Assembly (NCBI GenBank): GCA_031549385.1 | Contig: JAVBPW010000001.1 | Span: 67,348 to 131,347 of the forward strand | DNA length: 64,000 bases | Reading direction: 5' to 3' | Origin: Alphaproteobacteria bacterium | GTDB lineage: Bacteria; Pseudomonadota; Alphaproteobacteria; Rs-D84; SZUA-605 | Shown here: in pieces, positions 1-64,000 of the stretch | Numbering within the stretch: position 1 is the stretch's first letter | How the letters are laid out: each line of letters starts with the position of its first letter | Position numbers and translations under genes: made by a program | Notes under the pieces: model-generated | What the model saw: the letters and a program-made list of their open reading frames with translations, nothing else | The model's database searches: none | Told to the model about the DNA's origin: nothing

Positions 1-914
1 TGCAACCATTCTGGACCTTTACCTTGAGCTGTAAATTGAGCTATTGTTGTTATTGATCCTAATAATGATGAAGCGAATATTGGAGGTATAACGTCAGCAG
101 TATTTACTTTTAATGGTAAGTATGATGTTTCTGGACGACCAATTTGCATACCTTGTTTTGGATAATGAAACTGTACTCTTCTTTCTGCACCTTCTACATA
201 TGAGATTAATGCTACTACTGCAACTGCAAGTAATAAAATGAAGATTATTGCTATTGGTGATAATTGTCCTACTTTTCCAAGTTCTAATGTTTTTAAAACT
301 GATGATGGAAGATTTGCTATAATACCTGTGAAGATGATTAATGATGAACCTTGACCAATACCACGTTGTGTGATTTGTTCACCTAACCAAACTACAAACA
401 TAGTACCACCTGTTAGAGTTAAGATTGTTGAAAATCTGAAGAATAATCCTGGATTTATCACAGCTGGAATTCCATTTTGAACAATTGCTTCTAATCCAAC
501 TGCAATACCAAATGCCTGTATCATACAAATTACTAATGTTAAATATCTTGTATATTGATTTATTTTCATGTGTCCAACTGCACCTGATTCTTTAATAGCT
601 TTTAATTCAGGAGATACTGCTGTTAATAATTGCATAATGATAGATGCTGAGATGTATGGCATAATATTTAATGCTAGTACAGCCATACGTGATAATGATC
701 CCCCAGAGAACATATCAAACATTCCCAAAAGACCACCTTTATTACTTGTAAAAAATTCTGTGATTACATTTGCATCTACTCCAGGAATTGGGATAAATGA
801 GCAAATTCTGTAAACAATAAGTGCAAGTAAGGTAAAAATTAACTTTTTCTTTAAGCTTGTTGCTCTTGATAATGTTTCAAGAGAGAAACCAGCGCGTGTA
901 TCTATTCCAGCCAT
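1..914 (-). CDS. secY: Preprotein translocase SecY (partial, 3' end beyond window)
   Basis: Minus-strand translation from the ATG at 912-914 reads MAGIDTRAGFSLETLSRATSLKKKLIFTLLALIVYRI..., a SecY N-terminus. Position after rplO matches the spc operon order. Confidence 0.85.
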   Translation of the reverse strand, partial: MAGIDTRAGFSLETLSRATSLKKKLIFTLLALIVYRICSFIPIPGVDANVITEFFTSNKGGLLGMFDMFSGGSLSRMAVLALNIMPYISASIIMQLLTAVSPELKAIKESGAVGHMKINQYTRYLTLVICMIQAFGIAVGLEAIVQNGIPAVINPGLFFRFSTILTLTGGTMFVVWLGEQITQRGIGQGSSLIIFTGIIANLPSSVLKTLELGKVGQLSPIAIIFILLLAVAVVALISYVEGAERRVQFHYPKQGMQIGRPETSYLPLKVNTADVIPPIFASSLLGSITTIAQFTAQGKGPEWL

Positions 915-936
915 TTCTTACCTTCCTTTCCTATTC

Positions 937-1431
937 TTATTTCTTTTTTGCAACTTTTTTTGAAACTGGTTTTACAACTTCAATAACTGTTACTTTTCCA
1001 CCAGCTTTTTCAATTTTTGCTTTTGCTTGAGCTGTGATTGCAGAAACTTCTACGTTAACTGCAACTTTTAATTCACCATTTGCTAAAATCTTCATTGGAT
1101 TTGCATTTGATTTTAATAATCCTAATGAGATGAATTCTTTTAAGCTTACTGTATCTTTAATTCTTTTGCAATCTGATAGATTTTGAATGTCAGTTAAAGT
1201 AATTATTGTATATTGCTTTTTAAAGATTTTATTGTTAAATCCCTTTTTAGGTATAACCATGAATATAGGTTTTTGTCCACCAGCAAAGTTGCTTAATCTT
1301 ACACCTGTTCTTGACTTTTGTCCTTTGTATCCACGACCAGCAGTTTTACCTTTAGTTGATCCAATTCCACGACCAAGTCTCATTTTTCTGTGATGTGCAC
1401 CATAATTGCCAGATATTTCATTCAATTTCAT
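937..1431 (-). CDS. rplO: 50S ribosomal protein L15
   Basis: N-terminus MKLNEISGNYGAHHRKMRLGRGIGSTKGKTAGRG is typical of L15. Operon position. Confidence 0.9.
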   Translation of the reverse strand: MKLNEISGNYGAHHRKMRLGRGIGSTKGKTAGRGYKGQKSRTGVRLSNFAGGQKPIFMVIPKKGFNNKIFKKQYTIITLTDIQNLSDCKRIKDTVSLKEFISLGLLKSNANPMKILANGELKVAVNVEVSAITAQAKAKIEKAGGKVTVIEVVKPVSKKVAKKK

Positions 1432-1432
1432 T

Positions 1433-1621
1433 TTATTTTACCTCTTCAACTTTTGTAAGATGAGCTACTTTTTTTACTTGACCCAATGTTGAGTCTGTTT
1501 TTTTGTAAATTTTTGATTTACCAATTCTTCCTAAACCCATAGCTTTTAATGTAGCTTCTTGAGTTTTATTTCGACCAATTGTTGATCCTGTTTGAGTTAC
1601 TTTTATCTTTTGTTCTGCCAT
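1433..1621 (-). CDS. rpmD: 50S ribosomal protein L30
   Basis: 62 aa. Sits between rpsE and rplO. KVTQTGSTIGR motif. Confidence 0.8.
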   Translation of the reverse strand: MAEQKIKVTQTGSTIGRNKTQEATLKAMGLGRIGKSKIYKKTDSTLGQVKKVAHLTKVEEVK

Positions 1622-1633
1622 TTCTTAGTCCTC

Positions 1634-2197
1634 TTATTCCTGTACACTTTCAACTTTTGTTTTTGGTTCTTTGTTATCTCTTACGCTAACAATTTCAGAT
1701 ATTTTTTTACCACGTCTTTCTGCAACAATCTTTGGAGATTGCACTGTTGATAAAGCTTTGAATGTAGCTTTTACAATATTATGTGGGTTTGCACTTCCAA
1801 GAGATTTTGATACGATATCTGTTATTCCTAATACTTCAAAGATAGCTCTCATTGGACCACCTGCAATAATTCCAGTTCCTTGTGGAGCAGTTCTTAGTAC
1901 AACTTTTCCAGCACCATATGTAGATGTAATGTCATGGTGCAATGTTCTTCCTTGACGAAGTGGAACTTTAATCATAGCTTTTTTAGCAGCTTCAGTTGCT
2001 TTTTTTACAGCGTCTGGAACTTCTTTTGCTTTTCCTGTACCATATCCAATATGACCTTTTTGATCTCCTACTACAACAATTGCAGAAAAGCCAAAGTTTT
2101 TTCCACCTTTAACTACTTTTGCTACTCTGTTGATAGATATCAAACGATCAACTAAAGCGTCTTCTGTTCTTTCTCTGTTTACTGGATTTTTTGCCAT
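1634..2197 (-). CDS. rpsE: 30S ribosomal protein S5
   Basis: Conserved S5 motifs ([24 protein letters not shown]). Operon order. Confidence 0.9.
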
Positions 2198-2216
2198 CTC
2201 TTATTTCCTTTTTATA

Positions 2217-2570
2217 TTAAAATTTTAGTCCTGCTTCACGTGCAGCTTCAGCTAATGCTCTTACTCTTCCATGATATGGATATGCCCCTCTGTCGAAGTA
2301 TACTTCGCCAATTTTTGCTTTTTTAGCAAGGGCAGCAAGTTGAGTTCCTACTGTTTTAGCAGCTTCTACATTATATGGTTTGCCTTTAAAATCTTTAGCT
2401 CTTGAAGAATAATAAACTAAAGTTTTGCCAGCTACATCGTCGATTATTTGTGCTTCAATATGTCTGTCTGAACGAAACACTGTTAATCTTAATTTAGAAG
2501 GATTTAATTTTTTTAAATTCCAACGATTTTTCTTTTTTCTTTTTAAAAAATCTAATTTCATATTCTTCAT
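2217..2570 (-). CDS. rplR: 50S ribosomal protein L18
   Basis: RLTVFRS..HIEAQIID motif. Operon order. Confidence 0.85.
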   Translation of the reverse strand: MKNMKLDFLKRKKKNRWNLKKLNPSKLRLTVFRSDRHIEAQIIDDVAGKTLVYYSSRAKDFKGKPYNVEAAKTVGTQLAALAKKAKIGEVYFDRGAYPYHGRVRALAEAAREAGLKF

Positions 2571-2582
2571 TTCATTTTACCT

Positions 2583-3116
2583 TTATTTCTTCTTTCCTTC
2601 TTTACGACGGATATATTGTCCTTTTTTGTGTATTCCTTTTCCTTTATAAGGTTCAGGCTTACGGAATTGTTGTATCTTTGATACTATCAATCCTAGTAAT
2701 TGTTTGTCTGCAGAAATTAATTTGAATTCTGTTGGTGATTGAATTTCTGCTTTTACACCTTGTGGTAATTCAAATGTAACATCGTGTGAAAATGCTAAGT
2801 TAAGTTGTAGTTTATTTCCTGATAATGCTACTTTATATCCTACACCTTTTAAAACAATTTCTTGTTCCCAACCAGTTGAAACACCTTTGTTAGCATTTGA
2901 AATCAATGAACGTAGTGTTCCCCACATTGTTCTTGCTTCTTGTGTTTGTACTAATGGTGACAATATGATTTTATTATCAACTTTTTCAACTTTTACTTTA
3001 TCTGAAGTAGGTATTGTTTGTTGACCTAATTTTCCTTTAACAATAATTTCTTTAGGAGTTAGGTTTATTTCTACACCTTCATTTAATATAACTGGTTGTT
3101 TTCCCAAACGTGACAT
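2583..3116 (-). CDS. rplF: 50S ribosomal protein L6
   Basis: MSRLGKQPV N-terminus. Operon order. Confidence 0.9.
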   Translation of the reverse strand: MSRLGKQPVILNEGVEINLTPKEIIVKGKLGQQTIPTSDKVKVEKVDNKIILSPLVQTQEARTMWGTLRSLISNANKGVSTGWEQEIVLKGVGYKVALSGNKLQLNLAFSHDVTFELPQGVKAEIQSPTEFKLISADKQLLGLIVSKIQQFRKPEPYKGKGIHKKGQYIRRKEGKKK

Positions 3117-3128
3117 CTTTTTCTTCCT

Positions 3129-3524
3129 TTAAAATACGTTACACAAAATTTCGCCGCCAAGTCCAAGTTTCTTTGCATTAGCATCTGTCATAACTCCTTT
3201 TGAAGTTGTAACAATTGCAACACCTAACCCATTATGAACTGATGGAATTTTTGTTGTTTGACTATATACTCTTCTTCCTGGTTTTGAAATACGAGAAATT
3301 TCTTGAATTACACCCGCACCATTAAAGTACTTTGGGTATATTTTCAAATCTGAAATTCCAGCTTTCTTTGATACTACTTCATAGTCTTCAATGAAACCTT
3401 CTTCTTTCAAAACTTTTAGCAAGTTTTCTTTTAATTTTGAAAATGGTGCTAATATAAATTCTTTTTTAGCTGATTGACCATTTTTTATTCTTGCTATTAA
3501 ATCACCTATTGGATCTGTTATCAT
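3129..3524 (-). CDS. rpsH: 30S ribosomal protein S8
   Basis: MITDPIGDLIARIKNGQ N-terminus. Confidence 0.9.
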   Translation of the reverse strand: MITDPIGDLIARIKNGQSAKKEFILAPFSKLKENLLKVLKEEGFIEDYEVVSKKAGISDLKIYPKYFNGAGVIQEISRISKPGRRVYSQTTKIPSVHNGLGVAIVTTSKGVMTDANAKKLGLGGEILCNVF

Positions 3525-3545
3525 TTTCTTATTCCTTTTATTATA

Positions 3546-3851
3546 TTACCAACTTGATTTACGAACACCTGGAATTTTTCCATTACTTGCTAGTTCGCGG
3601 ATTTGTATACGGCATAATTTGAACTTAGAATATACACCCTTAGATCTTCCTGTCAATTGACAGAAATTATGCAAACGGTTTTTAGCAGAACTTCTTGGTA
3701 ATTTTGCAAGTTTCAATTGTGCTGCAAAAATATCTTCTGGTTTTGCATTTTTATCTCTTGCTATTTTTAACAATGCAGTTCTTTTAGCATCATACTGTTT
3801 TACAAGCTTTCTTCTTTTTTGATCTCTTTCTAACATACAAGCTCTTGCCAT
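3546..3851 (-). CDS. rpsN: 30S ribosomal protein S14
   Basis: 101 aa with C-terminal GxxKSSW. Operon position. Confidence 0.85.
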
Positions 3852-3860
3852 AATTTCTCC

Positions 3861-4412
3861 TTAGTTATAAAACGGAAAGTTAAAGTGAGTTAATAACGCT
3901 TTACCTTCTTCATTTGTTTTTGCTGTTGTACATATTATTACATCCATACCACGAATAGCATCCATTTTATCGAAGTCTATTTCTGTGAAGATGATTTGTT
4001 CTTTAATTCCAAATGCATAATTTCCTGCACCATCAAAACTTTTTGCGTTTAATCCACGGAAGTCTCTTACTCTTGGAAGAGCTACGTTGATTAACTTATC
4101 TAAAAAGTCATACATTCTTTTCTTTCTTAGAGTTACTTTAACTCCAATTGGCATTCCTTCACGTAATTTAAATGAAGCAATAGATTTTTTTGCACGTGCT
4201 GTTACTGGCTTTTGACCTGAAATTGCAATCATATCTTTTTCAGCTGCATCAATCTTTTTCTTATCAAGAACAGCTTCACCAACTCCCATATTTAAAACTA
4301 TTTTTTCTAGTTTTGGAATTTGTAAATCATTTGCATAACCAAATTGCTTTTTTAATTCAGCTCTTATGGTTTTTTCATATAATTCTTGCAATCTTGCCTT
4401 TTCCATTTTCAT
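3861..4412 (-). CDS. rplE: 50S ribosomal protein L5
   Basis: L5 motifs. Operon order. Confidence 0.9.
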
Positions 4413-4423
4413 TTTCCTTTATC

Positions 4424-4729
4424 TTATATAACTTCGCCAGTTCTTTTTGAAACGCGAACTTTTTTGCCATCTTTTTGTGTTTTGTAAGCTATTCTTGTTG
4501 CTTTTCCATCTTTTGGATCAATTAAAGAAACATTAGACACATGTATTGGAAGTGCTTTTTCTACAATTCCTGGAGCTTGTGTTTGTGTTGCTTTTTGATG
4601 TTTTTTTACAACATTTACACCTTCTACTAACACTTGGTTATCTTGAGGAAGAGCTTTTAAAACTTTTCCTTTTTTACCTTTATCTTTTCCTGTTAGAATA
4701 ACAACTAAATCATCTTTCTTTATTTTCAT
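4424..4729 (-). CDS. rplX: 50S ribosomal protein L24
   Basis: [25 protein letters not shown] motif. Confidence 0.85.
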
Positions 4730-4740
4730 TTTTTAATCCT

Positions 4741-5112
4741 TTATATCACTTCTGGTGCTAGAGATATGATTTTTGTAAAATCTTTATTACGTAATTCTCT
4801 TGCTACTGGTCCAAAAATACGAGTTCCTAAAGGTTCTTTATTTGTTGGATTGATTAACACAACTGCGTTTTTATCAAAACGAATTGTTGAACCATCAGCA
4901 CGTTTTACAGATTGTTTTGTTCTTACAATAACTGCTTTTTTAACTTCACCTTTTTTTACTTTTCCTTTTGGAATAGCTGTTTTGATAGATACTACGATAA
5001 TATCTCCAAGGGAAGCAAATCTTCTTTTTGATCCGCCCAATACTTTAACACATTGTACTGATCTTGCACCTGAGTTATCTGCTACTTCTAATACTGTTTG
5101 CATTTGTATCAT
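4741..5112 (-). CDS. rplN: 50S ribosomal protein L14
   Basis: [18 protein letters not shown]-terminus. Confidence 0.9.
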
Positions 5113-5117
5113 AGTTT

Positions 5118-5366
5118 TTACGCCTTTTTATTTGATGGTTTCTTTATTACTTCAAAACTTTTTGTTTTTGAAATAGGTTTACATTCTTGGATGAACACTT
5201 TGTCACCTACTTGTGCTTCATTCTTTTCATCATGAGCATGGTATTTTTTATTGCTTTTTACAATCTTTTTATACAATGGGTGAGCAAAACGTCTTTCAAC
5301 ATTTACTACTATTGTTTTATCCATTTTTGTACTTACAACTTCACCTTGTAATATTCTTCTAGGCAT
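5118..5366 (-). CDS. rpsQ: 30S ribosomal protein S17
   Basis: Operon order. [14 protein letters not shown] motif. Confidence 0.85.
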
Positions 5367-5566
5367 TATTTGCCTCCTTTATTTAAAGCAGTTTTAACTT
5401 GTGCAATGTTCTTTCTTGTTTTTCTTATAGAACTTGTATCTTTTAATTGTCCTGAATGAGCTTGAAATCTCAAGTTCATCATATCTTTTTTCAAATCCAT
5501 CAACTTTGTAGTTAATACTGACTTTGATGAAGTTTGTAATTTTGCTTGTTCGTCTTTTTTCAACAT
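5366..5566 (-). CDS. rpmC: 50S ribosomal protein L29
   Basis: 66 aa. Sits between rplP and rpsQ. Confidence 0.8.
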
Positions 5567-5567
5567 T

Positions 5568-5981
5568 TTATTCCCCTAGTCTTTCTACAAATTTAGATTT
5601 GATTGGTAATTTTGCTGCAGCTAGCGCTAATGCTTCTTCTGCTACTTCTCTTTTTACACCGTCGATTTCAAATAAAATCTTTCCTGGATGTACACGACAT
5701 GCCCAAAATTCTACTGCACCTTTTCCTTTACCCATACGAACTTCAGCTGGTTTCTTTGAAACTGGAACATCTGGAAATATTCTTATCCATACTTTACCTT
5801 GACGTTTCATAAATTTTGTCATAGCACGACGAGCAGCTTCAATTTGACGAGCAGTAACTCTTTCTGGTTGCATCGCTTTTAATCCAAATTGACCAAATGA
5901 TAGTGTAAACCCACCTTTTGCATCCCCATGGATACGACCTTTATGTGCTTTACGAAATTTTGTTTTTTTTGGCTGTAACAT
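5568..5981 (-). CDS. rplP: 50S ribosomal protein L16
   Basis: [17 protein letters not shown]-terminus. Confidence 0.9.
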
Positions 5982-5995
5982 TTACTTATCCTCTT

Positions 5996-6655
5996 TTATT
6001 TTTCTTCAACTTTTTTCGCAGTTTGTTTTTTATCTTCTTCTGGTTGTCTGTAAATCCAAACTTTAACACCAATAATTCCATATGCAGTTTGTGCTTTTGC
6101 AAGTGCATAGTCTACGTCTGCACGTAATGTATGTAGAGGAATTGAACCTTCACGGTATTCTTCTGATCTTGCAATTTCAGCACCACCAAGACGACCTGAT
6201 ACACGTGCACGAATTCCAAGAGCACCCATTTTTAATGTGCTTTGCATAGCTTTTTTCATTGCACGTCTGTATGAAATTCTTTTTTCAAGTTGTTGTGCAA
6301 TACTTTGTGCAGTTAAATTTGCATCAAGTTCTGGTTTTCTTACTTCTAATATATTTAATGACACTTCTGATTTTGTCATTGATTGTAATAATTTTTTTAA
6401 CTTTTCAATATCTTCACCTTTTTTACCAATGATAACACCTGGACGTGAAGCGTGAATTGTTATAATAGCTCTTTTTGAAGGACGTTCTATTGTTACTTCT
6501 GCAATTCCTGCTGCTTTTAATTTCTTTTCAATAAATTCTCTTATTTTGATATCTTCTAATAATAAATCAGCATAGTCTTTTTTTGCAAACCAACGAGAAG
6601 ACCAACTTTTATTTATTAATAATCTAAAACCAATAGGATTTACTTTTTGTCCCAT
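5996..6655 (-). CDS. rpsC: 30S ribosomal protein S3
   Basis: [13 protein letters not shown]-terminus and KH domain. Lys-rich C-terminal tail. Confidence 0.9.
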
Positions 6656-6656
6656 A

Positions 6657-7097
6657 TTATGCTTCCTTCTTTACTTTTGTTTCTTTTTTTGCAGCAACTT
6701 TTTTAGGAGCTGCTTTTTCTTTTTTTTCACCAGCTTCTTGTTCTTCAACAATTACTGTTAAATTTGAGAATGGACGTAGTATTTTAAAAGCTCTTCCCTT
6801 TTGACGTGGACGGAATCTTTTTAATACCATAGCTTTTCCAACATAACATTCTGATACAACTAATTTATCAGCGTCTAAACCTTGATTGTTTGTTGCATTT
6901 GCTATTGCTGATAGAACAGCTTTTTTAACATCAATTGCACTTCTTTTTGGTGAGAATGTTAAATAATTAAGAGCTTTTGCAACTGGCATCTTTCTGATTG
7001 CTGCTGCAACTAAGTTTAATTTTTGTGGAGATGTTGTTAACATTCCAACGTATGCTCTTGTCTGTTTTTCTGTTAATCCATATCTTTGTTTTGACAT
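6657..7097 (-). CDS. rplV: 50S ribosomal protein L22 (with Lys/Ala-rich C-terminal extension)
   Basis: L22 core plus a C-terminal [23 protein letters not shown] tail. Confidence 0.85.
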
Positions 7098-7113
7098 ATT
7101 ATTCTACCTTTTC

Positions 7114-7422
7114 TTATTTCTTTGCTGCTGGCTTTTGAGCTGGTTTTGCAGCTGCTTTTTTATCTGTACCACTATGTCCTGGGAATGTGCGAGTCGGTGC
7201 AAATTCACCAAGTTTTGATCCAATCATTTCTGGAACGATTAATACAGGAATAAATTTATTTCCATTATGAACTGCTATTGTTAACCCTTCCATTTGTGGT
7301 AATATAACAGATCCACGAGACCAAGTTTTAAGTGGCTTTCTGTCATTTGTTTCATTTGCTTTTTTTATTTTCTTAAGCAATGAAGGGTGAACATATGGGC
7401 CTTTCCAAATTGAACGTGACAT
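7114..7422 (-). CDS. rpsS: 30S ribosomal protein S19
   Basis: [12 protein letters not shown]-terminus. Confidence 0.9.
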
Positions 7423-7436
7423 TAATTACTCCTTTA

Positions 7437-8270
7437 TTATTTTTTCTTAGCTTGGTGACGAGTTCTAAGAATAAAATTATTCGTTCTTTTATTTGTTCTT
7501 GTTTTCTTTCCACGTAAACCTTTACCTGTACGAGAAACTGGATGTTTACCAAAGTTTCTACCTTCACCTCCACCAAGAGGGTGGTCTACTGGATTCATAG
7601 CTGTTCCACGTACATGTGGACGTTTTCCTAACCAACGGTTACGACCAGCTTTTCCTAATTTTATGTTTCTGTTGTCTGCATTTGATAATGCACCAATTGT
7701 TGCAAAACATTCTGAATTTACTAATCTTAATTCACCTGATGCTAATTTTAATTGAACATGACCAACTTCTTTTCCAATTAATTGAGCATATGCTCCTGCT
7801 GATCTTGCTACCGTTCCGCCAGCTGCTGGTGATAATTCAATATTATGAACTAATGTTCCAATTGGCATATTTTTTAATTTCATAGCATTTCCAACTTTGA
7901 TATCAGCTTTTTCTGCAGATACAACTTTTTGGCCAATTTCTAATTTTTGTGGTGCTAAGATATATGCTTTTTCACCATCTTCATAAGAAATCAATGCAAT
8001 ATATGCAGTTCTGTTTGGATCGTATTCTATTCTTTCTACTAATCCTGGAATGTTGAATTTTTGTCTTTTAAAATCAACTAAACGATAAAGTCTTTTATGT
8101 CTTCCACCTGTATTGATTGAAGTATTGTGACCTTTATTATTTCTTCCACCAGTTCTGCTTAAACCAACTGTCAATTTTTTATATGGCTTACCTTTATGCA
8201 ACTGAGAACGGTCAACTAAAACTACGTTTCGTTGTCCTGCTGTTGTTGGATTTAATTTTCTTAATGCCAT
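7437..8270 (-). CDS. rplB: 50S ribosomal protein L2
   Basis: 277 aa with conserved L2 motifs (GGGEGR, HPxG). Confidence 0.9.
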
Positions 8271-8287
8271 CTTTCTTTTCCTTTATC

Positions 8288-8611
8288 TTATATATTTGTA
8301 AAATCTATATTTTGTCCATCAATCAAAGTAACATAAGCTTTTTTTGCATTGCTTCTTGCCCCTAATACTCCACGGAATTTTTTAGATTTTCCTTCAATAT
8401 TTACTATATTTACTGACTTCACTTGAGTTTTATATAAAGTCTCTATTGCAGTTTTTACATCTTGTTTTGTTGCTTTTGGATCAACACAAAATACAACTTT
8501 TCCATCTTGTGCAACAAATGTAGACTTTTCTGTTATGACAGGTTTTTTAATAATGTCATACATCCAAGCTTTTATTTCTTTTTTATCTGTATTTTTTGCA
8601 ACTTTAGCCAT
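8288..8611 (-). CDS. rplW: 50S ribosomal protein L23
   Basis: Operon order. ITEKS motif. Confidence 0.8.
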   Translation of the reverse strand: MAKVAKNTDKKEIKAWMYDIIKKPVITEKSTFVAQDGKVVFCVDPKATKQDVKTAIETLYKTQVKSVNIVNIEGKSKKFRGVLGARSNAKKAYVTLIDGQNIDFTNI

Positions 8612-8622
8612 ATCTTAATCCT

Positions 8623-9246
8623 TTATTTCTCAAATCTTTTTTCTACAGCTTCCAACCCTTGTTTTGTTATAACAAGTGTATTGTGATTTAATATGCTATA
8701 TACATTTAAACCAATAGCTGGAATTATATCCATATGTTTTACATTTGATATTGCTTTTGTGAAATTTTCATCAAAAGTATTTTCACCTACAAATAATGCT
8801 GATTTTAAATTTAATCCTTTTAGCATTTTTGATAAATCTTTTGTTTTGTCTGTTTTTAATTTTTCACTATCTAATATCACTAATTGTTTTTCAGCTTGCT
8901 TTGAAGATAAAGCCATCTTTAATCCCAATGCACGAAATTTTTTTGTTAAATTGTAACCATGATCACGAACAACTGGCCCAAATATTCTTGCACCACCACG
9001 CATTTGTGGAGAACGTAATGAACCTTGTCTTGCATTACCTGTTCCTTTTTGTGCAAATGGTTTTCTTGTTGTTCCACTTATTTCAGAAATACCTTTTGTT
9101 TTATGATTTCCTGATCTTGCTTTATCAAGTTGCCATTGTACAATACGATGTAAAATATCTTTTCTTGGATCGATTCCAAAAATTTCTTTTTTCAAATCAA
9201 CTGAACCAACTACTTTATTATCAAAATTAACTATATCATGTTTCAT
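8623..9246 (-). CDS. rplD: 50S ribosomal protein L4
   Basis: Operon order. L4 length and motifs. Confidence 0.85.
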   Translation of the reverse strand: MKHDIVNFDNKVVGSVDLKKEIFGIDPRKDILHRIVQWQLDKARSGNHKTKGISEISGTTRKPFAQKGTGNARQGSLRSPQMRGGARIFGPVVRDHGYNLTKKFRALGLKMALSSKQAEKQLVILDSEKLKTDKTKDLSKMLKGLNLKSALFVGENTFDENFTKAISNVKHMDIIPAIGLNVYSILNHNTLVITKQGLEAVEKRFEK

Positions 9247-9248
9247 AA

Positions 9249-9980
9249 TTATTCCCCTTGATTCTCAACTTGTACTTCAGCTGGTTTTGATTTTGTTGTT
9301 TCAATTACACCTGCTGGAAAAGGCACACCTGCTGGTAATTCTTTTTTAACAGCGTCTTTGATTAATACAAATGCTCCTTTATGACCAGGAACAGCACCTT
9401 TTACAATTAATAAACCATTTTCTAAATCTGCTTCAATTACTTCTAAGTTTTGAATAGTTACTCTTTCAACACCTAAGTGACCAGCCATTTTCTTATTTTT
9501 AAATGTCTTTCCACCACCTTGTCTTGTACCAGTTGATCCATGAGAACGATGAGCTTTTTTCACACCGTGTGATGCTTCAAGTCCTGCAAAGTTCCATCTT
9601 TTCATAGGACCTGCAAAACCTTTACCAATTGTTACACCTATTACATCTACAAATTGTCCTTTAATAAAATGTGCCGGAGACAATTGTGTTCCGACAGCTA
9701 GCATACAATCTGGAGATACTCTGAATTCAACCACTTTTTGTGCTGGTTTTAAATCATTCTTTTTATATAGACCTGCCTCAGGTTTATTTACTCTTGATTC
9801 TTTCTTTTCACCAAAACCTAAACATACAGCTTGATAACCATCTTTATCCATGTCTTTTACATTAACAACACGATTGCTATCAATTTGTATTACAGTAACA
9901 GGTACTTGATGGTCGGAACCTTCAAATACTCTTGTCATGCCTACTTTTTTTCCAATTAATCCTGAACGCATATTATCCAT
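9249..9980 (-). CDS. rplC: 50S ribosomal protein L3
   Basis: GLIGKKVGMTRVF N-terminus. Confidence 0.9.
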   Translation of the reverse strand: MDNMRSGLIGKKVGMTRVFEGSDHQVPVTVIQIDSNRVVNVKDMDKDGYQAVCLGFGEKKESRVNKPEAGLYKKNDLKPAQKVVEFRVSPDCMLAVGTQLSPAHFIKGQFVDVIGVTIGKGFAGPMKRWNFAGLEASHGVKKAHRSHGSTGTRQGGGKTFKNKKMAGHLGVERVTIQNLEVIEADLENGLLIVKGAVPGHKGAFVLIKDAVKKELPAGVPFPAGVIETTKSKPAEVQVENQGE

Positions 9981-9984
9981 CCCT

Positions 9985-10293
9985 TTACAATTCTATTTTT
10001 ACATCCACACCTGCAGGAAGAACTATCTTCATAAGAGCGTCTACGGTTTGTGGGGTTGGTTCAACTATATCTAATAATCTTTTGTGAGTTCTTATTTCAA
10101 ACTGTTCACGTGCTTTTTTATCAATATGTGGACCTCTGTTTACTGTTAATCTTTCTATCTTTGTTGGGATAGAAATTGGCCCTTGAATTTTTGCACCAGT
10201 TCTTTTTGCTGTGTTAACTATTTCAATAACTGCAGCATCCACACCTTTGTGGTCGAAAGCTTTTAAACGAATACGAATATTAGAATTTACCAT
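9985..10293 (-). CDS. rpsJ: 30S ribosomal protein S10
   Basis: [10 protein letters not shown] motif. First gene of the S10 operon. Confidence 0.9.
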
Positions 10294-10496
10294 TTTAATT
10301 CCTATTTTATTTTTTCAAATTTTTCTTTTTTATTTTTAAATCAACAGTTTGAGAGATTTTTATTTATTTTTTAAAATATCAAACTTTTGTTGATAAGACT
10401 AGCTATACCGCTGAGTCTTGTAAAACCTGCACAAAGAATAAAGTATTTCTTTTTATATTGCAAGCGAAAACTTTCGTTTTCTTTACTTTTTAAGCA

Positions 10497-10531
10497 TAAA
10501 AAAACTTTTGGAATTTTTATTCCAAAAGTTT
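10497..10531 (-). terminator. Hairpin cttttggaatttttattccaaaag downstream of fusA / upstream of rpsJ leader
   Basis: Perfect 10-bp inverted repeat in the 247-bp fusA-rpsJ spacer. Could act as an attenuator between the str and S10 operons. Confidence 0.4.
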
Positions 10532-10540
10532 TGTTATATT

Positions 10541-12619
10541 TTACGCGTTTTGTTTGTTTTTTATTTCTTCTGCAACTGACGCTGGAACTTCTGCATAATG
10601 TGCAAATTCCATAGTATAAGTTGCACGTCCTTGTGACATAGATCTTAAGTTATTTACATAACCAAACATGTTTGCAAGTGGAACATGCGCATTAATAACA
10701 TTTACATTACCTCTTGCTTCCATACCTGACACTTGTCCACGACGTGAATTTAAGTCACCAATAATATCACCCATGTATTCTTCTGGAGTCTCTACTTCTA
10801 CTTTCATCATTGGTTCCAATAATTTTGGTCCACATAATGCCATACCTTCACGGAAAGCTGCACGAGCTGCAATTTCAAAACACATTACATTAGAGTCAAC
10901 TTCATGATATGCCCCATCAATTAATGTTGCTTTGAAGTCTATACATTGATAACCCCAAATAACACCATTTTGTAATGCTTGTGTTAATCCTTTTTCTACA
11001 CCAGGGATATATTCTTTTGGAACTGATCCACCAACAATCTTACTTTCGAAAACGAATCCTTCACCAGCTTTTAATGGTTCAAATACAATCTTTACACGAG
11101 CGTATTGTCCAGCACCACCTGATTGTTTTTTATGTGTGTAATCTTCTTCATAAGATTTAGAAATTGTTTCACGATACGCCACTTGAGGAGCACCAATATT
11201 TGCTTCTACTTTAAATTCTCTTTTTAAACGATCTACTAAGATATCAAGATGTAATTCACCCATACCTTTTAAAATAGTTTGTCCTGTTTCTGCGTTTGAT
11301 GAAACTCTGAATGTTGGATCTTCCATTGCAAGTCTTTGTAATGCAAGTCCCATTTTTTCAACGTCTGCTTTTGTTTTTGGTTCAATAGCAATTTCAATAA
11401 CTGGTTCTGGGAAGTCCATTGATTCTAATATAATTGGTTTTTCTGCAAGACATAATGTATCACCTGTACCTGTATCTTTTAATCCTACCAATGCAATAAT
11501 ATCACCAGCATATGCTTCTTTTAGTTCTTCACGGCTGTTTGAATGCATTAATAACATTCTGCCAATTCTTTCTTTATTATCTTTTGTTGAATTTAAAACG
11601 TATGAACCAGCTTCTAATTTACCTGAATAAATTCTTGCATATGTAATTGATCCTACAAATGGATCGTTTGCAATTTTAAATGCTAATGCTGCAAATGGTT
11701 CATCATCATTTGTTTTACGTTGTTCTTCTTTTTCTGTTTTTGGATTTATTCCTGTTGCATGATCAATATCAACTGGAGATGGCATGTAATCAACAACTGC
11801 GTCTAATAATTTTTGAACACCTTTGTTTTTAAATGCTGTTCCACATACTACTGGTACAAATTTTTGTGCTAATGTTCCAATTCTGATACATTTTTTTAAT
11901 GTTTCTTCTGATGGTTCTTTTCCATTTAAATAATCTTCCATAGCTACATCATCCATTTCAACAGCCATTTCAATCATTTTTTGACGCCATTCTTCTGCTT
12001 TTGCTTTTAAATCTTCTGGAACATTTGTAACATCAAATTTAGCTCCATTATCTTCACCTGTCCAAACGTATGCTTTGTTTTCAACTAAATCTACAAGACC
12101 TTTATATGTATCTTCAGCTCCTATTGGAATTTGAATAACTAATGGGTTTGCACCTAAACGATCGCGAATCATATCTATACAACGATAGAAGTTAGCACCA
12201 ATACGATCCATTTTATTAATGAAACACATTCTTGGTACGTTATATTTGTTTGCTTGTCTCCAAACAGTTTCTGACTGAGGTTGTACACCTGATACTGATT
12301 CAAATACAGCCACAGCACCGTCAAGTACACGCAATGATCTTTCCACTTCTACTGTAAAGTCCACGTGCCCCGGAGTATCAATTAAATTAATTCTGTGACC
12401 TTTCCAATAACAAGTTGTTGCAGCTGAAGTAATTGTGATACCTCTTTCTTGTTCTTGTTCCATCCAGTCCATAGTTGCAGCACCTTCATGTACTTCACCA
12501 ATCTTGTGTGATTTTCCTGTGTAGTACAAAATTCTTTCTGAAGTTGTTGTTTTACCGGCATCAATGTGAGCCATGATTCCTATGTTTCTATATTTTTCTA
12601 CTGGATGTGATCTAGGCAT
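10541..12619 (-). CDS. fusA: Elongation factor G
   Basis: 692 aa with [10 protein letters not shown] GTPase motifs. Follows rpsG. Confidence 0.95.
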
Positions 12620-12657
12620 AATTTATTTTCCTCTTATTCCTTATATTTAATTTACGA

Positions 12658-13128
12658 TTACCATTTGAAGTGAGCGAAAGCTTTGTTTGCTTCTGCCATC
12701 TTATGAACGTCCATTCTCTTTTTCAAAGAATTACCATTGTCATTTAAAATATCATTCAATTCTTTATATAATTTTTCTGCAAATGTTCTTTCGTTTCTTT
12801 TTCTTGCATATTGAATTATCCAACGAATAGATAAAGCTTCTTGTCTTTGAGGTCTTACATCTGTTGGAACTTGATATGTAGCACCACCAACACGACGTGA
12901 TCTTACTTCGATTGTTGGTTTTACTTTATCTACACATTCTATAAATAAATCAATTGGATTTTTTTTGTTTTGTTGTCCTAATTTATCTAATGCTTCATAA
13001 ACAATTTTTTCAAAAACTGTTTTCTTTCCGTCTTCCATTCCATAGTTGATAAATTTTGTTAAAACAACTGATCCGAATTTTGGATCTGGTAATATTTCTC
13101 TTTTTTCAGCTTGTTTTCTTCTTGACAT
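12658..13128 (-). CDS. rpsG: 30S ribosomal protein S7
   Basis: MSRRK N-terminus and S7 motifs. Confidence 0.9.
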
Positions 13129-13137
13129 ATCTTATAC

Positions 13138-13509
13138 CTATTTACCTTTCTTTGCACCGTAAAGTGATCTTCTTTGTTTTCTTTCTTTTACGCCATGAGT
13201 ATCAAGTACACCACGTAAGATATGATAACGAACTCCAGGTAAGTCTCGTACTTTTCCGCCTCTGATCATTACAACAGAGTGTTCTTGTAAATTATGACCT
13301 TCACCAGGAATATAACAAGTTACTTCTTCGCCGTTTGTTAAACGTACACGAGCTACTTTTCTTAACGCTGAGTTAGGTTTCTTTGGTGTTGTTGTATATA
13401 CACGTGTGCAAACTCCTCTTTTTTGAGGATTGCCTTTCATAGCTGGAGCCTTAGATTTCTCCACAATCTTCTTTCTAGATTTTCTTACTAATTGGTTAAT
13501 AGTTACCAT
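13138..13509 (-). CDS. rpsL: 30S ribosomal protein S12
   Basis: [10 protein letters not shown]...[11 protein letters not shown] motif. Confidence 0.95.
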
Positions 13510-13588
13510 TTCTTTCTGTTTCCTTTTTCATATTTTTTAATTTTAGCTAAAAATTAATTGGCCAGCACGTACCAACAATAGTTGACCT

Positions 13589-13618
13589 ATAATAAACCTT
13601 CAAATCCGCTTTTGTCAA
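13589..13618 (-). promoter_or_regulatory. Candidate sigma-70 promoter of the str operon (TTGACA-18-TATTAT on the minus strand)
   Basis: The reverse complement reads gCTTGACAaaagcggatttgaaggttTATTATagg, about 80 nt upstream of the rpsL start. Confidence 0.35.
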
Positions 13619-13687
13619 GCGAAAAAACTCGGTTTGTGTGAATTTTGATTTGATTTTTAAACACGGTATCTTTACAATGGTTTTTAT

Positions 13688-14383
13688 ATGAAATTTGACG
13701 TAATTTTCTTTGATAAAGTTAAATCTACTCAGATAACTGCTAAAAAGCTGTCTGAAACTCGCAGATTTGTCTGTATTATAGCAGATGAACAGACCAATGG
13801 ATATGGACAAAGAGGTAATAAATGGGAAGGAAATACTAAAAATTTAGCATATTCTTTAATTTTACCTATGAGTTTGTTTGAGAATCTGTATCACGTTAAC
13901 ATTTTAACATGTATGGCATGGCTTAAAGTTTTACGAAGATTAAAGGTTAATTTGGAATTTAAATGGAGTAACGACTTATATTTGCGAGGAAAAAAAGTAG
14001 GTGGAATGCTTAATGAAATAGAAGGTGATTCTATTATTAACGGAGTTGGAATAAATGTTTTTGTAGCTCCAGATATTGAAGGAACTTATAAAGCTATTGC
14101 TCTTAGAGATGTTAACAAAAGAATTCCTGATAAGAAAAAATTATTAGAACTTTTTTTACGAAAATTTGAAAAATTAATAGAAGAATACAAAAAAGATGGA
14201 ATCGATAAACTACTTTTAAGATTTAGGGAACATTTACTTTATATTGGTGAAAAAGTTCAAATAGAATTTAATGGTAAAATATATAAAGGAAAGTTTTTAG
14301 GAGTTAATGATGACGGAAGCTGTACTTTAAGGTCTGGAATTATAAAACGTAAATTTTTTAGCGGAACTTTGCGACCATTATAA
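13688..14383 (+). CDS. birA: Biotin--[acetyl-CoA-carboxylase] ligase (class I, no DNA-binding domain)
   Basis: 231 aa with the GRGRxG-like biotin ligase core motif (GYGQRGNKWE...KWSNDLYL...KKVGGML). Confidence 0.7.
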   Translation: MKFDVIFFDKVKSTQITAKKLSETRRFVCIIADEQTNGYGQRGNKWEGNTKNLAYSLILPMSLFENLYHVNILTCMAWLKVLRRLKVNLEFKWSNDLYLRGKKVGGMLNEIEGDSIINGVGINVFVAPDIEGTYKAIALRDVNKRIPDKKKLLELFLRKFEKLIEEYKKDGIDKLLLRFREHLLYIGEKVQIEFNGKIYKGKFLGVNDDGSCTLRSGIIKRKFFSGTLRPL

Positions 14384-14666
14384 TAAAATTGTGAAAACTA
14401 TGAAAAGATGACTTTTCACAGTGTTTCACAATAAATAATAATAAAAAATTATTTTTTAATTTAGGATTACCTTTTACGGTGGCGCCATTTGTCTTCTTCC
14501 CAGAGAATACCCTTGTTATGAATTACTATTTCAGTTTGCTCATTAATCGGAATTAATGTTATAAATAGTAAAGCATCGTCTAAATCTTCCCTTGTCAGAC
14601 TGCATGCAAAATCTTTTGTGATTTTGGTATTTAAATACACTTCTTTCATAAATTTAATTTTTAAGT

Positions 14667-17084
14667 TTAAACTTCTTTTGCAACGATATCTATTTTAAGA
14701 TTTTGGTTTTCAACAGGTTCTGACGCAGATCCAAATATTACTTCATCTGTTCTTGCTCCTGATATTATTACACCATGTAAATCTTTATCTAAATCACCTT
14801 CAATTGTTACTGATGATAATTTTGCTGTTGCACCTAATTTTTTATCTGTTCTTAACTTTCTTACAGTTTTTAATATATCTAATGCAACTTGCATTTTTGA
14901 TATATCCGTTTCTCTTTCTTGTTTGAACTCTGGGTAATTTGTTAAGTGAAGAGTTTGCTGTTTTTCCAAATCTTTATAAATCTTTGAATACAACTCTTCT
15001 GTTATAAATGGAATAAATATTGAGTATAGACCTATTATTTCACGCAACAATTCAAACAATGTTATTTGAGCTGAAAGCTTAGCATTTTCACCATATTTAG
15101 CCTCATTCCAGAATCGGTCTTTGATGTATTCCAAATATTGGTCACAGAATATATCATAGAAGAAATGATCTATATCTTCTCTTGCATTAAATGTGTCATA
15201 TTTATCCATGTTCTTACGAACTGACACAATTGTTTTATTTAATTCTGATAGAACCCAGCGGTCTTCTAAGAATCGGTCTTTGATTTCTATATTTTTATGA
15301 TTTTTTTGATCAAAATCTTCTAAATTCATAAGAACAAATTTTGATGCATTCCAAAGTTTATTTGTTAACTTTGTTCCTCTTTTTACTTCTTCTTCATTGT
15401 ATCTTAAATCTGTTCCAATTGGAGCGCACGATACCCAATAACGAAGAGCATCTACTCCAAATTTTTTTATAACATCAAGAGGATCAACACCGTTCCCTTT
15501 TGATTTAGAAAATTTTTGCCCTTTATTATCACGAACAAGCCCATGTAAATAAAGTGTTTTAAACGGAATTTCATTCATTGCATATAAAGACATCATTATC
15601 ATACGAGCACCCCAAAAAAATATAATATCTGGTCCCATAGACATATAGTCAGTTGGATAGTACTTTTTTAATTCTGGTGTTTGCTCTGGCCAACCAAGAG
15701 TTGAAAAACACCACAAACCTGAAGAAAACCAGGTATCTAATGTATCATTATCCTGTACTATTTTTTTATTTTTAGCAAGCTTAGTAGCCTCTTTTTCATT
15801 TATTGCACAATATTGATTTCCATCCTCATCATACCAAACAGGAATTTGATGCCCCCACCATAATTGACGTGATATAGTCCATGGGCGAATCTCTTTCATC
15901 CACGACATATATAAATTGTAACGATGTTCAGGTATGAATTTTATTTTACCTTGTTCTACTACTTCTATTGCTTTTTTAGCTAATAATTTTGCATTAACAT
16001 ACCATTGGGTTGTTAAATAAGGTTCAATTACACACCCTCCTCTTTCTGAATATGGAATTGGAATTGTTTTATCTTCTACTTTTACTAATTGACCTAATTC
16101 TTCTAAATCAATAATAACTTGTTTACGAGCATCAAACCTGTCCATACCTTGATATTTTTCAGGCACATTTTCATTTAATTTAGCATCTTTTGTTAAGATA
16201 TTTAACAATTCTAATTTATGTTTTTTTCCAACTTCATAATCATCAAAATCATGAGCAGGAGTAATCTTTACAGCACCTGTTCCTTTTTCTGGATCAGCAT
16301 GTTCGTCTGCTATGATTGGGATATAAATTTCTGTTAGCGGTATTTTTGCTGTTTTTCCAATTAAGTGTTTTAGTTTTGCATTTTCTGGATGAATAGCTAT
16401 TGCTTGGTCACCAAATAATGTTTCTGGACGGGTAGTTGCCACTTCAACAAATCCACCATCTTTTATTTCATAGTTAATATAATAAAACTTACCCTTTTCT
16501 TCTTGAGTTATAACTTCAAGATCTGAAACAGCTGTTTTTTGTTTTGGACACCAATTTACAAGACAAGTATCTTTATAAATTAAACCATCATTGTACATAC
16601 GAACAAAAATTTCATTTACTGACTTTGATAACCCTTCATCCATTGTAAATCTTTCTCTAGACCAATTAGGAGTTATTCCGAAAACATGTAATTGATTTAT
16701 TATCTTACCTCCATACTCTTCTTTCCATTTCCAAGCATAGTTTAATAACTCTTCTTTTGATAAGTTTGAAGGATTTATATCATTTTTAGATAAATCTTTT
16801 TCTACTAAAATCTGAGTTAATATAGCTGCATGATCAGTTCCTGGTTGCCATAATACGTCATAATTTGACATTCGCTTATAACGAGCAACTATATCTGTTG
16901 ATATATTATCAAGCGCATGTCCTAGATGTAAAATACCAGATACATTTGGAGGTGGCATCATTATTGAAAAAGAAACTTTAGATGAATTAACATCATTTTC
17001 CCAAAATTTATTACTATCCCAAAAATTTTGCCATTTTGTTTCTAATTCATGTTTTTCTATATTTTTACTAAGTTCAATTTTCAT
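14667..17084 (-). CDS. valS: Valine--tRNA ligase
   Basis: 805 aa with HLGH-type (LHLGHAL) and KMSKS (KFSKSKGN) class I motifs. Confidence 0.9.
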   Translation of the reverse strand: MKIELSKNIEKHELETKWQNFWDSNKFWENDVNSSKVSFSIMMPPPNVSGILHLGHALDNISTDIVARYKRMSNYDVLWQPGTDHAAILTQILVEKDLSKNDINPSNLSKEELLNYAWKWKEEYGGKIINQLHVFGITPNWSRERFTMDEGLSKSVNEIFVRMYNDGLIYKDTCLVNWCPKQKTAVSDLEVITQEEKGKFYYINYEIKDGGFVEVATTRPETLFGDQAIAIHPENAKLKHLIGKTAKIPLTEIYIPIIADEHADPEKGTGAVKITPAHDFDDYEVGKKHKLELLNILTKDAKLNENVPEKYQGMDRFDARKQVIIDLEELGQLVKVEDKTIPIPYSERGGCVIEPYLTTQWYVNAKLLAKKAIEVVEQGKIKFIPEHRYNLYMSWMKEIRPWTISRQLWWGHQIPVWYDEDGNQYCAINEKEATKLAKNKKIVQDNDTLDTWFSSGLWCFSTLGWPEQTPELKKYYPTDYMSMGPDIIFFWGARMIMMSLYAMNEIPFKTLYLHGLVRDNKGQKFSKSKGNGVDPLDVIKKFGVDALRYWVSCAPIGTDLRYNEEEVKRGTKLTNKLWNASKFVLMNLEDFDQKNHKNIEIKDRFLEDRWVLSELNKTIVSVRKNMDKYDTFNAREDIDHFFYDIFCDQYLEYIKDRFWNEAKYGENAKLSAQITLFELLREIIGLYSIFIPFITEELYSKIYKDLEKQQTLHLTNYPEFKQERETDISKMQVALDILKTVRKLRTDKKLGATAKLSSVTIEGDLDKDLHGVIISGARTDEVIFGSASEPVENQNLKIDIVAKEV

Positions 17085-17205
17085 TTTACTACCTTTTTGT
17101 TTAATTCTGTCATCTTAAAATCAAAACCTTAAAATTGCAAGTTTTTTATTGGACTTTTGCCTTATTCCCCTTTATTATAGGATTTATTAAAAAGAGGATG
17201 AAAAT

Positions 17206-18588
17206 ATGGATAAACTTTTAAAATCTGTTGCATATAATGCTTTAAAGAAACATCAAATATACTTAGAAGATGAAACCGTTGCTTCTTTGACTAAAGATAA
17301 TCCTAATAGATGGCAGGACTTTAGTTTAAATAAAGATTATTTGCTTGCTGATTTTTCTCATAACGTTTTTGATGCTAAAGCAACTGACCTTATGGTTAAG
17401 CTTTTCATAGCTCAAGGAATGGATAAAAAGTTAGGTGACTATTTTGAATTAGATAATGATTTCTCATATCACTTTATATATCGTTCTCAACGTGAAGATA
17501 AATATAAATACAATAATAAACTTGTTTATGCTGAGGTAGAAAAATTTCATCAAGCTATTTCAAAAGTAGAAGAAAAAATAGAAAACAAAGAAATTGAAGC
17601 TATATTCTTTACTGATTTTGTTATTATTGCATCTGATTATAATAAAAAGATGATTTCTTGCGTTTGCGAATCACTTAAAAGTTACAAAAAAATTGGAAGA
17701 AATATTCATTTTGCTTCTACTGTAGCTGAACTTGAAAAAATTTTACAAAAAGTATATGTGCAAAATACTTTCTTTGTTTTTGCTGATGTTGATTTTAAAA
17801 ATATCAATTTCTTTGACATGTATGACTTGTTGAAAAAACAACAATTTCATCTTTCTAAACAATCCGCATTTGTATGCCAAAATATAAAATTTGCTCAAAA
17901 CTTTGATGAAAAGAATGAAAATATTGTAAGTTACAGCTCTGCATGTAATGAAGTATTTAATTATTTTCCATTAATGATCTTACCTTTGCAGTTATATATT
18001 GGTAAGGACAATTTAAAAGATTTTTTAAATGGAATGCGAATCGCCGACAATGATGTTAAAACAGATTATTGTAAAAGTGCTTCTGTGAATTTATCATATC
18101 TTTATATTTGGTATTTATTGTTATGCAATGCTGAACTTTTCAATATTATTTGTAACCGAAAAATTAAACTGACCAGATATATAAATACTTTGGCTAGTGA
18201 GTTATTTTATATTAAGAATAATAAAAGTTTGAACATTTTATTTAAACAATACTCTCATGAAGATAAAAGATATTTGATTAATTTGATTGGTAAATATAAT
18301 CCTAATGCATCTGATTTAATTTACTTTAATGATAAAGATGATGAAAAGTTTTTATCTGATTTGTCTTTAATAGAAGGAACTGATTGCCCTGTTAATGTTA
18401 TTGCTTTTAAGAAAAATAATATAGAAAGTTTAGGAACTTTATTTGGAATTTATGAATACCTTGTTTTAATTTTAAAGTTTCTTTTAGATGGAAATTTAAA
18501 ATGTAGCGAATTTAATTTTGAAAATTCTATTAATTTGAAAAATAAAAATGTTTCTAACTTTGCGGAATTTTTAAAGGATAATAAATGA
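17206..18588 (+). CDS. Hypothetical protein (460 aa), overlaps mutL start by 4 nt (ATGA)
   Basis: Long ORF with an SD-like sequence aagaGGAtgaaaat before the ATG. No recognisable motif. Confidence 0.5.
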   Translation: MDKLLKSVAYNALKKHQIYLEDETVASLTKDNPNRWQDFSLNKDYLLADFSHNVFDAKATDLMVKLFIAQGMDKKLGDYFELDNDFSYHFIYRSQREDKYKYNNKLVYAEVEKFHQAISKVEEKIENKEIEAIFFTDFVIIASDYNKKMISCVCESLKSYKKIGRNIHFASTVAELEKILQKVYVQNTFFVFADVDFKNINFFDMYDLLKKQQFHLSKQSAFVCQNIKFAQNFDEKNENIVSYSSACNEVFNYFPLMILPLQLYIGKDNLKDFLNGMRIADNDVKTDYCKSASVNLSYLYIWYLLLCNAELFNIICNRKIKLTRYINTLASELFYIKNNKSLNILFKQYSHEDKRYLINLIGKYNPNASDLIYFNDKDDEKFLSDLSLIEGTDCPVNVIAFKKNNIESLGTLFGIYEYLVLILKFLLDGNLKCSEFNFENSINLKNKNVSNFAEFLKDNK

Positions 18589-20312
18589 TTATAAAAAGGC
18601 TTCCAGAACATATTATTAATCAAATATGTGCCGGAGAAATTGCCGAGAAGCCTTCTTCTATTATAAAAGAGTTAATTGAAAATTCTATTGATGCTGGAGC
18701 TTCTGAAATTAAAATACTTTTGGAAGATGCTGGAAAATCTAAAATAGTTATTTGGGATAATGGATCTGGTATGAGCAAGGAAGATTTGCTTTTATCAGTG
18801 GAGCGTCATACTACTTCAAAACTTAAAACTGATGATTTGTTTAATATTACTTCCCTTGGATTTAGAGGTGAAGCTTTGGCTTCGATTGCATCTGTTGCTA
18901 AATTGAAAATTATTACAAGCAATGGAAATGAAGCTTGGGAGTTAAAATTAGAAGATGGAAAAGCTTTAACTTGTACTCCTGCTTCACGAGTTCAGGGAAC
19001 TACTGTAGAAGTTTCTGATTTGTTTTATAAAATACCTGCTAGAGCTAAGTTTTTAAAATCCGATAAATCTGAGATGAGTGCTATTAATAACCTTATTGAA
19101 AAAATTGCTATTGCGAATCCAAATGTATATTTCAATGTAAATGATAAATTGAAGTTTAATAAAGGCTCTTATGATAATAGAATTTCTGAAATAATGGGAG
19201 ATGAGTTTTTTAAAAATTCATTAAAAATTGATACACAAAGGGAAAATTATAAACTTGATGGATTTATATCACTTCCATCTTATAACAAAGGGAATTCACT
19301 AAATATCTATATTTTTGTAAATGGAAGAATTATTAGAGATAAAAATTTAACCACACTCATTAAAGTTGCATATCAAGATGTTATGGCTTATGACAGATAT
19401 CCTGTTTGTGTTCTTAATTTACATGTAGATCCTCATGAAGTTGATATTAATGTTCATCCTTCTAAATTAGAAGTTCGTTTCTTACAAGAAGGTAAAATAA
19501 GGTCTTTTATTATGTCTGCTTTAAAGCAAGCTATTAATGATTACTGTTTGAGAGATTCATTCCAAAATGTAGAAAAAAACTTTGCTATTAATGAACAAAT
19601 AGACCTTTCTAGCGAATCAGGAAAAGTAACTGAACATAGTATCTTTGATTTTAAATATGATAGAGGCGAATCAACTTCAAAACCACCTTATCCTAGTTAT
19701 TCAAAACCTTTACAGGTTCATCAACATATTCCTCAAATTGAAGATGATTATCCTTTAGGTTTTGCTGTTACACAAATGTTTAAAACATATATTTTATCAA
19801 AAGCTGGAAATGATTTCTTTATTATAGATCAACATGCTGTACACGAAAGAATTGTTCTTGAAAAAATTAATAATAGAGAATTTAAAAGACAAATACTTCT
19901 TATACCTGATCAGTTTAAATTAGGCGATGAATATGTTGAAATTATAAATAATGTAAAAACAGAAATAGAAAGTTTAGGGGTTATTTTTAAAACTGAAAAT
20001 GACGAAGTCATTATTATTGAAATTCCTGATTATTTATATAGACAAAACTTAAAAGAAATCTTTATTAAAATATGTGAAGAAATTGCAGAATTTGATTTTT
20101 CAAAGGCTTTGGAAAAGACTATTCATAAAATTAATTCAACTGTTGCTTGTCATGGATCTATTCGAGCTGGACAAGAATTGTCTGTTGATGAAATGAACGC
20201 AATACTGCGACAACTTGAAATCACCCCTAGGGCTAGTGTGTGTAATCATGGTCGACCTACATTCTTTAAGGTTGACAAAAAATGGTTAGACAAATTGTTT
20301 GAAAGAATATAA
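18585..20312 (+). CDS. mutL: DNA mismatch repair protein MutL (endonuclease-type, DQHAxxE motif present)
   Basis: GHKL ATPase N-terminus (ELIENSIDAGAS). C-terminal region carries DQHAVHERIVLE and CNHGRP. Confidence 0.85.
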   Translation: MIIKRLPEHIINQICAGEIAEKPSSIIKELIENSIDAGASEIKILLEDAGKSKIVIWDNGSGMSKEDLLLSVERHTTSKLKTDDLFNITSLGFRGEALASIASVAKLKIITSNGNEAWELKLEDGKALTCTPASRVQGTTVEVSDLFYKIPARAKFLKSDKSEMSAINNLIEKIAIANPNVYFNVNDKLKFNKGSYDNRISEIMGDEFFKNSLKIDTQRENYKLDGFISLPSYNKGNSLNIYIFVNGRIIRDKNLTTLIKVAYQDVMAYDRYPVCVLNLHVDPHEVDINVHPSKLEVRFLQEGKIRSFIMSALKQAINDYCLRDSFQNVEKNFAINEQIDLSSESGKVTEHSIFDFKYDRGESTSKPPYPSYSKPLQVHQHIPQIEDDYPLGFAVTQMFKTYILSKAGNDFFIIDQHAVHERIVLEKINNREFKRQILLIPDQFKLGDEYVEIINNVKTEIESLGVIFKTENDEVIIIEIPDYLYRQNLKEIFIKICEEIAEFDFSKALEKTIHKINSTVACHGSIRAGQELSVDEMNAILRQLEITPRASVCNHGRPTFFKVDKKWLDKLFERI

Positions 20313-20464
20313 TTTGACAAAAAAAATAATCTTAAATTTTTTAAATTTTTCTTTGTAAATTCTCTTGAATCTTAATTTTTGACTCCTAGATGTTTGATAG
20401 GGAAGAAGGCAAAAACTAACAAGGCTGCCTAAATGGGCGGGCTCCAAAACAAAGGAGACTAATT

Positions 20465-20938
20465 ATGCAGAGAGAACCTATTACAGTTACAGGTAAACAA
20501 ATATTAGAACAAGAATTAAAATATTTAAAAGAAATTCAAAGACCAATCATTATCAATGAACTTGCTAATAACATAGAACTTGGTAATTTGCCTGAAAATG
20601 GTGGTTATGAAGCTGCTAAAGAAGAGCAAGGATTAACTGAAGCTAGAATTGCCGAAATTGAAAGTGCTCTTGCATCATCTTATGTTATAAACCCTTCTGA
20701 ATTTAAAGGCGATGGGAATATAAAATTTGGTGCAAGAGTTATGTTAGAAGATAATGATGGAGTTTTAAAAATTTACACAATTGTTGGTATTCCAGAAATA
20801 GATGTTCGTAAAGGACGCATTCCTTTCAATTCACCCATTGCTCGTGAATTAATTGGAAAAAAAGTTGGTGATCAAGTGATTGTTGTTACTCCAAGTGGCG
20901 AGAAAATTTTCGAAATTAAAAGAGTTGAATACACTTAG
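20465..20938 (+). CDS. GreA/GreB-family transcript cleavage factor paralog with divergent coiled-coil tip (GNLPENGGY)
   Basis: 157 aa aligning end-to-end with GreA. The position equivalent to catalytic Asp41 is Asn. Confidence 0.75.
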   Translation: MQREPITVTGKQILEQELKYLKEIQRPIIINELANNIELGNLPENGGYEAAKEEQGLTEARIAEIESALASSYVINPSEFKGDGNIKFGARVMLEDNDGVLKIYTIVGIPEIDVRKGRIPFNSPIARELIGKKVGDQVIVVTPSGEKIFEIKRVEYT

Positions 20939-21077
20939 AATCAAGCACAAATTTCTTTGTGCTTGATTTTGATAAATATTTCATTATATATGAGTTATGA
21001 AAATAAATTAATTTAACATAATGAAAATTAACCATCCATTATTGGAATGGTGTTTTTTTTTAAATGAGGTAAAAATT

Positions 21078-21551
21078 ATGGAACGTAAACCAATTACTCC
21101 TAGAGGTAAGGATTTATTAGAAGTAGAGTTAAAAGACTTGAAAGAAGTTAAGAGACCTGCTGTTATTAATGAAGTTGCATCTGCACGTGAAAAAGGCGAT
21201 TTGAAAGAAAATGCTGAATATCATGCTGCACGTGAAGCACAAGGATTAACTGAAGCTAGAATTACTGAAATCGAATCAATTCTTGCTACTTCTGATGTTA
21301 TAAATTCAAAAGATTTTAAAGGTGATACTCAAGTTAAATTTGGTGCAAAAGTTTCATTGGAAGATGAAGATGGATTAAAAAAAGAATATACTATTGTTGG
21401 TATTCCTGAAAGTGATGTTTCTAAAGGATTTATTCCTTTTAATTCACCTGTTGCAAGAGCGTTAATTGGAAAGAATATTGGTGAAGAAGTTGAAGTAAGA
21501 ACACCAGGTGGGGAAAAAATTTTTGTAATCAATGGAGTTGAATACGTTTAA
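21078..21551 (+). CDS. greA: Transcription elongation factor GreA (canonical GDLKENAEYHAAREAQG tip)
   Basis: 157 aa from the ATG at 21078, preceded by gaggtaaaa. Canonical acidic tip residues. Confidence 0.8.
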   Translation: MERKPITPRGKDLLEVELKDLKEVKRPAVINEVASAREKGDLKENAEYHAAREAQGLTEARITEIESILATSDVINSKDFKGDTQVKFGAKVSLEDEDGLKKEYTIVGIPESDVSKGFIPFNSPVARALIGKNIGEEVEVRTPGGEKIFVINGVEYV

Positions 21552-21663
21552 CCAAAATTAAAAATAGCTAAAAAATCCAAATAAAGTTTGGATTTTTTTT
21601 ATTTTCTTACTTGTTATATATTGAATTTTATGATATAATTCACGTGTTTATAGGAGAAAACTC

Positions 21664-23823
21664 ATGAGAAAATTTTTATTAGTATTGACTATTTTATCAG
21701 TTGGTGTGCTGGGGGCTGCTAATGCGCAAACCCGCCAAACATCTGCACAAAAGACTGAAAATACAGGAGCTAGAGCTGCAAGAACTACAACTTCAACAAC
21801 TGCTGGATCAAGGGCAACTTCTACTTCTGGAAATAGAGGCACTTCTCAACGTGCTGCAAGAATGACTCCTAAAACTACTGCTACTACTGAAAGATCTGCT
21901 GTTTCTCGTCGTGCTGGTGTTGTGAAAACTGCTGCTCCTGCTGTTACTACTACAACTACTACTACTGCTGCGACTACAACTACTACTGCTAAAACTGAAG
22001 ATGAAATGACTGCTGCTGAATTACAAGCTGCTTATGATGAAAAAATGAGCAAAGTAGAAGCTAAATTAGGCGTGCAATCTCAATGCCAAGAAAAATTTGC
22101 TGAATGTATGGATGCTTCTTGTAAAGATGATACTTATGGAAGATGTCTATGTGCCGCTTCATATTCAGAACTTAATCCATTAAAAAAAGAAATTGAACAA
22201 TTGAATAAAGAAACTAATGCTTTACTTCAAGAAGAATTAGCTCGTGCTAAGATGACTGAAAAAGAAAGAGAATTTTATGAACAACAAAAAATTTCTTTAA
22301 ATCTTAAAGATGAAAGTGAAGAAATTGAATACGGCGCTGTTACTGCTGAATCTTTACTTGCTGATTATAAGAATGCTGGACAAGCTACTGGACCAAAAAC
22401 AGGAACAGTTTTATTTGGTGATGCTCATAAAGCATGTAAACCAATATTAGACGCATGTCCCGCTGAAAGCAAAGCTATTTTAACTTATTACCAAAATATG
22501 GCTAATAAAGAATGTTCTGTTGCTAAAGCTTCTTTAGAAGAACAAAAAGCTCAAGCTGTGTTTGCTAGACAAAAAGCAGAATTCACAGTTAAAAAAGCAG
22601 CTTATACTACTGTTTCTCAAAAATTAGATAATGCTACTTGTTTATCTGAATTGCAAGCTCTTGCTCTTACAGATTCTCTTTGTGGAAAAGATTATTCTAA
22701 ATGCTTAAACTGTAATGAAGATTTTAATGGAAAAACTTATAAATTAGAACTTTCTAATCCAGCTGATACTACTGATATGACTTCAGCTTATTCAAAATCA
22801 TTTACTGGATGTGCTGCTTCTAATGTTCAAAAGATGGTTGCAAGAAAAGAAGTTTATAATACTGTGTTAAATAAGTGTCAAGCTCCTACCGTTGCTTGGA
22901 ATACTTTTATGATTGATTTTGCTTCTACTATGGAAAAGGCTGAAAGAGATCAATTGTTTACTTATAATACTGAACAAAGAGAAAAAGAATTTAATGTTGC
23001 TGATACTTGTCAAAAAGATATTGATAAATGTTTAAAAGACATTTGTGGTACTGGATATATTTCATGTACTGCTAGAGAAAAAGCTGCTAATTATAACCTA
23101 GCTTTAATTGGTGAAGAAAATGCTCTTATCGCATGTAACAATGTATATGCAAGATGTGACTCAAGAGTTCAAGATGCTCAAAATAGCGGAAGCGACACTT
23201 CTTCTATAGATGTTGAATCTATCTGGACAGCTGCTTGGAAGAGAGCTCAAAACCAAGCTGATATAACATATCAAAAGAGATTAGCTGCTTTGATTAAAGA
23301 AACTGCTGACGTAACAAAAGCTGAATTGAAAATGGAATCTGAAATTGCAGAAGAACGTGCAAGAGCTGAAAATACTCAATCAAGAATTGGTGATGTGCTT
23401 GCTTCAGAAAATGCATTAGAAGATGCAAGACTTGGTGCTCAACTTGCTAAAGCTGAACTTGAAGAAGCTAAAAATAAAACTGAAAAAGAAGTTGCAAAAC
23501 AAACTGCTATGAATGCTGCTGGAATGGCTACAGCTCAAAGAGGTTGTGGAAAAGCTGCTGGTAAGTGGGAAAAGAATAATTGCTTCTGGACAGTTACTGC
23601 AAAAGGATACACAAGCAAACGTGGAGTTTTCGGACGTGAAAAATCTCGTGATGATAAAGAAAATGTTATAAAGTTTGCTGCTGGATCTAAGTTTACTTGT
23701 AACTCTGCTACTATGGGTGTACCAACAGATTATGGTTGTTCATGGGACGGTGGAACTGTACAAAATGGCCAGTCATATACATTCCCTTCATTGGAAGAAT
23801 TATCCAGTGACTCAGACTACTAA
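21664..23823 (+). CDS. Secreted Thr-rich / Cys-rich coiled-coil protein (719 aa)
   Basis: Signal peptide MRKFLLVLTILSVGVLGAANA. Thr-rich low-complexity region, more than 20 Cys, coiled-coil segments. A strong terminator follows. Confidence 0.6.
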   Translation: MRKFLLVLTILSVGVLGAANAQTRQTSAQKTENTGARAARTTTSTTAGSRATSTSGNRGTSQRAARMTPKTTATTERSAVSRRAGVVKTAAPAVTTTTTTTAATTTTTAKTEDEMTAAELQAAYDEKMSKVEAKLGVQSQCQEKFAECMDASCKDDTYGRCLCAASYSELNPLKKEIEQLNKETNALLQEELARAKMTEKEREFYEQQKISLNLKDESEEIEYGAVTAESLLADYKNAGQATGPKTGTVLFGDAHKACKPILDACPAESKAILTYYQNMANKECSVAKASLEEQKAQAVFARQKAEFTVKKAAYTTVSQKLDNATCLSELQALALTDSLCGKDYSKCLNCNEDFNGKTYKLELSNPADTTDMTSAYSKSFTGCAASNVQKMVARKEVYNTVLNKCQAPTVAWNTFMIDFASTMEKAERDQLFTYNTEQREKEFNVADTCQKDIDKCLKDICGTGYISCTAREKAANYNLALIGEENALIACNNVYARCDSRVQDAQNSGSDTSSIDVESIWTAAWKRAQNQADITYQKRLAALIKETADVTKAELKMESEIAEERARAENTQSRIGDVLASENALEDARLGAQLAKAELEEAKNKTEKEVAKQTAMNAAGMATAQRGCGKAAGKWEKNNCFWTVTAKGYTSKRGVFGREKSRDDKENVIKFAAGSKFTCNSATMGVPTDYGCSWDGGTVQNGQSYTFPSLEELSSDSDY

Positions 23824-23827
23824 AAAT

Positions 23828-23854
23828 AAAGCCTCATGAAAATGAGGCTTTTTT
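23828..23854 (+). terminator. Rho-independent terminator (aaagcctcatgaaaatgaggcttttttt)
   Basis: Perfect 8-bp stem followed by a T-run, directly after the 719-aa gene's stop. Confidence 0.7.
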
Positions 23855-23910
23855 AATTGACTTTTATTAATTCAAAACTTATATGTTTAATAAACTTAAA
23901 TATTAAATAT

Positions 23911-24057
23911 ATGAAAACATATACCGAAGGAGAACAATGGTCTACTCCTAAAGAAGACCTATCTTTTATACAAAGACACCCTTTAATCTCTGTTATCGGA
24001 GGTTGGGGCCTTGTAATAGCTGCAATAGTTATTATTGTATGGTTATTATTACCATAA
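23911..24057 (+). CDS. Small membrane peptide 1 (48 aa, C-terminal TM)
   Basis: Reads MKTYTEGEQWSTPKEDLSFIQRHPLISVIGGWGLVIAAIVIIVWLLLP. Followed by the hairpin gcctctatatgaggc plus a T-run. Confidence 0.35.
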   Translation: MKTYTEGEQWSTPKEDLSFIQRHPLISVIGGWGLVIAAIVIIVWLLLP

Positions 24058-24159
24058 AACTTATTATAAATGCCTCTATATGAGGCTTTTTTCATTTTAT
24101 TATTGCTTTTTGTCAATAAATTATCTATAATTAATAATATAAACTTAAAAAATAAATAT

Positions 24160-24378
24160 ATGAACGCTAAAATTAAACAAGGATTAAACCTTGTAAAAAA
24201 AATGGGAGTACTTGAATACTTAGAGGCAATTTGCTGGCTTGGTATAGCATTTATGTTGTTACTGGTTGCAATTGAGTACAGAACTGAAATAACTTATGCT
24301 TGGGTTTTGTCGATAGTTTTTTTAGTTATTACTATTGGAGTTAAACGAATGCTAAAAGAAGAAAAATTAAAACAATAA
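24160..24378 (+). CDS. Small membrane peptide 2 (72 aa, 2 TM)
   Basis: Reads MNAKIKQGLNLVKKMGVLEYLEAICWLGIAFMLLLVAIEYRTEITYAWVLSIVFLVITIGVKRML... Confidence 0.35.
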   Translation: MNAKIKQGLNLVKKMGVLEYLEAICWLGIAFMLLLVAIEYRTEITYAWVLSIVFLVITIGVKRMLKEEKLKQ

Positions 24379-24381
24379 AAT

Positions 24382-24516
24382 ATGGCAAACGTTAGCTTTC
24401 CTCCGAAAAATGAAACTTATAAACCTAATGGAAATTGGTTTTGGAGTTTTGTTATTCCTGTAGCTATGCTCCTTGCAATGATAGGATATCTTATCTTTAA
24501 ATGCATGGGATATTAA
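24382..24516 (+). CDS. Small membrane peptide 3 (44 aa, 1 TM)
   Basis: Reads MANVSFPPKNETYKPNGNWFWSFVIPVAMLLAMIGYLIFKCMGY. Followed by the hairpin ggtcggtaacgacc plus a T-run. Confidence 0.3.
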   Translation: MANVSFPPKNETYKPNGNWFWSFVIPVAMLLAMIGYLIFKCMGY

Positions 24517-24561
24517 GGTCGGTAACGACCTTTTTTATTTAAAATAATTAAACCTAAATAA

Positions 24562-24732
24562 ATGAAAAAATTTTTTGAAATTGTATTTTTTATATTAACC
24601 ATGCTTCTTGGGGCTGGTATGGGAGCTTGTATGTTCCTTACAAAATTTAATGGCTTTCTTTTTGCACTTTTTATCTTTTGGGTATTTGTAGCTGCAAAAA
24701 AAGCAAAAGAAGTTAATGAACCTTTAAATTAA
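24562..24732 (+). CDS. Small membrane peptide 4 (56 aa, 2 TM)
   Basis: Reads MKKFFEIVFFILTMLLGAGMGACMFLTKFNGFLFALFIFWVFVAAKKAKEVNEPLN. Confidence 0.3.
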   Translation: MKKFFEIVFFILTMLLGAGMGACMFLTKFNGFLFALFIFWVFVAAKKAKEVNEPLN

Positions 24733-24738
24733 AACAAT

Positions 24739-24885
24739 ATGCATAATATTCCAGTTGGCTATTTAAAGCCTGATGATTTTGACGATTTTCCAAAAGGTTG
24801 TCGTATTGGTGCTCTTGTCATAATTGCAATTTTTCTTATTGGTATTGTAATAGGACTATTGTATACATTTGATTTAATATTTTGA
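24739..24885 (+). CDS. Small membrane peptide 5 (48 aa, 1 TM)
   Basis: Reads MHNIPVGYLKPDDFDDFPKGCRIGALVIIAIFLIGIVIGLLYTFDLIF. Followed by a bidirectional terminator tggtcgatgaaaatcgacca. Confidence 0.3.
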   Translation: MHNIPVGYLKPDDFDDFPKGCRIGALVIIAIFLIGIVIGLLYTFDLIF

Positions 24886-24944
24886 TAAATAAAAATGGTC
24901 GATGAAAATCGACCATTTTTGTTTTAAAAGAATCGGTGGAGATT

Positions 24945-26840
24945 TTACTTTTCTTGATATTCTGCATCAACGACTTTTTCGTCTTTTGCAGATTCTTGTT
25001 GGTCTGCCTGCCCTGCTCCAGCTTGTGATTGTTGTTGAGCTTGGTAGATTGCTTGACCTAGTTTCATTAAAGCATTTGTTAGATTTTCTGCTTTTGTATT
25101 TAATTCTGATACTTCAACACCTTCTTTCTTCAAAGATTCTTTTGCATCATTTAAAGCAGTTTCAATTTCAGTTCTTTCAGCTGCTGAAACTTTATCGCCA
25201 TGTTCTTTTAAAGACTTTTCGCCTTCATGAACTGCGTGTTCTAATTTATTTTTTGCTTCAACCATTTCTTTTTTCTTAGCATCATCACTTGCGTGAGATT
25301 CTGCTTCTTTTACCATTCGTTCTATATCAGCATCTGATAATCCACCGTCTGATTTAATAGAGATAGATTGTTCTTTTCCTGTACCTTTATCTTTTGCAGA
25401 TACATGAACTATACCGTTTGCGTCGATATCAAATGTAACTTCAATTTGTGGAACACCACGTGGAGCATTTGGAATGCCTACTAAATCAAAGTTTCCTAGT
25501 AACTTGTTGTCTGATGCCATTGGACGTTCACCTTGAAGAACTCTTATTGTCACTGCTGTTTGATTATCGTCTGCAGTTGAGAATACTTGAGATTTCTTTG
25601 TAGGAATTGTTGTGTTACGGTCGATTAATTTTGTAAATACTCCACCGTATGTTTCAATACCTAATGATAATGGTGTTACGTCTAATAATAACACATCTTT
25701 AACATCTCCTTTTAAAACTCCACCTTGGATTGCTGCACCAAGTGCTACACATTCGTCTGGGTTTATTCCTTTATTAGGTTCTTTGCCAAAGAATTCTTTT
25801 ACTATTTCTGCTACTTTAGGCATACGTGTTTGACCACCAACTAATAAAACTTCTTTGATTTCTGATTTTGAAATTTTAGCATCTTCTAATGCTTTTTGAC
25901 ATGGTATTAAAGTTTTCTTAATTAAGTCTGTTACTAAGCTTTCAAGTTTTGCTCTTGTGAACTTTAAATTGAAATGCTTTGGTCCTGTTGCATCTGCTGT
26001 GATAAATGGTAAATTTATATCTGTTTCAAAAGAAGATGATAATTCTATCTTTGCTTTTTCAGCTGCTTCTTTTAATCTTTGTAGAGCTATTTTATCGCCT
26101 AATAAATCAACCCCTGTTTGCTTTTTGAAATCATCTGCAAAATAATCTATGATTACTTTATCAAAATCTTCGCCACCTAAGAATGTATCTCCATTAGTTG
26201 ATTTTACTTCAAATACTCCATCACCAATTTCAAGAATTGAAATATCAAATGTACCACCACCTAAGTCATATACTGCTATTAGACCTGTTTGACCTTTATC
26301 TAAACCATAAGAAAGAGCAGCAGCTGTTGGTTCGTTGATAATACGTAATACGTCTAATCCAGCAATTTTACCTGCATCTTTTGTTGCTTGTCTTTGAGAG
26401 TCGTTAAAGTAAGCTGGAACTGTGATAACAGCTTGAGTTACTTTCTCGCCTAAATAGCTTTCTGCATCTTGTTTCATTTTTTGTAAGATTTTTGCAGAAA
26501 TTTCTGATGGAGAGTATTTTTTACCTTTTACTTCTACCCATGCATCACCATTGTCAGCTTGAACTATTTTAAATGGTACAGATTTTATTTCTTTTTGAAC
26601 TTCTGGATCTGTGAACTTTCTTCCTATTAATCTCTTTACTGTGTAAACAGTATTTTCTGGATTTGTCACCATTTGATTTCTTGCAGGTGTTCCAGTTAAT
26701 GTTTCTGTATCAGTAAATGCAACTACGGAAGGAGTTGTTCTTCTTCCTTCTTTATTCTCAATTACCTTTGGTGTTGAGCCATCCATAAAGGCAAAACATG
26801 AGTTTGTTGTTCCTAAATCTATTCCTATCACTTTTGACAT
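24945..26840 (-). CDS. dnaK: Chaperone DnaK (Hsp70)
   Basis: 631 aa with [18 protein letters not shown] and other Hsp70 signatures. No grpE or dnaJ adjacent. Confidence 0.95.
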
Positions 26841-26876
26841 TGTTTTTTACTCCTTTTAAGTATCTTATGGTTCTGT

Positions 26877-26905
26877 ATATAGGGCATTTAACATACCCTT
26901 TCAAG
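26877..26905 (-). promoter_or_regulatory. Sigma-32 (RpoH)-type heat-shock promoter for dnaK: CTTGAAA-14 nt-CCCTATAT
   Basis: The minus strand reads cCTTGAAAgggtatgttaaatgCCCTATATac, 36 nt upstream of the dnaK ATG. It matches the CTTGAAA / CCCCATNT consensus. Confidence 0.45.
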
Positions 26906-26923
26906 GTTTTTTAGAAAAAATTA

Positions 26924-28552
26924 TTATAAATCTAGTAAATGATATATACTTTCAATGATTTCTTTGGAAACGGGAGCTGCATTTGAGGCAGCTGTTCTGC
27001 CATAAACTCCTGCTTTTTCTCTTGGTTCATCAAACATTATAAATAGACTGTACTGAGGGTTTTCTATTGGGAAAGCTGAGGCAAATACTGCTATAATCTT
27101 GCGTCTTTCATATTTACCACCTACTAGTTTTTCAGCTGTACCCGTTTTACCACCTATATTGATACCTCTTACTCTTGAATATTGACCTGAACCATCAAGC
27201 ATAACTCTGGACATATATCCTCGCATTTTAGTAGATACTTCTGGACTTAATACCTGGCGACCGTCTATTGGTTTTCCCATTTCTGGAGGCATAAATCTTG
27301 GGTGTATGTAATAACCACCATTTACCAATGCGTTCATAGATGTTAAATATTGGAATGGAGATACTGATATATTATATCCGTATGAAACTGATGACGACGA
27401 TGCTTTAGTCCATGTCTTTGGAGTCATTGGAGGAGCTACTGGTTTCATTTTTGTTTTTACTGAGTCTAATAAATTTAATTTTGTTAAAAAATTCTTTTGA
27501 AAATCTATACCCATATCTTCAACCATATGAACAGAACCTATGTTTGATGATTTTGCTAAAATTAACCCCATGTCTGCATATTGTTGTTCCATTTTGTGAT
27601 TGTCTTTTACTGTGAATCGACCTATTTTTATAGGAACCCAAACTTCGTATTTTTTGTTTTCTGGAATTCCAAACTCTAATGCTGCAGCTGTGTTAAATAA
27701 TTTAAATACTGATCCTAATTCATATACACCTTGAGTGATTTTATTAAATTTATTATAGTCTGGATATTTACCTATATCTTTTGGATCAAATGATGGAAGT
27801 GATATCATTGCTATGATTTCACCTGTGTTTGGATTCATTAATAAGCCAGCGGCTCCTATTGCTTCATATTTTTCTTGAGCAGATTTTAAAACTTTATACA
27901 TTAAATTTTGAATTCTTGAATCTATTGAAACTTTTACTGTAGCATTTGTTCCTTTTAATTCTTCATTGAACATTTGTTCCATTCCATAAACACCATTGTT
28001 ATTTGAATCTACCATTCCTATTACATGTGCAGTTAATGCACCTTGCGGGTATACTCTTTCTTGAGAGTCTTCAAATTCAAGACCAGGATCGCCTATTAAC
28101 TTAATTTTATGAACTTCTTGTGGTGTAAGTTTTTTCTGAATATATGTAAAACTTTTACCATTTGTTAATTTTCTGTAAACTTCTGAATATTTTAAATTTG
28201 AGAAAATTTTTGTTAACTCTTTAGCAGTATGTTCTGGGCTTAGAATTTTAGTTGAATTACAATATAGGTTTTTTGTTATTAAATTAGTTGCTAATATATC
28301 TCCATTTCTATCAACTATATTTCCACGAATGAAATCTTGATTAGGTAAAATTCTTTCTTTAGAAGATGAAAACTGAATTGTTGCAAATACATTTGCTAAT
28401 ATAAAAATTAAAACTACATTGATAAGAAAAATAGCCCAATTAGATCTTTTTCTTACTAAAGAATCAAGTTCCTGCTCTGTTTCTTTATATACCTTATTTA
28501 AGGGTATTTCAGAACCTACAGAAAATCCAAAATGATCTTTATTCGTTGACAC
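26924..28552 (-). CDS. ftsI: Peptidoglycan D,D-transpeptidase FtsI / PBP3-like
   Basis: 542 aa. N-terminal TM, dimerisation domain and transpeptidase domain (SxxK at GSVFK, and KTG). Confidence 0.8.
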   Translation of the reverse strand: MSTNKDHFGFSVGSEIPLNKVYKETEQELDSLVRKRSNWAIFLINVVLIFILANVFATIQFSSSKERILPNQDFIRGNIVDRNGDILATNLITKNLYCNSTKILSPEHTAKELTKIFSNLKYSEVYRKLTNGKSFTYIQKKLTPQEVHKIKLIGDPGLEFEDSQERVYPQGALTAHVIGMVDSNNNGVYGMEQMFNEELKGTNATVKVSIDSRIQNLMYKVLKSAQEKYEAIGAAGLLMNPNTGEIIAMISLPSFDPKDIGKYPDYNKFNKITQGVYELGSVFKLFNTAAALEFGIPENKKYEVWVPIKIGRFTVKDNHKMEQQYADMGLILAKSSNIGSVHMVEDMGIDFQKNFLTKLNLLDSVKTKMKPVAPPMTPKTWTKASSSSVSYGYNISVSPFQYLTSMNALVNGGYYIHPRFMPPEMGKPIDGRQVLSPEVSTKMRGYMSRVMLDGSGQYSRVRGINIGGKTGTAEKLVGGKYERRKIIAVFASAFPIENPQYSLFIMFDEPREKAGVYGRTAASNAAPVSKEIIESIYHLLDL

Positions 28553-28832
28553 TTGATAAATCCTTTATAGATATATTATCTTTTGGTAAAATTGTTTCGT
28601 AAGTGCTAATTTTATTTTTTGTAAATGTATTAAAATTTTCTATCTTTAATGAATAACTCCATTCTGCTTGAAGCAAATTATTTTCATTATAAAGTCTTGC
28701 ATATTCTTTTATGTCGTGCTTAAGTTGTCTTTCGTGATATGTAATTGAATTTTGTAATACGAAAACAATTATTAACAATAATATTGTTATTGCTATTAAT
28801 AAATAATAAAAAATAGTTGCTTTCTTTTCCAT
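28539..28832 (-). CDS. ftsL: Cell division protein FtsL-like (bitopic, coiled coil)
   Basis: 97 aa with an N-terminal TM (YYLLIAITILLLIIVFVL). Sits between rsmH and ftsI. Confidence 0.5.
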   Translation of the reverse strand: MEKKATIFYYLLIAITILLLIIVFVLQNSITYHERQLKHDIKEYARLYNENNLLQAEWSYSLKIENFNTFTKNKISTYETILPKDNISIKDLSSVNE

Positions 28833-29779
28833 TATATTTCCTTCTTTTTAATAGCTCTTAATCTTGCTGAGCGACTTCTTTGATTTTGACTGATTTCTTT
28901 GTCTGATGGTTTGATTGCTGAATTAGTTAGCAATATAAAATTCTTTACTTCTTCTTTTGTTGTCGGCGCATAGCGAGATACTGATTTTTGTTTTGAAAGG
29001 TCGTTAAACGTATCTTTTACTAATCTGTCTTCCAATGAATGAAATGATACTACTGCAAAAATCCCATTTTTATTTAATGTTTCAGGAACAGTTTTTAAAA
29101 CTTCTTCAAGCTGACCTAGCTCATCATTAATAAAAATTCTTATAGCTTGAAAAATTCTTGCTGCTGATTTTCCATTTCTTGCTGTTTGATCTATTATTGT
29201 TTTTAATTCTGAAGTTGTCTTAATTGGCTTTTGAGCTCTGAGTTTTACTATACGGTTTGCTATCATCTTAGATAATGGTTCTTCACCATATTTTTTAAAT
29301 ATATCATAAAGATCAGATGCATCAAATTCATTTACTACTTCATAAGCTGAAATTTCATTTTTTCCCATTCTCATATCTAATGGTCCATCATTTTGATATG
29401 AAAAACCACGATGAGCTTGGTCAATTTGCATTGATGATAAACCTAAATCAAGAACTACATAGTCTGGATTTTTTACATAATCAGCAATTGTTGAAAAAGT
29501 GTCGTTTATAAATACAAATCTGTCTTTATATTTTTCTTTGAATTTTTTTGCCTGAGGAATTACTGTTTCATCTCTGTCAAATGCATATAGTTTTGCTTTT
29601 GGAAAAGTTTCTAATAATTCTTTTGAATAACCGCCATTACCAAATGTTCCATCAACTATTATCTTTGGATTATTTGTTGCTAAATTAATAACTTCTTTTA
29701 ATAAAACAGGAATATGGCAACTTTGCTCTGTGCCAGTTGATTGTTCTTTTTCATTAAAAACAATTTTTGATTTTTTCAT
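28832..29779 (-). CDS. rsmH: 16S rRNA (cytosine1402-N4)-methyltransferase RsmH (MraW)
   Basis: 315 aa with HIPVLL and DGTFGNGGYS SAM motifs. Follows mraZ. Confidence 0.85.
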   Translation of the reverse strand: MKKSKIVFNEKEQSTGTEQSCHIPVLLKEVINLATNNPKIIVDGTFGNGGYSKELLETFPKAKLYAFDRDETVIPQAKKFKEKYKDRFVFINDTFSTIADYVKNPDYVVLDLGLSSMQIDQAHRGFSYQNDGPLDMRMGKNEISAYEVVNEFDASDLYDIFKKYGEEPLSKMIANRIVKLRAQKPIKTTSELKTIIDQTARNGKSAARIFQAIRIFINDELGQLEEVLKTVPETLNKNGIFAVVSFHSLEDRLVKDTFNDLSKQKSVSRYAPTTKEEVKNFILLTNSAIKPSDKEISQNQRSRSARLRAIKKKEI

Positions 29780-29813
29780 TTCGCCTTATTATACCAAAAA
29801 ACTTAACTTTGGT

Positions 29814-30266
29814 CTAGTTATTTATCTTTAAAGTAGGTCTATTTTTTAAGGCATCAGCACGTAATTCATCTTGATATTTTTTAAACACAGAAGGTTCCCA
29901 GATTTGGAATGTTTTTCCACATCCTACAAAACATGCTTCTTTTTTAATTCCTGCATATTCTAACAAGTCAGCTGGAATACTTATTCTTCCTGCTGAATCT
30001 ACTCCTAATTGTCTTGCATCTGCAAATATTAATGAGTTAATAGAATTTTGATCTTTTGAAAAAATATCTAAATTATCTGATGCGTCTGATAATAATTCCA
30101 TACGTGATGTTGAACATCCTTCTATACATTTGTTTGTAAATGAACGATATAATACTACTGTTTGATTTACTTGATTTTGTGATAATTGACTACGAAAAGT
30201 AGATGGCATCGAAACTCTTCCTTGATGACCTATCAAATTTGTAAAAACAGATAAAAATAAACTCAC
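29814..30266 (-). CDS. mraZ: Transcriptional regulator MraZ
   Basis: 150 aa, duplicated MraZ fold (GRISIPADLLEYAGI). First gene of the dcw cluster. Confidence 0.8.
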   Translation of the reverse strand: MSLFLSVFTNLIGHQGRVSMPSTFRSQLSQNQVNQTVVLYRSFTNKCIEGCSTSRMELLSDASDNLDIFSKDQNSINSLIFADARQLGVDSAGRISIPADLLEYAGIKKEACFVGCGKTFQIWEPSVFKKYQDELRADALKNRPTLKINN

Positions 30267-30503
30267 GTACTTTCCTTTTTTTATTTTTTCTTACTACTTT
30301 TTATAATGAAATTTTAATGCAAGTCAATGACAAAATCAAATATCTTTATGACTCTTTGTGACTCTTTTTACTTTTTTTAAGTATTTTTGATGAAAAAATG
30401 AAGAAAAATGCAAAAAAAGATTTTTTATACTTGACATGCGAATCGGAATCATTATTAAAATAGATATACCGAGTCGCAAAAACTCAAAAAAGGAGAAGGG
30501 AAA

Positions 30504-30842
30504 ATGGAAAAGAAACAAAATATGACAGAACTTATGAGAACAATTGATTTAGTATTAGATAAAGTTGTTTGGGTAAATAATAATGGAGATATGGTATCAC
30601 TTAAAGATTTGTTACATGTAACAAACAAAGATGGATCTGCTCGTAATATAGAAGATTTAGAAAGACCTGACTTAATTGGTGCTTTCACATCTCTTCAAAT
30701 CAGACACGAATTGTTTTCTGTAAAAATTGCTGATTTATCAAATGATGAAATGGCTGCTAAAATTAAAGATCTAGTTTTCTTTGAAACAAAAGCAATACTT
30801 GAAAAAGCAGATGTTGCTGTTGTTGATGAAAAAGTTGCTTAA
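30504..30842 (+). CDS. Hypothetical protein (112 aa), monocistronic
   Basis: Strong promoter (TTGACA-17-TATTAAAAT), SD aaaaGGAGaaggg, and a terminator at 30871-30897. No recognisable motif. Confidence 0.5.
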   Translation: MEKKQNMTELMRTIDLVLDKVVWVNNNGDMVSLKDLLHVTNKDGSARNIEDLERPDLIGAFTSLQIRHELFSVKIADLSNDEMAAKIKDLVFFETKAILEKADVAVVDEKVA

Positions 30843-30870
30843 ACTTTAATATATAAATCTTTCTACTCAA

Positions 30871-30897
30871 AAAAGCCTTGCGAAAGCGAGGTTTTTT
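30871..30897 (+). terminator. Rho-independent terminator (gccttgcgaaagcgaggtttttt)
   Basis: Hairpin plus T-run after the 112-aa ORF. Confidence 0.55.
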
Positions 30898-31066
30898 CTT
30901 TTTATAAATTAGATGATTAATGAATTATCTTAGCGTGGATTTATAAAAAAATCAATAAAAGATTCAACTATTTAGTGTTGTAATATTTTGAAGTAAATTT
31001 TTACTAGATTTATTTTTTTTCGGGTTTATTATCGTATTTATGGCTAATTTAAAAAAGGAGATAACC

Positions 31067-31915
31067 ATGAAAAAAATTTTACTATCAACTATCGCTACAT
31101 TAGCAGTATGTGGATCAGCTATGGCTGCTGACAGAGTATCAGTACTTGACCCAACATACCGTGCAAAAGAAGGTGTTGTTGCTGCTAATTTTGATGTATT
31201 CTTAAGAACAGGAGAAACAAAATCTGGCGATCATATGACAAACATATCTGCTTCTACATGGGAAGTTGGAGATGCTAACTTTGCTTATGGATTAACAGAT
31301 CGTTGGATGTTAACAGCTAAAGTTGCTGGTAATAATGTAAATGCTCTTGCTGTACTTAATCCTGCTTATAATGATGGAAATGCACAAATCGGAATTGATT
31401 ACCAAGTATTACCAGGAAAAGAATTTGGTATTAACTTATTTGGTAAATTAGGTCTTGGTTTAACAAAAGATACAGCTGCTGGTGGAGTAAGCATTCCTTT
31501 AGAACGTAATGATGTTACATTTGGTGCTAAATTCTTTGGAGCTTCTGGACAATTTGCATGGGGCGTTACTGCTGCTGCTTATTATGCTTTAGAATCAGAA
31601 CTTAAAACTCCTGCTAAAGTTACACTAGATGATAGAATGGATCTTTTATTATCTCTTGAAGCATTATATTCTTTGAACAAAGATTGGGCATTGAAAGCAC
31701 AATTTGATTTAAGAATGTATGGAGAACAAGAAAGCAACACAGGTATGAATATAGATAGTTTTGAAGATATGGCTTTAACATTTGGTGCAGTTTATTCTGT
31801 AAAAAACGTTGCAATTATGCCTTATTTTAAATATCACTTTGAAAATGAACTTGGTAATGCTGATATGGGCGACGATTATTATCAAATTGGTATGAAAATT
31901 GGATTTGATTTCTAA
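31067..31915 (+). CDS. Outer-membrane beta-barrel protein (porin/Omp25-like), C-terminal Phe
   Basis: SD aaaaGGAGataacc. Signal peptide MKKILLSTIATLAVCGSAMA. Alternating amphipathic strands. Terminal GFDF. Confidence 0.6.
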   Translation: MKKILLSTIATLAVCGSAMAADRVSVLDPTYRAKEGVVAANFDVFLRTGETKSGDHMTNISASTWEVGDANFAYGLTDRWMLTAKVAGNNVNALAVLNPAYNDGNAQIGIDYQVLPGKEFGINLFGKLGLGLTKDTAAGGVSIPLERNDVTFGAKFFGASGQFAWGVTAAAYYALESELKTPAKVTLDDRMDLLLSLEALYSLNKDWALKAQFDLRMYGEQESNTGMNIDSFEDMALTFGAVYSVKNVAIMPYFKYHFENELGNADMGDDYYQIGMKIGFDF

Positions 31916-31925
31916 TCTGAAATCA

Positions 31926-31953
31926 ATGATAAATAAAAATCCGGTTAAATGCC
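31926..31953 (+). terminator. Rho-independent terminator (aaaaatccggttaaatgccggattttttt)
   Basis: Perfect hairpin plus T-run after the OMP gene. Confidence 0.7.
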
Positions 31954-32017
31954 GGATTTTTTTGTTTCGGGTAAAACCATTAATACTCAATATTTAAAAA
32001 AGTGCCTTTTAGGCACT

Positions 32018-32159
32018 TTAATTTTATACTTGTTACAGGATGTCCTCAATGCTTTGCATCTGCGGGCTCCTCATACGAATTGAAAATTCTACTCGTCGGA
32101 CAAACCTGTTCCTCGTAAGTACTTCGGGATATAAAACCTAAATCCCAATATTAAAAAAG
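32018..32159. ncRNA. Candidate small structured RNA (unidentified), GC-rich island between two bidirectional terminator hairpins
   Basis: A stretch of about 45% GC in a 30% GC background. Bounded by hairpin 32001-32017 and hairpin 32160-32174, each flanked by an A-run and a T-run. Internal long-range helix ACAGGAUGUCC...GGACAAACCUGU and a GAAUU-GAAA-AAUUC hairpin. Confidence 0.25.
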
Positions 32160-32182
32160 GTGCCATAAAGGCACTTTTTTAA

Positions 32183-32258
32183 TGGTGGGCGTTACAGGAT
32201 TCGAACCTGTGACCCATTGATTAAGAGTCAATTGCTCTACCAACTGAGCTAAACGCCC
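32183..32258 (-). tRNA. tRNA-Lys (anticodon CUU)
   Basis: The reverse complement folds as a cloverleaf: GGGCGTT / AACGCCC acceptor, GTTCGAATC T-loop, anticodon loop CTCTTAA, 3' CCA encoded. Confidence 0.85.
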
Positions 32259-32387
32259 CAATACGTTTTTAAGATGGTATGAGTTTATATGTATCGTAAA
32301 AAAAAATCAAGACAAAATAAATTCCTTGATTTTTAATCAGGTTTTGTCGATAATTTCTTACTATATATTTAACCAAGGAGAAAACTT

Positions 32388-32606
32388 ATGAACATTACAC
32401 CAAAAGAAATTGAACTTTTAACTCAATACATTCAAAAGAAATTTGGTAATAAAGACCTTCGCTTTGTTAAAGGTTTGTCTGAAGATTCTGTTGAACTCCT
32501 TTTAAAAGATGAATTCATTGGAACTATTTATAAAGATGATGACAACGGTGACGTTTCTTATGATTTAAATATTTCTATCTTAGATTTTGATTTGAAAAAT
32601 TCATAA
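32388..32606 (+). CDS. DUF3126-like small protein (alphaproteobacterial)
   Basis: 72 aa. MNITPKEIELLTQYIQKKFGNKDLRFV...GDVSYDLNISILDFDL resembles DUF3126 family members. Recalled from memory, not searched. Confidence 0.45.
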   Translation: MNITPKEIELLTQYIQKKFGNKDLRFVKGLSEDSVELLLKDEFIGTIYKDDDNGDVSYDLNISILDFDLKNS

Positions 32607-32663
32607 CTTATGAAATTATTAAAAATAAGGTTTTTAACAATTTAACAAGTTTAATAATAATTT
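32604..32663 (+). repeat. 60-bp dispersed hairpin repeat, copy A
   Basis: ataacttatgaaattattaaaaataaggtttttaacaatttaacaagtttaataataatt. Starts at the stop codon of the DUF3126 gene. Confidence 0.7.
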
Positions 32664-32684
32664 TTTATTTTAATTTATTATTTT

Positions 32685-33695
32685 TTAAGATTTTAGTTCT
32701 TCAAGTGGCCAACGTGGTCGTGGAGTTGTATTTAATGAGCTAAATTGATTTAGCTTTGCATTTTCCAACCCAGCGACTGCTATCATTACACCATTGTCTG
32801 TACATAGCTTTGGGTCTGGAATATGAGTATCCACACCTAATTTATTTGCTACATCTGTCAGAGTTTGTCTTAATTCAGAATTACGAGCTACCCCTCCTGA
32901 TACAACTAATGTTTTTAAGCCTGTTTCTTTTAATGCTCTTTGAACTTTCTTTTCAAAACATTTACATAATGCAGATTGAAATGATGCACATAAATCATAT
33001 TTGTCTTGTTCAGTTTTAATTTCACCTTTTGCAACTATATTTCTTACAGCACTTTTCATTCCTGAAAAAGAAAAATTACAATTGTCTTCATTAATTAATG
33101 GAAGAGGTAATTTAAATCTTTTACTATCACCCTGCTTTGCAAGTGCGTCAATTTTTCCGCCACCTGGATATTCATAGCCTAATAATTTTGCTACTTTATC
33201 AAATGCCTCCCCTGCTGCATCGTCAATTGTTGTTCCAAGAATTGTAAAATCATTTGTGCCTTTTACTTCCAATATCTGACAATGACCCCCAGAAGTTAAT
33301 ACTAATAAAAAGGGATAGTTAGTATTATGAGTTAATCTGGACATTAATGCATGACCTTGTAAATGATTTACTGCCATATATGGTTTACCAGTTGCATAGC
33401 AAATTGATTTTGCAAATGTTGTTCCTATTAATAAACCACCTATTAACCCTGGCCCTGAAGTTGCTGCTATTACATCTATATCTTCTAATTTTAAATTAGC
33501 TTGTTTTAGAGCCTCATTAAATAAAATGTCTATTTTTTCTATATGACTTCTTGAGGCAATTTCTGGAACTACCCCACCATATACTGAATGTAAATCAATT
33601 TGAGAATACAATACATTTGCTAAAATCTCATATTTATCGTTGATTATAGCAATACCTGTTTCGTCGCAACTTGTTTCTATACCTAATACTATCAT
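32685..33695 (-). CDS. tsaD: tRNA N6-adenosine threonylcarbamoyltransferase TsaD (Kae1/Gcp)
   Basis: MIVLGIETSCDETG N-terminus and HMxxH-type metal motif (VNHLQGH). Confidence 0.85.
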   Translation of the reverse strand: MIVLGIETSCDETGIAIINDKYEILANVLYSQIDLHSVYGGVVPEIASRSHIEKIDILFNEALKQANLKLEDIDVIAATSGPGLIGGLLIGTTFAKSICYATGKPYMAVNHLQGHALMSRLTHNTNYPFLLVLTSGGHCQILEVKGTNDFTILGTTIDDAAGEAFDKVAKLLGYEYPGGGKIDALAKQGDSKRFKLPLPLINEDNCNFSFSGMKSAVRNIVAKGEIKTEQDKYDLCASFQSALCKCFEKKVQRALKETGLKTLVVSGGVARNSELRQTLTDVANKLGVDTHIPDPKLCTDNGVMIAVAGLENAKLNQFSSLNTTPRPRWPLEELKS

Positions 33696-33783
33696 GCAAA
33701 GTCTTTTAACAAATCTTTTAGAATTTCACAAGAGAAAAGTTTTTCCTTTATTTAATTGTTATTTTGCTTTATAATTTGTTCTT

Positions 33784-34458
33784 ATGACAATGTTTATTAA
33801 CGAATTTGATATTATCCTTTTTTTAGTAGTTCTTATTACAGCATTCTTTGGATATAAAAGAGGCTTTTCAAGAGAAACACTTTCTATTGGTGCTTGGATA
33901 CTTGCTATTATTACTACTAATTTTTTTGCACCACATTTAAGAGATTTGTTAATTAAATCTTTTGAACTGTCTGATATACTTTGTGCCCTTATTGCATATT
34001 TTGTTATTTTTTTAATTTTTATTGTTATTTTTTCTTACTTTGTAAAAAAAGCATCAATCATATTACATAAAACAGAATTTAAATCTATTGATCAGGGATT
34101 AGGATTTTTATTTGGAATTATTAAAGGAATTGCTTTTTGCTGTTTGATTTATATTTTTATGATTTGGTTAATACCTATAAAAGAAAAACGTCCTGACTGG
34201 TTCAATAATGCAAGGTCAGAACCATTTTTGAAAATAGCTTCAGAATCATTGGAAACTTTACTTATTCCTGATACTAAGAATTCTATTCTACGAAAAGAAA
34301 AACCTTCTAAACTTGATCTTTTAAATAATAATGATTCATATGAATTATTATTGAAACCTGCTATTAAAAATAAAGGCGATCAAAACTCTGATAAAGTTGG
34401 ATATACTTCTGAAGAGCGAAAGAGTTTAGAAAAAGTTCTTTTCCAAATAGCTAACTAA
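33784..34458 (+). CDS. cvpA: CvpA-family membrane protein
   Basis: 224 aa, 4 TM. D(I/L)ILFLVV / GYKRGF N-terminus is typical of colicin V production protein. Confidence 0.55.
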   Translation: MTMFINEFDIILFLVVLITAFFGYKRGFSRETLSIGAWILAIITTNFFAPHLRDLLIKSFELSDILCALIAYFVIFLIFIVIFSYFVKKASIILHKTEFKSIDQGLGFLFGIIKGIAFCCLIYIFMIWLIPIKEKRPDWFNNARSEPFLKIASESLETLLIPDTKNSILRKEKPSKLDLLNNNDSYELLLKPAIKNKGDQNSDKVGYTSEERKSLEKVLFQIAN

Positions 34459-34543
34459 TCTGTTTTACATTTAATTTTTTGTTAAAAAGTCTTGTATAAA
34501 GACTATTTTTGAGGTATAATTGATGCCATAGGAGAGGTCTTTA

Positions 34544-35734
34544 ATGAAGAAATTATTTTTGTTAGCTTTCGCTGTTGTGTTCTCAGCTTGCTTTTTTGTA
34601 TCGCAACAATCTTACGCTCAAGCTGTGAGAGGACATTCTGTTTATAACAAAACTAGACCTACTGGAACTGGAAAAAATCCTTATTATTTTACTCGAACAA
34701 GAAAAGCTATGTCTTTTAGTAAAGATGATTGCGAATATGAAATAAAACTTTGTTTGGATGAATATTGCTATGACGAATTTGACGGATATAAAAATTGCCG
34801 TGATAAAAATATAGAAGAATTTAATCAAGTTATTGATAGCTGCTTTACTGGTATGCCTTCAGCAGTTTTGCGTGATACTTACAGAAATCAATGTAAATCT
34901 TATATTGTTTCTGGGGTTAATTCTTATGTAAAACAAATGAAACAATTCTTGAATTACCAAACAACTATGAAAGAATGCGATAATGCAAAAGATATGGTGC
35001 GAGCTGCTCAAGCTTGTTATGGAATTGCTATTACTAAAGGTGCTAATTCTTGGAATAAAGATTTAAGAAATACTCTTGATCTTGCTTGTGGAAGTTCTGT
35101 AGCTGGTGGTTCTGATATTATGGTTGAAGAATTCTTCAGTGCTGGATACATGGGTACTGATGGAGCTGGTTGGTTAGCAAATTTTGGTATGCTTAACTTT
35201 ACTTCAAAGAAAAATGGATGGGAAAAAGTTATTGATGCTATTTTAGCTAGATATATTGATATCAAAAAGACAGAATGTGGCGAAGGAGAATATGATGTTT
35301 CTCAAGTTGGACAAGCCGCTTCTCAATTACAATCTCAAGGTGACGCTCTTCGAGTTGGAGTTGCTGCTGGAATAGTTGCTAATGTTGCTGAAAAACAACA
35401 AGAAAAGCAAGTAATTGAAGAAGCTTCTGTAATCTATCTTGACCTTGTTGGTAAAATATCTGGATATACTCATGAAGATTTGAAGATTGCTTTACAAAAC
35501 TATAAGAGTAACACAAATATACTTGGTAACCCTGCTGTTATTATTGATTACCTAAAAGGTAGTGCTGCTAAGATTAAAGAAGGCACATTAATTGCTGTTA
35601 AGACAGAATCTGGATGCTATGCATATAGAGTTAATGATGCACGCGCTTCTTCCTTGACAAAGTTGGGAACTGATAATATTAATAAATATACAGCTTCTAA
35701 CCCACAATTGAAAGCTGCTTTGAATTGTAAGTAA
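34544..35734 (+). CDS. Secreted Cys-rich protein (396 aa), shares C-x6-C-x4-C-x7-9-C motif with the 719-aa protein
   Basis: Signal peptide MKKLFLLAFAVVFSACFFVSQQSYAQA. 16 Cys. SD GGAGAGG. Confidence 0.55.
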   Translation: MKKLFLLAFAVVFSACFFVSQQSYAQAVRGHSVYNKTRPTGTGKNPYYFTRTRKAMSFSKDDCEYEIKLCLDEYCYDEFDGYKNCRDKNIEEFNQVIDSCFTGMPSAVLRDTYRNQCKSYIVSGVNSYVKQMKQFLNYQTTMKECDNAKDMVRAAQACYGIAITKGANSWNKDLRNTLDLACGSSVAGGSDIMVEEFFSAGYMGTDGAGWLANFGMLNFTSKKNGWEKVIDAILARYIDIKKTECGEGEYDVSQVGQAASQLQSQGDALRVGVAAGIVANVAEKQQEKQVIEEASVIYLDLVGKISGYTHEDLKIALQNYKSNTNILGNPAVIIDYLKGSAAKIKEGTLIAVKTESGCYAYRVNDARASSLTKLGTDNINKYTASNPQLKAALNCK

Positions 35735-35747
35735 AGGATAGTTTTTT

Positions 35748-36819
35748 ATGTACGATATTAAAATTCAGATTGATGAAATCAAGAATAACCTAGATATCAT
35801 TGCGAGGTATCTTTGATATTCCTTCGTTGGAAAATCGACTTTTGGAAATAAACAAACAAGTGGAAAATCCTAAATTTTGGGATGATAATGCTCTTGCTTC
35901 TTCAACATTAAAAGAAAAAAAATCAATAGAAGATAAATTAACAAGCTATAAATTAGCTTTTGAATCTTTAAAAAATTTACATGAAATGTATGATTTTTTA
36001 CAAAACCAGAACGACTTATCATTAATTGATGAACTTGATAAACAAGTTAAAAAAGATTTAAAAAATTCTGAATTGTTAAAAATCCAAGTTAAGTTTGTTG
36101 ATGAAATAGATAAATCAGGATGCTATCTTGAAATTCATAGCGGTGCTGGTGGTACTGAGGCTTGCGATTGGGCTAATATGATTAAAGATATGTATATTAA
36201 TTTTGCTAATAAACGTGGATTTAAATTAGAAATTGTTGATGAACTTGATGGAGATGTTGCTGGAATAAAATCTGCTACATTACAAATCGACGGAATGTAT
36301 GCTTATGGATGGTTGAAAAATGAAAGCGGAGTTCATAGATTAGTTCGAATTTCTCCTTTTGATTCTACTGGTAAACGTCATACCTCTTTTGCTTCTGTTT
36401 GGGTTTATCCTATTGTTGATGATAGTATTAATATTGAAATAAATGAAAAAGATTTAAGAATTGATACTTATAGAGCATCGGGGGCTGGTGGGCAACATAT
36501 TAATAAAACTGATAGCGCTGTTAGAATTACTCATATTCCTACAAACACTATTGTGCAATGCCAAAGTGAGAGGTCTCAACATAAAAATAAAGATATGGCT
36601 ATGAAAATGTTGAAAAGTAAATTGTATGAACTTCAACTTCAAGAAAAACAAGCTGAACTTGATAAACAAAATGCAACCAAGAACAAAATAGAATGGGGTT
36701 CTCAAATAAGGTCTTATGTTATGCAACCTTATACAAAAGTTAAAGATTTAAGAACTGATATTGAAACTCCTGATGTTGATTCTGTACTTGCTGGAGATCT
36801 TGAAGTATTTATAAATTAA
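35748..36819 (+). CDS. prfB: Peptide chain release factor 2, with programmed +1 frameshift at CTT TGA (35811-35816)
   Basis: Frame-1 MYDIKIQIDEIKNNLDIIARYL stops at a TGA that is preceded by AGG TAT CTT, the classic RF2 shift site. The +1 frame continues DIPSLENRL...SGAGGQHINKTDSAVRITHIPT (GGQ motif). Confidence 0.85.
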
Positions 36820-36908
36820 CTATATTTTTATTGGTTAATTTTTCAATTGTGTTTTCTTTTTGAATAGTTTAAAATATTATTAGAAATATAAAAAGGGTGA
36901 GGAAGGCT

Positions 36909-37613
36909 ATGAAAAAGTTACTATCTGTAATGGCAATTTTATTACTTTCAGCTTGTATGAATAATTCAAGTGAAGAAAAGAAATCTTTTGCTATGTATGA
37001 TGAACCAAATGGACCAAAAACAATTGAAGCTCAACAAAAAGCTCAAGGTATTACAACTACTACAAATGAAAGCGGTGAGAAAGTTCAACAAGTTGACCCA
37101 AATCAAGCAGCTCTTTATGGAGACCAATACTTAAGCCGTGATACTTTGTATATGATTGATAAATCATTCAAGTATGATTCTTGGAATGAATCAAGAACTT
37201 TTACAGAAGCTGAAAAAGAAGCTTTGGCAGAAAAATGGAAAGAAAGTAAAATTACTACAAAATATCATTATTATCATGGTAATGTTATAAAAGTTGATAC
37301 TTTGAAAAGTGCAAGAGATTTACGTGAAATGAGATTACGTTTTTATTATGGTGAAAATGATGGTTTTAATGATGGCGATATAAATCATGTTCTTTCTAAT
37401 GTTGCTCAAAATATAGTTAAAGAAACTTGCGGACGCGGTGCTGTGGATGCTTTAATTGTTTATGACAGACCAAGTGCTGATATAAGAAAACCAACTGCTT
37501 TTTATAGATATCAAGTTATGGAAACAGGAGTTGCTGTTAGAGAGTTTGGATTTAGATGTATGTATCCTGGAACTCATATTGGTGGCGAAATAACTTGTGC
37601 AGATTTTAAATAA
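36909..37613 (+). CDS. Putative lipoprotein (234 aa), unknown function
   Basis: SD GGTGAGGAAGG. Lipobox LLLSAC. Four Cys near the C-terminus. Confidence 0.5.
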   Translation: MKKLLSVMAILLLSACMNNSSEEKKSFAMYDEPNGPKTIEAQQKAQGITTTTNESGEKVQQVDPNQAALYGDQYLSRDTLYMIDKSFKYDSWNESRTFTEAEKEALAEKWKESKITTKYHYYHGNVIKVDTLKSARDLREMRLRFYYGENDGFNDGDINHVLSNVAQNIVKETCGRGAVDALIVYDRPSADIRKPTAFYRYQVMETGVAVREFGFRCMYPGTHIGGEITCADFK

Positions 37614-37623
37614 AGTAGTAGAT

Positions 37624-38259
37624 ATGAACAAAATTAAATCAATTGCTGTTTTTTGCAGCGCTAGTTTTGATGACAGAAAATCACAATATTATATTCAAAC
37701 TTTAGAAGTTGGAAAGAGAATTGGCCAAGGCAGATTCCGTTTAGTTTATGGCGGATCTGAAACTGGTCTTATGGGAGCTGTAGCTCGTTCTGCTTTAAAG
37801 AATGGAGCTAAGGTGTTAGGAGTAACTACTCCAGAAGTTCTTAGCTTAGAGAGACCTTTAAAAGGTACTAAAGTTGAATTAGTAAAAACTCTACAAGAAA
37901 GAAAACGAATGATGATACAAGAAGCTGATGCCTTTATTATACTTGGTGGCGGAATCGGTACTATTGATGAAGTTTTTGACGTTCTTGTTGGACAGCAAAT
38001 TAATGAACATAAGAAACCTATGTTTCTCGTAAATACTAATAATTTTTTTGTTCCATTGGTTAATTATGTAACCTTTTTGTCAGAACAAGGCTTTTTGTCT
38101 TCTTTAACAATTAAAAGAATGAAAATAAACTTAGTAAAAGATGCTGCAGAAGCATTTGAACAAATTTCAAAAATTAATAATAAAGGAAAAATAAATGGAA
38201 AAACATGTAAAGCAACCAAAACAATCAACACTAAAACCAAGAAACAAAAAGCGTATTAA
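37624..38259 (+). CDS. LOG-family (TIGR00730, YgdH/YvdD-like) nucleotide 5'-monophosphate nucleosidase
   Basis: Reads VFCSASFDD...VYGGSETGLMGAVA...ILGGGIGTIDEVFD, matching LOG-family motifs (GGGxGTxxE). Confidence 0.65.
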   Translation: MNKIKSIAVFCSASFDDRKSQYYIQTLEVGKRIGQGRFRLVYGGSETGLMGAVARSALKNGAKVLGVTTPEVLSLERPLKGTKVELVKTLQERKRMMIQEADAFIILGGGIGTIDEVFDVLVGQQINEHKKPMFLVNTNNFFVPLVNYVTFLSEQGFLSSLTIKRMKINLVKDAAEAFEQISKINNKGKINGKTCKATKTINTKTKKQKAY

Positions 38260-38854
38260 GCATTCAAGATATTTTGTTATAGCACTTATTATTTATGTGT
38301 TACTTACAAAGACAGATACATTATTACTTGGAAACTATCTTCCTGATTTTTTAAATGATCAATTTGGATTTTTATTAGTTATACTTGGAGCATTAGGCAG
38401 ATTTTATTCTATGCTTTTTATTGGCGGAAAAAAAGACAGAAAAATTGTTACAGATGGACCTTTTTCTGTAGTTAGAAATCCTCTTTATGTATGTTCTTTT
38501 ATAGCATTAATTGGATTTTTACTTATGCTTGGAAGAATTGATGTAGCAATTGTAGTTTTACCATTATTTATGTTTTACTACAAAGATACAGTTGCAAGAG
38601 AAGAAGCTAATTTGGAAGCTGAATTTGGAAAAGAATATATGGATTATAAAAAGAAAACTCCTAAATATATTCCTAATTTTAAAATCTGGAAAGCACCAGA
38701 ATATATTGAAGTTAAAACTTCTGTTATGAGAAAATATTTTATATTCTTATTATGTTTTGTAATTGCTATTCCTTTACTACAATGGCTTGAAAAATTCAAA
38801 GAAACATACCGTGAATTTGGTTTAATTGATTTAGATAAATTATTAGGTCTATAA
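38195..38854 (+). CDS. Membrane methyltransferase of the ICMT/PEMT family
   Basis: Polytopic. Reads VVRNPLYV...EEANLEAEFGKEYMDYKKKTP, the C-terminal signature of isoprenylcysteine / phospholipid methyltransferases. Start uncertain because it overlaps the LOG gene. Confidence 0.55.
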   Translation: MEKHVKQPKQSTLKPRNKKRIKHSRYFVIALIIYVLLTKTDTLLLGNYLPDFLNDQFGFLLVILGALGRFYSMLFIGGKKDRKIVTDGPFSVVRNPLYVCSFIALIGFLLMLGRIDVAIVVLPLFMFYYKDTVAREEANLEAEFGKEYMDYKKKTPKYIPNFKIWKAPEYIEVKTSVMRKYFIFLLCFVIAIPLLQWLEKFKETYREFGLIDLDKLLGL

Positions 38855-38940
38855 TATATAAACAAAATATATAAACTTAATCCCATATGAAAATCTGGGA
38901 TTTAATTTTGTAAGATTTAGATATTAATTTGAGATAAATT

Positions 38941-39000
38941 ATAACTTATGAAATTATTAAAAATAGGTTTTTTAACAATTTAACAAGTTTAATAATAATC
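38941..39000 (+). repeat. 60-bp dispersed hairpin repeat, copy B
   Basis: ataacttatgaaattattaaaaataggttttttaacaatttaacaagtttaataataatc. Identical to copy A at 59 of 60 positions. Confidence 0.7.
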
Positions 39001-39033
39001 ACTTATTTTTGCATTTTATTTTAAATAAAATAA

Positions 39034-39108
<75 letters not shown>

Positions 39109-39151
39109 TTATGACCACATATAATATCTTTTATTTTTAATTTTGCAATTA

Positions 39152-39691
39152 TTATATTAGATAGTTTATGTTTTCAAGAGTTGCTTTTGTAGCTCTTATA
39201 TTAACTGTTATAATAACCATTATATCGTCTTCGTTTTCTTGATTTAATAAATGAGTTGTATTTATTATTAACTTACTTACATATCTGTCATCATCAAGAA
39301 GTGTAAATATTGGTTGGCTTTTATCTATATTTTCCGGGATTTCATGAATATCTTGTGGACGGCGAAGGCCATCAAGAAGAGTTTTCATTCTGTTATCTAT
39401 ATCAGCACGTGGAGTTTGAGCCAGCTCTGGTAAAAGAAGCTGTATATCCAGTTCTGCTAATAAATTTAATTCTGGAGTGATTAGGGAAATAAAATCTACA
39501 CCACCTACTGTTTTTATTATAGATTTTTTATTTTGATCTTTTCTTATATATTGTTTTAACTCATTATAAGGAGTTATTTCAAAAAGAGTTCTCATTTGTT
39601 CACTGAACTTTTCACGAAGATCATGAATATGCTTTGTTCTTTTTTTAGGATTAATCTTAACTTGCCCACGATAAACTAATTTAAATTTCAT
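39152..39691 (-). CDS. Hypothetical protein (179 aa), last gene of tRNA-Thr-adjacent islet
   Basis: SD GAAGGAAG. Overlaps the upstream gene by 11 nt. No motif recognised. Confidence 0.5.
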   Translation of the reverse strand: MKFKLVYRGQVKINPKKRTKHIHDLREKFSEQMRTLFEITPYNELKQYIRKDQNKKSIIKTVGGVDFISLITPELNLLAELDIQLLLPELAQTPRADIDNRMKTLLDGLRRPQDIHEIPENIDKSQPIFTLLDDDRYVSKLIINTTHLLNQENEDDIMVIITVNIRATKATLENINYLI

Positions 39692-40076
39692 TTTTTACTT
39701 CCTTCATTTTGCATGTTTTTTCTGGAGTTATATATCCATATTCTTTCATTTTTTTTGTTTTTGAATCTATCGAATAACAATTTTCTTCATTACCATATAT
39801 TTCATCACCTTCTGGAGTTTTTCCTATATATTTTTCATTTTCCACATGACAGTCAAATATTGGATCTATGATATAAAATTCCATACCACCACCATTCTTT
39901 GCAATAGAAACACAGGTTTTATCTTTATTTCTGATTATTCCATAACCATCTTCACGCATTCCAACATATTCATATTCTGGAGTTCCTTTAATTAATCTGG
40001 TAATTGGTTTTGATATGCAAATTCCAATTAATATTCCTAATATTAATAATATTACTAAAGATATATTTTTTTTCAT
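39681..40076 (-). CDS. Small secreted/lipoprotein-like Cys-containing protein, paralog 2 (131 aa)
   Basis: N-terminus MKKNISLVILLILGILIGICIS. Shares RLIKGxPEYEYxG...KYIGKTPxGDEIYG.E..CY.I.SKTKK with the 119-aa neighbour. SD AAGGAAAT. Confidence 0.5.
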   Translation of the reverse strand: MKKNISLVILLILGILIGICISKPITRLIKGTPEYEYVGMREDGYGIIRNKDKTCVSIAKNGGGMEFYIIDPIFDCHVENEKYIGKTPEGDEIYGNEENCYSIDSKTKKMKEYGYITPEKTCKMKEVKNEI

Positions 40077-40088
40077 CTAATTTCCTTA

Positions 40089-40448
40089 TTAATTACATCC
40101 TATTTCTAAATTTTCGTAAGAATGCTCTATAACTTTTTTAGTTTTAGAATTTATAGTATAGCAATCTCCTTCACTTCCATATATTTCATCACCTTGCGGA
40201 GTTTTTCCTATATATTTTTCAAATCCCCAATAACAACCATGTGAAGGATCTAAATTACCCCCCATTCTGTAACCAAGAGTTTTTGAAATAAGAGTACAAG
40301 ATTTATCTTTATATCTGATTAAACTATAACCTTCTTCATTTTCCCCAATATATTCAAATTCAGGAGGTCCTTTAATTAATCTTATAACTGAGTTTGATAT
40401 ACATATACCTATTAAGATTCCTAAAATTAAAGCTAATATTCTTTTCAT
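40089..40448 (-). CDS. Small secreted/lipoprotein-like Cys-containing protein, paralog 1 (119 aa)
   Basis: N-terminus MKRILALILGILIGICIS. Four Cys. SD AAAGGAT. Confidence 0.5.
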   Translation of the reverse strand: MKRILALILGILIGICISNSVIRLIKGPPEFEYIGENEEGYSLIRYKDKSCTLISKTLGYRMGGNLDPSHGCYWGFEKYIGKTPQGDEIYGSEGDCYTINSKTKKVIEHSYENLEIGCN

Positions 40449-40503
40449 ATTTTATCCTTTATTATTTAATGATTATACCATAAAAGAATTGGAAATTGAA
40501 GTG

Positions 40504-40563
40504 CCCTATTAAAATGTGAAAAACAGGGTTTTTAACAATTTAACAGGACTAATAACAATAATT
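40504..40563 (+). repeat. 60-bp dispersed hairpin repeat, copy C
   Basis: cctattaaaatgtgaaaaacagggtttttaacaatttaacaggactaataacaataatt. Confidence 0.6.
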
Positions 40564-40566
40564 ATT

Positions 40567-42834
40567 TTATTTAAGAATCTCTCTTTTACCTGTCGGAGAG
40601 CTTGGAGAAATAATTCCCTCTTCTTCCATACGCTCAATTAAGGAAGCTGCTTTGTTATAACCTATTCTTAAATGACGTTGGATAAATGATATTGAAACCT
40701 TTTGATGCTTTCTCATTATTTCTAATGCTTCTTCATATAAATCATCATCACTACCTGAAGAATCTGATGAACCTAACATCTTGCTCATTAATGGGTCTTT
40801 CTTTTGTTCTTTTACTACATCTTCTACATAATTAGGTTTTTCTTGTTTACGTAAGAAGTTTGCTACATCAACTGCTTCTTTTTCTGTTGCAAATGGAGCA
40901 TGTACTCTTACTGTCTTTTTTCCCGCTTCCATATAAAGCATATCACCTTGTGATAATAATTGTTCAGCACCTGATTGACCTAATATTGTTGCTGAATCAA
41001 TTTTTGATATAGTTTGGAATGCAACACGATGAGGTAAGTTAGATTTAATAACACCTGTGATAACGTCTACAGATGGACGTTGAGTTGCTAATATCATATG
41101 AATTCCAGCAGCACGAGCTTTTGCTGTTAATCGTTGAATTAATACTTCTACTTCTTTTCCTGCAGTTGTCATAAGGTCTGCAAGTTCGTCTATGATTATT
41201 ACTATATATGGTAAAATATTTAATGGAATTTCTGTTTCTTCATAAATAATATTTCCTGTGTTTACGTCTATTCCTTTTTTAACTTTCTTCTTTAATTTTC
41301 TTCCAGCTGATTTTGTTGCTTGTATTTTTTCATTATAACCTTCAATATTTTTTACACCCATATGAGCCATATCAGTATAGCGCTTATCCATTTCTGCAAC
41401 TGCCCATTTCAAAGAATTAATAGCTTGTTGTGGATCGTTTACTATTGGTGTTAATAAATGAGGAATATCTTTCCAATCTATGAATTCTACTTCTTTTGGA
41501 TCAATTAAAATAAACTTACATTGTTCTGGAGTTAGCTTATATATTAATGACAAAATAACACCGCGCATGAATACAGATTTTCCTGAACCTGTTCGTCCTG
41601 CTATTAATAAATGTGGCATCTTTTCAAGTTGAACATATACACCATTTCCTGCAATATCTACTCCTAAACAAACTGGAAGTGTATAGGTTAGTTTTTTAAA
41701 TACTGTTGTATCTAATAAACTTTTTAAATATACGATTTGGCGATTTAAATTTGGAAGTTCTATACCTATCGAATCGGTTCCTGATAAGGTTGCTATTCTT
41801 AATGTGTCAATTTTCATAGCACGTGCTATATCTTCTGTTAAAGATGTTATCTTTGAAATTTTTATACCTGCTGCTGGTTTATATTCAAATAATGTTACAA
41901 CCGGACCTGTATGATATGAAGATACATTTCCATTTATTTTAAATGTTTGTAAGAAACTTTCTAAATTATAACCTATTTGCTTTATAAGTTCTGCATCCAT
42001 TTGATTGCCTTTGCTTGGCTTTGCTGTTAGCAATTCATATGGCGGAAGTTTAAACACTTGTTTGACTGGAGCTTTGTTTGATAAATCTGATGCTTTAACT
42101 TTTTCTGGTGTTAAACTATCAAGTAATTTAGAACTTGTTTGAGATAATGGTTCTTTATTTTCATCAGTTTCATCTGCCACTTCTTTTAATGTGTCATAAT
42201 CTGGAACAAAATTTCTTTTCTTAGTTTTCTTTTTAAATAAACCTACCAACCAATTATTGAATTTCCAAAAATTTGAATAAAACTTTCTTTCAAAATTTAA
42301 GAAGTCATCCCAAGTTACTGCAAATGAATAAATTAAACAGAATATAGAAAATGGTACTATTAATATTGCTAATGGATATATTATATTCATTAAACCCATT
42401 TTTTTGAATACAAAAATATATGATGATCCTAGTAAACCACCTAGTGAAAAACCTGAAAATGCATTTGGCAGAATGTTTGATAGTGTTAATACTAATGGAA
42501 ATAAAAATAGAAATAATATGAAATATAAAACTCTTATGTAACCTATTGGTTCTTTTTTTAACATTCTTTTACAAATGAAGTATAAATAAAATGAAATAGC
42601 AACAGCACTTATTCCAAAAAATATGTATAAAAATTCTAAACAATAAAATACATACCCCCAAAATGAAGGACTGAATTCTTGAGATGTTAAAAATGGATGA
42701 TTTTGAAATAAAAATGTAAAAAGAGCAACAAATGTTAATATTGATAATACAAATAAGAAGAGAATCGTTATTTTTGATATAACTTTCTTTAAAAAACTTT
42801 CATATTCATTAGGTAAGAATTGTTGCTTTGCCAT
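40567..42834 (-). CDS. ftsK: DNA translocase FtsK
   Basis: 755 aa. N-terminal polytopic domain, Pro/Ser linker, Walker A GRTGSGKS, and C-terminal gamma winged helix. Confidence 0.85.
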   Translation of the reverse strand: MAKQQFLPNEYESFLKKVISKITILFLFVLSILTFVALFTFLFQNHPFLTSQEFSPSFWGYVFYCLEFLYIFFGISAVAISFYLYFICKRMLKKEPIGYIRVLYFILFLFLFPLVLTLSNILPNAFSGFSLGGLLGSSYIFVFKKMGLMNIIYPLAILIVPFSIFCLIYSFAVTWDDFLNFERKFYSNFWKFNNWLVGLFKKKTKKRNFVPDYDTLKEVADETDENKEPLSQTSSKLLDSLTPEKVKASDLSNKAPVKQVFKLPPYELLTAKPSKGNQMDAELIKQIGYNLESFLQTFKINGNVSSYHTGPVVTLFEYKPAAGIKISKITSLTEDIARAMKIDTLRIATLSGTDSIGIELPNLNRQIVYLKSLLDTTVFKKLTYTLPVCLGVDIAGNGVYVQLEKMPHLLIAGRTGSGKSVFMRGVILSLIYKLTPEQCKFILIDPKEVEFIDWKDIPHLLTPIVNDPQQAINSLKWAVAEMDKRYTDMAHMGVKNIEGYNEKIQATKSAGRKLKKKVKKGIDVNTGNIIYEETEIPLNILPYIVIIIDELADLMTTAGKEVEVLIQRLTAKARAAGIHMILATQRPSVDVITGVIKSNLPHRVAFQTISKIDSATILGQSGAEQLLSQGDMLYMEAGKKTVRVHAPFATEKEAVDVANFLRKQEKPNYVEDVVKEQKKDPLMSKMLGSSDSSGSDDDLYEEALEIMRKHQKVSISFIQRHLRIGYNKAASLIERMEEEGIISPSSPTGKREILK

Positions 42835-42972
42835 GAGATGAATTCTAACACAAAAGTTAAAAAAATTAAAGTAAATTTGTCTTAATGACTTATTAAATTA
42901 TTAAAAAGCTTGATTTTTCTTGATAGAGGGTTTATAGTGTCAACACAAATGTATAACATATGAGGCAAAACA

Positions 42973-43182
42973 ATGAAAAAAAACGTGCACCCAGAATACC
43001 ATCAAATTGAAGTTACTACTACTGATGGAAAGAAAGTAAAAATGTTTTCTACTGTGAAAAAGGACTTAGTTCTTGATACTGACCCTTTAACACATATCGC
43101 TTGGACTAAGGTGAAAAAACAAGGTTCTACTAAAGGTCAAGCTGATAAATTTAATAAGAAATATGGATCTTTTGGTATATAA
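42973..43182 (+). CDS. rpmE: 50S ribosomal protein L31
   Basis: 69 aa. MKKNVHPEYHQIEVTTTDGKK matches the L31 N-terminus. Confidence 0.7.
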   Translation: MKKNVHPEYHQIEVTTTDGKKVKMFSTVKKDLVLDTDPLTHIAWTKVKKQGSTKGQADKFNKKYGSFGI

Positions 43183-43316
43183 TTACTAAAAGCAGCAGAA
43201 TTTTAGCCCAAGTACTTCTTGGGCTTTTGTTGTTTATTGAGTTATAATCTGCTTATATTAAAGCGACTCTTTAAAAATCTTGACAAATGGCTAAAAATTT
43301 GATTAAATACCGGTAT

Positions 43317-43871
43317 ATGATAAAAAAAGGACTTGAAAAATTGACTACTCAAACTTGGACACCAAAAAAAATAGCAAAATTAAGAGAACTTTGGGATAAA
43401 GGACTTTCTACTTCCGAAATTGGAAAAAAACTTGGAGTTACAAAAAACTCTGTTGTTGGTAAAGCTCATAGATTAGAGCTTGATGCTCGTATGTCACCTA
43501 TTAAGACACAATCTGATAAAAAAGAAAAAGTTGAAAAAAAATCTAAGAAACCAGAACTTAAAGTGGTTGAAAAAATTACTCCTAAAAAAGCTGAGCCTAA
43601 AATTAAGGTCGTTGAAGAAATCGAAGAAGAAGATTTTGAAATTGAAGAACTTTCGTCAAAAAAAGGTAAAAAAGACGATCATAAAGGAGTTAATATTACT
43701 CAACTTAAACTTGGTATGTGCAGATGGCCTATTGGAGATCCTAAATCAAAAGATTTTCATTTTTGTGGAAGACCGACTTTTAAAAGCAAACCATACTGCT
43801 TAGAACATACTGTTGTTGCTTATATACCTAAAAATACAAAGGAAAAGAAAGATGGAAAGAACTCCGCTTAA
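43317..43871 (+). CDS. gcrA: Cell-cycle transcriptional regulator GcrA (possibly leaderless; alternative start 43287)
   Basis: WTPKKIAKLRELWDKGLSTSEIGKKLG...NSVVGKAHRL N-domain and C-terminal CRWPIGDP...FHFCG. The TTGACA-17-TTAAAT promoter places the TSS at the ATG 43317. Confidence 0.7.
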   Translation: MIKKGLEKLTTQTWTPKKIAKLRELWDKGLSTSEIGKKLGVTKNSVVGKAHRLELDARMSPIKTQSDKKEKVEKKSKKPELKVVEKITPKKAEPKIKVVEEIEEEDFEIEELSSKKGKKDDHKGVNITQLKLGMCRWPIGDPKSKDFHFCGRPTFKSKPYCLEHTVVAYIPKNTKEKKDGKNSA

Positions 43872-45336
43872 TACTGGGGATGTGTATTATCAAGAATATA
43901 AAAATGAAAGATTTTCTTTCAAAGCATATTTTCACCAAGATAAATTAATTTTTGTTATTGATGAAACTCAAGATAATATATCACCAAATAAGCGCCTTAT
44001 CATCAACCCTTTACCTGGTGAAGAAGTTTTAGAAAATGTTACTACTAAATGGGATGTTATTTTAGAACAAGTGTATAAACTTGATTTAAATGAGATCAGA
44101 CCTAAAAAAGATAATCTGTTTGAAAAGTTAGATATTGAATATAACGGACTTAATATTTATGAAGATTATATCAATAATCCTTCTAATGAAATATTTGAAA
44201 GCCGAATCATTATTAATAAAGAAAAAAATGCTTTAACTAATTGTTTGAAAAGACTTTCAGAAGAAACAGAAATTTTAAATAAATCTAAAACAACCGTTGA
44301 AATTACTAAAAAAACTTTAACTGTTGCTATTGAACAAACTGCGATAGTTTCTAATAAATTGAAAAACTATAAAAAAGATTCATCAAAAACACCTGAACAA
44401 GTTAATAAAGTTTCTACTCAAGTTTATAATGCTATTAAAACTGAAAAAATGCGTGATAAGAGATTAAAGAAAGCTCGAACACGTGTTGAAAAATCTGAAG
44501 CTGAAATTAGACATCTTAATACAATACTTCCTATTATAAAAAGTAAGTTAAGCCAACACCCTAAAATGGAAGTAGACTTTATATATAATAATGACAGATT
44601 TTCACAAAGACCTGTTTATGAAGAACCTGTTCAAGAAGAAGAAGCTCCAAAATATGAGCCTAAATACGTTGCACCTGAGGTAGAAAAACCAGTTGCTGCT
44701 AATGAAGACATTATGGAAACTTTACGAAGAATCGAAGAAACTATAAATGAAGTAAAAGTTGAAAAGGAAGATACTCCAAGACCAACTTTTTATCAAATAG
44801 AAGAAGAAATAAGAAAAGTTGAACCATATGACTTTAAACAAGAAAACGTTGTTGAAGAATCTAAAGAAGAACATTTTCCAGGAGATGGACATGCCCATAG
44901 TTGGATTATGGATACTTATAATAATGGAAAAGAGGAAAATCTTCCTGTTGTTGAAGAACCTTATGTACCAGAATACAAACCTGAACCAGTTCCTGAATAT
45001 AAACCAGAACCACAACCTGTTTATGAAGAACCTGTTTGGGTAAAAGAAGAAACTCTTCCTGTTGTTGAGGAACCTATACTTCCTCCTGAGCCTATATATG
45101 CTGATCCTATTAAAGAATCTGTACCGGAAGTTGTTAATGTGGTTGTACCTCAAATACCTGAAGAAGTAAAAGTTGAAGCGAAAACTCAAAATAAGATTAT
45201 GGAAGTTGATATAGAACTATGGCTTTATATATTCTTAAGCTTTTTACTTACTATATTTATATTTTCTGGTATTTATTTAAATAACAGAAACATTGAAAAT
45301 CAACAAGATTTTGTTAGTGAAATAGTAGAAAAATAA
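43852..45336 (+). CDS. Pro/Glu-rich coiled-coil protein with C-terminal TM anchor (495 aa)
   Basis: Overlaps the gcrA 3' end by 20 nt. EYKPEP tandem repeats and PVVEEP repeats. C-terminal LWLYIFLSFLLTIFIFSGIYL. Confidence 0.45.
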   Translation: MERTPLNTGDVYYQEYKNERFSFKAYFHQDKLIFVIDETQDNISPNKRLIINPLPGEEVLENVTTKWDVILEQVYKLDLNEIRPKKDNLFEKLDIEYNGLNIYEDYINNPSNEIFESRIIINKEKNALTNCLKRLSEETEILNKSKTTVEITKKTLTVAIEQTAIVSNKLKNYKKDSSKTPEQVNKVSTQVYNAIKTEKMRDKRLKKARTRVEKSEAEIRHLNTILPIIKSKLSQHPKMEVDFIYNNDRFSQRPVYEEPVQEEEAPKYEPKYVAPEVEKPVAANEDIMETLRRIEETINEVKVEKEDTPRPTFYQIEEEIRKVEPYDFKQENVVEESKEEHFPGDGHAHSWIMDTYNNGKEENLPVVEEPYVPEYKPEPVPEYKPEPQPVYEEPVWVKEETLPVVEEPILPPEPIYADPIKESVPEVVNVVVPQIPEEVKVEAKTQNKIMEVDIELWLYIFLSFLLTIFIFSGIYLNNRNIENQQDFVSEIVEK

Positions 45337-45394
45337 TATACTTGAAAAAACTGAAAAAATATGTAGTATTTTACCTAAAGGATGAAAAAATAAG

Positions 45395-45676
45395 ATGAAG
45401 AGATCTGATTTAGTAGAATTTTTATGGAAAAAAAATAAAGATTTGACCTACAATGAAGTTGAAAAAATCGTTCGTGTTACTTTTGCGTTTATGAGCGAAA
45501 ACTTGAAAGAAAATAATAGGATTGAGTTACGTGGCTTTGGAATATTCGAACCTCGTAATAAAATAGCTTATTTAGCTCACAATCCAAAGACTGGTGAAAA
45601 AATAAATATTTCATCATCTTCTTCAGTGAATTTCAAACTTGGAAAAGATCTTTTTAAGAGCTTAAATCAAAATTAA
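45395..45676 (+). CDS. ihfB: Integration host factor subunit (beta-like, HU fold)
   Basis: 93 aa. The RIELRGFGIFEPR...HNPKTGEKI arm motif is closest to IHF-beta (RIEIRGFGSF). Confidence 0.6.
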   Translation: MKRSDLVEFLWKKNKDLTYNEVEKIVRVTFAFMSENLKENNRIELRGFGIFEPRNKIAYLAHNPKTGEKINISSSSSVNFKLGKDLFKSLNQN

Positions 45677-45681
45677 AAAAT

Positions 45682-46524
45682 ATGCCAAATTCAAAATTAC
45701 CATTATTACCTGATGAAAAACACACCAATCTTGAGAAAGGTTTGTGGATTGTTTGTAAAAAATGCGGTGAACGTATATTCGCCCCATCTTTTGAAAAAAA
45801 TTTAAATGTATGTCCTAAGTGTAATTATTATTACCCTATGCGACCTGAACCTCGTTTCGATATGATGTTTGATGACAGTGAATACACTGTTCTTAGAGAT
45901 CCTATGTTAAAGGATAATCCTTTGGGGTTTGTTGATACAAAAAGTTATACAGAACGTTTGAAAGATTACAGAAAAACAACTGGATACCCTGATGGTGCTA
46001 ATAGTGCTTTAGGAAACATTAATGGAGTTAAAACTGTTGTTTGGGTTTTAAATTTTGACTTTATGGGTGGTTCTATGGGACGATTTGTAGGGGAAAGTTT
46101 CTTAAAATCAGTTGAAATGGCTTTAAAAAATAATGCTGCTTTTGTTGCTTTTGTTGCTTCTGGTGGTGCTCGTATGCAAGAAGGTGTTTTATCTTTGATG
46201 CAAATGGCAAGAACTACACTTGGAGTTTCAAATTTGAAAAAAGCTGGTTTACCTTATATCGTAGTACTTACTAATCCAACTATGGGTGGAGTTACTGCTT
46301 CTTTTGCTATGCTTGGCGATGTTGCTATTGCAGAAGAAGGTGCAGAAATTGGTTTTGCAGGTAAACGTGTTATTGAAAATACTATTAAGAAAAAATTACC
46401 GGAAGATTTTCAAACTTCTGAATATTTGCAAAAACACGGAGTAGTCGATATAGTTATTAAACGTAAAGACGAAAAAGAAGTAATTGGAAATATCTTATCT
46501 ATTTTAACTAAAAAGAAGGTTTAA
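45682..46524 (+). CDS. accD: Acetyl-CoA carboxylase carboxyltransferase subunit beta
   Basis: N-terminal C4 zinc finger CKKCGERIF...CPKCNYY, then carboxyltransferase domain. Confidence 0.85.
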
Positions 46525-46526
46525 AT

Positions 46527-47447
46527 ATGAATTTAACTTTTGAAAAACAAATTCAAGAAATTGACACTAAAATTGAAAATGTTGATAAAGATAGCCAAGA
46601 ATATAAAGACTTGGTTGATGAAAAAAATGAAAAATTAAAAGAAGTTTTTTCTAATCTTACACCTTGGGATAGAGTTACTATTTCAAGACATTCTGACAGA
46701 CCTCATACTATTGATTATATCAATCAATTATTTACCGACTTCGTTGAATTAAGCGGAGATAGATATTTTGGCGATGATAATGCTATTATCGGAGGAATTG
46801 CAAGATTTTATGGTACTGAAGTTATGATTATTGGACAAGAAAAAGGTCACGATATTGAAACTAGACAAAAACATAATTTTGGTATGCCGAATCCAGAAGG
46901 ATACAGAAAAGCTATCAGACTTATGGATCTTGCAGACAGATTTGGATTACCTATTATTACTTTTGTTGATACATCGGGAGCATATCCAGGATTAGAAGCT
47001 GAAGAAAGAGGACAAGCTGAAGCTATTGCTCGTGCTATTGAAAAATGTTTAGACGTTTCTGTTCCACTTATTTCTGTTGTTATTGGTGAAGGTGGAAGTG
47101 GTGGAGCTTTGGCTATTTCTGTTGCTAATAAAATTATCATGCTTGAAAATTCAGTTTACTCTGTTATTTCACCTGAAGGTTGTTCAAGTATTTTATGGAA
47201 AGACGCAGATCATAAAGAAACTGCTGCTAATTGCTTGAAGCTTACTGCTCAAGATTTATTAAAGTTAAAAGTTATTGACCGAATCGTTAAAGAACCTTTA
47301 GGAGGAGCTCATACTAACAGAGAAGAAACTGTTAGACGTGTTAAAAAAGCTATTATGGATGAACTTTATTTATTGCAACAATTACCAAGAGAAAAAATTA
47401 TTGCTCAAAAAGTGAATAAGTTCACAGTTATGACAAAGGAATTCTAA
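46527..47447 (+). CDS. accA: Acetyl-CoA carboxylase carboxyltransferase subunit alpha
   Basis: 306 aa. [23 protein letters not shown] motif. Confidence 0.85.
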
Positions 47448-47448
47448 T

Positions 47449-49704
47449 ATGAAAAAAGAAGAAAAAATATCTCTTCGAATAAGAGTAAAACATTCAATAA
47501 AGCACTTCAAAAAATTTTTAGGTGATAGAATTCGAGGAATTTTATACCACGCTCTTAGGGGAATACTTAAAATAGTATTCTCTTTACTTTATAAGATACA
47601 AGTTAAAGGACTTGAAAATCTTAAAAATTTAGGAGACAGAAACGTTATGGTTTCAAATCACGTTTCATCACTTGATCCTATATTACTTGCTCTTTATTTA
47701 CCAGGAAGACCTATTTTTGCTTTGAACAGAGAAGTTGCTAATAAATGGTGGGTAAGACCTGTGCTTGCTTTATCTGATGTGTTTGAAATTGATCCTACTA
47801 ATTCCTTCCACATAAATACTTTGATTAAAAAAGTTAAAGAAGGAAGAAATTTATTAATTTTCTCTGAAGGAAGAATTTCTGAAACTAATACTTTAATGAA
47901 AATTTATGAAGCACCTGGACTTATTGCTGATAAAGCTAAGGCCGATATTGTTCCTATTATGATTGATGGAGCACAACATACTCATTTTTCTAAAATGAAA
48001 GGTAAATTAACATTAAAATTATTTCCTAAACTTTCTATTACTGTTTTTGAAAAAAGAAAATTAAAATTAAAAGAAGAAGATTTAAGAACTCGACGTGATG
48101 AAATTGCTGAACAATTGTTTCACATAATGGCTGATTGTTTATTTTATTCTAATCCTTTTATGAAACAACCTTTGTTTGAAGCTTTAGTTGAAACTGGCGG
48201 AAATTATGGAAGCCAAGGATTTCTTAGAAAAATTAATATCCTTGAAGACCAAAATAGAAAACCTATGAGTTATGATAAACTTATAATAAGTGCACATGTA
48301 CTTGGTGGAAAGTTAATTAAGAAATTTGATAAAGGTGAAATAGTTGGGTTACTTATGCCTAATACTCTTGCAACTGTTGCAGCTTTTTATGGATTCCAAG
48401 CTTATGGTATTGTTCCTGCTATGATAAATTTTTCAAGCGGTGTTGAAAATATTCTTTCCGCTTGTAAGGCTGCTAAAGTTAAAAGAATTGTTACTGCGAA
48501 AGCTTTTATTATTCAAGGTGAACTTGAGTACTTAATTGATGCTTTAAAAGAAAAAGATTTTGAAATTGTTTATTTAGAAGATATTGGAAAAACAGTTAGT
48601 ACATGGGATAAAATTTATGGATTACTACTTGCTAAATTTAAAATTATTCCATCTGATGTTCGTAATACTGATCCTGCTGTTATTTTATTTACATCTGGAT
48701 CTGAAGGTAAGCCTAAAGGTGTAGTTTTAAGTCACCAAAATCTTTTAGCAAATATTGCTCAAGTTAAATGTGCTATTTCATTTAACCAAACTGATGCATT
48801 GTTTAATGCATTGCCTATGTTCCATTCATTTGGACTTACTATTGGAACATTGTTGCCTCTTTATGTGGGGATTAAATGTTTCTTATACCCTACTCCACTT
48901 CACTATAAAGTTATTCCACAATTGTTCTATGAAATAGGAGCTACTGTTTTAATCGGTACAGATACTTTTATGAGAGCTTATGCTGAAAATGCTCATGCCT
49001 ATGATTTTTATAACATGAAATATGCTGTGCTTGGTGGTGAAAAACAAAAGAAAGAAACTACTGCAATTTATGCTGAAAAATTTGGTATGAGAATTATTGA
49101 AGGATATGGCGCAACTGAATGTTCCCCTCTTATCTCTGTTAATACACCTATGTACTTTAAAAAAGGCTCAGTTGGAAAAGCTTGTGCTGGTATGGAATCT
49201 AAATTAAGAAAAATTGATGGAATCGATGAAGGTGGAGAATTATTAGTTAGAGGTCCAAACGTTATGCTTGGATACTTTAAGGAAAATGAACCTGGATTAC
49301 TTTTACCTCCTGATAATGGTTGGTATGATACTGGTGATATTGTTGATATGGACGAACGTGGATTTATTACTATTAAAGGACGTGCTAAAAGATTTGCTAA
49401 AATTGCAGGTGAAATGGTTTCATTAACTGCTGTTGAAGATTTGGTTAATTCTATTTGGAGTGGTGAAGAAATTAATCATGCTGTTATTGCAGTTCCTGAT
49501 GATAAAAAAGGTGAACGTTTAATACTGGTAACTAGTGCTAAAAACGCTGCTGTAGATGAAATTATTAAAGTAGGAAAAGAACGCGGTTTGAATGAACTTA
49601 TGTATCCTAAGACTATTGAAATATGGGATGAAGTTCCAAAAATGCCTACTGGTAAAATAGACTATATGAAAGTTATGAATATTTATTATTCTAAACAAAA
49701 ATAA
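47449..49704 (+). CDS. aas: Bifunctional 2-acylglycerophosphoethanolamine acyltransferase / acyl-ACP synthetase (Aas-like)
   Basis: 751 aa. N-terminal PlsC HxxxxD (NHVSSLDP) plus C-terminal AMP-binding domain (TSGSEGKPKGVVLSH). Confidence 0.75.
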   Translation: MKKEEKISLRIRVKHSIKHFKKFLGDRIRGILYHALRGILKIVFSLLYKIQVKGLENLKNLGDRNVMVSNHVSSLDPILLALYLPGRPIFALNREVANKWWVRPVLALSDVFEIDPTNSFHINTLIKKVKEGRNLLIFSEGRISETNTLMKIYEAPGLIADKAKADIVPIMIDGAQHTHFSKMKGKLTLKLFPKLSITVFEKRKLKLKEEDLRTRRDEIAEQLFHIMADCLFYSNPFMKQPLFEALVETGGNYGSQGFLRKINILEDQNRKPMSYDKLIISAHVLGGKLIKKFDKGEIVGLLMPNTLATVAAFYGFQAYGIVPAMINFSSGVENILSACKAAKVKRIVTAKAFIIQGELEYLIDALKEKDFEIVYLEDIGKTVSTWDKIYGLLLAKFKIIPSDVRNTDPAVILFTSGSEGKPKGVVLSHQNLLANIAQVKCAISFNQTDALFNALPMFHSFGLTIGTLLPLYVGIKCFLYPTPLHYKVIPQLFYEIGATVLIGTDTFMRAYAENAHAYDFYNMKYAVLGGEKQKKETTAIYAEKFGMRIIEGYGATECSPLISVNTPMYFKKGSVGKACAGMESKLRKIDGIDEGGELLVRGPNVMLGYFKENEPGLLLPPDNGWYDTGDIVDMDERGFITIKGRAKRFAKIAGEMVSLTAVEDLVNSIWSGEEINHAVIAVPDDKKGERLILVTSAKNAAVDEIIKVGKERGLNELMYPKTIEIWDEVPKMPTGKIDYMKVMNIYYSKQK

Positions 49705-49827
49705 CTAACTTGAAGGTTTGTATTAAAAAGGGTTTGATTTTTTCAAACTCTTTTTAATTTTTTTGTTCTTGCATTTGATTGAAAAACCTTTAAGATTCTT
49801 TTTGTTAATAAACAAAGGAGAAAGAAA

Positions 49828-50670
49828 ATGTATTTATCAACATGTGGAGCTATTTGCTTAGTTGCTGGATTTGCAATTATCGCAGGCTCAAAATTATACT
49901 ACCGTAAAAAAGAAAAACAAAAAGGATTTGATAAAAGTTCTACAAAACACGTGTTGTGCAGAGCTTTAGTTAAAACTATTGCTATCTTTTTAATTGCTTA
50001 TGCTGCTGTTAGACCTTATATGATGGCTAATACTAACATATTGCAAGATATGATTGTTAAAGCTCAAGAAGAAGCTTCAAAAGAACAAACAAAAAAAATA
50101 AATGACTACGTTTCTAAAAATAAAAAAGAAATGGAAGAAAATGCACCAATCGCTGGAAATCCAAATGGCGATGTAGTTATCTATGAATATTTTGACTATA
50201 CATGTTCTGCATGTAAAATGGCTGAAAAATTCGTAGAAGAATTAATTGCTAAAGATAAAAACGTTAAAGTTGTTTTAAAGAACTACCCAATACGTTCATA
50301 TTCTTTTGTTGCTGCTCAAGCTGCTATTGCTGCTAAAATGCAATCAAATGAAAAGGCTGCTGCATTACATAAGAAAATGATTAATGGAAATATCATACCT
50401 GCAAACTTCTCACAAAACTGGGATGAAAAAACTCAAGATAAAGAATTCAAAAGAGTTGTTTTCAACTATGCTAAAGAAGCTGGCTTAGATATCGACCAAC
50501 TTGAAAAAGATATGGCTAGTGAAACAGTTATGAAAGAATTACAACAAACAAGAGTATCTGGAAATACATTCGGATTAGAAGGAACACCATTCTTTGTAAT
50601 CGGAAAGAAATTCTTCCCAGGTGCATTGACAATTGATGAATTAGAAAAAGCTGTAAAACAAGCTAGATAA
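49828..50670 (+). CDS. DsbA-like thiol:disulfide oxidoreductase with N-terminal membrane anchor
   Basis: CSAC active-site motif (YFDYTCSACKM) in a thioredoxin-fold context. N-terminal TM. Confidence 0.6.
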   Translation: MYLSTCGAICLVAGFAIIAGSKLYYRKKEKQKGFDKSSTKHVLCRALVKTIAIFLIAYAAVRPYMMANTNILQDMIVKAQEEASKEQTKKINDYVSKNKKEMEENAPIAGNPNGDVVIYEYFDYTCSACKMAEKFVEELIAKDKNVKVVLKNYPIRSYSFVAAQAAIAAKMQSNEKAAALHKKMINGNIIPANFSQNWDEKTQDKEFKRVVFNYAKEAGLDIDQLEKDMASETVMKELQQTRVSGNTFGLEGTPFFVIGKKFFPGALTIDELEKAVKQAR

Positions 50671-50689
50671 TTCTGAAGTTGAAATAATT

Positions 50690-50716
50690 TTAAAACTCTT
50701 CGAAAGAAGAGTTTTT
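50690..50716 (+). terminator. Rho-independent terminator (aaaactcttcgaaagaagagtttttt)
   Basis: Perfect hairpin plus T-run after the dsbA-like gene. Confidence 0.7.
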
Positions 50717-50774
50717 TATTGTATTTTTTTTCTTTTTTTTGTATAATTACTGCAGCTATGCTGGGAGAAAATTT

Positions 50775-52670
50775 ATGGATTATCAAATATTTTTAACTTT
50801 AATTTTAATATTATTTATTACTATTATATCTGTTTCTATTTCCAAAAAATTTGGACTTGCGTCTATATTTGGATTTCTAACTTCCGGAATTTTGATTGGA
50901 CCAAATGTTTTTAACCTTTTATCAAATAATCCAACTATTGAAACTTTAGGCAATTATGGAATTGTTTTGCTTTTATTCATTATGGGATTGGAAGTTAAAC
51001 CAAGTACTATTGGAAAAAATTTACGTACTGTGTTTGGTGCTGGATTTTTCCAAATGTTTCTCTGTGCTGCTTTATTTACTGTGGGGGGAATTTTATTTAA
51101 TCTAACTCTTTCTCAAGCTATTGTAGTTGGGCTTGCTTTATCTTATTGTTCTAATGCTTTATGTATGGAATTACTTAGCCAAAGCAACAAAGTTCAATCT
51201 GATTTTGGTAAAACAGCATTTGGAATTTTATTGTTTCATAATATGATGATTATTCCTATTTTAGCATCTATTCCAATTCTTGCTTCTGCTAAAGGAGCTA
51301 CAATACTTCCCCATAACATAGTTGAAACAATTGTTGTTATCGGAATCATATTCTTATTCTTTAGATATTTATTAAATCCACTTTTGAGAATCGTTGCAAA
51401 AGTTAAGTCTCCGGAAATATTTGCTCTTTCATCTGTTGGTATTATTTTGTTTAATACTATTGCTATTTCATTTGTAGGATTTCCATTGCCACTTGCTGGT
51501 TTTATATCTGGAATGATGCTTGCAGATTCTCAATACAGAAACCAAATACATGCTGATATTATTCCATTGAAGGGAGTGCTTCTTGGAATATTCTTTATTA
51601 TGATTGGGATGAGAATAGATTTAATGTTACTTGCTATTAATTATAAATGGATTGCTATACTTGTTGCTATACTTGTGTCTGTAAAATGTATTATAACATA
51701 TACTGTTTCAAGAATTATCCTAAAAAGCTCACGAGCAAATTCTTTAAAGGCTGGATTATTACTTTCTCAATCAGGGGAAGTTGCTTTAATTATATTAAGT
51801 TTAGCTAGTGTAACTTATCAATTATTATCACAATATGAAGCTCAAATATTAATTTTAACAGCTTTAATTTCTATGTTGTTAACTCCACTTTTATTTAGCT
51901 TTATGAAATTTTTAAATATAAAAAACTTGGATAACTTACAAAACGTTGAAGAAGAAGGTTTTACAGGACATGCTATTATTGCTGGCTTTGGAAGAGTAGG
52001 ACAAACTGTTGCTCACCTTTTTGATAAGCTTCATATTCCTTATTGTGCAATTGATTTAGAACCAGATAGAGTTGAAGAAGGACGAGCTGCTGGACTTCCT
52101 ATTTATTATGGAGATGCTACTCGTTATGAGATGCTAAAATCATTAGGAGCTGATAAAGCAGCTGTTGCAGTTGTTGCGTTGGATAATACTTACCAAAATA
52201 AAAAAGTTGTTGCTGCTTTTAAAGAAAATTTTCCAAAAGTTAAAATCTTTGCACGAGCTCGTAACCACGTTGAAGGCGAAGCTTTAAAAGAATTTGGAGT
52301 TTCTACCACAGTTCCTGAAACAACCGAATCATCATTACAACTTGCTTCTGTAGTTTTAACTCAATTAGGTGTAGGCAAAACAGATATTTTCAATGCACTT
52401 AATCAAGTTAGATATAACGATTATGAAGAATTGAAAAATATTATAGAAATAAACTATGCAGATGCAAAAACTCCTAAACAAAGATATGAAAAGATTAATA
52501 AATCACTTGGAATAAGTAAGAAAAAGAAAATCAAGGCACCTGTGATTTATAGTGAGCAAAAAGAAGTGGCTCCTGTCAAAAAGACTGTTAAAAAAGTTGC
52601 TGTTAAGAAAAGCAAACCTAAGACAGTTAAACCTAAACAAACAATCAAAAAAAAGAAGAGTAAGAAATAA
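50775..52670 (+). CDS. kefB: Kef-type K+/H+ antiporter with KTN/TrkA-N domain and poly-Lys C-terminal tail
   Basis: About 12 TM helices. Rossmann IIAGFGRVGQTVA. C-terminal KKTVKKVAVKKSKPKTVKPKQTIKKKKSKK. Confidence 0.7.
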   Translation: MDYQIFLTLILILFITIISVSISKKFGLASIFGFLTSGILIGPNVFNLLSNNPTIETLGNYGIVLLLFIMGLEVKPSTIGKNLRTVFGAGFFQMFLCAALFTVGGILFNLTLSQAIVVGLALSYCSNALCMELLSQSNKVQSDFGKTAFGILLFHNMMIIPILASIPILASAKGATILPHNIVETIVVIGIIFLFFRYLLNPLLRIVAKVKSPEIFALSSVGIILFNTIAISFVGFPLPLAGFISGMMLADSQYRNQIHADIIPLKGVLLGIFFIMIGMRIDLMLLAINYKWIAILVAILVSVKCIITYTVSRIILKSSRANSLKAGLLLSQSGEVALIILSLASVTYQLLSQYEAQILILTALISMLLTPLLFSFMKFLNIKNLDNLQNVEEEGFTGHAIIAGFGRVGQTVAHLFDKLHIPYCAIDLEPDRVEEGRAAGLPIYYGDATRYEMLKSLGADKAAVAVVALDNTYQNKKVVAAFKENFPKVKIFARARNHVEGEALKEFGVSTTVPETTESSLQLASVVLTQLGVGKTDIFNALNQVRYNDYEELKNIIEINYADAKTPKQRYEKINKSLGISKKKKIKAPVIYSEQKEVAPVKKTVKKVAVKKSKPKTVKPKQTIKKKKSKK

Positions 52671-53194
52671 TGAAAAAAATTTATGTTCTGTTGATTATAA
52701 TTGGTGTATTTGTTTTAGACCAAGCAAGTAAGATTTTAATTTTGTTAAACTCATTAGGCTATTTACCATTTGGTGGGGATTTACCACAAGATGGATATTT
52801 TATAGCCTATATAAATGAATTCTTTAATTTTGTTTTATCATTTAATTATGGAATGAGTTTTTCTATGTTGTCATTTTCATCAAAGTGGTTCTTTATTATA
52901 GGAATAATATTAGTATGTACTTTGATTACTGTATGGTTACGTAATGAGAAAGATACTAAAAGACGTATCGCTTATTCATTGATATTAGGAGGAGCTCTCG
53001 GTAATTTATTTGATCGCTTTATGTATGGGGCGGTTGTGGACTTTATAGATTTCCATGTACATCTATACCATTGGCCAACATTTAATTTAGCTGATTCATT
53101 TATTTGCTTAGGTGCATTTATATATTTACTTAGTTTTATTAAAACTAAGAAAAAAGAAACAAACAAAAAAAGGAAAATTAATGTTAGAAAATAA
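52670..53194 (+). CDS. lspA: Lipoprotein signal peptidase II
   Basis: 174 aa. FNYGMSFS and FNLAD motifs. Confidence 0.8.
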   Translation: MKKIYVLLIIIGVFVLDQASKILILLNSLGYLPFGGDLPQDGYFIAYINEFFNFVLSFNYGMSFSMLSFSSKWFFIIGIILVCTLITVWLRNEKDTKRRIAYSLILGGALGNLFDRFMYGAVVDFIDFHVHLYHWPTFNLADSFICLGAFIYLLSFIKTKKKETNKKRKINVRK

Positions 53195-53894
53195 CGCTAT
53201 CGTGACAGACATAAAAGAAATAACGAAAAATATTAAAGAATTTACTGTTAAATTAAATGTAGACGCCGAGCCTTTTAAGGCAGGACAATTTTGTGTATTA
53301 GGATTAACAAATAGTGAAGGTAAGTTTATTTCAAGATCTTATTCTATTGCTTCAAAACCATCTGTTAATACACGTGTGTTTTATATAGTACTTGTTGAAG
53401 ATGGACAACTTACACCACTTTTATTTAATTTGAAAAGGGGAGATGGAATCTTTATGTCACCTCGTGGTGCTGGTCATATGGTTTACGATCATTTTATAGA
53501 TTCAAAAAATTTATTATTCTGTGCAACTGGAACTGGAATTGCACCATTTAGATCTATACTTGATGAATATGAAGCTGATTTAAAACATAAACATATTCAC
53601 CTTCTTCATGGAGTTAGATACAAGCAAGATTTAGGATATAAAGATTATTTTGAAAAATTAGAAAAGAAATATCCTAACTTTAAATATTATCCTGTTGTAT
53701 CTCGTGAAGATTGGGAAGGAAAAAGAGGATATATAGTTGACCTTTTCGAAAATGAAAAAGAAATAAAAGAATTAATTGAAGATAAAAATTTAAAAGTAAT
53801 GATGTGTGGAAATCCTAAGATGGTTGAGACTACTGTTGGAATTTTAGATAAACATGGAATTACTGAAGATAGCATTATAAAAGAAGAGTACTAA
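53181..53894 (+). CDS. fpr: Ferredoxin--NADP+ reductase (FNR family)
   Basis: RSYSIAS FAD motif and GTGIAPF NAD(P) motif. SD AAGGAAA before the ATG at 53181. Confidence 0.65.
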   Translation: MLENNAIVTDIKEITKNIKEFTVKLNVDAEPFKAGQFCVLGLTNSEGKFISRSYSIASKPSVNTRVFYIVLVEDGQLTPLLFNLKRGDGIFMSPRGAGHMVYDHFIDSKNLLFCATGTGIAPFRSILDEYEADLKHKHIHLLHGVRYKQDLGYKDYFEKLEKKYPNFKYYPVVSREDWEGKRGYIVDLFENEKEIKELIEDKNLKVMMCGNPKMVETTVGILDKHGITEDSIIKEEY

Positions 53895-54377
53895 ATGAAA
53901 ATAATTGGAATCGATCCAGGTTTAGTTAATACAGGTTGGGGTATTATAGAGGCTAATGGTAATAAATTAACTTATATTGCTGATGGAACTATTAGACCTA
54001 AACCTACTTTAGCTATGCCAGAAAGATTACTTTCTATTTATGAAGAATTAAAAAATGTTATTGAACAATATAAACCTGAAATTGCGGGACTTGAAGATAC
54101 TTTTGTTTCTAAATTTCCACAATCTACATTAAAACTTGGGCAGGCAAGAGGAGTTGCACTTCTTACTCCTGCTATTTTTAATATACCCGTTAATGAATAT
54201 TCACCTACTATGGTTAAGAAAGCAATTACTGGAGTTGGTAGAGCTGATAAAAATCAAATAGATACTATGGTGAAAACTTTATTGAATATTCATGGAAAAC
54301 TTTCTTCTGAGCATTCTTCTGATGCTCTTGGTATTGCTATTGCTACTAGTTTCTATAATAAGGTTTGTTGTTACTGA
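53895..54377 (+). CDS. ruvC: Crossover junction endodeoxyribonuclease RuvC
   Basis: MKIIGIDPGLVNTGWGII N-terminus and catalytic acidic residues. Confidence 0.85.
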   Translation: MKIIGIDPGLVNTGWGIIEANGNKLTYIADGTIRPKPTLAMPERLLSIYEELKNVIEQYKPEIAGLEDTFVSKFPQSTLKLGQARGVALLTPAIFNIPVNEYSPTMVKKAITGVGRADKNQIDTMVKTLLNIHGKLSSEHSSDALGIAIATSFYNKVCCY

Positions 54378-54436
54378 TAACTTATTAAATTATTAAAAAC
54401 AGGGTTTTTAACAATTTAATAAACTCAATAATAAAC
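54377..54436 (+). repeat. 60-bp dispersed hairpin repeat, copy D
   Basis: ataacttattaaattattaaaaacagggtttttaacaatttaataaactcaataataaac. Confidence 0.6.
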
Positions 54437-54454
54437 ACATGTATATTTAGTGTT

Positions 54455-55912
54455 TTATTTTTTTAGAATTTTTGATGGAGTGTTATCAAATTTAAATAAA
54501 TCTTCTAAACATTGTCCTACATTAAATAATGTTTGTTCTTCAAAATGATTTGAATTTAATTGCAAACCAATTGGAAGATTATCACTGTTTAATTTTAATG
54601 GGACATGAAGCCCTGGAACACCTGCTATATTTGCAGATACTGTGAATATATCACAAGCGTATTCTTCCAATGGTGATAATTGTTTATCCAATTCAAATGC
54701 AGCTGTTGGAGTTGTCGGGCTTAATAATACATCCACTTGTTCAAAAGCTTTTTTATAATCTTGGTAAATTAAATTTCTTATCTTTGCAGCTTTAGTATAA
54801 TATGCATCATAATAACCTGATGATAATACAAAAGTTCCTGTTAAGATTCTACGTTTTACTTCTTGTCCGAATCCTTGTTCCCTTGTATTACAATATATTT
54901 CATCAAGAGTATTTCCTGTTACTCTTAAACCATAACGAATTCCATCATAACGAGCTAAATTAGCTGATGCTTCTGCTGGTGCTATTATATAATATGCAGG
55001 AAGAGCATATTGTAAATTTGGTAGTGATACTTCAATTATTTCTGCGCCCTGCTCTTTTAACTTATTTGCAGCATCAACCCATAATGCTTTTATTTCAGGT
55101 GATAAACCTTCAAGGTCAGCTTCTTTTATTATTCCTACTTTTAATCCTTTTACTGACGGATTTATTTGTTTGCTGTATTCTGAAATTTTAACGTCATAAG
55201 AAGTTGAATCCATTTTATCATGACCTGCCATGTGTTCTAATATTAATGCAGTGTCATAAACAGTTCTTCCAAAACATCCAGGGTGATCTAATGATGATGC
55301 GAAGGCAATTATTCCAAAACGAGAACATAGTCCGTATGTTGGTTTAATTCCTACTATTCCACATAGTGATGCTGGTTGTCTTATTGATCCACCTGTATCT
55401 GTTCCTGTTGCTGCCATACATAACCCAGCGGCTACGGCAGCCGCTGATCCACCTGATGATCCACCTGGTGTTAATTTTTTATTATACGGGTTTAATACAT
55501 TTCCAAAATATGAAGTTTTATTTGTTGAGCCCATTGCATATTCGTCTAAATTCAATTTGCCAAGTAAACAAATGCCTGCATCTTCTAATTTCTTTGTGAT
55601 AGTTGCATCATATTGTGGAATGAAATTTTCAAGCATATGAGATGCGGCTGTAGTTCTTATGTCTTTTGTGCAAAATAAATCTTTTAATCCAAATGGAATA
55701 CCTTCTAAACTTCTTGCTGTTCCATCAGCATATTTTTTGTCAGATTCTTTTGCATCTTGTAATGCTTTTTCAAATGTTGTTGTAATATAAGCATTGATAT
55801 CCATATTTTCCTTTATATGGTCAATATGAGCTTGAGTTAACTCTGTTGATGTTATTTCTTTAGCTTTTAGCATTTGCAAAGCTTGCTTTATTGTTAAATC
55901 TGTTAATTTCAT
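54455..55912 (-). CDS. gatA: Glutamyl-tRNA(Gln) amidotransferase subunit A
   Basis: 485 aa amidase-signature protein (GGSSGGSAAAVA). Follows gatC. Confidence 0.9.
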   Translation of the reverse strand: MKLTDLTIKQALQMLKAKEITSTELTQAHIDHIKENMDINAYITTTFEKALQDAKESDKKYADGTARSLEGIPFGLKDLFCTKDIRTTAASHMLENFIPQYDATITKKLEDAGICLLGKLNLDEYAMGSTNKTSYFGNVLNPYNKKLTPGGSSGGSAAAVAAGLCMAATGTDTGGSIRQPASLCGIVGIKPTYGLCSRFGIIAFASSLDHPGCFGRTVYDTALILEHMAGHDKMDSTSYDVKISEYSKQINPSVKGLKVGIIKEADLEGLSPEIKALWVDAANKLKEQGAEIIEVSLPNLQYALPAYYIIAPAEASANLARYDGIRYGLRVTGNTLDEIYCNTREQGFGQEVKRRILTGTFVLSSGYYDAYYTKAAKIRNLIYQDYKKAFEQVDVLLSPTTPTAAFELDKQLSPLEEYACDIFTVSANIAGVPGLHVPLKLNSDNLPIGLQLNSNHFEEQTLFNVGQCLEDLFKFDNTPSKILKK

Positions 55913-56205
55913 TATTTCACTACCTTAGGTGTTGCAAAAAATTCTTTATTTATATCTGTTTGTGGAGCATTAAACAAAACTTGTTCTCTTGTTCCAAATG
56001 GAATTACTTCATCTTTTCTGGTTGGAAGAGGATTGGTAAATACGCTAAACATAGGTTCTACATTTTGAGTGTCTACTTTTTCAAGCATCGATACCCAATT
56101 CAAAATATTAGTCAAGTTATTTGATACCTCATCAATTTGGTCATCTTTTATTCCAATTCTTGATAATAGAGCTAATTTTTTTACTATTTTTTCATTTATT
56201 TCCAT
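55912..56205 (-). CDS. gatC: Glutamyl-tRNA(Gln) amidotransferase subunit C
   Basis: 97 aa from the internal Met (MEINEKIVKKLALLSRI...). Typical GatC size and position. Confidence 0.7.
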   Translation of the reverse strand: MEINEKIVKKLALLSRIGIKDDQIDEVSNNLTNILNWVSMLEKVDTQNVEPMFSVFTNPLPTRKDEVIPFGTREQVLFNAPQTDINKEFFATPKVVK

Positions 56206-56329
56206 AAGAAACCTCTTGTTTTTTTCAAATATAGGGAATTTAACATAAGTTTTTTGAAAAAACAACTTTTTTATATTGCAAAAATGCCTTTTAATTTTTA
56301 TTATTAGTGGAACTAATTAAGGAGATGAG

Positions 56330-57637
56330 ATGAGAAAAATTCTATTTGTTATTTGCGCTTTTTTTACATTTAATACTTTTGCAAAAATTGACGTTGATAT
56401 TGTTGGTGGGAAATTGGATCCTATTCCTATTGCTATACAACCTTTTGAAGCTGAAGCAAGTTTGGCTAAAATTGCTAATGACCTTTATACTGTTATCGGA
56501 AATGATTTAACTTACAGTGGTATGTTTAAGATTATTGATCCTGAAGCTTTTATCAATAGAACTGATAAAGTTGGTGCTCTTCCTACTTTTAATGATTGGA
56601 AGATTATTAATGCTAATATACTTGTACAAGCAAAGATTACTAAAAAAGATTTAACAAATATGAGAATTGAATTTTATATTTGGGACGTTGTTGAAGGAAA
56701 ACAAGTTCACGCTGAAGCTTTAGTGTCTTTAAATTCTAATTGGAGACGTATGGCTCATATTATGGCTGATACTATTTATAAAGCATTAACAGGAGATTCT
56801 GGATACTTTGATTCAAGAGTTGTTTATGTTTCTGAATATGGAGACAGAACTCATAGAATTAAAAGACTTGCTATTATGGATTGGGACGGTGAAAACCATA
56901 AATTCTTAACTGATGAAAAGACTTTAGTGCTTACACCTCGATTTGCGCCTAATATGCAAAAGATTGCTTTCTTGTCATACTTTAAAGAAGTTCCAAAAGT
57001 TTATACATTTGATCTTCAAACTGGAGCTCAAGATTCTTTAGGCGATTTTCCTGGTATGACTTTTGCACCTCGTTTCTCACCTGATGGAACTAAAATGCTT
57101 TTATCTCAAGAAATGAATGGAAATTCTGATATATATGAAGTTAATCTTGCTACTAAAGAAAAGAAACGATTAACTAATCACCCTGCTATTGATACTTCAC
57201 CATGTTATTCACCTGATGGAAAAAAGATTGTGTTTAACTCTGATAGAGATGGCCCGCCTTCTATCTATACTATGAATGCAGATGGAAGTGATGTTAAGCG
57301 TATTACATTTAATGCTGGGAAATATTTTACTCCTGTATGGAGCCCCCGTGGAGATTTAATAGCATTTACTAAAATACAAGGTGGACAATTCTATATCGGT
57401 GTTGTTTTCCCTGATGGAGATGCTGAGAGAACTTTAGTTAAAAGTAATGATGTTATTGAAGGACCTTCTTGGGCACCTAATGGAAGACGTATTTTATACT
57501 TCAAAGAAGAATTAATTAATAAAGGTAAAGAAGTTAGAACAAGAATTTATAGTATTGATCTTACTGGTTACCACCAATTTGAAGTGAAGACTCCAAAAGA
57601 TGCGAGTGATCCTGCGTGGTCTCCATTACTTAAATAG
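56330..57637 (+). CDS. tolB: Tol-Pal system periplasmic protein TolB
   Basis: 435 aa. Signal peptide, N-terminal TolB domain, beta-propeller repeats (SPDG..., PxWSP). Confidence 0.85.
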   Translation: MRKILFVICAFFTFNTFAKIDVDIVGGKLDPIPIAIQPFEAEASLAKIANDLYTVIGNDLTYSGMFKIIDPEAFINRTDKVGALPTFNDWKIINANILVQAKITKKDLTNMRIEFYIWDVVEGKQVHAEALVSLNSNWRRMAHIMADTIYKALTGDSGYFDSRVVYVSEYGDRTHRIKRLAIMDWDGENHKFLTDEKTLVLTPRFAPNMQKIAFLSYFKEVPKVYTFDLQTGAQDSLGDFPGMTFAPRFSPDGTKMLLSQEMNGNSDIYEVNLATKEKKRLTNHPAIDTSPCYSPDGKKIVFNSDRDGPPSIYTMNADGSDVKRITFNAGKYFTPVWSPRGDLIAFTKIQGGQFYIGVVFPDGDAERTLVKSNDVIEGPSWAPNGRRILYFKEELINKGKEVRTRIYSIDLTGYHQFEVKTPKDASDPAWSPLLK

Positions 57638-57685
57638 TATTTACTGTAACAGTAAATACTCCCAAACTAGTTTTGGGATTTTTTT
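57638..57685 (+). terminator. Two tandem hairpins after tolB (gtatttactgtaacagtaaatac; cccaaactagttttggg + T-run)
   Basis: Perfect 10-bp palindrome, then an 8-bp-stem hairpin with T7. Confidence 0.6.
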
Positions 57686-57747
57686 ATAACCTATTAAATT
57701 ATTAAAAACAGGGTTTTTAACAATTTAACAGGTTTAATAACAATAAT
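57686..57747 (+). repeat. 60-bp dispersed hairpin repeat, copy E
   Basis: ataacctattaaattattaaaaacagggtttttaacaatttaacaggtttaataacaataat. Confidence 0.6.
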
Positions 57748-57767
57748 ATTATTTAAATTGGTTATTT

Positions 57768-57965
57768 TTATATTTTTGGATATTTTTCTTTTATTGATTT
57801 TTGTTTCTCAATAAATTTTTCAATTCCATTTTCTATTATAAATTCTAATTGCTCTGATGGAGAACCATATTCTTTTGATCTTTTTTCAAAATATGTTTCT
57901 TCTTGAGATAAAGGAGCTTTTGGCTCTTCAATTTTTTCTAATATTCCGTTTGTAAATTTATACAT
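57768..57965 (-). CDS. Small protein (65 aa) translationally coupled to tail-fibre-like gene (TAA-A-ATG)
   Basis: Start is 1 nt after the upstream stop, with an AGGAAT SD inside the upstream gene. Acidic/Lys-rich. Possible fibre chaperone. Confidence 0.4.
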   Translation of the reverse strand: MYKFTNGILEKIEEPKAPLSQEETYFEKRSKEYGSPSEQLEFIIENGIEKFIEKQKSIKEKYPKI

Positions 57966-57966
57966 T

Positions 57967-59157
57967 TTAATTCCTTTCGTCTATAAAGCCCATTATGTGT
58001 AGATAGTATCCTAAAGCACCACCTTGAAGTAGTTGCAATCTTATATAATAACCTCCATCTTGATTTACTGGATAACTATCTACTACTACAGTTACTCCAC
58101 TTAATGGATTTGTTTTTACTAATAATTTTGCAGGGTCAGTTGAATGATATCTCATTTCAATTAAAAAATTATATCCTTCTACAGATAGTATCGGACGAAT
58201 CAAGTTTCCAAAGCCAATATCAACAAATTCAAAATTTTTATTTACTATTTGATAATCTAGTTGAATTTTTGGAGTGAATACTCTTACTGCTCCTCCTGCT
58301 TGTTCAAATGTAGTTATTTGAAGAATATTACCTGTTGAATCTGTTTTTATTATTCCTACTCTTCTGAACTTTGTAAAACTTCCTGAATTTTTTATTAAGT
58401 TAACTGCATTTTTGTCTGTATCAAACCCTGCGTCTACTTCCATTGTTTTTGGATTTAGTAAAACAAATACATAATAAACTTGATTATTTAACATAACCAT
58501 GTTTGGTGCAAGACCACCTGAAGTTGTTCCTTTTTCAAAATTCAAATTTAACTTCTTACTTATTGGAGATTTTAATACTATATCACAAGTATCCTCATAA
58601 TCTCTTGCACGACCTTTAGAAATTACTATTTCTTTATTGATATTAGTTGTAAGATTTGAAACTAATAAACCTTCTATATATCTTGGAGGAAGACCTACAT
58701 ATTCCATTAGAGTTTCTTTATATATGTGAGGAGTTATTGCTTTATCTGTATTTTGACCATCAATTGCTTCTTGTTTTGTCGCAAGAGAGATTACCCCTCT
58801 TTTGTTTGAACTTGCATAGCTTTCTTGAGTGCAATTGCTTAAGTCATTTTTTAATAAACCTTTTGCAAGAAGAGTTGATGTGTCTACATTGCTTAAATCA
58901 GTTTTTACTATACCTTTGTCTGTAAATACTTCATCTGATACGTTTGATAAATTTGAATCTGTTAAACCTTTATTTAATAAAGTTTGAAGTTCTACATTTT
59001 CTAAATCTTCCCTTGCTAGAGGCATTCCACCTACTGTTTTGTTGTCATGAATCACTCCTGTTGATTTGTCTGTGTCTACTGTAATTTCTCCTGAAAGACC
59101 GGTAAACAACCCATGTTTGGCAGTTGAGCCACGACGAAATTGTACTGCTTTTGTCAT
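57967..59157 (-). CDS. Phage tail-fibre-like protein (396 aa)
   Basis: SD AAAGGAAT. N-terminus MTKAVQFRRGSTA...GEITVDTD...VIHDNKTVGG resembles the tail-fibre/Mtd N-domain. Repeated DLSNV units. SLATKQEAIDGQNTDKAITP matches the widespread tail-fibre ATxxEAxxGTDxxKAxTP motif. Confidence 0.5.
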   Translation of the reverse strand: MTKAVQFRRGSTAKHGLFTGLSGEITVDTDKSTGVIHDNKTVGGMPLAREDLENVELQTLLNKGLTDSNLSNVSDEVFTDKGIVKTDLSNVDTSTLLAKGLLKNDLSNCTQESYASSNKRGVISLATKQEAIDGQNTDKAITPHIYKETLMEYVGLPPRYIEGLLVSNLTTNINKEIVISKGRARDYEDTCDIVLKSPISKKLNLNFEKGTTSGGLAPNMVMLNNQVYYVFVLLNPKTMEVDAGFDTDKNAVNLIKNSGSFTKFRRVGIIKTDSTGNILQITTFEQAGGAVRVFTPKIQLDYQIVNKNFEFVDIGFGNLIRPILSVEGYNFLIEMRYHSTDPAKLLVKTNPLSGVTVVVDSYPVNQDGGYYIRLQLLQGGALGYYLHIMGFIDERN

Positions 59158-59185
59158 TTTATATTCCTTTATATTTAAAATAAAA

Positions 59186-59215
59186 AATACCAAAATAAAT
59201 TAATATTTTGGTATT
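59186..59215 (-). terminator. Perfect palindrome aataccaaaataaattaatattttggtatt flanked by A/T runs
   Basis: 12-bp stem with A6 upstream and A6 downstream on the plus strand, so a T-run on the minus strand. Sits between the membrane-protein array and the tail-fibre gene. Confidence 0.5.
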
Positions 59216-59281
59216 AAAAAATGGGCACTATTGTCCCATAAATCTTTGTTTATTATACAAAATATTTTTCAAAAAGTCAAG

Positions 59282-60637
59282 TTATTTCTTTTTATATATC
59301 TTTGCCATAATACTTTTTGCTTGAGCTTTTTGAGTATTTTCAACACTTGTAACTTGAGCATTTATGTAATTTTTTACGTTGTTTGTAAAGCTTGCTTCTT
59401 TTAGTAAACCTTCAGCTTCTTTTTTTAATATTGTAAACATATAAAAACCTAATTGTAAGCCAAATATCATCTTTAACCAGTTAATCCAATTTGCAGGATT
59501 GTGGAAACCTGCTATTAGACCCGCAATTACTGTTCCTTTTATTTCACCATTGTCATCATAAAATACACTGTCTGGATTCATTAAATCTTTTGCTTGAAGC
59601 ATATTGTCACCTGCCGACATACCTGTTGGAATATCAATTACCATTTCACCAAGAACGTATTGTAAGAAGATTCCTAAAATTCCAATAGCTACCGACCAAA
59701 ATAGAAAACCCAATACTCCATTCTTAAACATATTAACTATATTAGCTCGCCAACCACTTGCAAATTTTAAAAATCCACTTTCTTCATTTTCTAATGCATA
59801 TGAAAATATAGCTAGAGGGAATAACATTATAGACAAACATATCTGAAGTATTACAGATATCATCATCCATAACATTTCAAGCCCAAGACTAAACCCTTTG
59901 GTTATGAAAAAAAATCCTACAGAAAAAACTACATATGACATATATTCAAGTGCTTTACTTACAATTCTGCCAACATAAGGAATCATGTTTGCAAAAAATG
60001 AACCTATAAATTCTCCTGCTGATGTTACCGTCATCCAAGTTCCTAGCCTCATTAAAACATCAATTTGTTTTGCACTTATGTTTACTGGGCAAACTATTTT
60101 TGCTTTTGTTTCTGCAGAGATTGCCTCATCAGCTTCTGGATTTGCTTCTTTTGTGTAATTTTCTACACACTTTTCATAATTACTATCTACATTAACCATA
60201 AATCCTGTTGTATAGGTGGAGGCTAAATTTAATATTGGATCAACTGTTATTTCAAAAAGAAACTTTTGATTAGTGTTTAAAAGTATTAATGAAATAAGAA
60301 CAAAGAAGAGTCTTTTCCAAAAACTTTTTCTTAAAAATTTATAATCTTCTTGATTTAATATTACTCTTATTACTATTCCCGCTATGTAAAACAAAAAGAA
60401 TATGTAGATCAAATTTCTTACTAATTTAGCTAAAAGTTCTGCAGTTGAATATGCAAGTGGAGATAAAGCATCAAGAACAATCATGCCTAATGATGATATC
60501 CAATTAGGTATATTTCCTGTTACTTCAATAACATCTCTTGTTATTACTCTGGTACCAGTTTTAAGAACTTGAGCATAAAGAGCATCACAGCTTAAACATA
60601 ATAATACAATCATAAATAGGAATAAAATTTTCTTCAT
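59282..60637 (-). CDS. Polytopic membrane protein paralog 3 (451 aa), signal peptide; VirB6/TrbL-like architecture
   Basis: Signal peptide MKKILFLFMIVLLCLSCDALYA. Multiple TM helices. Shares LxxPLxI...E...W motif block with the two upstream genes. Confidence 0.45.
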   Translation of the reverse strand: MKKILFLFMIVLLCLSCDALYAQVLKTGTRVITRDVIEVTGNIPNWISSLGMIVLDALSPLAYSTAELLAKLVRNLIYIFFLFYIAGIVIRVILNQEDYKFLRKSFWKRLFFVLISLILLNTNQKFLFEITVDPILNLASTYTTGFMVNVDSNYEKCVENYTKEANPEADEAISAETKAKIVCPVNISAKQIDVLMRLGTWMTVTSAGEFIGSFFANMIPYVGRIVSKALEYMSYVVFSVGFFFITKGFSLGLEMLWMMISVILQICLSIMLFPLAIFSYALENEESGFLKFASGWRANIVNMFKNGVLGFLFWSVAIGILGIFLQYVLGEMVIDIPTGMSAGDNMLQAKDLMNPDSVFYDDNGEIKGTVIAGLIAGFHNPANWINWLKMIFGLQLGFYMFTILKKEAEGLLKEASFTNNVKNYINAQVTSVENTQKAQAKSIMAKIYKKK

Positions 60638-62055
60638 TATTTCAATTTACCTCCTATGAAATCCATTATAAAGTTTCCACCATTTTTTAATTTATCAAGA
60701 CCTTTATTGAATAAATCTATTCCTAGGTTGCTTAAATTATTAATCAATAAATCTTCTTTATTTAGTTTTACCTTTCCTTTTATAAAATTAAACATTTCAA
60801 ATGTTAGTTTTGATAATGCCATAATTATTAAAAGCATCATTAATCCCCAATTTGTGTCTGGAGTTGGTAATTTTTTGTAACAATCTAATGTTTGTTTGTT
60901 TAATTTAGACATATCTATATTAGTACTCCAAGTGTCACCTTTAAGACTTGAACTTTTTATTATTTCAACACATTTATCATATTCTTGCTTAGCTTTTGAT
61001 GCTTGCCTTGTATCAACTTTATTAAAATAGTCAGGGAAAAGATATGAATAATTATCTTGAGGGCCTGGAAAATATATGTCACCAACCTTCATATAAACTG
61101 CATATACAACAACAAATGCTATTGATAATGTTACCATATAGAGAGCAGCATTTATTACGGCATTAAGAGCAAAAGATTTCATCCAATCAACTGGTTTTTT
61201 AAGAGCTGTTTCAAATACCCATCCCACCAGAAGTAATGGTAAGATTATAACTGGAATTAATAATGATATTAAAATATCTAACATCATAAAGGCTATATAT
61301 AAAAGCAATGAGAAGAAAGCTAGGAATATCCAATAACCAGATAGAGTTGCTGTTATACTCATCATACTCATTCCCATAGACATTAGCTGTCCACCACCTT
61401 GCATTCCACCCATCATAATTAATGATGTTGATGATACATAACATAAGAAGTCTTTTTTCATTTCATTTGAAAATACAGAATCATCTGCCCCGCCACCTTC
61501 TGACTTATAGTTATCACACATACCTTCTGGAAGTTGTAGGATACTTTGAGAAACATAACTTCCCATTTTCATTACTGGACCTATATAACCTCTTGCTGCT
61601 AATTTTACAAAATTGATTGTTGAATTTGTAAATGCTCCTAATAATATTGTTATTAAAACAGCTCTCCATAATCTGCCTATTATTTTGCTTAGATATTGTT
61701 TTGGAGTTGTTTCATTTACTTTTAGAATTGTTTCAAATGTATAATATATTGTCCATAATACTAATCCTATTGCTAATAATTGCATTGATGATGAGATTAA
61801 AAAGTCAAGAGCATAGTCTGCGGCTACTCTAAATACATCAAATAATTTTGCTAATAAATCACAACCTATACATGACGATGAATTTATAACATCACATCCT
61901 GGTTGTGTTGGATCGCATCCTATTGTACTTGTTAGCCAATCAGTTACATTGCCACCACCAGCACCTTTGTTTGTTGGGGATGCAAAAAATATTACAAGAA
62001 ACGGTAGTACCGAAAATGTAAAATATTTAATAAGCATAAATATAATTTTTGCCAT
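60637..62055 (-). CDS. Polytopic membrane protein paralog 2 (472 aa), signal peptide; VirB6/TrbL-like architecture
   Basis: Signal peptide plus TM bundle. GGM/Q-rich loop. ISLLIPVIILPLLLVGWVFE...VDWMKSF block. Confidence 0.45.
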   Translation of the reverse strand: MAKIIFMLIKYFTFSVLPFLVIFFASPTNKGAGGGNVTDWLTSTIGCDPTQPGCDVINSSSCIGCDLLAKLFDVFRVAADYALDFLISSSMQLLAIGLVLWTIYYTFETILKVNETTPKQYLSKIIGRLWRAVLITILLGAFTNSTINFVKLAARGYIGPVMKMGSYVSQSILQLPEGMCDNYKSEGGGADDSVFSNEMKKDFLCYVSSTSLIMMGGMQGGGQLMSMGMSMMSITATLSGYWIFLAFFSLLLYIAFMMLDILISLLIPVIILPLLLVGWVFETALKKPVDWMKSFALNAVINAALYMVTLSIAFVVVYAVYMKVGDIYFPGPQDNYSYLFPDYFNKVDTRQASKAKQEYDKCVEIIKSSSLKGDTWSTNIDMSKLNKQTLDCYKKLPTPDTNWGLMMLLIIMALSKLTFEMFNFIKGKVKLNKEDLLINNLSNLGIDLFNKGLDKLKNGGNFIMDFIGGKLK

Positions 62056-62058
62056 CTC

Positions 62059-63684
62059 TTAAAACCATCCTTTTATTTTTCCAAAAACATTTTTAACACC
62101 ACCCCAAGCTTGCTTTCCATAAGCCCTTACACCACGAGCATATCTTGGGTCTAATCTTAAATTTGCAGCGTCTTTGAATTTAGTTTTTGTATCAAGAACA
62201 TCTTTTACGCCATCAATTGCATTGTCTTCAAATTTTTTACCATAACCGCTGTCAAAATCACTTATATCTTTATCAAAGTATTTTACAAATTCATTTGTAT
62301 ATTTTGGTATTTGTTTTATGAAATGACTTGATATAAAACCTATGATTATTAATTCAAATAATCCAGCTCCAAAATAGCCTAATTTTTCTGCTATTTCAGG
62401 TGTTATGTTTTCTGCATCTGGTAAAGATATAGCTTTTAACATAAGCATTATTAGCATAGTAAAGAATGCTGTAAAAATACTTATGAAACAAATTTGAACT
62501 AGACTTTTCCAAATATCTTTGAATGAAAAGAAATTTGTTTTGTAATCAATTACCCAGAAAGCTATTGATAATGGTAAGAAGAATAGACATTTACATATTT
62601 CTATTAACGGTGAAATAAGATACATAGAAATTGCAAAAAGATTTTTTAAGAATAAAAATATTAATATTAATCCTGGAATTATTTTGAATTTACCTAGTAA
62701 ACTGAAACCTAATAAAACAGGTTCCATTAAAACTTTGAAACTGCTTTGAACTAAACACATATAGTTTTGTTTGAATGAGTTTCCTAGCATTTCAAATTCA
62801 CCACCCATGTTAGAAAGATTATATGTACATGAGAAATCTTTACCCATTATTCCTTGGACTAAAATTGACGTTAGATCAAATATTGGCTTTGCAATAAATT
62901 CTATTATTTCTTTTGGAATAAAAAATGTAGTTGGAGCTGGGAGAAGGACTAAACCTGCTATTATTAATTTTACAGCTTGCTTTACATATTTTTTATTCAT
63001 ATCTTTTGGGCTCATAGTAGGTCCCGTGATTCCACCATATATACCTTTGAAAATATCCCAACCTAAAAATATTATTAGAAGGCATGCTGTCATATAAAAT
63101 ACAAAATCTTTTATGTTCACAAAAAACATGTACGTATATTGAGAAATAAAATTATAAAAAGTTTCATATATAGGACAAATGAAACAACCTGATTTGAAAG
63201 TTTTAATAGCCATAAAGAAACCTTCGTTATAACATCCTGGTCTCCAATCTATTGTCTTTATATCATAGCTTCCTATTTTTAGTTGAGATTTTGACTTAGT
63301 TTCTTTTGTTGGAGCCATAACGCCTAATGTTTGACCAAATGGGGATAAAAATTGACCTCTGGAAACTGATACTGGTCTGTATGCTGAAGATAATATATTA
63401 AACTCATCAAATCCATAATCAGAACAAATATCCCATGCAATTCTTCCTCTTTTTTCAAATTGCCCTTTGTCATTTAAAAATACATTTTGAGTTGATTTAT
63501 CCATTTTAATTCTTTCATCTATTATTTGACTTATAGTTGAAGAATCAATTAGCATTCTTCTTTGGCTTGCTATTTGATGAATTTCATTTGCTATACCTGG
63601 ATTTAAATCAAATGATATAAATATTGATGGATTTGTATCTTGTGGGAAAAGCTTTAAATAATCAGAATAACTTATTTTACCCAT
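62059..63684 (-). CDS. Polytopic membrane protein paralog 1 (541 aa from ATG; probably N-terminally extended to about 63858 with a signal peptide)
   Basis: Large periplasmic-like N-domain then TM bundle (CLFFLPLSIAFWVIDY...KDIWKSL). The in-frame upstream reads IKQLRIIFAVLTFVLFANNAHA, preceded by AGGAGG. Confidence 0.45.
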   Translation of the reverse strand: MGKISYSDYLKLFPQDTNPSIFISFDLNPGIANEIHQIASQRRMLIDSSTISQIIDERIKMDKSTQNVFLNDKGQFEKRGRIAWDICSDYGFDEFNILSSAYRPVSVSRGQFLSPFGQTLGVMAPTKETKSKSQLKIGSYDIKTIDWRPGCYNEGFFMAIKTFKSGCFICPIYETFYNFISQYTYMFFVNIKDFVFYMTACLLIIFLGWDIFKGIYGGITGPTMSPKDMNKKYVKQAVKLIIAGLVLLPAPTTFFIPKEIIEFIAKPIFDLTSILVQGIMGKDFSCTYNLSNMGGEFEMLGNSFKQNYMCLVQSSFKVLMEPVLLGFSLLGKFKIIPGLILIFLFLKNLFAISMYLISPLIEICKCLFFLPLSIAFWVIDYKTNFFSFKDIWKSLVQICFISIFTAFFTMLIMLMLKAISLPDAENITPEIAEKLGYFGAGLFELIIIGFISSHFIKQIPKYTNEFVKYFDKDISDFDSGYGKKFEDNAIDGVKDVLDTKTKFKDAANLRLDPRYARGVRAYGKQAWGGVKNVFGKIKGWF

Positions 63685-63854
63685 TCCTGTTTGTTTTAAA
63701 TAATGAATATCATAACAAGAAAAAGATGATGAAAAGCCACTTATATCATTATTTGATAAACCTAATACATCTTGTAATTTTCCACTACAAGAAGCATGTG
63801 CATTATTAGCAAATAATACAAAAGTTAGAACAGCAAAAATTATTCTAAGCTGTT

Positions 63855-64000
63855 TTATGGGTTTCCTCCTGGGGTTCTTGCGTTTCTTATACGCTCATAT
63901 CTTTCTCTGAAAGATGCGCTTGTTGGTTTTGTAACCGTATCACTTATTAGTTTCTTACTTGTATTAAATTTTTTCACTGCATTATCTTTTGTTGCTATCA
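63855..64000 (-). CDS. 3' end of an upstream gene (C-terminus ...KPTSASFRERYERIRNARTPGGNP), partial
   Basis: Open minus-strand frame from the window edge to the TAA at 63855-63857. Overlaps the SD of the next gene. Confidence 0.35.
   Translation of the reverse strand, partial: IATKDNAVKKFNTSKKLISDTVTKPTSASFRERYERIRNARTPGGNP

What the first reader, a model, noticed from the sequence alone, without database searches (positions are those of the whole stretch)
59282..64000. Tandem triplicated signal-peptide polytopic membrane proteins (VirB6/TrbL-like array)
Three consecutive minus-strand genes (541, 472 and 451 aa) each encode a cleavable signal peptide, a hydrophilic periplasmic segment and a TM bundle. 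They share a recognisable block: a TM helix ending L-x-x-P-L-x-I...E/D, a short loop with a conserved Trp (VDWMKSF / ASGWRAN / KDIWKSL), then another TM helix. They are therefore paralogs. Duplicated VirB6/TrbL-type genes following virB4 are the signature of Rickettsiales rvh type IV secretion systems. Another gene runs in from the window edge directly upstream. These proteins are shorter than described RvhB6 proteins, so they may be a distinct family.
Basis: partly seen in the sequence, partly recalled or inferred. Interest (0 to 1): 0.6.

Follow-up and report, generated by a model that had tools for sequence, protein, structure and literature searches.

The report
Five-gene VirB6-like membrane protein array
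The three genes are the last three of five very divergent copies of VirB6/TrbL, a membrane part of type IV secretion machines. They sit in a conserved, unannotated gene module of uncultured Alphaproteobacteria, and no secretion ATPase gene lies next to them.

Summary
The three minus-strand ORFs (451, 472 and 541 aa) exist as described. A contig extending 10 kb past the window edge shows they are members 3 to 5 of a five-gene operon. The gene running in from the edge is paralog 2, not virB4.

The five proteins are true but ancient paralogs: hhalign between orthologue groups gives 97.6-99.9% probability. No window protein hits Pfam, NCBIfam, PHROGs or PDB sequences on its own. Four results still place the family in the TrbL/VirB6 superfamily:
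- The family consensus hits PF04610 at 46 bits (cutoff 25.9).
- Natural orthologues give sub-threshold TrbL hits.
- hhalign against seven canonical plasmid VirB6 proteins gives 96% probability, E 2.8e-9.
- An AlphaFold model (pLDDT 81) has R388 TrwI/VirB6 as its five best PDB matches.

The rvh-style context is not met. Upstream lie two more paralogs, an 82-aa two-TM ORF and a divergent operon of unknown genes. No virB3 or virB4 lies within 10 kb, here or in four related loci.

The same 11-gene module recurs in other uncultured Alphaproteobacteria; the closest is a Rickettsiales MAG. Paralog 3 appears to start at a conserved ATA codon, which restores its signal peptide.

Verdict: a new variant of a known kind, of moderate interest.

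The parts
63855..64000 (-). C-terminal 48 codons and stop codon of paralog 2. The full protein is 614 aa and lies at L001 6357-8201.
   Evidence: The full gene was read on contig SRR23967709_55786 (L001). Its orthologues are R2 (38% identity) and J2 (24%).
62059..63858 (-). Paralog 3, about 599 aa if it starts at ATA 63858. Gene callers give 541 aa from ATG 63684. The upstream extension carries a signal peptide (…ANNAHA|SCSG) and a Cys-rich periplasmic N-domain.
   Evidence: The N-terminal extension is conserved in the 578-aa orthologue on L003. The ATA overlaps the TAA stop of paralog 2 in both genomes.
63865..63870 (-). AGGAGG Shine-Dalgarno sequence, 6 nt upstream of the ATA start of paralog 3.
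   Evidence: The L003 orthologue has the equivalent GGAGG at the same spacing.
60637..62055 (-). Paralog 4 (472 aa). It has an N-terminal leader or anchor, a four-Cys periplasmic segment, two TM helices, a Cys-containing loop and the TrbL core.
   Evidence: AlphaFold pLDDT 81.3; best PDB matches are TrwI/VirB6; conserved cysteines.
61066..61368 (-). TrbL/VirB6 core block of paralog 4, residues about 230-330. It includes the invariant G240 and P273, W279 and the following helix.
   Evidence: This is the region aligned to Pfam TrbL positions 95-198 and to R46 TraD residues 140-270.
59282..60637 (-). Paralog 5 (451 aa). Its signal peptide is MKKILFLFMIVLLCLSCDALYA|Q, and its TrbL core contains MLFPLAIFSY.
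   Evidence: (orthologues R5 at 49% identity and J5 at 24%).

Best explanation
The three ORFs are members 3, 4 and 5 of a translationally coupled five-gene operon. The operon is headed by an 82-aa two-TM ORF and encodes five ancient, highly divergent paralogs of the TrbL/VirB6 inner-membrane protein of type IV secretion systems.

Each protein has a leader, a variable Cys-containing periplasmic N-domain, two membrane-anchoring helices, a periplasmic loop and the conserved VirB6 hydrophobic helix block (G…G…LPL-x4-W/Y).

The mechanism below is inferred, not shown. By analogy with R388 TrwI/VirB6, which forms a pentameric cone at the base of the T4SS stalk, the five paralogs most likely assemble into a hetero-oligomeric, possibly hetero-pentameric, inner-membrane and periplasmic platform. 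This platform would belong to an rvh-like T4SS whose ATPase and outer-membrane genes lie elsewhere in the genome, as T4SS genes are scattered in Rickettsiales.

The host is an AT-rich alphaproteobacterium, and the nearest relative of the array is in a Rickettsiales MAG.
For: Homology to VirB6/TrbL:
- The consensus of 20 module proteins hits PF04610 at 46.1 bits, E 6.6e-12 (cutoff 25.9). No other membrane family was hit.
- Natural orthologues give sub-threshold TrbL hits: J4=P0011 (E 0.0096) and K3=P0016 (2.8e-4), and N1 and N4 'TrbL (weak)'.
- More distant relatives found by the family profile pass the Pfam cutoff: P0097 at 28.7 bits and P0113 at 29.1 bits.
- hhalign of 25 module proteins against 7 canonical MPF_T plasmid VirB6 proteins gives 96.1% probability, E 2.8e-9, over 132 columns. 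The invariant Pro of each family is aligned to the other.
- The AlphaFold model of the 472-aa protein has pLDDT 81.3 and pTM 0.78. Its five best PDB matches are all TrwI/VirB6 chains (probability 0.99-1.0, target TM-score 0.41-0.50).

Paralogy and non-redundancy:
- hhalign between orthologue groups gives 97.6-99.9% probability.
- Orthology follows gene position across genomes.
- Gene junctions overlap by 1 to 14 nt or are 3 nt apart.

Taxonomy:
- GcrA, TolB and similar genes in the window point to Alphaproteobacteria.
- The orthologues are in 'Rickettsiales bacterium' GCA_031271435.1.

Literature:
- Rickettsia has five RvhB6 paralogs that are about 80% divergent and conserved only in a short TM block. 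T4SS genes there are scattered over five islets (PMC2653234).
- VirB6 is a pentamer of seven long helices, two of which insert into the membrane (PMC9259494).

Link to T4SS loci: one family relative (P0113) lies beside a canonical VirB2-VirB9 locus.
Against: - No window protein hits Pfam TrbL, NCBIfam or PDB sequences on its own.
- With the sequences of this genome plus one orthologue, the hhalign link to canonical VirB6 is weak (25.6%, E 7e-4).
- The profile against the TrwI sequence is non-significant (E 4.9-8.2).
- No VirB3, VirB4 or any other T4SS gene lies within 10 kb in five independent loci, nor in the 64-kb window.
- The array is instead always linked to six non-T4SS genes.
- The rest of the genome could not be inspected, so the existence of a T4SS in this organism is inferred, not shown.
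- Hetero-oligomer formation is pure inference.
Confidence: 0.6

Rival explanations
1. The VirB6 fold has been recruited into a self-contained envelope apparatus that does not depend on a T4SS. The conserved 11-gene module would be that apparatus. It comprises an RHH regulator, a SUKH-like protein, a 165-188-aa protein, a 2-TM protein with a C-terminal domain, a large K/E-rich protein, a small 2-TM protein and the five VirB6-like proteins. It would work without VirB4.
For: - The same gene set in the same order recurs at different chromosomal sites in L001, L005 and L014, and partly in L008 and L002.
- No T4SS gene is ever adjacent to it.
- Relatives occur in many uncultured Alphaproteobacteria, several labelled only 'Alphaproteobacteria' or 'Rhodospirillales'.
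- A second module type with M23-peptidase-TrbL fusions also lacks VirB4 nearby.
- A solitary TrbL-like gene sits among DNA-metabolism genes on an Erythrobacter plasmid.
Against: - VirB6/TrbL proteins are known only as T4SS components.
- Rickettsiales T4SS genes are notoriously scattered (PMC2653234), so a lack of adjacency is weak evidence.
- No energising ATPase was recognised in the module. Pfam gives only weak or marginal hits for the accessory proteins and their group consensus sequences.
- The accessory proteins have no assigned function.
Confidence: 0.25
2. The genes are a prophage or phage-derived remnant. The membrane proteins would belong to a phage DNA-ejection or membrane module, linked to the adjacent tail-fibre-like gene.
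For: - The next gene downstream (57967-59157) has an Mtd_N domain (E 1.4e-9) and matches tail PHROGs (6e-15).
- The 65-aa gene after it matches phrog_9114.
- Weak BFVD structural matches include phage proteins annotated as TrbL.
Against: - The tail-fibre gene is absent from the related loci, where IleRS, an OmpA-like gene or a dehydrogenase follows the array.
- It has its own near-consensus promoter.
- None of the five paralogs matches any PHROG.
- No capsid, terminase or integrase gene is nearby.
- The viral-contig scan found nothing.
- GC content is uniform across the region.
Confidence: 0.05
3. The proteins are unrelated polytopic transporters, and the resemblance to VirB6 is a by-product of hydrophobic composition.
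For: - The individual proteins have no database hits.
- Foldseek E-values are only 0.01-0.13, with RMSD around 10 Å.
Against: - Only TrbL, and no other membrane family, is hit by the family consensus.
- Gly, Gly and Pro residues are invariant in 25/25 sequences.
- The hhalign match to canonical VirB6 aligns the invariant Pro of both families.
- All five top PDB matches are the same protein.
Confidence: 0.03

Closest known systems
RvhB6a-e, the five VirB6 paralogs of the Rickettsiales vir homolog (rvh) T4SS (Gillespie et al. 2009, PMC2653234)
   Same: - Five tandem paralogs on one strand.
- About 80% pairwise divergence between copies.
- Conservation confined to one hydrophobic block of the TrbL/VirB6 domain.
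- Each copy is individually conserved across genomes.
- The host is an alphaproteobacterium, and the nearest orthologues are in a Rickettsiales MAG.
   Different: - The array is not preceded by virB3-virB4. It is headed by an unrelated 82-aa 2-TM ORF and paired with a divergent operon of unknown genes.
- The proteins are close to domain-only size (451-614 aa, against 674-1154 aa). They lack the large flanking extensions.
- They fall below Pfam detection individually.
- One-to-one orthology with RvhB6a-e was not tested, because no Rickettsia sequences were available.
TrwI/VirB6 of plasmid R388 (PDB 7O3V, 8RT9, 8RTD; Macé et al. 2022, PMC9259494) and TraD of R46/pKM101
   Same: - Long-helix fold: these are the best PDB matches of the model.
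- Shared hydrophobic helix block with an invariant Pro.
- N-proximal membrane anchor helices followed by further hydrophobic helices.
   Different: - Sequence identity is 12-17%.
- The window proteins carry an extra signal peptide, Cys-rich periplasmic N-domains and a K-rich C-terminal tail.
- There are five distinct genes rather than one gene forming a homopentamer.
- No adjacent VirB5 or Eex gene.
- The invariant Trp of plasmid VirB6 is not column-conserved here.
Extended-VirB6 proteins (Ehrlichia/Anaplasma VirB6-1 to -4; Gram-positive PrgH/Orf15-type)
   Same: - Multi-copy or enlarged VirB6 homologues with a conserved 5-6-helix core.
- Relatives in the loci L008 and L014 reach 650-857 aa.
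   Different: - The window copies are short.
- There are four copies in Anaplasmataceae, and they follow virB3-virB4.

Membership tests
TrbL/VirB6 superfamily (Pfam PF04610) | Significant match of the protein to the TrbL/VirB6 profile | tested here: inconclusive
   The individual window proteins give no hit at E<1. The family-level evidence is positive: the consensus of 20 module proteins scores 46.1 bits against a cutoff of 25.9, orthologues J4, K3, N1 and N4 give sub-threshold hits, and profile-linked relatives P0097 and P0113 pass the cutoff. The feature is therefore met at family level and not met for single sequences.
TrbL/VirB6 superfamily (Pfam PF04610) | Profile-profile homology to VirB6 proteins of proven conjugative T4SS loci | tested here: met
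   hhalign of A8 (25 module proteins) against A9 (7 MPF_T plasmid VirB6 proteins, including R46 TraD) gives 96.1% probability, E 2.8e-9, over 132 columns. The five-sequence alignment A3 (four paralogs of this genome plus the MAG orthologue P0002) gives only 25.6%.
TrbL/VirB6 superfamily (Pfam PF04610) | VirB6 fold: bundle of long, mostly hydrophobic helices with N-proximal TM anchors | tested here: met
TrbL/VirB6 superfamily (Pfam PF04610) | Invariant, essential Trp after the conserved TM helix (PMC2653234) | tested here: inconclusive
A W/Y/F is conserved six residues after the invariant Pro: W in paralogs 2, 3 and 4, and Y in paralogs 1 and 5. hhalign places the plasmid VirB6 Trp five residues after W291 of the 472-aa protein.
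Rickettsiales rvh T4SS (islet A: virB3-virB4-virB6a-e) | Multicopy, highly divergent VirB6 genes in tandem | tested here: met
   There are five tandem paralogs at about 20% identity.
Rickettsiales rvh T4SS (islet A: virB3-virB4-virB6a-e) | The array lies directly downstream of virB3 and virB4 | tested here: not met
   Upstream lie an 82-aa ORF with no similarity to R46 VirB3 or VirB2 and a divergent operon without Pfam matches. The arrangement is the same in L005, L008 and L014.
Rickettsiales rvh T4SS (islet A: virB3-virB4-virB6a-e) | Duplicated RvhB4, RvhB8 and RvhB9 and no VirB5 elsewhere in the genome (PMC11077975) | not testable with these tools
   Only the 64-kb window and 10 kb beyond it could be read. 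The source genome is not in the genome-contig collection.
Rickettsiales rvh T4SS (islet A: virB3-virB4-virB6a-e) | [quoted passage not shown] | tested here: not met
   The window-genome proteins are 451-614 aa. Relatives in L008 and L014 are 474-857 aa.

The most novel reading that the evidence does not exclude
The conserved 11-gene module is a self-contained envelope machine built on the VirB6 fold that works without a VirB4-type T4SS. In it, five fixed, non-redundant VirB6 paralogs, made in equal amounts by translational coupling, would each fill one position of a five-fold ring. The ring would be served by the module's own small TM protein, large K/E-rich protein and RHH regulator.
Probability: 0.15. 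Interest if true: 0.85.

Novelty: new variant of a known kind. Interest (0 to 1): 0.5.

Why it matters
Why Rickettsiales keep four or five wildly divergent VirB6 copies in reduced genomes is an open question (PMC2653234, PMC8035066). Since 2022 VirB6 has been known to form a five-fold ring (PMC9259494).

This array offers a minimal, near domain-only set of five position-specific paralogs, without the large extensions of RvhB6. That makes a hetero-pentamer model directly testable by multimer prediction or co-expression.

The work also exposes a sizeable family of TrbL/VirB6 relatives. The profile search found 1320 representatives at E ≤ 1e-3. Most of those sampled escape Pfam, and nearly all of the few that carry a source name are called 'hypothetical'.

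The family comes with a conserved partner gene set of unknown function in uncultured, partly gut-associated Alphaproteobacteria. If those genomes lack VirB4, the module would be a new kind of envelope machine.

Tried and rejected
Database and structure searches on the paralogs:
- Pfam, NCBIfam, PHROGs and PDB-sequence searches of the individual paralogs gave nothing.
- Word-indexed homology searches returned only the query proteins and three orthologues from one MAG.
- Genome contigs (two scans), viral contigs and metagenome-contig scans gave no further long loci.
- The first AlphaFold run, with 6 sequences, was too poor to use (pLDDT 54).
- Profile searches against the PDB put TrwI at a non-significant E of 4.9-8.2.
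- Consensus sequences of the single orthologue groups did not hit TrbL. Only the all-paralog consensus did.
- tblastn of that consensus against plasmids found no match.

Ideas tested and dropped:
- Small leading ORF as VirB3 or VirB2: rejected, hhalign probability below 1%.
- Accessory proteins as known T4SS parts or a toxin-immunity pair: only a weak SUKH signal (E 0.006) and a short HARP-like motif. An HNH-like 'P-x-EYGG-x5-N' motif in the 165-188-aa protein was seen by eye but has no support from any search.
- Phage origin through the neighbouring tail-fibre gene: rejected. The gene is not conserved in related loci and has its own promoter.

Not achieved: naming the organisms of distant relatives. 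Few entries carry names.
Full report
**Observation.** The window carries three consecutive minus-strand ORFs at 59282-60637 (451 aa), 60637-62055 (472 aa) and 62059-63684 (541 aa). Their junctions overlap or are 3 nt apart. GC content is a uniform ~30% across the region. Hydropathy shows an N-terminal hydrophobic leader in the 451- and 472-aa proteins and 5-6 further hydrophobic helices in all three.

The 541-aa ORF as delimited by its ATG starts MGKISYSDY and has no leader. Its frame stays open upstream and encodes KQLRIIFAVLTFVLFANNAHA|SCSG…. No ATG, GTG or TTG is available there, but an ATA at 63858 lies 6 nt behind AGGAGG and overlaps the TAA stop of the upstream gene.

**Beyond the window edge.** The exact 472-aa protein is found on a 17-kb Logan contig (L001) that extends 10 kb past the right edge of the window. 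That contig shows the array has five genes: 459, 614, 541/599, 472 and 451 aa. All five have leaders and TM bundles. The gene running in from the window edge is paralog 2, not virB4.

An 82-aa two-TM ORF precedes the array and overlaps paralog 1. Five genes are transcribed divergently from it: 903-933 aa (K/E-rich), 326-354 aa (N-terminal TMs), 165 aa, 135 aa (weakly SUKH-like) and an RHH_4 protein. None has a credible Pfam, NCBIfam or PHROG match. No VirB3 or VirB4 is present.

**Paralogy.** Direct blastp between the window proteins is marginal (E 2e-5, 0.011, 0.064). Orthologous arrays were recovered from four other assemblies:
- GCA_031271435.1, labelled 'Rickettsiales bacterium' (L002, L003 and P0008; 38-56% identity).
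- A JGI metagenome (L005).
- A Logan assembly (L008).
- GCA_949293495.1 (L014).

Best hits follow gene position. All five positions correspond one-to-one among the window genome, the MAG and L005, and positions 2-4 correspond across all five genomes. hhalign between the five orthologue-group alignments gives 97.6-99.9% probability, with E from 5e-12 to 5e-37.

In a 25-sequence alignment, G221, G240 and P273 (472-aa numbering) are invariant. P160 is present in 24/25, and an aromatic residue sits six residues after P273. So the genes are real but ancient paralogs, and the duplications predate the divergence of these organisms. The L-x-x-P-L helix is.

**Start of paralog 3.** The L003 orthologue has the same arrangement. 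The upstream gene ends …GGGTP-TAA. An ATA overlaps that stop behind GGAGG at the same spacing. The encoded KHIKFVLLLFFMTFASIKADA|VCSAPLKNLLG… aligns with the window's extension, including the Cys motif. The other three arrays use ATG at this gene. I infer that paralog 3 starts at ATA 63858 (about 599 aa) and that gene callers truncate it.

**What the proteins are.** An exhaustive profile search with five family sequences found 1320 representatives at E ≤ 1e-3, of which 707 were at ≤ 1e-10. Many are 600-1600 aa long. Four lines of evidence tie the family to TrbL/VirB6:

1. Relatives found by the profile carry Pfam TrbL. P0097 (28.7 bits) and P0113 (29.1 bits) pass the 25.9-bit cutoff. P0011 (= J4, the orthologue of the 472-aa protein), P0016 (= K3), P0024, P0034, P0095 and P0109 give sub-threshold hits to the same part of the model. 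In one sample, 7 of 34 members hit TrbL, the best at 2e-10. N1 and N4 carry precomputed weak TrbL hits.
2. The HMM consensus of 20 proteins from the four five-gene arrays hits PF04610 at 46.1 bits, E 6.6e-12, over model positions 95-198. No other membrane family was hit. Consensus sequences of single orthologue groups did not hit.
3. Seven VirB6 genes were taken from annotated MPF_T conjugative plasmids: R46 TraD and homologues from E. coli, Xanthomonas, Salmonella, Aeromonas, pMBUI3 and Xylella. hhalign of the 25 module proteins against these gives 96.1% probability, E 2.8e-9, over 132 columns. It aligns the invariant Pro of each family and the following helix. With only the five-sequence alignment A3 (four paralogs of this genome plus one MAG orthologue) the link is weak (25.6%, E 7e-4).
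4. An AlphaFold model of the 472-aa protein built on 69 family sequences reaches pLDDT 81.3 and pTM 0.78. Its five best PDB matches are all TrwI/VirB6 chains of the R388 T4SS, with probability 0.99-1.0, E 0.01-0.13, target TM-score 0.41-0.50 and about 365 aligned columns. The next hits fall to probability ≤0.33.

Sequence profiles against the PDB put TrwI only at E 4.9-8.2. The link to the solved structure is therefore structural, not by sequence.

**Context.** The 64-kb window is ordinary chromosome. It holds ribosomal protein genes, ValRS, MutL, two GreA copies, DnaK, FtsI, FtsK, GcrA, AccA/AccD, KefB-like, LspA, RuvC, GatCA and TolB, and no other T4SS gene. GcrA points to Alphaproteobacteria.

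The 11-gene module recurs with different flanks: AsmA and IleRS in L005, AsmA in L014, and SufBD with an OmpA-like gene in L008. It is never next to VirB4.

Named relatives are MAGs labelled Rickettsiales, Alphaproteobacteria or Rhodospirillales. One of them is annotated 'type IV secretion system protein'. One Pfam-positive relative (P0113) sits beside a canonical VirB2-B3-B4-…-B8-B9 locus. Another matches a solitary 'type IV secretion system protein' gene on an Erythrobacter plasmid.

A second module type also exists in alphaproteobacterial contigs. It combines TrbL-like genes, an M23-peptidase-TrbL fusion of 980-1305 aa and an HTH_3 gene.

**Comparison with what is known.** Gillespie et al. 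2009 (PMC2653234) describe five Rickettsia VirB6 paralogs that are about 80% divergent and conserved only in a short TM region with an essential Trp. Their VirB6/TrbL domains average 413 aa inside proteins of 674-1154 aa. They are encoded in islet A as virB3-virB4-virB6a-e, while the remaining T4SS genes are scattered.

The present array shares the number of copies, the divergence and the pattern of conservation. It differs in three ways. The proteins are close to domain-only size. They fall below Pfam detection. The array is uncoupled from virB3-virB4 and is embedded in a different conserved module. The small leading ORF shows no similarity to R46 VirB3 or VirB2.

**Mechanism (inferred).** In R388, VirB6 has seven long helices, two of which insert into the inner membrane. 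Five subunits form the base of the stalk, where pilin is recruited and assembled (PMC9259494).

Here there are five paralogs with position-specific orthology and overlapping stop and start codons. This fits, but does not show, a stoichiometric hetero-oligomer, most simply a ring with one copy of each paralog. How rickettsial paralogs are incorporated into the machine is stated to be unknown (PMC8035066). A literature search for VirB6 + pentamer + Rickettsiales in the held library returned nothing.

**Alternatives.**
- A T4SS-independent machine encoded by the whole module cannot be excluded, because the rest of the genome is out of reach. I give it about 0.25.
- A phage origin is suggested by the downstream Mtd_N tail-fibre-like gene and by weak BFVD matches. 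It is unlikely. The tail-fibre gene is missing from the related loci, has its own near-consensus promoter, and no PHROG or viral contig matches the paralogs.
- A composition artefact is unlikely, given the invariant residues and the specificity of the hits.

Noticed in passing
window 63850-63870 (-); L003 1660-1700: Paralog 3 appears to start at an ATA codon that overlaps the TAA stop of paralog 2 (ATAA), 6 nt after AGGAGG. The same ATA/TAA overlap and SD spacing occur in the 45%-identical orthologue of a Rickettsiales MAG. Three more distant arrays use ATG. Gene callers truncate the protein and so remove its signal peptide.
   Followed up: partly
window 57967-59157 (-) and 57768-57965 (-): A lone phage tail-fibre-like gene sits between the array and tolB. 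It has an Mtd_N domain (E 1.4e-9), matches phrog_9648 (6e-15) and is 55-58% identical over 65 aa to cyanophage and roseophage tail proteins. A 65-aa phrog_9114-like gene follows it. The pair has its own promoter-like site (TTGACT-17-TATAAT, 59280-59252) and a bidirectional terminator-like hairpin (57660-57678). No other phage gene is nearby.
   Followed up: partly
L001 1-4749 (-); L005 105-5080; L014 2313-5986: A conserved divergent operon partners the array: an RHH_4 protein, a 135-148-aa weakly SUKH-like protein, a 165-188-aa protein with a 'P-x-EYGG-x5-N' motif that by eye resembles an HNH fold, a 326-420-aa protein with N-terminal TMs, and a 438-933-aa K/E-rich protein. All are of unknown function.
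   Followed up: partly
L006 1942-11076; L010 1518-10146; L013 4967-12943: A second conserved module type occurs in contigs from alphaproteobacterial and rumen or gut metagenomes. It has a small ORF, several TrbL-like genes, a 980-1305-aa Peptidase_M23-TrbL fusion, then a 325-aa HTH_3 protein and four further conserved genes. No VirB4 lies nearby.
   Followed up: no
window 20465-20938 (+) and 21021-21551 (+): Two GreA-like transcript cleavage factor genes lie in tandem. They are 65% identical (E 4e-69).
   Followed up: partly
window 21664-23823 (+) and 34544-35734 (+): Two secreted Cys-rich proteins of unknown function (719 aa with 24 Cys, and 396 aa with 13 Cys) both have signal peptides. The larger one has a Thr/Ala-rich low-complexity stretch. 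Blastp finds no significant similarity between them (E 0.27).
   Followed up: partly
L012 1-11386 (GCA_964521375.1): A Pfam-positive TrbL-like gene (P0113, 461 aa), preceded by two small ORFs (82 and 77 aa), sits outside a canonical VirB2-B3-B4-…-B8-B9 operon and is transcribed divergently from it. That operon holds a 547-aa gene at the position expected for its own VirB6. A similar arrangement of small ORFs plus a TrbL-like gene occurs on an Erythrobacter aureus plasmid among RecJ, RecD, UvrD and RNR genes (L004).
   Followed up: no
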